Positions 1-35,576 of a stretch of 35,576 nucleotides of DNA are shown piece after piece. The notes beneath the pieces were generated by a model. That model did no database searches. It saw only the letters and a program-made list of their open reading frames with translations, and was not told the origin of the DNA. The stretch is from IMG/VR virus record IMGVR_UViG_3300046507_000662; one strand, 5' to 3'. Source of the stretch: an uncultured virus (IMG/VR IMGVR_UViG_3300046507_000662). Its lineage: Duplodnaviria > Heunggongvirae > Uroviricota > Caudoviricetes. The number at the start of each line of letters is the position of its first letter. The stretch's first letter is position 1. The position numbers were made by a program, and so were the translations under genes.

Positions 1-350
1 TCGCCCATGGTGACGGCGGTGACCTTGTCGCCGTTCGGGCCGTGGAAGTGGAACGCGATCCGCATCAGCACCGCATTCTGCCTGCCCCGCACCTCCGTCT
101 TGAAGTCAAGGACCTCCGGGGTCATGACGACACCGTGGTCCCGCAGCGGCTGCGCCAGGGCGCCGATCGCGTCGTCCACGCCCCGGAACCTGTAGTTCTG
201 CGACTCGTTCGTCCCGTTCTTGCCGATGTTGCGGACGTCCCGCATCACACGGGCCATCAGCTCGTAGACGTTCGGGGCGTCCTGGTTTTGGGTGTGCTGG
301 GTGGGGCCCTCCGCCGTCGTGCTGGCGGGGGCCTCGGTGGCCGTGGCCAT
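1..350 (-). CDS. erf: ERF-family ssDNA-annealing protein (N-terminal part; runs off the window edge)
   Basis: Not in the ORF track. Manual translation from ATG at 350 (RBS AGGAG): MATATEAP...VYELMARVMRDVRNIGKNGTNESQNYRFRGVDDAIGALAQPLRDHGVVMTPEVL...FHFHGPNGDKVTAVTMGE, an ERF-like N-terminus. Confidence 0.8.
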   Translation of the reverse strand, partial: MATATEAPASTTAEGPTQHTQNQDAPNVYELMARVMRDVRNIGKNGTNESQNYRFRGVDDAIGALAQPLRDHGVVMTPEVLDFKTEVRGRQNAVLMRIAFHFHGPNGDKVTAVTMG

Positions 351-376
351 GAGGTCTCCTTGTGATGCGTGATGTG

Positions 377-420
377 GCGGCCGGCCCGGGGAAGTGGTCC
401 TTTCGGCCCGGGCCGGCCGC
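377..420. terminator. 14-bp perfect GC stem-loop between genes
   Basis: GCGGCCGGCCCGGG (377-390) / CCCGGGCCGGCCGC (407-420). Confidence 0.55.
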
Positions 421-427
421 GCGGCCG

Positions 428-1027
428 CTACTCGGCGGCCGCCTCAGTTCCTTCGGCCGGGGCCGGGTACTTGCGGGCGATCCACTGCACCGCGATCTGC
501 CGGGCGTTCAGCTTGTAGCCCCGCCCGGTCGGCCAGTCCTTCTCCGCGACCATCCGGTCCGCCGCAGCCTCCACCTCGGCCACCTTCGCCTTCGGAGCCC
601 GCACATTCAGGACCGACTTCGCCTGACCCGCCCCGTGCGCCGCACGCTGCGGACGCTCCGGCACGAACTCGCCGGACAGGAAGGCCTCCCAGCCCTCCAG
701 GACATCCGCCGTCAAGTTGGCCGACCCCTCATAGGCGCGCAGGTGCAGCGCCGACTCGATCGGGATCGCCACGTTCGGGTCCCCGCCCTGCGAAGACCTT
801 GCCTCGGCCTGGCCGGCCGCGTTCAACGCGTACTCGAGAACGGTCTGCACCGCATCCGCCTGCCGCACAGCGCCACGCGAACGCAGCGACTCGATGGCCA
901 GCTCAACCTGCGGGGCGGCTTCAGTGACGCGGGCGCGCTTGCTCGGGGGCATGGAAACGGCGTGTCCTTCCGGTCGCCGGCGCCGCTCTGTGCGTCCGGG
1001 CGGGCGCCGCGTGTGGGGTGTGGGCAC
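428..1027 (-). CDS. Hypothetical protein, possible ribbon-helix-helix-like DNA-binding regulator
   Basis: GTG at 1027 after GGAGGAG RBS (alternative ATG at 952); C-terminal KSVLNVRAPKAKVAEVEAAA is strand-helix like; first gene of the leftward promoter. Confidence 0.65.
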   Translation of the reverse strand: MPTPHTRRPPGRTERRRRPEGHAVSMPPSKRARVTEAAPQVELAIESLRSRGAVRQADAVQTVLEYALNAAGQAEARSSQGGDPNVAIPIESALHLRAYEGSANLTADVLEGWEAFLSGEFVPERPQRAAHGAGQAKSVLNVRAPKAKVAEVEAAADRMVAEKDWPTGRGYKLNARQIAVQWIARKYPAPAEGTEAAAE

Positions 1028-1100
1028 GCCTAGTCTCCTCCATTTTCTATTGCGCGCACACCGGGGGGTGTGTGCTCCCGGGCCGTTCCCGGTACCCCAG

Positions 1101-1148
1101 ATCATACGCACCCTTGTATTGCGCGCGCAATAGATAGATGGGTAAGGT
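1101..1148. promoter_or_regulatory. Divergent sigma70-type promoters centred on palindrome TATTGCGCGCGCAATA
   Basis: Perfect 16-bp palindrome 1117-1132. Plus strand TTGCGC(1119)-18-TAAGGT(1143); minus strand TTGCGC(1130)-18-TATGAT(1106). Extra half site TATTGCGCGC at 1048-1057. Confidence 0.7.
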
Positions 1149-1179
1149 GGAACCACACCAAGCGAGGGGGACCCCACCA

Positions 1180-1614
1180 ATGCGCATCACCAAGAACCAG
1201 ACGGTCCGCAAGACCCTCGCCGACCTGTACCGCGCTATCGATAACGGCCACGTCGTCACCCTCACGTACACCGGACGGGACGGCGTCACCAAGGTCCGGA
1301 GCGTGGAGCCCTTCGAGATCAGCACCACCAGCGAAGGCGAGATCCGCGTGCACGCCATGTGCCGCCTCGCCTACGCCGATGACCCCACCGACGCAGAGCG
1401 CGCCTTCACGATCGCCCGCGTCCTCTCGTACACGGTCCACCGCATGGCCTTCGTCCTCACCCGCCCCGAGCCCACCACCTACGAGCGCCCCGCCCCGGCC
1501 CCCACCGACGACGCGCAGGCCCTGTTCTTCTACGAGCTGGCCCGCGACACGGACGACGCCGACTACCGTCCTCGGGTACGTCTTACCCAGACCGACACCG
1601 ACCTTGCCGCATAG
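1180..1614 (+). CDS. Stand-alone WYL-domain protein
   Basis: AIDNGHVVTLTYTGRDGVTKVRSVEPFEI...HAMCRL...ERAFTIARV fits the WYL pattern (Y...R.VEP...CxLR...RxFxxxRI); no N-terminal HTH. Confidence 0.8.
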   Translation: MRITKNQTVRKTLADLYRAIDNGHVVTLTYTGRDGVTKVRSVEPFEISTTSEGEIRVHAMCRLAYADDPTDAERAFTIARVLSYTVHRMAFVLTRPEPTTYERPAPAPTDDAQALFFYELARDTDDADYRPRVRLTQTDTDLAA

Positions 1615-1623
1615 GAGGAAGCC

Positions 1624-1833
1624 ATGCGCGCCGTACAGGAACGCATCCCGTCGTACAGCACCAGCATCCCGGACCGCTTCATCTGGCACCGACCCAACGG
1701 TCGACCGGTGGAAGACTTCCAGGCGATCGCATGCAGCACCGAGGAAGGCATCACCCTGCCGGGGCCGTCGCGCGAGATCCCTGCGTCCGACGCCAACTGG
1801 TGCCAGGACTGCAGGATTCCGAAGGCAACCTGA
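1624..1833 (+). CDS. Small hypothetical protein with C-terminal CxxC
   Basis: Strong RBS AGGAGG; WH...IAC...WCQDC. Confidence 0.75.
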   Translation: MRAVQERIPSYSTSIPDRFIWHRPNGRPVEDFQAIACSTEEGITLPGPSREIPASDANWCQDCRIPKAT

Positions 1834-1847
1834 CTACCGATACGACG

Positions 1848-1881
1848 AAGGCCACCGCCCAAACCGGGCAGGTGGCCTTTT
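1848..1881 (+). terminator. Intrinsic terminator
   Basis: AAGGCCACCGCCC-loop-GGGCAGGTGGCCTTTT right after the stop codon. Confidence 0.75.
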
Positions 1882-2220
1882 CACACTGATCGCGCACGCG
1901 CATCGTAACCCGGGAACTCCCCATGCAGGTAGATGCGTTGTGGAACTTTCTGGGGGCGTGCCTGCGGGCCCGGCTGGTGGAGAGCGCGGGCCCGCAGCAG
2001 GGGCGGGAGCGCAAACTGGGGGTACTCGCTGCGACCGCCGTCCGGGCACCGTACGTCCCACAGGCCCCGCGGGGGAACACCCGGGACGTGCGGAATTCCC
2101 CTGGCTGGCGCGCCGGGAGGGGAGCAGGGGCAACGCCGGCCCGCTCCCGTCATACGGTGCTCGTACCGGCCCCGGTCACCACCCCCGGGCACCCGGAAAC
2201 CCCGTCTGACCTGCCACTCT

Positions 2221-2333
2221 GCAAAACTTCGGAGCCCCCCACCCTTCCAGCCGCACACGCGCGGCCCCGCCCCGCACATCCCCACGATCCGCACCCACGG
2301 CGGTCAGGGGCTGAGGTGGCTCCGAAGTTTTAC
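2221..2333. repeat. Inverted repeat (14 bp perfect, 17/19 extended) with about 80-bp spacer
   Basis: AAAACTTCGGAGCC 2223-2236 / GGCTCCGAAGTTTT 2318-2331. Confidence 0.8.
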
Positions 2334-2370
2334 CAAGTAGATCAACAAGGGTTTCGGGCAAGATAAGACC

Positions 2371-3237
2371 ATGGACCCCGTCGACCTGCTCAACGACTGG
2401 CTCGCCACCAGCGCGCTGCGGCCCTCCACCCGTGCCGAGTACGGGCGCGAGATCGGCTACTTCATCGCCTGGTGCGCCCGCCAGACGCCGCCCGTCGACG
2501 TCCTCACCGCAGGCCCCGCCGACATCGCCGCCTGGTCCCACGACCACCACCTGCACACCCTCCTCGACGGGCGACCCTTCGACGGACCCGACGCCCTCGG
2601 CTACCTCGCCGCCACACACCCCGACGCCGCCCGCACCCACGACCGCCGCATCACCGCCCTCACCCAGTACTACGAAGCCGCCAGGAACCGCGGCCACATC
2701 ACCCTGCCCCCCGACCTGTCCGTACTACGCTCCGGCGTCCCCCGCCCCGCCGGCGCAAAAAACCGCCTGGACCCCCGCGAACGCGCCGTCCTCCTCGCCT
2801 GCACCGGCGGCTGGGGACCGCAGCGTTCCAAGCACTACCAGCGCGACCAGCTCATCGTGTACCTCCTCCTCGAAGGCCTGCGCCCCGCCCACGTCGTCCG
2901 CATCGACCGCCGCCACCTCTACCCCCAACCCGACGGCTTCTGGGACATCCGCGCCCCCGACGACCACGAGAACGTCGGCCGCAAGTTCACCCTCGACCCC
3001 CTCACCGGCGCCGCCCTCAAGGCCTACCTCGCCGTACGACCCGAGCCGGTCGAACCCGACGAGCACGCTCTGCTCCTCAACACCCACCGTCGGGCACTCT
3101 CCTCCGGCTGGCTGAACATGCTCATCGGTCAGATCGCCGCCACCCACCCGCTGTTGGCCGACCGCGACCCCGCCATCACCGCCGACGCCGTCGCCCACAC
3201 CGGCCTGTGGGACACGCCAGCGAACGATGCGCAATGA
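2371..3237 (+). CDS. Tyrosine-recombinase-like protein lacking catalytic residues
   Basis: SAM-like N-domain (LRPSTRAEYGREIGYFIAWC...RRITALTQYY) and box I (RDQLIVYLLLEGLRPAHV) present; box II reads TADAVAHT instead of TPHxLRHT and the ORF ends before the catalytic Tyr. Confidence 0.75.
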   Translation: MDPVDLLNDWLATSALRPSTRAEYGREIGYFIAWCARQTPPVDVLTAGPADIAAWSHDHHLHTLLDGRPFDGPDALGYLAATHPDAARTHDRRITALTQYYEAARNRGHITLPPDLSVLRSGVPRPAGAKNRLDPRERAVLLACTGGWGPQRSKHYQRDQLIVYLLLEGLRPAHVVRIDRRHLYPQPDGFWDIRAPDDHENVGRKFTLDPLTGAALKAYLAVRPEPVEPDEHALLLNTHRRALSSGWLNMLIGQIAATHPLLADRDPAITADAVAHTGLWDTPANDAQ

Positions 3238-3270
3238 TCGCCTTCCAGGACGTGGCGAAGGAGACCAGTC

Positions 3271-3465
3271 ATGGTGGGCAAGGGCCGAAAGGTCAGCGGC
3301 GCGGAGCGCGACAAGCTCGCCGCCGATTTGAAGAAGGCGTACGAGAGCGGCGTCTCCATCAGGGCGCTGGCCGAGGGCACCGGGCGGTCGTACGGCTTCG
3401 TCCACGGCATTCTCACCGAGGCCGGCGCTACCCTGCGCAGCCGAGGCGGAGCCACTCGCAGCTAA
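3271..3465 (+). CDS. Small HTH protein resembling the Streptomyces nucleoid-associated protein Gbn (SCO1839 family)
   Basis: RDKLAADLKKAYESGVSIRALAEGTGRSYGFVHGILTEAGATLRSRGG; RBS AAGGAG; family match is from memory. Confidence 0.75.
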   Translation: MVGKGRKVSGAERDKLAADLKKAYESGVSIRALAEGTGRSYGFVHGILTEAGATLRSRGGATRS

Positions 3466-3511
3466 CCCGACGCGTGAGCCAACCAGGCTGGAAGCGGCTC
3501 ATGGCGTGTCG

Positions 3512-4612
3512 TCATGCTCCGCTCCCTGTGAATCGGTCGACGAGGCGGTCGTACACGGCCACGGCGGCCGCCGCGTGCTGCCGGCGCCGCGCGCTGGAGT
3601 CCCGCCGCCGGATGTAGCGCAGCGTCGTCTCCACCGCGGCGTGGTCGGCGTACTCCTGGATCTCCTCAATGGCGGTGCCCGCGTCGTGCATGTGGGTCAG
3701 CTTGGAGGCGCGCAGGACGTGCGGGGTCAGGTCCCGGCCGGACAGCACGCCTGCCTGTTTGCCGAGGCGGGTGAGGAGTCGGTCGATGGCATGCCGGTCC
3801 ATGGGCCGGTCCTGGTCGTCCAGGAGCAGCGGCCCGTCGGTGCGGTCGGTGGTGGCGACGTCGATGAGGTCGCACAGCCGCTCCGGGAGCGGCCAGACGC
3901 GGCCCTTGCCGCCCTTCCTGCGGAGGTCCAACGTGCGTTCCCCGCCCGTCTCTTTGAGGTGGTAGAGCTGCGCGGTGCAGGACTCGGAGACCCGGCCGGC
4001 CAGCGTGTAGAGGAGGACGGGCACGAGGGCCTCGCGCGCGGTGGCGGCGGCGTTGACGACGGCCTGGAACTCGGGGACCTCGAGGATGGGCGTGGCGGTG
4101 GTCTCGTCGCGGGGGTCGACGCGGGGCCGGTCGTGCTTGGTGACCGGGGACGCGATGGCCTGCTTCGTCTTCCACGCCGCGTACTCGGTGAGGGCGGTAA
4201 GAACAGACAGGCGCCGGTTGATGGTGCGCGGGGCCTTGTCCTGCGCCTTCTGCGTCTTGGTCCAGGTCTCGATGATGCCGGGGGTGATGGCGCCAACGAA
4301 GAACCGCTCGTGCCCGCCCAACTCCCGGGCGACGGTGGCCCAGAGGCGGAGGTCGTCGGCGTAGGCCTGCTTCGACTTCACCGCGGGGACGGCTTCGGAG
4401 CCGAGCCAGGAGGTGACGAGGAGGAAGGTGTCGCGGTCCAGGAGCTCGGCGAGCAGCTCGAGCCGGTACCGGCGCTCACCGAGGCGCCGGGTGCGGGGGT
4501 CGCGGGGGGCGACGGTGCCAAGGATGTCGCGGAGCCAGAACAAGGCCTCTTGTGCGGCGCCCGGGCGTTCCAGCTCTGCGCGGGGTCTGGCGGTGACGGT
4601 TTGCTCGGTCAC
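3512..4612 (-). CDS. XerC/D-like tyrosine recombinase (intact catalytic set)
   Basis: R (LAGRVSE), K (RRKGGK), HxxR (TPHVLRAS), H (ADH), Y (TTLRY); GTG start at 4612 overlaps the upstream TGA. Confidence 0.9.
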   Translation of the reverse strand: MTEQTVTARPRAELERPGAAQEALFWLRDILGTVAPRDPRTRRLGERRYRLELLAELLDRDTFLLVTSWLGSEAVPAVKSKQAYADDLRLWATVARELGGHERFFVGAITPGIIETWTKTQKAQDKAPRTINRRLSVLTALTEYAAWKTKQAIASPVTKHDRPRVDPRDETTATPILEVPEFQAVVNAAATAREALVPVLLYTLAGRVSESCTAQLYHLKETGGERTLDLRRKGGKGRVWPLPERLCDLIDVATTDRTDGPLLLDDQDRPMDRHAIDRLLTRLGKQAGVLSGRDLTPHVLRASKLTHMHDAGTAIEEIQEYADHAAVETTLRYIRRRDSSARRRQHAAAAVAVYDRLVDRFTGSGA

Positions 4613-4914
4613 CTCGAAGTGTCCTTCTGGGGAGTGGACGTGCGTGGCGCGAAGACAAGGGTGGCGTGCCACATGTCGTCCGGATCCATCACGCGCTGGA
4701 TGTCCGCGACTTGGTAACGGGTGGATCGGTCCTGCCCCTTGTCCAGGAGGAGGTAGTCGCCTTCCTGGATGAGGACACCGTCGTGTCCCCAGCCGGACAC
4801 GCTGATGCGCTGTCCGCTGTCGAGGACCTTGGTGATGGAGTAGTCGTGGCCCCAGAACCGGCGGCCGGGTCCGAAGTCGTGCGTCTTGGGCTCCTGCTGC
4901 GTTCTCTTCAGCAT
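4609..4914 (-). CDS. Hypothetical protein
   Basis: 101 aa, GC3-biased, translationally coupled to the recombinase; TAGCCT lies 6 nt before the ATG (possibly leaderless). Confidence 0.7.
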   Translation of the reverse strand: MLKRTQQEPKTHDFGPGRRFWGHDYSITKVLDSGQRISVSGWGHDGVLIQEGDYLLLDKGQDRSTRYQVADIQRVMDPDDMWHATLVFAPRTSTPQKDTSR

Positions 4915-5094
4915 GATCCGAGGCTACCCCCCTTGCCCTTAACACACGTTAAGCGCTTCTCCCTACGCGATCCTGCGTCGGCGGCCGGTCGTCGGCCAGC
5001 TCCGCGGCGACCACGTCGTGGCAATCGGTCATGACGTGCGGAGTATCCCTCTTCGGAATATCCATTATCCGGAGCCAGACGGCTTGATCCCCCG

Positions 5095-5376
5095 TCAGTC
5101 CTCCTGCGCCAGCTTCTGGCGTGGGGAGCGGCTGTGTCCGCGGGCGATGCCGCTGACGCGCTCCGGTTTCACGCCGAGAGCGGGCGCCATGTCGGTGTAG
5201 CTGATGCCGTCGCGCTCGTGGAGGGTGCGAACAACGTGCTGACGGCGCTCGCGCAGCGCCTTCTGTAGGTCCGGCATCGCCTTGAGTACGGCGCTGAGTT
5301 GGGCAGCCTGCTCGATGCTCTCGGGTCCATCGAGCAGGGCTTCGAGCTGTCGAATTGCCTCGGGCGTGGGCGTCAT
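5095..5376 (-). CDS. HTH repressor-like protein
   Basis: RRQHVVRTLHERDGISYTDMAPALGVKPERVSGI HTH; leaderless promoter upstream. Confidence 0.8.
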   Translation of the reverse strand: MTPTPEAIRQLEALLDGPESIEQAAQLSAVLKAMPDLQKALRERRQHVVRTLHERDGISYTDMAPALGVKPERVSGIARGHSRSPRQKLAQED

Positions 5377-5382
5377 GGGGTG

Positions 5383-5451
5383 AGCGTAGGGCCGTCACCG
5401 CAAAGAATCAAGTGGGTCCCACTTGACGCTATTGATGGGACCCACTAAATT
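5383..5451. promoter_or_regulatory. Divergent promoters with operator palindrome TCAAGTGGG-T-CCCACTTGA
   Basis: Palindrome 5408-5426, second site TGGGACCCACT 5436-5446. Plus strand TTGACG(5423)-17-TAAATT(5446); minus strand TTGATT(5411)-17-TACGCT(5388)-6-ATG. Confidence 0.8.
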
Positions 5452-5489
5452 GGAGGTATCGAAGGACGCAGAACCCAAAGGAGACGGTC

Positions 5490-6026
5490 ATGGCGCAGCG
5501 GTGGTGGACCCTCGGCAAGCAGGACATGAACGAGACTGCCGGACGGAACGGCCACACCCTCACCTGGAAGCAGATGCCGCGCCCGACCCGCGAGCACGCC
5601 CTGTACTTCGAGGGCACCTGCACCGACTGCGGAGCCACCGTCCAGATCGGATCCGGCTGGTCCTCCTGCCGCACCATCCGCGACGCCCGCAACGAGACCT
5701 GCTCCGGTCCCGGCACCGCCGTCCTCGCCGAAGTCGAGCAGAACCGCGCCGACGAGCTGGTCGGCGACGCGATCGGCGAGTACCTGGAGGCTCTTGCGGA
5801 CGCGGGCATCACCTTCGCCCGCCCGCAGGTCCCGTTCCGTAACCCGCTGACCCCCGGAGACCGCTGCGGGCTGATGAGCCGCGACGGCTACACCTGCACC
5901 CGCCGGCTGAACAAGCGTGGCACCCACAACGGCAACGAGTGGGGCGGCCCCGACGGTCATGTCGGCAGTCGGCCTGGCGACGACTTCACCCGGCCTTTCA
6001 GCGACGACGACCTGCTGATGGCCTGA
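5490..6026 (+). CDS. Hypothetical Cys/His-rich (zinc-binding) protein
   Basis: RBS AAAGGAG; GH...CTDC...C and C...CTR...H motifs. Confidence 0.75.
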   Translation: MAQRWWTLGKQDMNETAGRNGHTLTWKQMPRPTREHALYFEGTCTDCGATVQIGSGWSSCRTIRDARNETCSGPGTAVLAEVEQNRADELVGDAIGEYLEALADAGITFARPQVPFRNPLTPGDRCGLMSRDGYTCTRRLNKRGTHNGNEWGGPDGHVGSRPGDDFTRPFSDDDLLMA

Positions 6027-6063
6027 GAAGGACCCGAAGCAACCCACTAGCAAGGAGATCAAA

Positions 6064-6324
6064 TTGAACGTCAAGACGCGCGAGCAGGCGGCGGCCGAGG
6101 TGCGGTCGATGTCCGCCAAGCTGAGCGATGAAGTGCTGTGCCTCTCCTGGATGGGCACCGAGGGCAAGCCCGTCACCCAGGAAGTCGCCCTCGTGCGGGG
6201 CTGGATCATGGATGAACTGAACGAGCGCCTCGGTGACGACCTGTTCGACGAGTGGCTGATGGCCGTCGACGAGGACGGCAATGGCGTCAACCCGCTGGCT
6301 TTCTTCGAGAGCATGGGCAACTGA
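6064..6324 (+). CDS. Hypothetical protein
   Basis: TTG start after AAGGAG; GC3 bias. Confidence 0.75.
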   Translation: MNVKTREQAAAEVRSMSAKLSDEVLCLSWMGTEGKPVTQEVALVRGWIMDELNERLGDDLFDEWLMAVDEDGNGVNPLAFFESMGN

Positions 6325-6338
6325 CCACCGGACAATGC

Positions 6339-6375
6339 GCGGTGCCCCCGGCTGAGGAAAGCAGCCGGGGCACCG
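6339..6375. repeat. Hairpin repeat, copy 1
   Basis: GCGGTGCCCCCGGCTG-AGGAAAG-CAGCCGGGGCACCG; near identical to 8663-8698. Confidence 0.85.
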
Positions 6376-6391
6376 CCCGCACCGTATCCGA

Positions 6392-6670
6392 ATGGAGAAC
6401 TGCATGGAGTGTGACCGTTGCGACGGGACGGGCCTCGACCCGGACCGGTACACCGAGCAGCAGGAACCTGGCGGGGCCGCCGGGTACAGGACTGAGCCGT
6501 GCGCCGAATGTCAGGACGGATGCTGGTGCGGCCACCCGAAGGACCGGCACTGGAGTGACGCCGCGAACATGACGTTCCCTGATGGCTGTCACGACTGCCC
6601 CGGCTGGGACGGCGCCCACGCCTACGGTCAGGAACTCCCCTGGGCCGCCGACTACGCCACTGAGCAGTGA
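6392..6670 (+). CDS. Small Cys-rich protein (DnaJ-like CxxCxGxG motif)
   Basis: CDRCDGTG...CAECQDGCWCGH...CHDC. Confidence 0.7.
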   Translation: MENCMECDRCDGTGLDPDRYTEQQEPGGAAGYRTEPCAECQDGCWCGHPKDRHWSDAANMTFPDGCHDCPGWDGAHAYGQELPWAADYATEQ

Positions 6671-6682
6671 GGATCACGAACT

Positions 6683-6982
6683 ATGGATGAGACACCCGCC
6701 GTCGACCTTCCGACTCTGGCCGCCGCCCTCGACGGCCTCCACACCCTCATCGCCACCAGTAGCCGCGACTGGCAGACGTACCGCGTCGACGCCTGGATCT
6801 GGGCCGTCCTCTGCGGCTGGGACTGCGAGCAGGCCGAGCACGACGAGACATGCACGCATGGCGCCCTGGAAGAGACAGCCGCAATGCACGGATGGGACGA
6901 CGACACCGTGGCCAAGGCTCGCCGATACCGGGCCGCCATCCGCGCGGTCGTCGAGGCGCAGGAGGATGGGGCGCAGACGTAG
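6683..6982 (+). CDS. Hypothetical protein
   Basis: RBS GAGGA; GC3 bias. Confidence 0.75.
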   Translation: MDETPAVDLPTLAAALDGLHTLIATSSRDWQTYRVDAWIWAVLCGWDCEQAEHDETCTHGALEETAAMHGWDDDTVAKARRYRAAIRAVVEAQEDGAQT

Positions 6983-7020
6983 GCTGCCCCGCCCGCGAGA
7001 GCAAGGCGTAGAATCCGGCT

Positions 7021-7200
7021 AGGCGTTGATCGCCGCAGGACTCCCACCAAATGAAGAGGGGCGACGATAGGGATGGGATGCCGGTCCGGGCCTAAGGGCC
7101 CCTGAACCGGCGAGGCTTCCGCACCACGGCCTGAACGCGGACCCTGTTGCCCCGCCCGCAAGAACCGAAGCCCCGCCATCGTGCGGGGCTTCGGCGTGTT
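7021..7200 (+). ncRNA. Candidate structured small RNA
   Basis: -10 TAGAAT at 7009-7014; nested stems plus a possible pseudoknot; terminator at 7165-7200; no convincing ORF. Confidence 0.4.
7165..7200 (+). terminator. Intrinsic terminator
   Basis: CCGAAGCCCCGC-catcgt-GCGGGGCTTCGG followed by CGTGTTCT. Confidence 0.7.
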
Positions 7201-7289
7201 CTGCGCCGCATGTGAGCTTATCCAAAACCAGAACGGGTGATCTCCGTGCGGCGCGCCCCAACTCCCGTGCCACTAACGTGGATACACGA

Positions 7290-7318
7290 GTGACAGACGT
7301 GCGAGGGTGCGATACCGT
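7290..7318 (+). promoter_or_regulatory. Putative promoter
   Basis: GTGACA-17-TACCGT upstream of the gene at 7366. Confidence 0.4.
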
Positions 7319-7365
7319 CTTCGTTAGAACCTCGTCCATTCTCGTCAGTTACTACGGGAGCCCGC

Positions 7366-7932
7366 ATGCGGATCACCGTCACGGTGGACCAACCCACACC
7401 CGACTTCCAGGCCAAGCTCCTCGCCCTTCTCGCCGAACATGCCGAGGACGTCGAGACCGACACGACCTGGACCGAGGAACGCGCCACCCACTACTACCGG
7501 ATGCTTCCGGCCCGCGCCCGACGCATCGTCAAGGAAGCCGTCGAACGCGGTGGCATGGTCCCGGCCGACGCGCTCCGCGACAAGCCCGACGACAGCCTGC
7601 GCGGCCACAGCGCCCCGCTCAGCCGCATCCTCCAGCGCGGCAAGATGCTCAGTCGCTGGCCTGAGGGCATCGACCAGCCGGTGAAGCCCCTCGGGCCCGG
7701 CTTCGGCAAGGTCGAGGGCTACGAGATCGCCGACGACCTCATCTCCGTCTTCGAGACCGCCATCCGCAACGTAGAGAATCTCCACTCCGCCAGGGTCAAC
7801 GAACTCCGCAAGTCCATCCGCGCCAACCGGCCAGAGCCCATCGACGATGCACCCCTCCGTGACGCGGTGGCCCGGCAGGACGCAGCCGCGCGCACCAACC
7901 GGGAGCCGACCGACCGCGACGACGAGAAGTGA
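7366..7932 (+). CDS. Hypothetical protein, possible winged-helix domain
   Basis: RBS GGGAG; WTEERATHYYRMLPARARRIVKEAVERGGMVPADALR...SLRG; GC3 bias. Confidence 0.75.
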   Translation: MRITVTVDQPTPDFQAKLLALLAEHAEDVETDTTWTEERATHYYRMLPARARRIVKEAVERGGMVPADALRDKPDDSLRGHSAPLSRILQRGKMLSRWPEGIDQPVKPLGPGFGKVEGYEIADDLISVFETAIRNVENLHSARVNELRKSIRANRPEPIDDAPLRDAVARQDAAARTNREPTDRDDEK

Positions 7933-7948
7933 GGACACCGACCATGGC
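7913..7948 (+). repeat. 36-bp gene-junction direct repeat, copy 1
   Basis: ACCGCGACGACGAGAAGTGAGGACACCGACCATGGC. Confidence 0.9.
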
Positions 7949-8156
7949 CAGCGTCCCCGTATTCCTGCACTTCCCGGATGGAGAGTCTCCGCTCGTCGAG
8001 ATGGCGGCTGTTCCTCGGCAAGGCGACACCGTTGAGTGGTCCGGCGATCCTTACAGCGAGTGGACTGTCACAAGGGTCGCCTGGACGGCAATGCCCGATC
8101 AGCCTGGCGGCGTGGGCCTGCACCTCGCGCCAGCCAACCGCGACAACGAGAAGTGA
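7944..8156 (+). CDS. Small hypothetical protein (70 aa)
   Basis: ATG at 7944 within the repeat, RBS GAGGA. Confidence 0.7.
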   Translation: MASVPVFLHFPDGESPLVEMAAVPRQGDTVEWSGDPYSEWTVTRVAWTAMPDQPGGVGLHLAPANRDNEK

Positions 8157-8172
8157 GGACACCGACCATGGC
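8137..8172 (+). repeat. 36-bp gene-junction direct repeat, copy 2
   Basis: ACCGCGACAACGAGAAGTGAGGACACCGACCATGGC (one mismatch to copy 1). Confidence 0.9.
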
Positions 8173-8644
8173 TACCGCAGCGCCACCGTCTCCCGTCCTC
8201 CTGCTGCCGACCAACGACCCAAGGCTTGTCGAGAAGGCCGCTGTCGACGGCATTGTGGACGGCTTCGAACCCGAGACGTTCCTGTGGATCGTCTTCCACC
8301 GTCCCGACGGTGGTACCCGCATCTGGTACGCCTGGACCGTTGGCGGGACCGACCTCGGTGACCGCGTTGACCGCTTGGCCCTCGCCGCCGGGCTCGACAG
8401 CGCCGACTGGTTTCACATCGGCGACCGGCACTGCCAGCATTCCACCCGAGGACGCATCGGGATCCAGGCGTACGCACTGCGCCCGATCCTGGCGGACGTG
8501 CAGAACGGTGTCCGTAGTCCGGAAGAGCGCAGGGAAGGGCTGCGCCGCATCGTGCGGAAGGCGGCTGAGATGACCGGCCAGACGCCGCGCACCCTGACTC
8601 CGCGCTGGCTCGGGGTCGGCCCCACCCTGCTCAACCACAAGTAG
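8168..8644 (+). CDS. Hypothetical protein
   Basis: ATG at 8168 within the repeat; GC3 bias. Confidence 0.75.
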   Translation: MATAAPPSPVLLLPTNDPRLVEKAAVDGIVDGFEPETFLWIVFHRPDGGTRIWYAWTVGGTDLGDRVDRLALAAGLDSADWFHIGDRHCQHSTRGRIGIQAYALRPILADVQNGVRSPEERREGLRRIVRKAAEMTGQTPRTLTPRWLGVGPTLLNHK

Positions 8645-8662
8645 AGCCCCGCCCCACACGCT

Positions 8663-8698
8663 GCGGTGCCCCGGCTGAGGAAAGCAGCCGGGGCACCG
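8663..8698. repeat. Hairpin repeat, copy 2 (probable terminator between converging genes)
   Basis: GCGGTGCCCCGGCTG-AGGAAAG-CAGCCGGGGCACCG. Confidence 0.85.
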
Positions 8699-8707
8699 TC
8701 ATGCACG

Positions 8708-8875
8708 CTACTTGCCGCCGCGCGCCGCCTCTACCGCCGCCAGGCAGACGACGCACAGGGGGCAGCCGCCGAGCCCGTACCGGTGGGTGGGGTGGCCGCA
8801 GCCCGCGCACGGGCCGACCTGGGCGGGCGCGCACACAGGTGCGGGAGGGACGGGACGGGCTGCAGTGGTGCTCAT
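8708..8875 (-). CDS. Small zinc-finger protein
   Basis: GPCAGCGHPTHRYGLGGCPLCVVC; TACGAT lies 6 nt before ATG 8875 (leaderless). Confidence 0.65.
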   Translation of the reverse strand: MSTTAARPVPPAPVCAPAQVGPCAGCGHPTHRYGLGGCPLCVVCLAAVEAARGGK

Positions 8876-8933
8876 GGCGCCATCGTACGTACGCGCGACC
8901 TTCAGCCCTGACCGGAGCATCAAGTAGACGCCA

Positions 8934-8978
8934 GAATCCCCCCGCCACCTGCCGTGATGGCAGGTGGCGGGGGGATTC
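8934..8978 (-). terminator. Late operon terminator
   Basis: 20-bp perfect stem GAATCCCCCCGCCACCTGCC / GGCAGGTGGCGGGGGGATTC. Confidence 0.75.
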
Positions 8979-8987
8979 CATAGTGGG

Positions 8988-9314
8988 TCACAGGGTGGGC
9001 GCGGGGGTGAGCCCGTTGCGTGCGGCGATGTCGAGGCCCTGGCGGGCGAGGGCCACGCAGCGCGGCGGGAGCGCGGACACGTCGCGGCCGGCGAGGATTC
9101 CGTCGATCGCGGCGTGAACGTTCATGTGGTCCGTCGGACAGATGGCGACGATCGGCGTGTCGATGGTCTTCCCAGCGACCGCCCACCAGGACTTAGGGCA
9201 GACGTGGTGCCGCTCCAGGATCGCGCAAGCATGCCGTTTGTAGAGGGTGCAGGAGCGCAGCAGCACCCGCCCGTCAGTGACGGCGAGCTCCCGCGGTGTC
9301 GGCGGTTCATGCAT
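8988..9314 (-). CDS. Small HNH-like endonuclease
   Basis: ERHHVCPKSW...IVAICPTDHMNVH. Confidence 0.7.
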   Translation of the reverse strand: MHEPPTPRELAVTDGRVLLRSCTLYKRHACAILERHHVCPKSWWAVAGKTIDTPIVAICPTDHMNVHAAIDGILAGRDVSALPPRCVALARQGLDIAARNGLTPAPTL

Positions 9315-9323
9315 ACGGGCTCC

Positions 9324-9998
9324 TCAGGCACGGCGTTTCAGCGTGAGCGGCAGCAGCGGGGTGGAACTGTCGCTCGGCGACGGCTGCTCGCTAGGACTCG
9401 GACTGGGCGAGGGCGACGGACTGGCCGTGCTCGTCTGCACACAGTGATAGCGCGGATTGTTCGGGTCGAAGTTGTCGACCGCGGTGCACTGGTACTCGTT
9501 GCCGTCCTGGTCGGTGTACGTCCAGGAGGTCGGAGGAGAACCGTTACTGCCGTCCTTGCCCGGCGCGCCGCTCGCGCCCTCGGCTCCCGTGGGCCCGGCA
9601 GGTCCGGCGGGGCCAGCCACCGTGGAGTTCGCTCCCGGGGCGCCCGACGGTCCCGGAGGGCCGGTCGGCCCGGGGCTCGGGGTGATGGTGGGGGCGTCCT
9701 TGCCCGGCTGTCCGGACTCGCCCGACGGGCCTGCGGGCCCGGACGGTCCGATCAAGCCTGCCGCGCCGGCAGAACCGCGCGGCCCGGCCACGGGGGTACC
9801 GCCCAGTGATTTGACCTGCGCCGCGAGGAGGTCGCTGCGATGTCGTTCAGCCGAAAGGGTCTGCGACATCATCAGGAACCCGGTGACGACAGCGGCCAGG
9901 GTGGCAGCTGCCAAAACGATCGCCGCAGCGGCGATCAGGTTGCCCCGCCGGTGTCGCTTGCGTGCTTCCACCCGGCTGCCAGGCCTCGGGGGATTCAA
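9324..9998 (-). CDS. Membrane-anchored collagen-like protein
   Basis: N-terminal TM helix, coiled coil, Gly-X-Y repeats, small two-Cys domain, Ser-Pro repeat tail. Confidence 0.8.
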   Translation of the reverse strand: MNPPRPGSRVEARKRHRRGNLIAAAAIVLAAATLAAVVTGFLMMSQTLSAERHRSDLLAAQVKSLGGTPVAGPRGSAGAAGLIGPSGPAGPSGESGQPGKDAPTITPSPGPTGPPGPSGAPGANSTVAGPAGPAGPTGAEGASGAPGKDGSNGSPPTSWTYTDQDGNEYQCTAVDNFDPNNPRYHCVQTSTASPSPSPSPSPSEQPSPSDSSTPLLPLTLKRRA

Positions 9999-10342
9999 GA
10001 CTTCCCTCCAACCATGAAAAGAATGACTGGGATGACGAGCCCGAGGATCGGGATGATGACCGAGGCGACCATGTAGCGGCGGGTTTGTGTGACCCGGACG
10101 GCGTCCTGGGAGCGCTGCTCTTGAATGGCAGCCACGTCCCGGTCGTGCTTGTTGGCCAGTTGTTCCAGGTCTTTCCCGAGGTCGCTGATGTCTTTCGCCA
10201 TCGCCGCTTTTTCCGCGGCGTACACGTCAGCGCTCACCAGCTTGTCGAGACGAGCGTTAATCAACGCCATGTCCTCGCGGACATCACCTCGTAGGAGCTG
10301 GATGAGCCGTCCCAGCTCGCCCAGAGACGGCTCATCGGCCAT
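9995..10342 (-). CDS. Lysis-cassette membrane protein (coiled coil plus C-terminal TM)
   Basis: C-terminal hydrophobic VASVIIPILGLVIPVILF; follows the holin. Confidence 0.75.
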   Translation of the reverse strand: MADEPSLGELGRLIQLLRGDVREDMALINARLDKLVSADVYAAEKAAMAKDISDLGKDLEQLANKHDRDVAAIQEQRSQDAVRVTQTRRYMVASVIIPILGLVIPVILFMVGGKS

Positions 10343-10376
10343 GACGTGCTCCGGTGGGGGGTGTCGATAACAGAGG

Positions 10377-10751
10377 TCAGGCCACGCGCTCGAGGTTCGG
10401 GCTCTTCAGCGCGGCCGCGGGTACCGGCGCGGTGACCTGCGTTCGGCTCCACAGGCCGATCACGACGGTGACCAGCGACAGCCACAGGGCCTGGTGGTCG
10501 GCGTCGAGCTTCAGGCCGAAGCCGACCGCGGCGGCAACGAGGGCCTGCGCCAGATTGAAGACTGCCGCGCCGATCGAGTCGTGAGCCATGACGGCGATGA
10601 ACAGGGCGACGCCGCACGCGGCGACGGTGTTGACGGTGGCCTGCTGGTTCACGGTGGCGTGGAACACGTAGGCGGACCCGAGTTTCACCAGAATGCTGAC
10701 GAACGCCAGGACCGCGGCGGGCTCACGCCCGAAGATCTTGATGGAAGGCAT
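10377..10751 (-). CDS. Holin
   Basis: IFGREPA N-terminus, about 4 hydrophobic segments, RTQVTAPV tail; directly downstream of the endolysin. Confidence 0.75.
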   Translation of the reverse strand: MPSIKIFGREPAAVLAFVSILVKLGSAYVFHATVNQQATVNTVAACGVALFIAVMAHDSIGAAVFNLAQALVAAAVGFGLKLDADHQALWLSLVTVVIGLWSRTQVTAPVPAAALKSPNLERVA

Positions 10752-10801
10752 GGGAGAGACCGTTTCTTCTCTGCTGGCGGATGTCAGCGGGGTGGGTGGG
10801 G

Positions 10802-11617
10802 CTACTTCTTGCGGAGGCCGTTGGCGACCTGCCACGCGTACAGCCACGTCTTGGGGCCGGTGAGCCCGTCGGCGGGGCCGAGGTCGGTGAGGTAGTGCTG
10901 TTGGAGGGCCTTGACCTTGTCCAGGTCGAGCTGCGTCATGGTCCGGGACGGGCCGACGCGGTATGCCGGTCCCCAGCCGCCGCGCTGGAGCCACGTCTGG
11001 AGCTGCAGCGCAGAGTCGTCGGTGGCGCCGAGCTTGAACTTGTCTCGGCCGGGGAACGGCGGGACGGTCAGCTGCGGCGACCAGCGCCAGGAGGTGACCG
11101 CCTTGCCGCCGCGCGGGTCGGTGGGGTCGGCGGTCGGCGGGCACTGCCCGTCAGGGAACCGCGGGGCGAAGTAACCGGTGACGTAGTCGCTGCGGCGGGC
11201 GTGCTCGTGGTGCCAGACGCCGTTGCCCTGCCCGTTGTCGGACGCGCCAGCCTGGATGCTGTTGCCGCCCTTGGTGTACACGTTGTCGGCGTCGAAGCCG
11301 ACCACCAGCTCGGTGTGGGAGCCGCTGCCGAAGTCGACCCACGCACCCACGCTGGGGTACTGCGACCACTGGCCGTGCTGCCGGGCGAAGGCTGCCATGC
11401 CGGACACGGAGGCGGTTTTCGGGACGACCGCGTCGAGGCCGATGTCGTGGTACATGTCCCAGTCGAAGATGGCGCACCAGGCGACGCCGTCCCAGCCGTA
11501 CTCCTTGCCGAAGATCGTGTGGTTGTCCCAGCCGACGATGGAGTTCCACGTCTCATAGATCCGCTCAGGTACGGCCATCACGTGGTCGACGAGGCGGCGC
11601 CAATCGGAAGTTGCCAT
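10802..11617 (-). CDS. Endolysin (CHAP domain plus peptidoglycan-binding domain)
   Basis: YGWDGVAWCAIF...SHTELVV...GGNS catalytic motifs; C-terminal KVKALQQ...ADGLTGPKTW. Confidence 0.85.
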   Translation of the reverse strand: MATSDWRRLVDHVMAVPERIYETWNSIVGWDNHTIFGKEYGWDGVAWCAIFDWDMYHDIGLDAVVPKTASVSGMAAFARQHGQWSQYPSVGAWVDFGSGSHTELVVGFDADNVYTKGGNSIQAGASDNGQGNGVWHHEHARRSDYVTGYFAPRFPDGQCPPTADPTDPRGGKAVTSWRWSPQLTVPPFPGRDKFKLGATDDSALQLQTWLQRGGWGPAYRVGPSRTMTQLDLDKVKALQQHYLTDLGPADGLTGPKTWLYAWQVANGLRKK

Positions 11618-11618
11618 G

Positions 11619-12455
11619 TCAGAGTCCCTTTGCGGTGAGCCACGCGTGGGCGGCCTTGGCCATGGCGGCGTCGACCGAGGCGGGCGTGGGGGTGGGCGTT
11701 GGTGTCGGGGTGGGCGCCGGGGAGCTGAGCGGCACGAAGAACGTGACGTCGCCCTGCTCGTCGAGGAGACGTCCCCAGTCGTCGAAGGAGAAGCAGAACG
11801 TGCCGTTCAGGCCCCAGCCGGCGGTCCAGGAGTTGCGGGCCCAGACGAGCTTGTTGACGGCGTCGATGCCGTACACGCAGAACTCGTGACCCCCGCGGAC
11901 CGAGCCGGAGATCTTCACGCGGCCGCTGGCGTCCGGGTTGTCGAATCCCTCGTACCAGTTGACGCCGGTGATGCACGGCAGCGAGCCGAGCCCCTTGAGG
12001 GCGGCATCCAGGGAGAGGGCGTGCTGGTAGCCGGAGATGAGCCCGGCCTTCTGCGCGGCCTTGGCCCCGGCCAGTCCGACCGATCCGGTGTCGTCCGGCT
12101 TCCATGAGCCCTTGATGTTGTCCAGATGCGTGGCCACCGAGTACAGGCCGTAGCCCTGCTGGTTGTCGGTGTCGACATCGCCGGTGGGTCGGGCGGCCGC
12201 CGTGGTGGGGATCGCCGCGTAGAACGGGTCGGCGGACGTGCAGGCCTCGGTGCCGAAGCCGACGCAGGCGCCGACGTTGGCCTGGTCGAGGACGGGCGCG
12301 TTCACCGTATGAAAGGCGGAGGTGTAGCCGGTGCTGAGGAGGTCCTCGGACAGGGCGTAGGCGCGCGAGCGTTCGTCGTGCTCGACGTGCCGGCCGAGCC
12401 TGCCGCCGGTGTCGCTGGGGTGTTCTTCGATGTGGCGGGTGACGATCACGGTCAA
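11619..12455 (-). CDS. Papain-like (C1) cysteine peptidase
   Basis: DQANVGACVGF (Gln/Cys), GGHEFCVYG (His), RNSWTAGWG (Asn); Pro-Thr linker. Confidence 0.85.
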   Translation of the reverse strand: MTVIVTRHIEEHPSDTGGRLGRHVEHDERSRAYALSEDLLSTGYTSAFHTVNAPVLDQANVGACVGFGTEACTSADPFYAAIPTTAAARPTGDVDTDNQQGYGLYSVATHLDNIKGSWKPDDTGSVGLAGAKAAQKAGLISGYQHALSLDAALKGLGSLPCITGVNWYEGFDNPDASGRVKISGSVRGGHEFCVYGIDAVNKLVWARNSWTAGWGLNGTFCFSFDDWGRLLDEQGDVTFFVPLSSPAPTPTPTPTPTPASVDAAMAKAAHAWLTAKGL

Positions 12456-12480
12456 CGAGGGCTCCGAGAGGGCGAAGGGG

Positions 12481-12516
12481 GCATACGAAAGCCCCCAGGC
12501 CGGGCGGCCGAGGGGC
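12481..12516 (-). terminator. Putative internal terminator
   Basis: GC stem followed by TTTCGTATGC on the minus strand. Confidence 0.5.
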
Positions 12517-12530
12517 GGTGAGGATGTCGG

Positions 12531-13634
12531 TTAGTTGCAGGGGTAGCTGGCTGGGGGGATCCAGCGGTGTCCGTCGCCGGGCGTCCCTGCGGTCGGCGTG
12601 TAGGTGAGCGGGGACAGCAGCACGTCGGCGGCGGCCTCGTTGCGGGTGCCCTGCCACAGGTCAGTGCCCTGGTACGGGACGCCGTCCACCACGCTCACGG
12701 TCCGGGCCTGGCCGCCGCACCCGAGGCTGATGTCGCGGCGCCCGCCCGCCGGTGCGGACCAGCCAAGGTTGCCGGGTGCGGTCCACGGGCCCGTCAGGGA
12801 GGGGGCGGTGGCGTAGCCGGTCGGTGTGCCGGTGCAGTAGCCGCACTTCTCGGCGTAGGTCATCACCCACGTCCCGGACGTGGGGTCCTGCCAGGCTCCG
12901 ACGCCCTCGACGTCGGCGAGCCCGGCCAGCCCGTTGCTCCCGGTGCCGTTGCCGTTGGCCCACCACTTGTCGAGCTGCTCGATAGCGAGGGTGCCCCCAT
13001 AGCTACAGATGATCGCCGCGCCGCCCGTACTGTCGGGCACGAGGGCGAAGTCGCCATTGTTGCCCGCGCATTGATGGAGTGCCGGCTTGTGGGTTGAGCC
13101 GTTCGGCGCCCCGGCGGACGTCCCGCATGGACCCGCAGGGCCGTTGCAGCCCATGATCCAGTACGCGGACGTTGAGGTAGATGTGCGGGCGTCGGGCATG
13201 TTGAACCAGAGGACCCACACCCCGTCGGGCCTGACGGCCAGGCGCGGGTTGAAGCAGCCGTGGCCGTTCACCGTGGCGCACTCGGCGGCGAAGGTCTTCC
13301 CGCTGTAGGGATCCACCTCGTTGACCGGGAACAGCAGTTGGGGGGAGGACCAGGGTCCTTCCAGTGACGGAGCGGTGGACACGCCGAACCCGCACCAGGG
13401 GCTGGGGACGTACCACTGGTAGCCGCAGCCGTACATGGAGCCGACCATGTAGTAGGTGCCGCTGTCCTTGTACGCCATGCCGTCGTGCAGGTCGAGGCCG
13501 TCGATGGCGACCGGGCCAGCCGTGGTGCTGGACGCGGGGTCGGACGCGGCCGGTGTGCTGCCCGCGCCGAGCAGTGCGGCGGTGCTGAGGATGAGAGCGG
13601 CCAGGACGCCGCGAATGCGTATGCGCAGGGGCAC
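12531..13634 (-). CDS. Secreted GH43-like five-bladed beta-propeller glycoside hydrolase
   Basis: Sec-type signal peptide; LHDG...YYMVG, FNPRL, GDFALVPD, VEGVG, YATAPSLTGPW, GQ motifs; RBS AAGGAGG. Confidence 0.7.
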   Translation of the reverse strand: MPLRIRIRGVLAALILSTAALLGAGSTPAASDPASSTTAGPVAIDGLDLHDGMAYKDSGTYYMVGSMYGCGYQWYVPSPWCGFGVSTAPSLEGPWSSPQLLFPVNEVDPYSGKTFAAECATVNGHGCFNPRLAVRPDGVWVLWFNMPDARTSTSTSAYWIMGCNGPAGPCGTSAGAPNGSTHKPALHQCAGNNGDFALVPDSTGGAAIICSYGGTLAIEQLDKWWANGNGTGSNGLAGLADVEGVGAWQDPTSGTWVMTYAEKCGYCTGTPTGYATAPSLTGPWTAPGNLGWSAPAGGRRDISLGCGGQARTVSVVDGVPYQGTDLWQGTRNEAAADVLLSPLTYTPTAGTPGDGHRWIPPASYPCN

Positions 13635-13670
13635 GCCTGACCTCCTTTCGTCAGGCGACAGAGAGACAGG

Positions 13671-14588
13671 TCAGGTGAGGGAGGGTTCGAGGAGGATCGA
13701 CCGGTAGGCGATCGTCTGCGTGCCCGCGGCGTTCATCCGGTGCTTCGTGGTGACGGTGAGGGTCTCGCCGGGGGTCAGCCCGGTCAGCCGGTGCCGCAGG
13801 CTGAGGCTGATGTTGTTGGCGCCGTTGACGACCAGCGCGGCGGTGTCGTTCTCCGTGTACTGGGTGCCGCTGACGCTGCCGGTCGCGCGCCAGGACGTGT
13901 GGGCGTTGAGGCCGGCCGGGGCGCGCTGTGTGCAGCGGATGTCGACGAGGACGCGCCCGGTCGGGGGCACGATGCAGGTGGCGGAGAAAGCGCCGCCTGC
14001 CGCGTCGGCGTAGGTGGTGCTGGTGTTAGTGCTGCCGGTGGTGTCCTCGGCCCAGCCGGGCGTCGTGGTGGTGCCAGTGGCTCCGATCCCGGCCGCGCTC
14101 ACGGTGACGGCGACACCGGACGCGAGGGTCACGGTGAGGCCGGTCGGCGTCAGCGCCAGGCTCGCTCCGGCCGCGGCAAGCGTCGCGACTGCGGTCTCGC
14201 CGCCCTCCTCGCCGCCCTGCAGCGTCAGCCCCGCAGTGCTGGGCCCGGCCTGCGGGGAGAGCAGCACCGCGACCGGCACGCTCCCGGCCACGGTGGGTTT
14301 GCGGTAGGTGGTGAGCACGCCTGCGGCGATGTCCGCGACGGCGGACAGCAGGGCGACCGCGGGCGGGTAGATGACCGAGCTGTCCGGCAGGGTGATGCCG
14401 GTGGGGCTGGCGGGGACGAGCTGGAGTGTCTGGCCGCCTGAGCCGAGGGCGGAGAGAGCCCCGGACGAGAGGGAGGCGTGCTCCAGGCTCCGGGAGGCTC
14501 TCAGCTCCTTGACCGCGCGCTGGAGTGCGCGGATCGTCTCCCACAGGGCGCGGGGGTTGCCGGGCAGGTTCTCGGCGGGCAACGGCAC
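13671..14588 (-). CDS. Minor tail / fibre protein
   Basis: N-terminal short coiled coil, beta-rich body; position at the end of the tail module. Confidence 0.7.
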   Translation of the reverse strand: MPLPAENLPGNPRALWETIRALQRAVKELRASRSLEHASLSSGALSALGSGGQTLQLVPASPTGITLPDSSVIYPPAVALLSAVADIAAGVLTTYRKPTVAGSVPVAVLLSPQAGPSTAGLTLQGGEEGGETAVATLAAAGASLALTPTGLTVTLASGVAVTVSAAGIGATGTTTTPGWAEDTTGSTNTSTTYADAAGGAFSATCIVPPTGRVLVDIRCTQRAPAGLNAHTSWRATGSVSGTQYTENDTAALVVNGANNISLSLRHRLTGLTPGETLTVTTKHRMNAAGTQTIAYRSILLEPSLT

Positions 14589-14589
14589 G

Positions 14590-15672
14590 TCAGTCCCCCT
14601 CCACCAGTACGGGGGTGATCCGGTCGGCGGCCGGGTCGAGACGCCAGGCGTAGGCGCGGGACACGGTCTCCGCTCCCCGGGGGTGGCGGGGGGAGTAGCC
14701 GATCTGGACGTGGACGCTGTCCCCGAGCCCCCAGTCCCGGCCGAGGCGCGGGGCCCTTGAAGCGACGGCGTCCACCGTCCAGGTGCGGGTGCCGGTGCGC
14801 TGTTGGGCGAGGGCCTGGACGGCGTGGGCGGTGAGCTGGTCGGGATCGGTCAGCCCGCTGCTGGGGGTATAGCGGTTCTCCCACCGGCACCATCCGGCCG
14901 TGATGAGGCCGATGTCGGTCTGGTCGACGCCCTTCAGCCGGGCCGAGCCCTCCCCGTCGCCCCAGGCCCGCACGGCGGTCGCGCCGCGCCCGGACTCGTA
15001 TGACTCGGCGAGGCTGTAGGTGGAGATGCAGCCGGGCAGGTCGAACACGGCCTCGGGGTTGGGGGACTGGACGCCGATGGTCGGGCGGACCCTCAATACG
15101 AGCTGGACGGCGGTCTGTGCGGCGTCCACCCACACCGTGTCGACTGTCCACTCCGGGGCGCCCTCCATGCCCGCCAGTTCCTGGAGGGCGGACAGGACGG
15201 TGCGGTCGTCGCCGTCCAGCAGCTGGTAGACGATTGCCGCGCTTCCTGCGGGGGCGTCCACGACGAACGGCGGGGCGTCGGTGAGGACTGCGGTGACGAG
15301 GTCGCCCATGATGAGGGCCTGGTCGCGCGCGATGCCGTTGTAGGTGCCGGTGTAGCGGCGGTCGAGGTAGGCCTCCGGGGTGGCGGCGCCGAGCTGCACG
15401 ACAGGGTCGGAGCCGCCCGTGCGGGTGAGGACGAGCCCCGACCAGATCGGCTGACTGGTGTAGGTGTCGACGGCGACCAGCAGCGTGCGTCCCGGATCGG
15501 TAGCCGCCTCCCACTCCGCCGGCGCCCCAGCCAGAGTCAGATCGAGCTGTGCGGTGCTGGAGAGGCTGAGCCTGCTTTCGATCGCCCCGGACGGCGCGAG
15601 CGAGCGCAGCTCTTCAGCGATCCGGCCGGACTTCAGGTCGCAGGCCAGCCAGGCGAGTTCGACCGCGCTCAT
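14590..15672 (-). CDS. Minor tail protein (ReqiPepy6 Gp37-like baseplate hub)
   Basis: WSGLV...AYLDRRY...WGLGDSV motifs; synteny. Confidence 0.75.
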   Translation of the reverse strand: MSAVELAWLACDLKSGRIAEELRSLAPSGAIESRLSLSSTAQLDLTLAGAPAEWEAATDPGRTLLVAVDTYTSQPIWSGLVLTRTGGSDPVVQLGAATPEAYLDRRYTGTYNGIARDQALIMGDLVTAVLTDAPPFVVDAPAGSAAIVYQLLDGDDRTVLSALQELAGMEGAPEWTVDTVWVDAAQTAVQLVLRVRPTIGVQSPNPEAVFDLPGCISTYSLAESYESGRGATAVRAWGDGEGSARLKGVDQTDIGLITAGWCRWENRYTPSSGLTDPDQLTAHAVQALAQQRTGTRTWTVDAVASRAPRLGRDWGLGDSVHVQIGYSPRHPRGAETVSRAYAWRLDPAADRITPVLVEGD

Positions 15673-16697
15673 ACGGTCTCGAATACGACGTGGGCGCGGA
15701 TGTAGCCGTTGGCGCCGCTCCAGGTGTAACCGAGGGAGCCCGGGGAGACGAGGCCGATGTCGGTCTGCCGGTGCGCGTTGACGGTCATGATGGTGCCGCC
15801 CGCCTCAACGTTGCAGTGCATCGGGTGCCACAGGCCGGAAGCGCTCTCGCGGAATTTCCCTTCGCCGTGCCAGCCGAAGGGATCAGTGCCGAAGGTGGCT
15901 GCGGTGAACGGAAGGGAGACGGTGATGGTGCCGGTGCCGAGGCTGCTGCCGGTGCCCCAAGCGAGCATCGCGACCGCCTCGCACCGGGTGCCGGTCTTCC
16001 AGTAGCGGCCCCGGACGGTCGATGAGCCGAGGGCGGAGAGGCCGCTCCAGACCGGGGTGTAGGGGGTCCAGGTGGTCACCGGCCCGTAGGTCTCCCACGC
16101 ACTGCCGTTCCAGCGCCGCAGCTGGGTGCCGTCGTCCCAGTACTCGCCGACGTATGGCGTGGCCGGTGCGGTGGCGGCGGGCAGGATCCCGCCGGGGGCC
16201 GTCGTGACCGGACGGGCGTCCTGGACGGAGGCCGCCCCGCCTCCGGACGGAGGCACGGTGACCTGGGCGAGCGGGATGTAAATCTCCGAGGCGCCCGGTG
16301 TCGGGGCCACCGGGGACGCGGACGCAGTCCCCGCGAGGTAGACGGCGTCCGCCTTGCGCAGACCGGAGGAGTCGACGTCCGTGTCCCACACCCGCAGATA
16401 GACGAGGTCGATGCGGGTGAAGGAGGCGTGCGCGGCGTTCAGCGTGCCCACCACCGTCGCGGACGCCAGGAACCCGCGGTACAGCCCCTGGCCCGAGCGG
16501 TACAGGGAGGCGACGCCCGCAGCCACGTTGATCGTGGTACCGCCGGTCAGAGTGACCGTCAGTCCGGGATCGCCCGGACGTATGCCGGAGCGCCCGCCGA
16601 GCGCCGTTCCGTCGCCCATGACGGTCGCCATGTCGGCCCGCCGCAGATCGGATCCGGCATACGTGATCGTGTTCTGCCAGGTCGGGTTGGTCGGCAC
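15669..16697 (-). CDS. Minor tail / receptor-binding protein
   Basis: RIDLVYLRVWD...PLAQVTVP...DARP motif and WNGSAW repeat. Confidence 0.75.
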   Translation of the reverse strand: MPTNPTWQNTITYAGSDLRRADMATVMGDGTALGGRSGIRPGDPGLTVTLTGGTTINVAAGVASLYRSGQGLYRGFLASATVVGTLNAAHASFTRIDLVYLRVWDTDVDSSGLRKADAVYLAGTASASPVAPTPGASEIYIPLAQVTVPPSGGGAASVQDARPVTTAPGGILPAATAPATPYVGEYWDDGTQLRRWNGSAWETYGPVTTWTPYTPVWSGLSALGSSTVRGRYWKTGTRCEAVAMLAWGTGSSLGTGTITVSLPFTAATFGTDPFGWHGEGKFRESASGLWHPMHCNVEAGGTIMTVNAHRQTDIGLVSPGSLGYTWSGANGYIRAHVVFETV

Positions 16698-16707
16698 GTC
16701 AGTCTCC

Positions 16708-17571
16708 TCACAGCCAGGCCGACCGCCACAGGGCGGTCAAGCTCGCAGTCGCGTTGTAGGCGGCAGCCGTGAAGCTGATGGTCACGGTTTTGCCCGGGGG
16801 GATCTCGGGCCACTGGCCGGACAGGTAGCGGCGCCTGGACGCGGCGCCGAGCATCACCGTGTGCGCGTCCGTGTCGACCGTCAGGACGTCACCCGTGCCG
16901 AGAGTGTCGGAGTAGGCCAGGGTCCGCACGGTGCCGTCCTCATACAGCACCGCGACCTGCGGCTGCTGTACCGGCCCCGCGATGGTGAACTGGGGGCGTG
17001 TGGCGATGGTGCCGCGGTTGGTGGCAGTGATCTGCCCGGACACCGTGGTCGCGCTGATCGTCCACGGCATCGCCGCCGGCAGGACCAGGCCGCCCGTGGT
17101 CGACGGCAGCGCGGTCTGCCCCGACTGCTGGGTGGCCTCGTACCGTCGCGGGTCGGCGGCCGTCACCAGCACGCTGTAAGTCGCGATCCGGTCCGTGACA
17201 TAGGCCATCAGTGGCTTGCCGGAGCGCCGCACCGTCGCCTGTTTCGACCCCGCCAGCTCGTACACCACCAGCGTGGTGTCGCCCAGAGCGGCAGCAGTCC
17301 GCAGCCGCTCCAGGGCGTCCTCGAGGGTTGCCCGGTCCGGCGCGGTGACCGTGCCAGCCAGCGTGATCGGTCGGGAGCCGAGGTAGACGGGGCTGGCCCA
17401 CGCCCCGTGATCCGCTTCTCGTTCGGTGTATTCGGATCGGACCTCGGCACTGTCCCAGCCGTCGAAGGACTGCAACGCCCAGGCGACCCCGTTCGTGTCC
17501 ACCCCGCCAAGCGGGATGGCGCCGAGGTCGGCCCGGAGTCCGCCGAGATCCTGCCCTGCCGTGAATGGCAC
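16708..17571 (-). CDS. Distal tail protein (Dit)
   Basis: Follows the tape measure; GWD...RPITLAG...AADPRRY...NRGT...P motifs. Confidence 0.8.
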   Translation of the reverse strand: MPFTAGQDLGGLRADLGAIPLGGVDTNGVAWALQSFDGWDSAEVRSEYTEREADHGAWASPVYLGSRPITLAGTVTAPDRATLEDALERLRTAAALGDTTLVVYELAGSKQATVRRSGKPLMAYVTDRIATYSVLVTAADPRRYEATQQSGQTALPSTTGGLVLPAAMPWTISATTVSGQITATNRGTIATRPQFTIAGPVQQPQVAVLYEDGTVRTLAYSDTLGTGDVLTVDTDAHTVMLGAASRRRYLSGQWPEIPPGKTVTISFTAAAYNATASLTALWRSAWL

Positions 17572-17586
17572 CGCGCCCCCCCTTCC

Positions 17587-20500
17587 TCAGCCGACGAACG
17601 TCATGTGGCGTGCGATGTCGGCGGCCTGTTCGGCTGAGGTCTGCTTGGCGCCGTTGAGGGTGATGTTCGTGACGCGGTCGCCGTGTCCTCCGCCCCAAGG
17701 GGTGCCGTAGCCGTTGCCGGCGTACCGGCTGGCCGGGACCAGGTGATAGCCGAGCGCCGCCGCGGAGGCCGCCAGCAGCGCCCGGCTGCGGGCGGTGGCT
17801 GTGAGCGGGATGAACGCCTCCGGCCCTGCCTCGCCCGCGAGGACCGCGGTCGGCCTGCTGAGGATTCCGCCGACCGCCATCGCCTTGCCGCCCTGCGAAA
17901 CCCACTGCCGCACGAACGTGTCCTTGTTCGGCGCGGGCAGGGAGCCGATCGCGCCGGTCATCTTCGGTACCAGCGCCTTGATGACGTCCGTGGTGAGGCC
18001 CGCCGCGATGAGATCGGCGTAGCCGCGGCCCGTCCCGCCTCGCAGTGTGGACAGAAGGATCAGCGAGTTGGTGAGATCGTCGCCGGTGAGGGTGCCCTGC
18101 GCCTTGCCGACAGCGGCGTTGGCGGAGGCTGCCTGCGTCTTGCTGCCCACGGCCTGGTGGGCGACGGCCTGCGCGTTGGAGTCGCCCTGCGCCGCGAGGG
18201 CCTGGGCCAGGTCGCCGAAGCCCTCCGCGGCCAACGTCTGGAGATCTTTGGCGAACTGCTGGTTCTCCGTGGTCGCCGCACCAAGCTGCTTGGTGAAGTC
18301 GGCGAGTGTGGCTTTGGCAACGTCGCCGGTCTTCTGCAGCTTGGCGACGATCGACTTGAACTGCTTGTCGCTCGCGCTGGCCAGCGAGTTGACGAGGGCG
18401 TAGCCGTCCTCGCCCATTCCCTCGAGCAGGGATTCCACCTCGACGCCACCACGCTTGGTGATCTTTGCGAGGTTGCCGCGCCACTTGTCGGTGGCCGCGA
18501 CGCTCTTGCTGAGCTGCGCCTCGTAGGCCTTGAGGTCGAAGCTGGACGGGGCCTTCGCCCCCTTACGGACGCCGAGCGCGGCGTCGGCCTTGTAAACGCC
18601 CTGACGATCAGCCGAGACCACCTTGTCGGACGCCTTCTTCGCCGACCGGGCCTTGTCGACCCGCGACTCGGCAGCCCGCAGTTGGGCCGCCGTGTGGTGA
18701 CCGTGACGCACCCGAGACAAATTCTTCTCAGCGTCGCCAAGATCGTTGGCCTTCTTCTTCGCGTCCGTCAGCGCCGAGTTGAGCTTGTCCCATGCCGCCT
18801 TCAGGTCGTCGACGGCCTTGTCGTAGCGCGTCTTCGGATCCGACGGGCCACCCAGCACCGCCTGCCCGGTCGGCGTGTAGGTGAAGCCGGCGAGCCCTCC
18901 GCCCGCGAACCGCTTGGCGTTGAGGCGGTCGAACATGTGGGTGCCGTACTTGCGGACGGCGTCGGCCTTGATCACGTACTCGCCGTTGGAGACGAGCGCC
19001 GGGATGCTGTCCGAGGTACCCGTGCCGGGGCCTACGACCCGGCCGCCGAACGGCATGTACTGGATGGCACCGCCGTCCGCGTACCCCCGAATGAGACCGC
19101 CGCGCGCATACTTGCCGCCCTCATGGGCGACGGTGCCGTGATCCGTGTGCGTGGTCACGACGTTGATCGCGACAGTCTTGCCGTGGAGGTTGTTGACGTA
19201 ACCCTGGATGGCGTTCGCAGCCGCAGCCGCGCCCCCGGTCGGGAGGGTCACCCGGATCTGATGGTTCGGGAGTGTCTGCACCTTGAAACCGAGGGTGCGC
19301 AGGGCGCTCTGGGCGGCCCCGGTCAGGGCGCTGACCGTGATGGACTTGCCCTTGGTGGAGCGGACTTTCGCCTGCACCCTGTTCAGTTCCGCGATCGCCG
19401 ATGCCGTGAGGGCGTTGACGCCCACCGTCTTGCTGGGCAGCCTCTTGGCAATCAGCGCGTCCAGGGCGGCAGCCGCCTTGCCCGTCGGGGCGGTGATCTC
19501 CATCTGCCTGCCACCCGGAAGCGTCTTGACCTTGAACCCGACGCTCTCGATGTCCTTCTTGGCGTCGGCAGTCAGCGCCGACACCCGGATCGTGGAGCCC
19601 TTCGGCATGTGACCGGCGAGGCCCTGCACGTACAGCAGCTGCTTCTGGGTGTCCGACAGGCCCGGCGTCGACATGGTGATGGCCAGCGACGACGGAATGA
19701 ACCCCATCTGCATGGCCAGGATCTTGGCCTGGTCAGCGGTGAGGCCGAACTTCTGCCCGGCCGTGACCGCAGCCTTCCACGACGACTCCATGCGCGCCTC
19801 GGCCTGCTGCAAGGCCGGGACCACGCCAGTGCTGTTGGCGCGCGCGAAATCGTAGGTGGCCTGCGCTGCGGACGCCGTCTGCTCGTTGAGGCCCTGCAGC
19901 TTGGTCCACAGGCTCTGACCGTTCTCGCTGGTCGTGTTCAGGCTGCCGTCGACTTGAAGGAGCGCTTTGCCGTAGCCCTTCGCGTGATCGGTGCCGTCCT
20001 TGTAGCTGTTGTTGAGGTCGAGCAGCGCCTGGTTCTGGTTGGCGACCGCCGCCTGCACGTCCAGTTCGCCGCCCGACAGCAGGTCCAGGGCGGTGTGCAG
20101 GGCGCGGGCCTTGGTGTCCGCGTCGGATGCCGAGTCGCCGAGCGTCTTGATGGCGTTCTGGAGACGCCCCGTCGGGTCGGTGGCGTCCAGGGCGGCGGCC
20201 CCGGAGCCCTTGGTGGCGTCGGCGAGATCCTTCTGTCGCTTCCGGGCCGTCTCAAACTCGCCGCTGAGGGACCCGAGGGCGTTCGCGGCCTTCTTGTAGG
20301 CGAGCCCCTGCGGCGTGTAGACCTTCTCCGCGGACCGCCCGGCGAGAACCATTTTCGAGTTCTCCTCGGCGGCGGCAGAGAGCCGCTTGCGCAGGCCGTC
20401 GAGCGAAGTGCCCTGGCCGAGGTAGGCGTCCGTGAGCTGGGTCGTGCCGATGTGGGCGGACTGCATGACGTCCAGCAGAGCCGTCTTGCCGTCCTTCAGC

Positions 20501-22863
20501 TTTGTGTCCGCCAGGGTCTGCACGGCGGCAGCACGAACGCTGCCGTCCGCCACACCGGCGGACTGCTGCAGCGCCTGCGTGAGGCTGGAGATCCGCTGCT
20601 GGTGGGCTGCCGCAGCGGCCGCGGCCTCCTGCTGCTTCCGGGCGAGCAGGTCCAGGCCGATCATGGCGGCGCCGATCGCGACACCCCACGGCCCGCCGAG
20701 GAAGCCGTACAGGCCACGTGCCGCGCCCATCAGGCCCCGGCCGGCACCCGTGCCGATGGCGGCCATCGCGCCGCCGGCTGCCGACCGGAAGCCGACCAGG
20801 CGCCCGCCCGCCTCCTGAATGGAGGTGGACGTGCTGCGGAACGAGTTGCCCATTGCGGCGATCGTCGGGGAGCGGCGCTCCAGCTCGGCCATGACGCCGC
20901 CGAACCGGCCGAGGGTGACGCCTGCGTTCGCTGCCTGCACCCGCTGGTACAGGGAGGCGTCGCCGATGCCGCGGAAGGCGTTGACGCCCGCGCGGCCGTA
21001 GCCGACGACGGCGTTCTGCAGGCCCTGGATCTGGCCGCGGAACGGGCGCATCGCGAGCATGGCCAGTACGGACAGCTGGATCGGGCCGGGAAGCCCGGCG
21101 AAAGCGTGCGCGACGCCTCCGATGATCGCTCCGATAGGCCGCAGGATCCCGGTCATGTTGCCGAGGAGGCCCACGCCGACCTGGAGGCGGCCCGTGAGCA
21201 CGCCAAGGGCACCCGCCCCCGAAGAGACGGACGAAAACATGTCGTGCAGGCCGCCGAGCAGAGGCTGCGCGGCCGCCCCCGCGTTGTCGAAGGCCTGACC
21301 GAGGGAATGGATGGAGGTGATGACCAGCGGCACAGAAGCGACCGCCGCTGATGCGATCGCCGTTTTCAGCGGGGCGGCAAGACTCGATGCCGCCCGCCCG
21401 ATACCGCCGGCCGCGGCATGGAGTTTCGCCTCGACGGAAGGCCCGTAGATGTCCCACAGGTCACCGGCGATACGGATCCCCGATTTGATGTACGGGATGG
21501 CGTCCGAGACGCCCTTCGTCATCGAGCGGGTGACCTTCTCCAGGCCCGGCGCGATTCCCAGATAGATCTGCAGGAAGGCGCTCGAGATCTGCTTACCCAA
21601 GCCGCGCATCGCGCCGCCGAGCCCCTTCGACTCCGCGGCCGCCAGCGCCTCGGCGCCGCCCACGCGGCCCACCTGGACGCCGAACTGCTCGAACGCGGTC
21701 CCGCCCTGGTGGGCGAGCGCCACCATGCCCGCGAGAGCGGGCTTGCCGAACGCCATCGCCGCGGCGGCCGTGAACTGCTGCGTGGTCAGGTGGTGAGAGG
21801 CGTCACCAAGTTGCGTGATGACGTACTGGAGGCCCTTGAAGTTGCCCTTGCTGTCGAACGCCTCGATGCCGAGTTCATGCAGGCCCTTCTGGGCCAGTTT
21901 CGTCGGCTTGGCCATGTTGACCAGCGCAGACCGGAGGGCCGTACCAGCGGTTTCACCGATGATGCCGCTCTTGCCGAGCAGGCCGACCGCGGTCGCGGTG
22001 TCCTTGATGGAGACACCCATGGTGTGGGCGATGGGGCCCACGTATTTCATGGCGTAGTAGATGTCCATCAGCTCGCCCGAGGCGCTGTTGGACGTGTTCG
22101 CGAGGACGTCCGCGACGTGCGTGGCCTCAGTGGACTTGAGGGCGAACTGGTCCATGATGTCGCCCTCGATCTTCGCCGCGGTTGCGACGTCGGTTCGAGC
22201 AGCGGCCGACAGCTGGATCGTGCCCCGGGCGGCCCGGATCGCGTCCTGCGCCGACAGGCCCGCCTTCGACAGTTCGACCATCGCGTCCGCAGCCTCGGCG
22301 GCGTTCGCGGACGGCAGCTTCATGTCCGCGCCCAGCGCCTGCGCCTCCCGGCCGGCGGCCGCCATCTGTGCCCCCGAGGCGCGCGTGACCTCGAGGAATT
22401 TGTTCATCGCGTCGGTATATTCGTTGCCCGAGTGGACGATGTCGTGCAGGCCGAAGATAATCGCCCCGCCGGCCAGCAGGGCGCCCAGGTGCTTCACGGG
22501 GCCGAGGACCGATTCGACACCGGACCGGACCGAGCCCATGCCGGCGCGCGCCGCAGCGCCCATCCGCCCGAACGCGGGTGAGGTGAGAGCCGCCTCGTTG
22601 CGCAGGGTGCGCGCGCCACGGCCCGCGGCCAAAGCCGCAGCCTCCCCCTCCCGGACTCCCGCCGCTCCACCACGTGCACCCGCGCCCATGGCCATGAGAC
22701 CGGTGCGGGCCACCGCCCCATCCGCGCCGAGGGCGCGAATCCCACGCCCGGCCACAAGGGAGGCTTCCCCGAGGGCCAGCAGTTCGCCAGTGCCGGTGCG
22801 CACGACGGTGCCAAAGCCCGGCATCTCGGCGATGACGCGGACGCGCACGGTACGGTCGGCCAC
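17587..22863 (-). CDS. Tape measure protein (TP901-type core), about 1758 aa
   Basis: VADRTVRVRV start; AEAADAMVELSKAG...VADVLANTSN...GETAGTALRS core; ADGG/GPGTGTSDSIPA motifs. Confidence 0.95.
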   Translation of the reverse strand: MADRTVRVRVIAEMPGFGTVVRTGTGELLALGEASLVAGRGIRALGADGAVARTGLMAMGAGARGGAAGVREGEAAALAAGRGARTLRNEAALTSPAFGRMGAAARAGMGSVRSGVESVLGPVKHLGALLAGGAIIFGLHDIVHSGNEYTDAMNKFLEVTRASGAQMAAAGREAQALGADMKLPSANAAEAADAMVELSKAGLSAQDAIRAARGTIQLSAAARTDVATAAKIEGDIMDQFALKSTEATHVADVLANTSNSASGELMDIYYAMKYVGPIAHTMGVSIKDTATAVGLLGKSGIIGETAGTALRSALVNMAKPTKLAQKGLHELGIEAFDSKGNFKGLQYVITQLGDASHHLTTQQFTAAAAMAFGKPALAGMVALAHQGGTAFEQFGVQVGRVGGAEALAAAESKGLGGAMRGLGKQISSAFLQIYLGIAPGLEKVTRSMTKGVSDAIPYIKSGIRIAGDLWDIYGPSVEAKLHAAAGGIGRAASSLAAPLKTAIASAAVASVPLVITSIHSLGQAFDNAGAAAQPLLGGLHDMFSSVSSGAGALGVLTGRLQVGVGLLGNMTGILRPIGAIIGGVAHAFAGLPGPIQLSVLAMLAMRPFRGQIQGLQNAVVGYGRAGVNAFRGIGDASLYQRVQAANAGVTLGRFGGVMAELERRSPTIAAMGNSFRSTSTSIQEAGGRLVGFRSAAGGAMAAIGTGAGRGLMGAARGLYGFLGGPWGVAIGAAMIGLDLLARKQQEAAAAAAAHQQRISSLTQALQQSAGVADGSVRAAAVQTLADTKLKDGKTALLDVMQSAHIGTTQLTDAYLGQGTSLDGLRKRLSAAAEENSKMVLAGRSAEKVYTPQGLAYKKAANALGSLSGEFETARKRQKDLADATKGSGAAALDATDPTGRLQNAIKTLGDSASDADTKARALHTALDLLSGGELDVQAAVANQNQALLDLNNSYKDGTDHAKGYGKALLQVDGSLNTTSENGQSLWTKLQGLNEQTASAAQATYDFARANSTGVVPALQQAEARMESSWKAAVTAGQKFGLTADQAKILAMQMGFIPSSLAITMSTPGLSDTQKQLLYVQGLAGHMPKGSTIRVSALTADAKKDIESVGFKVKTLPGGRQMEITAPTGKAAAALDALIAKRLPSKTVGVNALTASAIAELNRVQAKVRSTKGKSITVSALTGAAQSALRTLGFKVQTLPNHQIRVTLPTGGAAAAANAIQGYVNNLHGKTVAINVVTTHTDHGTVAHEGGKYARGGLIRGYADGGAIQYMPFGGRVVGPGTGTSDSIPALVSNGEYVIKADAVRKYGTHMFDRLNAKRFAGGGLAGFTYTPTGQAVLGGPSDPKTRYDKAVDDLKAAWDKLNSALTDAKKKANDLGDAEKNLSRVRHGHHTAAQLRAAESRVDKARSAKKASDKVVSADRQGVYKADAALGVRKGAKAPSSFDLKAYEAQLSKSVAATDKWRGNLAKITKRGGVEVESLLEGMGEDGYALVNSLASASDKQFKSIVAKLQKTGDVAKATLADFTKQLGAATTENQQFAKDLQTLAAEGFGDLAQALAAQGDSNAQAVAHQAVGSKTQAASANAAVGKAQGTLTGDDLTNSLILLSTLRGGTGRGYADLIAAGLTTDVIKALVPKMTGAIGSLPAPNKDTFVRQWVSQGGKAMAVGGILSRPTAVLAGEAGPEAFIPLTATARSRALLAASAAALGYHLVPASRYAGNGYGTPWGGGHGDRVTNITLNGAKQTSAEQAADIARHMTFVG

Positions 22864-22900
22864 AGCAGCCCCCCATTCAGTTGTCGCGCATTGAGGCAGG

Positions 22901-23503
22901 TCAGCCGGTGGCCATCCCGAACGAGCGGAGAATGTCGGCGGCGGCTTGTGAGGGCGGGCCAAGCTCGCCGGTCTGGAACTGGATGCTGATGGCGGCGCCC
23001 CACAGCTGCCCGAGTTGGCCGTCGGAGAGGTCGTCCCAGAACGCGGCGAACTCCTCGGGATCGGTCGGCTTCGGCTCGATCAGCTGGGCCTCGACGAGCG
23101 CGGGGGCGAAGGCGTCCGCGTCGAACGCCGGTTCCTCGCTGCCGCCGCGGGCCGCCGCCGCCTCGATCTGCTCCTTTGTCGGCGGATGGTCCGCCCGAAG
23201 CTTCTGATAGGCGCGGTGCGTGATGGCCTCGAGGGTGAACCGCACCCGCGACGCTTCGGCCTTCGCCTCGACCTCCTGGAGGTGCTTGGCAACGTCCCGG
23301 GCGGTCTCTGTGCCGTTGGCGTCGTCGTGGCGCTGTGCGCGCTCGAGTAGCCGTTCGAGGTTGTCGATCTCGGCAGATGCTTCGGCGTCCAGCACCAGGT
23401 CGACGATGTGCCGGGGGCGCTGGATCTTCGCGCGGATGTCGGCGAATGTCGTCGGGGGCTTCGCGGCCCGACGGGCGGGCGGCTTCCTGCTCGTAGTGGT
23501 CAT
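22901..23503 (-). CDS. Second tail assembly chaperone-like protein
   Basis: Shares F.(F/L).A..HRAY..L.A.HP...(F/Y)DA..F.PA......EP with 24261-24737. Confidence 0.7.
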   Translation of the reverse strand: MTTTSRKPPARRAAKPPTTFADIRAKIQRPRHIVDLVLDAEASAEIDNLERLLERAQRHDDANGTETARDVAKHLQEVEAKAEASRVRFTLEAITHRAYQKLRADHPPTKEQIEAAAARGGSEEPAFDADAFAPALVEAQLIEPKPTDPEEFAAFWDDLSDGQLGQLWGAAISIQFQTGELGPPSQAAADILRSFGMATG

Positions 23504-23527
23504 GGGTTCCCTGTCCTTGACGTGCTG

Positions 23528-23908
23528 TTACATGGCCTGGTGAACGGCTATCTCAATACCGGCGACCAGGTCTTCGGCGTTCGCGTCGAGCGCGGGGCCG
23601 AGGTGTGGAATGGGGGCGGTAACGCTCGTCCCGAATTCGATGATCGCCCCGTAAGGCGCCTGCCCCTTCAGGGACTTGTCCGGGCCGATCTCCCCTTCGA
23701 CGCCTTCCGCGGTGACCTTGACGTCGTAGGTGATGGTGCGCGGATAGTGAACCCACCGAGGGTGACCGGAGGCGCGCGACTGCGCGTCCCGCTTGACCTT
23801 CAGGCTGGTGACCTTCACGGCCTTCGCCGCGTTCACCCGCAGCCGCTCAGCGAAGGTGCCCAGGTCGTCCACCACGACGGTGAGCCCGATTACGTCGACG
23901 CCTGCCAT
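23528..23908 (-). CDS. HK97 gp10-like tail completion protein
   Basis: RTITYDV...EIGPD...IIEFGTS...PHLGPALD; TAATG overlap start at 23908. Confidence 0.75.
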   Translation of the reverse strand: MAGVDVIGLTVVVDDLGTFAERLRVNAAKAVKVTSLKVKRDAQSRASGHPRWVHYPRTITYDVKVTAEGVEGEIGPDKSLKGQAPYGAIIEFGTSVTAPIPHLGPALDANAEDLVAGIEIAVHQAM

Positions 23909-24273
23909 TACGACTCCCTCCGGAACACGCTGACCTTCAGGCCGTCGGTCTTGCCGCCGTCCTCCTGGTGTGCCGCCACCCGCCGGGCGCCGGCCAGGCA
24001 GGCGTGGCATTTGGTGATCGACGCGTCGTAGGCGTACTCGTTGTCCGCGTGCGTTGTCTCCGCCAGCGGATGCCCGCAGTCCCCGCACAGCCCGGACTCG
24101 GCCTCCATGAGAGCCATCGCCCACCAGCGGTCCTCCGGCAGCCACAACGGCTCACCAGGGGCGGGCTGCGGGCGGCCAAGGAGGATGCTGCGCGGGATAC
24201 CCCACGCCCGCGCCGCCTCCACTTCCCGCCGGTACGGGAGGCGGTGGTCCCGCAGGCGGGCTACGAGAAAGGG
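23908..24273 (-). CDS. Frameshifted extension of the tail assembly chaperone (gpGT-like)
   Basis: -1 frame open from slippery CCCTTTC (24273-24267) to TAA; contains CGDCGH and CHAC. Confidence 0.75.
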   Translation of the reverse strand, partial: PFLVARLRDHRLPYRREVEAARAWGIPRSILLGRPQPAPGEPLWLPEDRWWAMALMEAESGLCGDCGHPLAETTHADNEYAYDASITKCHACLAGARRVAAHQEDGGKTDGLKVSVFRRES

Positions 24274-24737
24274 ATCGGCGACGGCTCCTCGTTCACCGCA
24301 AGCGCCGTCGCGAACAGGATCCTGGCGGTGCCGTCGTTGACTACGTCCAGCAGCCTGTCGACCTGCGCCGGCGTCAGAGACGGCTCGACACAGCAGGCAG
24401 CGAGAACCGCGGGCAGGAACGTCCCCGCGTCGTAGGGCTCCGTGGAGCCTTCCGGCGCCGGGTGGACGGCGATCAGGTTGCTGTAGGCGCGGTGCCCGAG
24501 AGCCCGAAACCGGAACTCGACCGCTGCCTCCCGTACCCGCTCCCGGGCCGCGGCGATGCGCTCCTGGAGTTCGAACGCCGGGTTCGTCTCACCGAGCGAC
24601 GTCGGCTGCCACTCCCCCAGCTGTCCCAGCTCCGCCTCCAACGCTTCCAACTCGGCGCCCGCGTCGCCCGCGAGGCACACCGGAACGGTGACCTCGCGAG
24701 GCGACGCCCCTGCCAGAAGCTCCGAGATGTCCGGCAT
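24261..24737 (-). CDS. Tail assembly chaperone (gpG-like)
   Basis: Directly after the major tail gene; ends ATC CCT TTC TCG TAG. Confidence 0.85.
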   Translation of the reverse strand: MPDISELLAGASPREVTVPVCLAGDAGAELEALEAELGQLGEWQPTSLGETNPAFELQERIAAARERVREAAVEFRFRALGHRAYSNLIAVHPAPEGSTEPYDAGTFLPAVLAACCVEPSLTPAQVDRLLDVVNDGTARILFATALAVNEEPSPIPFS

Positions 24738-25216
24738 CAGGCGACGACAGCCCGCGTCGCCGGGTCCGACGTGACCTTCAGCGGCGCCATGAACTTCGAG
24801 ACCTCGTTGGCCGCCGGGGCGATGTTCTGCGCCTCGCCCGCCGCGACGGGGTACACCTCGACCTTGTCGCCGGTGGCGAACGCCGTCGCGTAGGCCACGC
24901 CGCGGCGCACGATGACGAAGCCAGTCGCGCCATACGTCAGCGTGGTGTACGGCTGGTCCTCGGTCGGGGTCGAGCCCCGCTTGAACGTGAGCTCGACCGT
25001 GTAGGAGCGGCGGCCGGGCTGGTTGGTGGTGAACGTGCTGGCCAGCGACGACGTGTCGACGTCCGCCGTCGCCGGGTCCGCCTTGAGGCCGTCCGGTGTC
25101 AGCCGGGTCGTCCAGTCGTTCGCGGCGGTCAGCTCCGCGACTGTCGGTGCGCTCAGGTTCGCGATGCTGGTCGCGAACGCGACCTTCGTGTTGCCATCGC
25201 TGATCAGGTCAGACAT
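24737..25216 (-). CDS. Major tail protein
   Basis: DGNTKVAF...APTVAEL...VRRG...GDKVEVYPV; strong RBS. Confidence 0.85.
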   Translation of the reverse strand: MSDLISDGNTKVAFATSIANLSAPTVAELTAANDWTTRLTPDGLKADPATADVDTSSLASTFTTNQPGRRSYTVELTFKRGSTPTEDQPYTTLTYGATGFVIVRRGVAYATAFATGDKVEVYPVAAGEAQNIAPAANEVSKFMAPLKVTSDPATRAVVA

Positions 25217-25230
25217 GAACCCTCCTCGGG

Positions 25231-25259
25231 GGCATGAAAAAAGCCCCGGTCAGCGGGGC
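25231..25259 (-). terminator. Putative internal terminator
   Basis: GCCCCG-ctgac-CGGGGC-TTTTTTCATGCC. Confidence 0.6.
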
Positions 25260-25284
25260 GGGGCGAGACTGGTGGCGGGCAGGG

Positions 25285-25617
25285 TCAGATGCGCAGCGCG
25301 GCGACGGTCACCGACGTGACGGCGGAGTAGCCCACCGCCGCCTGCTGGTTGATGTCCGCGTGCAGGGAGCTGTCGATCGGGCCGATGAACTTGTCGGTCG
25401 CGTTCGCGACGGTGACGATCCGATCGGGCAACGTCAGCCCCTTGACCTGGTTGGCCTGCGTGGTGATGGTGACGGTCACGGGGGACGCGCCGCCGTTCTT
25501 CACGTGCAGGAAGATGTTGGACGCGCCGAGCGGGATCTTGTCGCCGCCGCCCGCGGCCGTCGAGTAGGTCGCGGCCAGACCAGCCGCGGTGATCGACTGA
25601 AGGCTGAGAACTGCCAT
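25285..25617 (-). CDS. Small beta-rich virion protein
   Basis: LHVKNGGASPVTVTI; located in the head-tail module. Confidence 0.7.
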   Translation of the reverse strand: MAVLSLQSITAAGLAATYSTAAGGGDKIPLGASNIFLHVKNGGASPVTVTITTQANQVKGLTLPDRIVTVANATDKFIGPIDSSLHADINQQAAVGYSAVTSVTVAALRI

Positions 25618-25627
25618 GGTGATCTCC

Positions 25628-26038
25628 TCACTGAGGGATTGAGCGCAGCCGGTACCGGGCTACGGCGTAGTAGTTGGGGGGTGTTACGTCGTCGTCCCTT
25701 TGCACCGGCTGACCGTCGAGGAACTCCGGCTTCCAGGACACGCGCCCAGCGACCGTGATCCTTGCCGCGAGAGCCGCCATGGCCCGGTCCGAAACAGATG
25801 CCGCCTGCTCGGCGGTGAGCCCAACACAGGTGAGCTGGACCTCGCCGACGAAGTCGACAAGGTCATCAGCGAGTGATGCCGCCACCGCGCGCCCCGGAGT
25901 CGGGTAGAGCACCGTGTACGGCTGGGCGACCGTCGGTACGACGCCCGGAGGCGCCCCACCGAAGTAGACGGTCAGATCGGCCCCGGTGAGAGCCGCGGTG
26001 ACCGCATCGACATGAGGAAGAACAGCGGGAGTCGTCAC
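25628..26038 (-). CDS. Tail terminator protein
   Basis: PYTVLYP...QLTCVG...RDDDVTPP; synteny. Confidence 0.7.
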   Translation of the reverse strand: MTTPAVLPHVDAVTAALTGADLTVYFGGAPPGVVPTVAQPYTVLYPTPGRAVAASLADDLVDFVGEVQLTCVGLTAEQAASVSDRAMAALAARITVAGRVSWKPEFLDGQPVQRDDDVTPPNYYAVARYRLRSIPQ

Positions 26039-26051
26039 AGGCGGCCTCCCG

Positions 26052-26459
26052 TCACGTGGCGCCTTCGACGGTGATCCGCCATGCGGTTGCCGTGCTGCTG
26101 AAATCGACGGCCATGACCGCGAACGGCTGGTCGACGAGCCGGGTATCACCGGACGCCGTGATGACGACCGCGTCCCCGACCCGCAGGTTGTCCGTGGCCA
26201 GCGACGCGAACGGCAACGCCAGCTCGTAGCGGGCCACGATCGTCAGCCGCTCCCCCGCTTCCTCGTTGCGAGGAACCCGCTGCGGTTTCAGGCGGCACGC
26301 ACCCGAATACAGGACTGTCGGCGACCCCGGCGTCAGCACGCTCGTGGAGCGGTCCAGCGCTGACGTCCCCGGCCGGCTGATCGTGCAGGTGTCCACCAGC
26401 AGCTGATCGTGTGCGGCGCGGCCTGCCGCGAGCAGGGGCTGAATGTCAATTGCCGTCAT
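26052..26459 (-). CDS. Head-closure/stopper protein (DUF6093-like)
   Basis: DTCTISRPG...LYSGACRL...GDAVVIT; TGATG coupling. Confidence 0.75.
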   Translation of the reverse strand: MTAIDIQPLLAAGRAAHDQLLVDTCTISRPGTSALDRSTSVLTPGSPTVLYSGACRLKPQRVPRNEEAGERLTIVARYELALPFASLATDNLRVGDAVVITASGDTRLVDQPFAVMAVDFSSTATAWRITVEGAT

Positions 26460-27088
26460 CACGTCACCGGTGCCACAGAGAACGACCGTCCGCGGTACAC
26501 GCGCAGAGCCTCTTTGTGGTCCGCGGTCAGCAGGGCGCCGCCGATGGTCTCGGCGGCAAACGTGCGGGAGTAGTCGTCGATCGACTCGCTCCTGAGGCCC
26601 TGCGGGTTGGTCATGTTCATCTGCGCCAGGTCCAGCACCACGTCGACGACGTCGTCCGGGACTTCGGCGTAGCCGTGGCTGTAGGTGACCCGGACCCGCT
26701 GAGCCCAGATCCCCATGGGCCGCATGAACGGCCAGCCCATCAGCCGGGTCGGCGCCCACCACGCCTCGCCGCGGGTCAGCTCGGTGCCGATCCGCGTGAA
26801 GTCGCGGCCCTCGATGGCCGTGTACTCCTGATTGGCGATCCCGAACAGTTCCACGACGGTCAGCGGGTGCGTGTCGTCGACGACGATCGGACGCTGCGGA
26901 AGCCGCAGAATCCGCCCGTTGCCGGGCAGGGTGACCGTCTCGTTCTCCACCAGCGTGAACTGCTGGCGGCAGTACTTCCGGACCAGCGCGGAGGCCCGGC
27001 GAATCGCCATCGCCGCCTGCGCCGGATCCAACGACCGCTGCAGGGCGGCCTCGAGATCCGCCTGCGTCGCGAGAGGGGTCGGGGACAT
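26459..27088 (-). CDS. Head-to-tail adaptor
   Basis: LATQADL...ASALVRKY...VTYSHGY..VPDDV...NPQGLRSESIDDYS. Confidence 0.85.
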   Translation of the reverse strand: MSPTPLATQADLEAALQRSLDPAQAAMAIRRASALVRKYCRQQFTLVENETVTLPGNGRILRLPQRPIVVDDTHPLTVVELFGIANQEYTAIEGRDFTRIGTELTRGEAWWAPTRLMGWPFMRPMGIWAQRVRVTYSHGYAEVPDDVVDVVLDLAQMNMTNPQGLRSESIDDYSRTFAAETIGGALLTADHKEALRVYRGRSFSVAPVT

Positions 27089-27100
27089 TGCGGGCCCCCT

Positions 27101-27466
27101 CTACTCCTCGGTGTCGGCCAGGGCCGTCAGCCGCTTCACAACGGTGCTGCGCGGCTTGTCCTTCGCCTGCTCCGCCGCCAGGGCCTGCGCCGCACGCTCG
27201 CGGTCGCCGTCCACCCACGACATGAGGTCGTCGATCGTGCCGTCCACCGGCGGACCGTCGCCCTCTTCCTGCTGCTCGGGCTCAGCCGGGGGCTTCTTCG
27301 GCGCCTGGAGCGGCTCGGGGTCCGCCTCCAGGATCTCCACCGATCCCTCGGGGGCGTTGTCGGCGAAGTGACGGGCCTGATCGCCCTCCAGCTCCGCATC
27401 CTTATGGAACGTGGTGACCGCATAGTTCCAGTACGCGGTGAACTCCTCGAGCACGCGCACGCGCAT
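27101..27466 (-). CDS. Hypothetical virion-associated protein
   Basis: RBS AGGAGGAG; C-terminal GTIDDLMSWV...E...KPRSTV; follows the capsid gene. Confidence 0.75.
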   Translation of the reverse strand: MRVRVLEEFTAYWNYAVTTFHKDAELEGDQARHFADNAPEGSVEILEADPEPLQAPKKPPAEPEQQEEGDGPPVDGTIDDLMSWVDGDRERAAQALAAEQAKDKPRSTVVKRLTALADTEE

Positions 27467-27488
27467 GACTCTCCTCCTTCGTGAAGGG

Positions 27489-27530
27489 CCCGCCGGCGCG
27501 GACGGACAGGGATGCGTCCGCGCCGACGGG
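27489..27530 (-). terminator. Stem-loop after the capsid gene
   Basis: CGGCGCGGACG / CGTCCGCGCCG core stem. Confidence 0.55.
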
Positions 27531-27537
27531 AGCCATG

Positions 27538-28875
27538 TCAGGCGTGCTCGATGACGACGCCGCGCTTGTACAGCGCCGCATCGCCCGTGCCCGCATCCGA
27601 CGGAACACCGAAGTCGCCGACCCACGACCAGGTCGAAGCGATGACCTGCTGCAGACGGTCCTGAGCCGGACGCACCAGCAGCGTGACGTCCACCGCGGGC
27701 GCGGCCTGGATGGTCCGGATCTCCGGCACGTCCTCGACGCCAGTACCGGCGAGGAGGCTGTTGGTGCCCTCGAACGGAGCCGCCATCAGGGCGTTCGCGC
27801 CCAGCACGATCGGCCGGTGCACCGTCAGGGTGCCCGCCGAACCGCCGTTGGCGATGGTCGGAGACTCCAGGTTGCGGACCCAGTCGATGCCGCCGAACCG
27901 GCCGATGGACAGGTCCCGATAGATCGGCGAGTCCACACGACCCTGCAGCGCCTGCTTGAAGTCGGAGTCGGCGAACAGCTGCGCCTCGGTGTCGGGGTCG
28001 ATGTGCGCGACGTAGTAGCCACCCACCGTCGGAACCGCCATCTTCCGCAGACGAGCCACCGCGGAACGGAAGTTCGCGAACGTCACCGTGTTCGACCCGG
28101 TCAGGTCGTAGGCGGAGTTGCCGGTCGCCCGGACGCTGGTGGGGGCGTTCGCCGCGACCACGTAGTCACCGGCGACGTCGACGCGGGCGGTACCCAGAGT
28201 CAGCGTCTTGGTGCCGAGGTTCACGCCGGTCACCGTGTTGCCGGTGCCCGCGATGTTCACCGTGAGCGGGTTCGACGCCGACACGGCGGTCGGGACGCCG
28301 TTGACCATGACGGTCTCAAAGCCGTCCGTCGAGTTGACGATGATCGACGTGTCCGAGGACCCAGCCGTGGTGCACCACGTGCGGCCACCCGCATACGCCT
28401 TGAACAGCTTGTTGCGGGCGACCTGGTTGATGGTCTGGCCCGCGTTGATGCCGAGGTTCTCGATGTCGGCGAGGAACTTCGACGCCAGCGCCATCGACGA
28501 GCCGAGCATGTTGGTGTCCATCGAGTTCGCGTACTGGTCCATCGTGACGGACCACTGCTCGATGCTGTACGTGGCCGCCGCCGGGTCCGACCCGGTCACC
28601 GGGGTCGTCACCGGCGCCAGGAGGCCCTTGCGGGTGAACGTCTTGGTGTCACCCAGGCCGCCCATCCACGGCTCCGCGTCCGCGATCTGCGGGAACAGGA
28701 AGTTCGGCACCAGCGCGTCCCGGAAGACGCGGTCGAGCATGCCGTTCTGCAGCATCGCCTGGATGCCAGCAGGCAGGGACGGCCGGACACCAGCGTGCCG
28801 GTCGAGTCGGAACCACGGCCGGGCCGGGCCCTTGACGGAAAGCCGCGGACGGGCCGCGGTCAGGCTGGGGGTCAT
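27538..28875 (-). CDS. Major capsid protein
   Basis: 445 aa downstream of scaffold/protease; GGYYVAHIDP motif; hairpin after the stop. Confidence 0.85.
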   Translation of the reverse strand: MTPSLTAARPRLSVKGPARPWFRLDRHAGVRPSLPAGIQAMLQNGMLDRVFRDALVPNFLFPQIADAEPWMGGLGDTKTFTRKGLLAPVTTPVTGSDPAAATYSIEQWSVTMDQYANSMDTNMLGSSMALASKFLADIENLGINAGQTINQVARNKLFKAYAGGRTWCTTAGSSDTSIIVNSTDGFETVMVNGVPTAVSASNPLTVNIAGTGNTVTGVNLGTKTLTLGTARVDVAGDYVVAANAPTSVRATGNSAYDLTGSNTVTFANFRSAVARLRKMAVPTVGGYYVAHIDPDTEAQLFADSDFKQALQGRVDSPIYRDLSIGRFGGIDWVRNLESPTIANGGSAGTLTVHRPIVLGANALMAAPFEGTNSLLAGTGVEDVPEIRTIQAAPAVDVTLLVRPAQDRLQQVIASTWSWVGDFGVPSDAGTGDAALYKRGVVIEHA

Positions 28876-28876
28876 G

Positions 28877-29065
28877 TCACTCCTCAGTGATCTCTACGGA
28901 CACCAGGTCCGGGTATTGCTCGGCGACCATCTGGAGGCCGAGCAGTGCGGTTTGGGCGATGGCCGAAACGGCGGCGCAGACGCGACCCCCAGCGGCGTGC
29001 TCCTCGTGACCGGCCACCGTGATCTCGGTGCGCCCGTCGCCCAGATGGGCACGGACTTCGATCAC
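28877..29065 (-). CDS. prp: Prp-like (ribosomal-processing) cysteine protease, half-size
   Basis: ITVAGH(20)...RVC(30)AAVSA catalytic His/Cys signature; C-terminal LLGLQMVAEQYPDLVSV. Confidence 0.85.
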   Translation of the reverse strand: MIEVRAHLGDGRTEITVAGHEEHAAGGRVCAAVSAIAQTALLGLQMVAEQYPDLVSVEITEE

Positions 29066-29802
29066 ACGCGTTGCCTGTAGCCGTACTTGGCGAGCTCCGC
29101 GGCGACCTGGTCCTTCGAGGCCTCGAGGTAGTTCACCGGCGCGGGAGCACCGCGCGAGCCCTGACCAGGGTCCGGCTTCGGCTGCGGCTTCTTCTCGGGG
29201 GCCGGAGCGGCCGGCTCGGGCCTGGCCCAGTGCGGCTTACGCTCCAGCAGGTCCGACAGGGCCGTCTCGATGGCGTCCGTGTCGATCTCGCCGTCGGAGT
29301 CGACGTACTGGCTGGGGTCACGCATCAGCACGTCCACCGCGTCAGTCGGGTCGGCGAACTCTCCGGCCGCGGCGCGGACCTCGGCCGCCACCGCGCGGGC
29401 GGTCGCCTTGGCCTCCCGCTGGGCAGCCCGTTCGGCCTTCGCCGCGAGCTTCTCCGACTCGGTCCGGTCTCGGTCCTTGAACTCCTCGACCTGGCGGGCG
29501 AGGTCGTCAGCGCGCTTCTTCTCCGCGGCCGCGGCCTTCCGGGCTTCCGCCTTCTCGGCCTTCATGCGGTCGAGGGCTTTCTTGCCCGCGTCGCCGAGCT
29601 TGTCGGCGCCCTCGGGCTCCGGCTCGGGCTCGGGGTCCGCCGGATCGTCTGCAGGATCCGGCTCGGGCTCAGGGTCTGCGGGGTCGTCCGCCGGTTCCGG
29701 AGCAGGCTCCGGGTCGGACGGCTCGGGGTCGTCGTGTCGGGACAGGTTGAACCAGGCGATCCCGGTTGCCGGGACCTTCGTGATCTCGATCTCGGTGGAC
29801 AT
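29062..29802 (-). CDS. Capsid scaffolding protein
   Basis: Acidic Asp/Pro/Glu repeats, LGDAGKKALDRMK, coiled coil, KPHWA...PDPGQG. Confidence 0.85.
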   Translation of the reverse strand: MSTEIEITKVPATGIAWFNLSRHDDPEPSDPEPAPEPADDPADPEPEPDPADDPADPEPEPEPEGADKLGDAGKKALDRMKAEKAEARKAAAAEKKRADDLARQVEEFKDRDRTESEKLAAKAERAAQREAKATARAVAAEVRAAAGEFADPTDAVDVLMRDPSQYVDSDGEIDTDAIETALSDLLERKPHWARPEPAAPAPEKKPQPKPDPGQGSRGAPAPVNYLEASKDQVAAELAKYGYRQRV

Positions 29803-29825
29803 TGCGTCCGCCCCTTCTTGTGGAC

Positions 29826-29855
29826 ATGCGAAAGGGGCCCCATTGCGGGACCCCT
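29826..29855 (-). terminator. Hairpin with GCAAT loop followed by TTTCGCATG
   Basis: AGGGGTCCC-GCAAT-GGGGCCCCT-TTCGCATGT. Confidence 0.5.
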
Positions 29856-29893
29856 CGGTGATAGTTCAGTGGTTGGCCCTTGCCCGGAATCGG

Positions 29894-30931
29894 CTAGTTG
29901 AGATAACCGAAGCGCTTGAGCATCCTGATCAGCTCGTCGCGGTCCTCGGACAGCCGCAGAATCTCGCCGGGGGTCAGCCGTGGCGTCCGGAGGTGGAACC
30001 GGGGCAGGCCCTGCTCGACGTCGGCGCCGGTACGGGCGAACCGCTGCCCGGTCCTCTGCTCCGCCTCGCGACGCATCTGCTGGAAGAACTCCCCACGGCG
30101 CGTCGTGCCCTCAAGCGTGGCTACGACCTTCTGCCCGTAGGCGTCCAGCGTTTGTACGCTGCGGCTCGCATTGACGACCTTGTAGATGTCCGCGCCGTTC
30201 CGGATCGCCTCAGCGCCGCCGATCGTGAACCGGCGATCCTGCTCAGCGCGGGACAGGCCGTTGAAGAACGACATCGGGTTCGTGCGGCGACCCGGGCGGG
30301 CCTCTGTCGCGGGCGTGCCATAACACTGGCAGCGCTTATGGCGTTGGAAGTCGGCGTTCCAGCGGTACCAGCGGCCCGCGAGAATCGCGCAGCGTGCGCA
30401 CGCCCCCGAGCGGACCATCCGGACGTAGCCAGTCACCGTGCGGTTCGCGACCATCGCCACACCGGCCGCGCCGCGGCCCGCATCGGCGACCTCCGAGGCG
30501 GCCATGCGTAGTAGCTGGGCCTGCCCGGCGAGCATGGCCTCCTGGAGCGTCAAGCCATTGCCGATCAGGGTCTTCGTGCGGATCACCGGCAGGTACAGCA
30601 GCGAGTCCAGCGTCCGGCCGTCCGCAGCGACACCCGAAAACGACCGGGCATCCACACGCGCCGCCTGCTCCAGGTAGTCGCTCGACAGCCCGTCCATCCG
30701 GACCATCGCCTCGATGTACGGCTGACCCGTCGATGCCGCGACCAGCTGGCCGACGGAAACAGCCCGGACCATCGCCGCACCCAAGCCTCCCAACCAGGAC
30801 CGCGAAAGGTCCGTGGCCGCGAGTTCCTTCCACAGCCGCTCGAGCGTGACCGTCGTCTGAATGACAGCCCGCTGCTGGGCCCGCCCGTAGGCGTCGACGA
30901 CCTCCTGGTGCGCCTGCGTCACAACGGCCAC
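29894..30931 (-). CDS. MuF-like minor capsid / head morphogenesis protein
   Basis: GYVRMV..GACARCAILAG...FQRHKRCQC. Confidence 0.8.
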   Translation of the reverse strand: MAVVTQAHQEVVDAYGRAQQRAVIQTTVTLERLWKELAATDLSRSWLGGLGAAMVRAVSVGQLVAASTGQPYIEAMVRMDGLSSDYLEQAARVDARSFSGVAADGRTLDSLLYLPVIRTKTLIGNGLTLQEAMLAGQAQLLRMAASEVADAGRGAAGVAMVANRTVTGYVRMVRSGACARCAILAGRWYRWNADFQRHKRCQCYGTPATEARPGRRTNPMSFFNGLSRAEQDRRFTIGGAEAIRNGADIYKVVNASRSVQTLDAYGQKVVATLEGTTRRGEFFQQMRREAEQRTGQRFARTGADVEQGLPRFHLRTPRLTPGEILRLSEDRDELIRMLKRFGYLN

Positions 30932-30932
30932 G

Positions 30933-32318
30933 TCAGCCTCCCGGAGGGGCCTCGAAGGGCTGCGGCTCCGGCTGGGCCGTAGACAGCTGCTGTAGATCCA
31001 TCGCGGTCATACGGGTCAGGGCTTCATCCTGCATGCCCCGCATCCGGTCCCGCTGCACCGCCGAGTAGCCGAGGTCCTCCCAGGCCTGCTCCGTCGGCAG
31101 AATGCCGCTGGTGTGCAGCTTGACGACCGCGTCCGCCTTCTGGGCGTAGGTCGGCGTCGCCGGGTCCCGCCAGACCGTCTCCAGCTTGCGGGTCCGCGGG
31201 TCCAAGTCGCCGTCCCGCACGAGCAGAACGAGCCTCATCACCCTCTCCCACGCCTCACCGAACGCCCGCTGCCTGCGTTCCGCACGCTTCACCAGGCGGG
31301 CCTCCGACGCACGGATCGCATCCGCCGACGGCGGCTGGTCGGTGGCCAGGCCGAGGAACGCGGGAGGCAGGCCTGTCAGGGCGGCCACCAGCCGGGCAAG
31401 AACGTTGATCGTCTCGTGGAAGTTCGAGAGCTGCGCCTCGGGGAACTGGCCGAACTTGACGCTCTCGCCCTCGTTCACCCACAGACGGCCCGCCAGTGAC
31501 GACATTGCGCCGAGCGGCTGCCCGTTCTCGTCGGCGAAATCATCCCGGGACATGCCCGTCGCCCACCGGCGCGGCATCGCGTGATACTCCGCAGACACCA
31601 TCATGTCCGAGGCGATCTTGCATGCCGCGTCCGAGATCGGAATCACCGAACGCAGCTCAGACGTGCCGTCCAGATGCCGAAGCCGCGGCCGGTTCGCCAG
31701 CGGTACCACCAGCACCTGGCCCACGTTGTGCTCGTCCCGGTCGACTTCGACCCAGACGCCCTTCTGCTGCTCGAACGTGCACCGCTTCTTCGGTAGATAC
31801 AGCGTCGCCCACTTCACCGGAGCGGACCCGGCCGCCGCGGGCTCATCCCACCGCTTGATCGCCGCCATCACCTGACGCGTCCGCGGATCCCGCTCGGCGA
31901 AGACTTCCAGCGCGGACTCGGCCGTGATGATCGGCGTCGACTCGTCGGTCTCGTTCGCACCGATGATCACATAGGAGCGCTTCAGCGCCAGCGCGTCAAC
32001 GTGGGCCTGCTGACTGCCCTCGTCCATGTCGGAGGCCTGCCACACCGACCACAGATCCTCGGCCGTCGTCTCCGAGTCCGCGTACCGGAAACCCTCGACG
32101 TCCAGCCGCTCATCCAGCGCATCGACGACCAGCTGCGGCCAGTTGATGACCAGCTGCCGCATCCGGTCCGACAGCTCCGACTGGATCTCCGGCGCCAGAT
32201 ACGACAGAGGCTGCGTGCCCTCGTAGTAGCTGTCCATCAACCGCAGCTGCGGCAGGTCGTTGTCGTGCGCCGCAATCAGCCGCTTCAGCCAGGCATCCGG
32301 CTCGAGGTCGAGGGCCAC
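30933..32318 (-). CDS. Portal protein (SPP1 Gp6-like)
   Basis: YYEGTQP...NWPQLVVDA..ERL...PSADAIRA...WRDP. Confidence 0.92.
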   Translation of the reverse strand: MALDLEPDAWLKRLIAAHDNDLPQLRLMDSYYEGTQPLSYLAPEIQSELSDRMRQLVINWPQLVVDALDERLDVEGFRYADSETTAEDLWSVWQASDMDEGSQQAHVDALALKRSYVIIGANETDESTPIITAESALEVFAERDPRTRQVMAAIKRWDEPAAAGSAPVKWATLYLPKKRCTFEQQKGVWVEVDRDEHNVGQVLVVPLANRPRLRHLDGTSELRSVIPISDAACKIASDMMVSAEYHAMPRRWATGMSRDDFADENGQPLGAMSSLAGRLWVNEGESVKFGQFPEAQLSNFHETINVLARLVAALTGLPPAFLGLATDQPPSADAIRASEARLVKRAERRQRAFGEAWERVMRLVLLVRDGDLDPRTRKLETVWRDPATPTYAQKADAVVKLHTSGILPTEQAWEDLGYSAVQRDRMRGMQDEALTRMTAMDLQQLSTAQPEPQPFEAPPGG

Positions 32319-32336
32319 AGGTCACCCCCGTCATCG

Positions 32337-33974
32337 TCAGCGCATCACAGTCGTCTTCCGGGAAACCTTCGGCCGGGCCTGGCCAGCTGCGATTGCGTCG
32401 CCCGCCGCCTCGTGGGCGAGGATGGACACCATCGCCATGTCGATCTTTTGATGGGGCGCGGCCTTCCGGAGCACGTAGCGGCCAGCGGTGCGGGCCGCCC
32501 TCCGCGCGTGCCCCACGTGCGCCGATGTGTCTTCGCAACCGTCGTGCGTGAATCCGCTGTCGGCCTTTGTCACGTCCGTCAACAGGCGCTCGCAGGCCGC
32601 ATGCGTCTGAACATCCCGGTGCGTGTACCAGCGGACCACGCGCTTCTCGCCGTACCGCTCCGCCCAGGTATCGACCTCGGTTGGCCAGTACGGCGGATCG
32701 CAGTACATGCGCACCACCCGATAGCGACGCATCAGTTCATCCACCGCCGCATCTACCTCAAGCCGCGGCGTCTGACCGCCCCACTCGGCTGGATCCCAGA
32801 TAGTCGGCAGTTCCAGCGAGCTGTACACCGGTGTGAACTGATAGCCGTCCAGCGTCTCGGCGCGGATGCCGGTCCAGTCGTCGATGTCCGAGCCGTCGAA
32901 GCCGAGGACAACAGGCGTACCGTCCGGGACTTCACGGGGTACCGCCCGCAGATCCCAACGATCCCGGGCCAGCCATGTACCGGTACCGGCCGTGATCCGG
33001 TTCCCGAAGAACCGCTCCGCCTGCGCCTGGTCACGCTCCAGCAACTCCGCGGCCTCGGCCTCGATCGCGTCGAGGTCGACCCACCAGGAGTCGCCGTACA
33101 CCGCCTTATGGATCTTCCGACGGTCCGTCTTCTTGGCGTAGTTCAGATCGGCCGGCGCCTTGCGAAAGTCCCGGAAGATGTCCTGGACCTTCGCCTCGAA
33201 CGACCGCTGCGCCACGCTGTTCTCCGACGGGTCCCAGCCGTTCGTCGTCTCCGTCGACCGGCCACCCATACCCGCCAGGCCACGCCGCTGCGTATCGGCA
33301 ACCTTCTGCATCTTGTTCTCAGTCGTCCAGATGCCAGTCTCGTCCTGAGGCACGAACGTCACGCGCTGGCCGAGGCGAGACTGGGCCGACGACGTCACCG
33401 TGTCGACGCGGCCGCCACCCGGAAGGCGGATGAACTCCTCGCCCGTCTTCGGAATCAGCTCCGACAACGGACCCTTGTCGATCATCGGCCTGAGGGCGCC
33501 GTAAATGTTGTCGGTCTGCTCCTCCGAGAACGCCGTGATCTGAATCAGCGGCGTCGGCCACGGCATACCCATCGGATCGCCCGGCTCGTACTCGAACACC
33601 CAGCCACAGCCGCAGCCGTGAACCCGGCAGTCGTAGACCTCGCCGCCAGCCGCCCAACCGGCGAACACGGCAGGCCCGACACCCTCCACGCAGACCTGCG
33701 CGGCAGTCAACGGTCCCTTGCCCCACTTCTGCGGACGGACCAGCTGGCTACGCCGGAAATGGAACGCCGACGCTGGCGACAACATCGAGCGCTCGCGCGT
33801 CGCCCCGGGCTTCACCCGGTAGTGGTTCAGGAAGAACCACAGCATCTCGTCCGTCAGAACATACGGCTCACCAGCAGAGAACCCGTCCGGGATGACGCAG
33901 TGCGCCTCAACCCAGTCCGCGATCAGAAAGCCGAGCGTGGGCCACTGGACGACCTGCTCACTCGCCCCCGTCAC
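32337..33974 (-). CDS. terL: Terminase large subunit
   Basis: Walker A RPQKWGKG, Walker B FVPQDE, nuclease GFDGS..DD and KIDMA; start codon approximate. Confidence 0.92.
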   Translation of the reverse strand: MTGASEQVVQWPTLGFLIADWVEAHCVIPDGFSAGEPYVLTDEMLWFFLNHYRVKPGATRERSMLSPASAFHFRRSQLVRPQKWGKGPLTAAQVCVEGVGPAVFAGWAAGGEVYDCRVHGCGCGWVFEYEPGDPMGMPWPTPLIQITAFSEEQTDNIYGALRPMIDKGPLSELIPKTGEEFIRLPGGGRVDTVTSSAQSRLGQRVTFVPQDETGIWTTENKMQKVADTQRRGLAGMGGRSTETTNGWDPSENSVAQRSFEAKVQDIFRDFRKAPADLNYAKKTDRRKIHKAVYGDSWWVDLDAIEAEAAELLERDQAQAERFFGNRITAGTGTWLARDRWDLRAVPREVPDGTPVVLGFDGSDIDDWTGIRAETLDGYQFTPVYSSLELPTIWDPAEWGGQTPRLEVDAAVDELMRRYRVVRMYCDPPYWPTEVDTWAERYGEKRVVRWYTHRDVQTHAACERLLTDVTKADSGFTHDGCEDTSAHVGHARRAARTAGRYVLRKAAPHQKIDMAMVSILAHEAAGDAIAAGQARPKVSRKTTVMR

Positions 33975-34431
33975 CGGGCACGACCTTGAAACGATCCCGA
34001 GCCGCGCGCCGCGTGGCCGGCTGCTGCTTCCCGGCCCCCTCACGGCGCTCCGCGACCTCATCGACCGCGATCCGCCACCGGTTCGCCCGCATCCCCGGCG
34101 TCGTCAGACCCAGCGAGTCCGCCATCTGCCGGATTAGCGTCGACAGATTCACCCGGGAGTCCATCAACTCGGCCTCGGAGAAGCGGCGCACGTACAGCGC
34201 CACCTCGAACTCCTGGCCATACCGCTCCCACATGATCGCCTGTGGCTTCCGCCACAAGGCGCCCCACAGGTCGGCTTCACGGATCGTCTGCTCGGTCAGC
34301 GGCCACTCGGGCGTTGCGCCCTGTCGGCCCTCCGCAGGCAGGATCGTCCACTCGCCGGCATCCCGGTCACGCCGCAGCGCAGTCGGGTCAGGGGCAGGAC
34401 CGGAGCGTGCACGCGCACCGCCGCTAGGCAT
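33958..34431 (-). CDS. terS: Terminase small subunit
   Basis: GGARARSGPAPDP...LW..PQA..W...SLGLTTPGMRANRWRI. Confidence 0.85.
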   Translation of the reverse strand: MPSGGARARSGPAPDPTALRRDRDAGEWTILPAEGRQGATPEWPLTEQTIREADLWGALWRKPQAIMWERYGQEFEVALYVRRFSEAELMDSRVNLSTLIRQMADSLGLTTPGMRANRWRIAVDEVAERREGAGKQQPATRRAARDRFKVVPGDGGE

Positions 34432-34603
34432 GCGACCACCCCACTGCAGCGACGATCAGCCCGGCGGCCAACGCCCCATGGATCAGCACTCCTACGGCGG
34501 CCGTACCTCCAGAGATCGGCTTCCTCTCCTTACCGACCGAGGTCACCGAGGAAAGGGCGCCCAGCACAAGCCACAGCGCCGTACCCAGCAGAAACCACTG
34601 CAT
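34424..34603 (-). CDS. Small two-TM membrane protein
   Basis: ATG at 34603 after AAGGAG; two hydrophobic segments. Confidence 0.65.
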   Translation of the reverse strand: MQWFLLGTALWLVLGALSSVTSVGKERKPISGGTAAVGVLIHGALAAGLIVAAVGWSHA

Positions 34604-34757
34604 GTCGAACTCCTTGATCACGCCATTGCGGCGATCACACCCGGCTGGCCTTGCGCACAGCCGGTCCAGACATGGCGGAACCCCCGACGATGCGGGGGCT
34701 CCGGTGTCGTACTGCAGGCGAAACGCAGGGAGGCTGCCATATCCTCCCGCACGGTGC

Positions 34758-35450
34758 TTAGCCGATCAGCATCAGTTGCTCGCCGCCGCCACGGTTGTTC
34801 TTCGCCGTGTTGCACCCCAGGTGCGCCAAGGCGACATTCGAGGGATCGTGCGCGCCGCCCTTCGAGAGCGGCACCACGTGATCCAGGCTCGGGCTCTTCG
34901 GGTCCGGCCACTTCACCGCCGGATTCACGACCTTCTTACAGAGGGAGCAACGCCAGCGGTCCCGCTCCGCTATCTCCGCGAACAGCACCGGTTCGCCAGT
35001 TGCCGTGGCCTTCTTCAAGGCCCGGCGGCGGTGGTAGTTGTCGCGGCGCTTGTCGTTCCACACCGAGGACTTCTGACGTCCGTCGGCGCGCGACTCGCGG
35101 TTGTATTGGAGCTTGCCGTGCTTCTCCGAGCAGCAGCGCTGCCCTTCCTGCTTCGGCTGGAAAGGGGCTCCGCACTCCGCGAGAGCGCAGATGGCGCCCA
35201 GCAGTGGCGTACTTCGCCGCGTCCCCTTGACGGTCTCGAAGCAGCGCTTCGAGCACCACTTGGCTTGCATCGGCCGATGGGAGATGTCGGCCTTACACCC
35301 CATGCAGGTTCGCTGCGTGGATCGTACTTCGCCCGGATGAAGACCCGCCCACCGGCGGCACGAGTCGCTGCACCAAACACGCGGGTTGCGCTCGCGCGCA
35401 CCGATAGGGAACGGCTGCTGACAGCCGCGGCAGAGACGGGAGTTGCTCAC
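34758..35450 (-). CDS. HNH endonuclease with N-terminal zinc-finger repeats
   Basis: Three CxxC...(W/C)CS..(C/H) repeats; ERDRWRCSLC...SLDHVVPLSKGGAHDPSNVALAHLGCNTAK. Confidence 0.9.
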   Translation of the reverse strand: MSNSRLCRGCQQPFPIGARERNPRVWCSDSCRRWAGLHPGEVRSTQRTCMGCKADISHRPMQAKWCSKRCFETVKGTRRSTPLLGAICALAECGAPFQPKQEGQRCCSEKHGKLQYNRESRADGRQKSSVWNDKRRDNYHRRRALKKATATGEPVLFAEIAERDRWRCSLCKKVVNPAVKWPDPKSPSLDHVVPLSKGGAHDPSNVALAHLGCNTAKNNRGGGEQLMLIG

Positions 35451-35576
35451 GTCAATTCAACGATCGCGGGCCGCCCACTGTTCCCGATCTTGCTCCGGAC
35501 TGTCACGGTACGTGACTAACGATCAAGGCGAAGTTGATCTCTGAAAGTTTTGAATTTGACGCACACCTTGTGTCCC

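Follow-up and report, generated by a model that had tools for sequence, protein, structure and literature searches.

A truncated, apparently non-catalytic tyrosine-recombinase-fold protein and its upstream inverted repeat in a family of Streptomyces plasmid-prophages

The locus and the recombinase fold of the truncated protein

The window, by which we mean the whole 35,576-nt stretch of DNA analysed here, is a piece of a pSLE1/pSAM1-type Streptomyces plasmid-prophage of ~90 kb. On its plus strand, positions 2371–3237 encode a 288-aa protein that has the core-binding domain and most of the catalytic domain of a tyrosine recombinase and is apparently catalytically dead (hereafter the dead protein and the dead gene), and 33 nt past it begins a gene for a small DNA-binding protein of the HTH_58 family (3271–3465, plus strand). 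On the minus strand lie an intact tyrosine recombinase/integrase of 366 aa (3512–4612) and, upstream of it, a 101-aa gene of phrog_8812 (4609–4914). The dead gene belongs to a WYL-led operon that diverges from an early operon with ERF, methylase and WhiB genes, and it has these early genes on one side and the integrase on the other. An 18.6-kb fragment that lacks the dead gene (G001) is the nearest virus record, and the sequence of pZL12 was absent among the matches in the collections searched.

The integrase carries the full R-K-H-R-H-Y set expected of an active enzyme, and R207, K233/K236, H298, R301, H324 and Y333 are invariant in an alignment of 32 sequences. It matched Phage_integrase (PF00589, E 9.8e-18) and Phage_int_SAM_1 in Pfam, its GC3 is 0.93, and its GTG start (4612–4610) overlaps the stop of the 101-aa gene by 4 nt (GTGA). 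ARAGORN found no tRNA anywhere in the window, so that a tRNA-type attP signature is lacking. An Rfam scan of positions 1–9000 gave a single sub-threshold chance match.

The GC content per codon position of 2371–3237 (0.74/0.50/0.91) indicates that the gene is coding in this frame. The dead protein had no match in Pfam (tried up to E 10), PHROGs or NCBIfam; a SAM-like core-binding domain (Pfam PF02899) was detected in some members of its family. When the AlphaFold2 model of the protein (mean pLDDT 90.3) was searched with Foldseek, the top matches were XerA, XerH, Cre, Tn1549 Int and lambda Int, with E from 3.6e-7 (XerA) to 1e-4. VIA-align covered both domains and gave Z scores of 17.5 for XerH, ~14 for Cre and 13.5 for XerD; 254 residues were aligned with XerH, spanning model residues 1–288. 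By its predicted fold, an N-terminal helical core-binding domain followed by a C-terminal catalytic-domain fold, the dead protein is a member of the tyrosine recombinase superfamily. A profile search of PDB sequences with the dead family had as its best row 9i5v_14, which is labelled RaiA (E 0.023) and aligns like a recombinase.

An active relative, P0135, was matched by sequence (E 1.7e-5) and, with the family profile, by hhalign (probability 97.8%). In the latter alignment TADAVAHTG of the dead family stands opposite SAYTLRHTC of P0135, which places the HxxR positions at D272...A275 of the dead protein, and after A275 just 13 more residues follow. The last aligned residue of the model corresponds to Cre ~307, XerH 327 and XerD 267, the last of which we take to precede His/Trp III and Tyr of XerD. 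By the XerH and Cre numbering given in Table 3 of PMC10516654, the model stops before His/Trp III and Tyr. The Arg I residue R171 (EGLRP) is invariant in 31 aligned dead-family sequences, as are many further Arg, Trp and Tyr residues. The active R-K-H-R-H/W-Y set is nevertheless incomplete, as the protein is without the His and Arg of HxxR, His/Trp III, the Tyr and the C-terminal helices; from these missing residues we infer that it would be unable to cleave DNA by the tyrosine-recombinase mechanism.

We found 258 homologues of the dead protein, and the best 120 of the 258 are all 276–305 aa long. Relatives at 26–36% identity also end after ITAD..AH(S/T), while the active P0135 runs on through the His and Tyr region. 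This uniform size and shared end point argue against a recent pseudogene; the gene appears to be real and maintained and its truncation ancient. At the full-length dead-gene loci the frame is open in 24 of 24, all ending at the same motif. The closest pair of dead genes had a dN/dS of 0.20. Over all 276 pairs the Nei-Gojobori median was 0.91 (control integrases, 0.11–0.47), but dS plateaus at ~0.2–0.6 with GC3 ~0.9, so that the ratio is informative for the closest pairs only and the all-pairs value was dropped as a measure of selection. A tblastn search of 50,697 phage records gave no match.

Most of what the initial annotation had read from the letters of the two recombinase genes agrees with these results, namely the full catalytic set of 3512–4612, the clean frame and strong codon bias of 2371–3237 (GC3 0.91), and the retention of the core-binding domain and box I Arg in a protein whose HxxR reads DAVA and which stops before the Tyr (compare the fold, R171, the P0135 alignment and the end of the model). 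It had also proposed that the dead copy is maintained, and had named full-length close homologues with HxxR and Tyr as the mark of a pseudogene; none such were seen, given the size class of the best 120 homologues and the open frames. Its description of the two recombinases as paralogues has to be revised, because they are not close paralogues (BLASTP E 0.51, hhalign probability 0.35%), and its label 'nucleoid-protein-like' for the HTH protein is a gloss of its own.

The upstream inverted repeat and the downstream slot

Upstream of the dead gene lies an inverted repeat, with its left arm at 2216–2243 (exact core 2223–2236) and its right arm at 2311–2338 (exact core 2318–2331, ending 39 nt before the ATG). 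Between the arms lies a C-rich segment (2244–2310) of constrained length with three CCGCAC motifs, which related elements carry in one orientation or the other. The inverted arms, ~16 nt long and about TTAC-R-R-AAC-Y-TCGG, abut a conserved promoter-like block (2338–2370, plus strand) with a -35-like TAGATC at 2338–2343 and a conserved GGGCA..ATA just before the ATG. This putative promoter block suggests that the mRNA of the dead gene is leaderless or has a very short leader; a consensus promoter scanner found no sigma-70 match in 2338–2370.

The repeat was present upstream of the dead gene in 21 of the 22 loci examined, with the right arm ending 27–43 nt before the ATG, and its arms covary: position +3 is T in 12 loci and C in 9 and the arms match there in 21/21, position −2 matches in 20/21 and position −4 in 19/20. 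The outer core-to-core distance was 106–110 bp in 17 of 21 loci, those with a motif-pattern match. Exact copies of the arm number two in the 35.6-kb window, and in the 93-kb contig of the nearest relative (C29) the same two arms are the sole matches at up to 2 mismatches. In a different type of element (locus L027), a 22-bp repeat is kept upstream of the dead gene.

Repeat and dead gene form a single homology block with locus L008 (2165–3213, 94.9%), in which the integrase region differs. By this comparison, the dead gene travels with the inverted repeat in front of it and not with the integrase. We also considered the repeat as the attP of the integrase and ruled this out, because near-identical repeats adjoin unrelated integrases.

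Downstream, the match of 3271–3465 to HTH_58 is strong (E 4.2e-29, 100.7 bits, gathering cut-off 23.8). No terminator-like site was found in 1600–5500, and co-transcription of the dead gene and the HTH_58 gene is plausible. Of the 24 loci, only two, the window and L012, have an HTH_58 gene directly behind the dead gene; at the others the same slot holds a PIN gene, a SpoIIE-type phosphatase, a DnaJ-type zinc-finger gene, another small gene or nothing. Judged from its distribution, the HTH_58 gene is variable cargo and not a conserved part of the dead-gene unit, and the slot 3' of the dead gene is a cargo hot spot.

Candidate roles of the dead protein

At these loci we observed a recombinase fold, the loss of its active site, conservation of the truncated form, a covarying repeat of fixed spacing and independent exchange of the integrase. 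The reading that we favour, tentatively and with somewhat less than even confidence, is that the dead protein is a non-catalytic, integrase-derived DNA-binding regulator acting at the upstream repeat, like MrpR, YopR and SroF. The gene 2371–3237 would encode a domesticated derivative of a tyrosine recombinase, in which the C-shaped DNA clamp is kept and the chemistry is gone. We infer that this protein would bind the two inverted ~16-nt sites, ~108 bp apart and directly upstream of its own promoter, with one monomer per arm and the intervening DNA bridged or looped, and would regulate transcription there, its own promoter being the presumed target. As a sequence-specific regulator that also controls itself, it would serve the lysogeny/maintenance region of the ~90-kb plasmid-prophage, and its closeness to the integrase would reflect the layout of a lysogeny module, not an obligate partnership.

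Several points speak against the regulator reading. The repeat could act as a hairpin, or the protein that recognises it could be the WYL protein, the integrase or a host factor. As the two arm copies both lie at the dead gene's own promoter, the sites give no evidence for control of lytic genes. As main repressor, the WYL protein at the divergent promoter is at least as good a candidate. The structural match of the dead protein is better to true recombinases (Z 14–17.5) than to MrpR/SroF (Z 10–12). In addition, the presence of an intact recombinase within 8 kb in 23 of 24 loci, a second element type included, also fits a recombination-linked role.

One such role, possible though unlikely, is that of an accessory subunit of the adjacent integrase. 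As such it could inhibit the integrase competitively, serve as an architectural or directionality factor, or form a cap able to accept the C-terminal helix but not to donate one, and the process concerned would be integration/excision or the resolution of plasmid multimers. Consistent with it, a convergent intact recombinase lies at most 3.3 kb from the dead gene in 21 of 24 loci, two further loci in another element type have one 4.5–6.7 kb upstream, and the dead protein appears from its model to keep both DNA-binding domains of a recombinase. The Tsy/TnsF case, where an active recombinase acts together with a second recombinase-type protein and a small HTH (PMC10293859), would be a precedent. 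However, the neighbouring integrases belong to several unrelated subfamilies that are mutually undetected by tblastn. The dead proteins of the window and L008 are 96–98% identical but stand beside different integrases, with DNA homology stopping at the 3' end of the dead gene, and among relatives the integrase is exchanged as a gene-sized cassette (3508/3530/3536–4611). Furthermore, pCQ4 has a window-type integrase (77% identity) without the dead gene, L020 has the dead gene without any recombinase within 8 kb, and a search for a conserved short site beside the integrase found none. Each integrase also has its own small upstream gene that overlaps its start, by 4 nt in L004, L005, L015 and L019, 1 nt in L003, 8 nt in L016 and 17 nt in L001; this gene is DUF6221 in L004, L005 and L015. 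In the window, the product of 4609–4914 is a likelier dedicated partner of the integrase than the dead protein. Complex prediction for the integrase and the dead protein gave 0.00 in two runs and was counted neither way.

The initial annotation had joined the dead gene, the HTH gene and the intact recombinase into a three-protein module and proposed checking their linkage in other genomes. An intact recombinase is usually near the dead gene, as given above; the linkage to HTH_58 did not hold, and the variety of integrase subfamilies, the different integrase of L008 and pCQ4 all count against the module.

Improbable, too, is another site-specific DNA-binding role for which the dead gene's own promoter would not be needed, such as incompatibility or copy control, superinfection exclusion or defence, or the marking of a packaging or replication hairpin. 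The family is largely confined to ~85–95-kb plasmid-like contigs, the slot just 3' of the gene is a hot spot for PIN, SpoIIE-type phosphatase and HTH_58 cargo, and the constant geometry of the repeat would also suit a structural DNA element. On the other hand, PADLOC finds nothing for the dead protein, candidate replication and partition genes stand ~10–15 kb away in pSLE1, and no further copies of the site occur in the window or in the relative's 93-kb contig.

The orientation of the arm-flanked segment (81–94 bp) raises the possibility, which we consider distinctly improbable, that it is an invertible switch, in which the dead protein would recognise and synapse the arms and strand exchange would be left to another recombinase, host recombination or replication template switching. 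The segment was in orientation A in 16 loci and in orientation B in 4 (L005, L006, L024 and L027), as seen from reverse-complement alignments with z up to 15–17 compared with at most 3 for the forward strand, and the B state needs at least 3 changes on the dead-protein tree. As in known invertons, the inverted repeats are directly beside a recombinase-family gene, an arrangement that characterises switches of the fimS/FimBE type. However, the B-type segments are most alike (0.73–0.74 among L005, L006 and L024, compared with 0.6–0.7 to reversed A types), so that one or two old inversions together with module exchange would also fit. For inversion by a recombinase, 81–94 bp is a very short length, and DNA loops flanked by inverted repeats flip without a recombinase as well. 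No strand-change joint at the repeat was found in the contigs of 4 DNA metagenome runs, where contigs drop rare variants, and no promoter was recognised inside the segment. In two of the four runs contigs break near the repeat, which proves nothing.

A two-part form of this switch, in which the dead protein would provide recognition and synapsis of arms ~108 bp apart and an adjacent active recombinase of any subfamily, or a host enzyme, would flip the segment, is highly improbable; if true, the flip would set the plasmid-versus-lytic state in a widespread Streptomyces plasmid-prophage family. Finally, the dead protein as a replication initiator was set aside, since candidate replication genes (an HTH protein with DciA) and ParAB are located elsewhere in pSLE1.

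Comparison with known systems

For the regulator reading, the closest parallels are MrpR/YopR of SPbeta and SroF of phi3T, master repressors of SPbeta-like Bacillus phages, which, like the dead protein as modelled, are phage-encoded two-domain recombinase folds without recombination. MrpR has a recombinase fold that no longer recombines DNA, and its target is a repeated element (PMC10516654); SroF, acting as a monomer, clamps a box of 26 bp (bioRxiv 10.1101/2025.11.27.690993); and the SPbeta repressor operon also holds an Xre-type HTH protein (YopO) and the XerC-like YopP (PMC8612738), a composition resembling that of the dead-gene locus. SroF and MrpR/YopR were among the structural matches of the dead protein (Z 11.7 and 10.3, identity 10% in the alignments). 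No sequence similarity to them was seen: when PDB sequences were searched with the dead-family profile, the 3 rows at E up to 1 included neither MrpR, YopR nor SroF. The two groups also differ in build. MrpR, with 320 aa, is of full length; it retains the Tyr but no longer has Arg I, His and Trp/His (PMC10516654, Table 3), whereas in the dead family Arg I is kept and the entire C-terminal segment is gone. The element bound by MrpR is dispersed in the prophage, whereas the dead-gene repeat offers two candidate sites at its own promoter; moreover, MrpR and SroF occur in Bacillus phages and the dead family in Actinomycetota plasmid-prophages. An independent origin of the dead family and MrpR/YopR/SroF is likely.

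An inactivated tyrosine-recombinase domain also serves as a DNA-binding/bending module in TnsF of Tn6022-like Tn7 transposons, and in the Tsy element, composed of a YRec, an HTH protein and a TnsF-like protein, the relatives of TnsF work with an active recombinase and a small HTH (PMC10293859). TnsF, however, carries zinc fingers at its N-terminus, selects a target in the chromosome (comM) and works with Tn7 transposition proteins; nothing of this kind is present at the dead-gene locus. Xer, Cre and phage integrases are the best structural matches of the dead protein but retain the HxxR His/Arg, His/Trp III, Tyr and C-terminal helices that it is without. Integrases that repress their own promoters, such as P4 Int, are another example of a recombinase-type protein bound at its own promoter (as cited in PMC8612738), but they are active integrases.

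In the description of pSLE1, the dead gene was counted among 'two integrases' suggesting chromosomal insertion (PMC4487206); the annotation of dead-family genes as integrases is misleading. The family is common, many of its 258 homologues being on ~85–95-kb plasmid-prophage contigs that include pSLE1 and pSAM1, and its covarying site pairs would offer a natural set of protein–DNA specificity variants. If the regulator reading is correct, the dead family would be a second, apparently independent case, here in Actinomycetota, in which a phage has put the integrase fold to use for DNA binding without catalysis, and one whose build, truncated at the C-terminus with Arg I kept and without a Pfam, PHROGs or NCBIfam model, differs from that of the known case.

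A truncated recombinase-fold protein and its homologues

The ORF at 2371-3237(+) encodes a catalytically dead recombinase-fold protein of 288 aa, with the clean frame and strong codon bias noted by the initial annotation (GC3 0.91), and searches of Pfam, PHROGs and NCBIfam gave no matching family model. Its AlphaFold2 model was confident (mean pLDDT 90.3) and resembled XerA, XerH, Cre, the Tn1549 integrase and lambda Int across both domains (Foldseek, E 3.6e-7 and up); in VIA-align, XerH was matched with Z 17.5 and an rmsd of 7.2 over 254 residues, and Cre with Z ~14. When the profile of the family (31 members) was compared with the active relative P0135, the two were aligned at 97.8% probability and TADAVAHTG of the dead family lay opposite SAYTLRHTC of P0135; therefore D272 and A275 stand at the HxxR positions, and the earlier reading of HxxR as DAVA holds. 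The box I Arg that was said to be kept is R171, invariant in all 31 members. The C-terminus lies 13 residues past the HxxR positions, and the structural alignments end at Cre ~307, XerH 327 and XerD 267, the last of which we take to be upstream of His/Trp III and Tyr. According to the residue numbering of Table 3 in PMC10516654, the alignment end also precedes His/Trp III and Tyr in Cre and XerH; the ORF does stop before the Tyr, as had been claimed. Judging from the model, the protein keeps the complete DNA-embracing architecture of a recombinase and cannot perform recombinase chemistry.

The top PDB match by sequence profile was 9i5v_14, a 401-aa chain labelled "Ribosome-associated translation inhibitor RaiA", but with tyrosine-recombinase features in its aligned part, namely a PHVL motif and GLR..SE at box I; this entry may be questionable in its name or chain composition.

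The truncated form is shared by the homologues. All 120 homologues listed, of 258, were 276-305 aa long, and an exhaustive representative search gave three full-length clusters of ~290 aa and more distant proteins of 254-300 aa. Four of the five distant proteins (P0130, P0133, P0137 and P0141) terminate just past an ITAD..AH(S/T)-like motif, which is degenerate in the fifth (P0136); the active relative P0135 extends through the His and Tyr region. We compared 24 loci with a full-length dead gene, namely the window, 6 plasmids and 17 genome contigs, and all 24 had an open frame with the same terminal motif. By the Nei-Gojobori method, dN/dS was 0.20 for the closest pair of dead genes and 0.3-0.5 for pairs at ~70-77% aa identity, similar to integrases at 76% (0.43-0.47). 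Distant pairs gave values near or above 1 (median 0.91, 276 pairs), which we consider artefactual, synonymous sites being saturated and bound by composition. No close full-length homologue with HxxR and Tyr was seen in these comparisons, and the proposal that the gene is maintained rather than a pseudogene stands.

The plasmid-prophage setting and the neighbouring integrases

The window has a G+C content of ~70% and carries a siphovirus-type structural and lysis module on the minus strand at 10.8-35.5 kb (HNH, terminase, portal, protease, scaffold, capsid, tail, tape measure and endolysin genes), with an ERF recombinase fragment (3-350) and a WYL-domain gene (1138-1614(+)) at its left end. Related DNA and proteins were found on circular Streptomyces plasmids of 86-94 kb, including pSLE1 and pSAM1, and on whole-genome contigs of ~86-94 kb. 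PMC4487206 describes pSLE1 as syntenic with the plasmid-phage pZL12 and notes two putative-integrase genes in it. Because of these related plasmids and this synteny, the window is part of a plasmid-prophage of the pSLE1/pSAM1/pZL12 group; the closest relative found was L008, from Streptomyces olivochromogenes DSM 40451 (a contig of 93 kb). The dead gene lies within a rightward WYL-led operon, divergent from the early ERF/methylase/WhiB operon, and such a region is where temperate phages keep maintenance functions. The candidate replication genes of pSLE1, for an HTH protein and DciA, and its ParAB genes are located away from the dead gene.

The WYL-domain gene, a candidate regulator of lysis-lysogeny or plasmid state, is kept at the divergent junction in most related loci. 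The longest ORFs at 1138-1614(+) and 428-1180(-) overlap at their 5' ends and their starts need revision. A non-coding stretch of 91 nt (1973-2062), confined to the closest relatives L001, L008 and L009, is 95.6% identical to L009, versus ~80% for the adjacent dead gene region; it had no Rfam or tRNA match.

Both recombinase genes are genuine and converge. The integrase at 3512-4612(-) (GC3 0.93; Phage_integrase and SAM-like domains in Pfam) is intact as proposed, its six catalytic positions being invariant across 32 homologues. Its GTG start overlaps by 4 nt (GTGA) the stop of a 101-aa gene at 4609-4914(-), which belongs to phrog_8812 (function not assigned) and may be a real partner of the integrase, e.g. 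a directionality factor. In seven related loci, a small gene (DUF6221 in three of them) overlaps or abuts the integrase start; the extent is 1 nt in L003, 4 nt in each of L004, L005, L015 and L019, 8 nt in L016 and 17 nt in L001.

The HTH gene reported between the two recombinases is a clear HTH_58 gene (3271-3465), which directly follows the dead gene in just two of the 24 loci, the window and L012. Elsewhere this place is taken by a PIN-domain protein, a SpoIIE-type phosphatase, a DnaJ-type zinc-finger protein or other small genes, or is empty. The slot (3238-3511 and equivalents) is a cargo hot spot, with DnaJ-type CxxC zinc-finger proteins, DUF6233 or DUF6300 among its further contents and inserted ORFs of 174 and 599 aa without Pfam match in L010. 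The HTH_58 and integrase genes converge, and the 46 nt that separate their stops (3466-3511) contain a short GAGCC...GGCTC inverted repeat, which from its sequence may be a bidirectional terminator; a terminator scanner made no call there and a T run is absent.

The initial annotation proposed that the dead protein is an accessory subunit of the integrase in a three-protein recombination module, which we consider unlikely. The model keeps some weight because an intact recombinase is nearly always close: a convergent Phage_integrase-domain ORF lies within 3.3 kb downstream of the dead gene in 21/24 loci, two of them with weak Pfam matches (L001, E 5e-4; L014, E 1.4e-4). The expected co-occurrence was borne out for an intact recombinase, of varying subfamily, and failed for HTH_58. 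In L023 and L027, which represent another element type with DUF2637 and a polyvalent ART protein, the intact recombinase is 4.5-6.7 kb upstream on the same strand, and in L020 no recombinase was present within 8 kb. (L023 and L027 are genome contigs of 152 and 155 kb, and their element also has a polyvalent ART/2'-5' RNA-ligase protein and a JmjC-like gene.) The model must account for integrase subfamilies being freely exchanged and for the occurrence of each protein without the other. The neighbouring integrases fall into several groups mutually undetected by tblastn. The dead proteins of the window and L008 share 98% identity in the tblastn match and 96% in the alignment used for the tree, and the DNA homology block (2165-3213, 94.9%) stops at the 3' end of the dead gene; the L008 integrase is of a different type. 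The window-type integrase is common to L003, L011 and L017 in a block that starts at 3508, 3530 or 3536 and ends at 4611, just the ORF, and pCQ4 carries it at 77% identity without a dead gene. To call the dead gene a paralogue was too strong, because the two recombinases have no detectable sequence relationship.

The integrase is exchanged among related plasmid-prophages as a near-exact ORF-sized block (3508-4611; L003, L011, L017 and L007), and no conserved site flanking this block was detectable.

The upstream inverted repeat and its spacer

An inverted repeat lies just upstream of the dead gene and co-travels with it; its 14-nt cores (2223-2236 and 2318-2331) are exact. An equivalent repeat was found in 21/22 loci, its right arm ending 27-43 nt before the ATG, with a score not above the best of 20 shuffles in three of the 21 (L006, L011 and L012). 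The arms are ~16 nt long and between-locus variation is mirrored in both: arm position +3 (T in 12 loci, C in 9) matches between the arms in 21/21, position -2 in 20/21 and position -4 in 19/20. The outer core-to-core distance is 106-110 bp in the 17/21 loci matching the motif pattern, despite diverged intervening sequence. The DNA separating the right arm from the ATG includes a conserved block in which a -35-like TTGATC/TAGATC is combined with a GGGCA..ATA motif; the block is read from its sequence as a putative promoter for a leaderless or short-leader mRNA; a generic sigma-70 scan made no call at it. The window had no other copies beyond chance-level 3-mismatch matches, and in the 93-kb contig C29 of the closest relative nothing but the two upstream copies matched with 2 or fewer mismatches. 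The repeat of L027 is perfect over 22 bp; none was found upstream of the dead gene in L023, where the ORF may extend upstream.

The inter-arm segment of 81-94 bp (2244-2310 in the window) occurs in both orientations. In 4/21 loci, L005 (pSAM1), L006, L024 and L027, an alignment to the others was obtained only with the reverse complement (z up to 15-17, versus <=3 forward); 16 loci have the orientation of the window and one is too divergent to call. These two orientations are what an invertible switch rests on, a reading to which we give little credence. The flipped state is scattered on the maximum-likelihood tree of dead proteins and needs at least three changes. The flipped segments are most similar to one another, and therefore one or two inversions followed by module exchange are an alternative. 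No strand-change joint at the repeat was present in the sequence-bearing contigs of four metagenome runs.

A putative regulator and known precedents

We tentatively favour the reading of the dead protein as a putative integrase-derived, sequence-specific regulator that would bind the two arms, probably bridging them, and control at least its own promoter, because the dead architecture is kept, covarying sites of fixed spacing lie at the promoter, the gene has its operon position, and MrpR, SroF and TnsF provide precedents. For the part of master repressor, the WYL protein is a competing candidate, and the searches turned up no dispersed operator sites. The weight left by the regulator, accessory-subunit and switch readings goes to other maintenance or exclusion roles.

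In the VIA list with XerH and Cre, Z was 11.7 for SroF of phi3T and 10.3 for MrpR/YopR of SPbeta. MrpR is a tyrosine-recombinase-fold protein that has lost recombination and acts as a master repressor binding a repeated element (PMC10516654), and genes for an Xre-type HTH protein and a XerC-like protein share the SPbeta operon of yopR (PMC8612738). An SroF monomer wraps a 26-bp A-tract box with both domains (bioRxiv 10.1101/2025.11.27.690993), and TnsF is an inactivated recombinase domain serving as a DNA-binding target selector (PMC10293859). It is already known that catalytically dead integrase-fold proteins can be reused for DNA binding in mobile elements. A literature search that did not cover the pZL12 paper found no published description of this family. 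The dead family has no sequence relationship to MrpR or SroF and comes from a different phylum and element type; it is truncated with Arg I kept, whereas MrpR is full length with Tyr kept, and it has a distinctive site pair with a spacer that was flipped in evolution. The dead family of the window is a new variant of such reused DNA binders.
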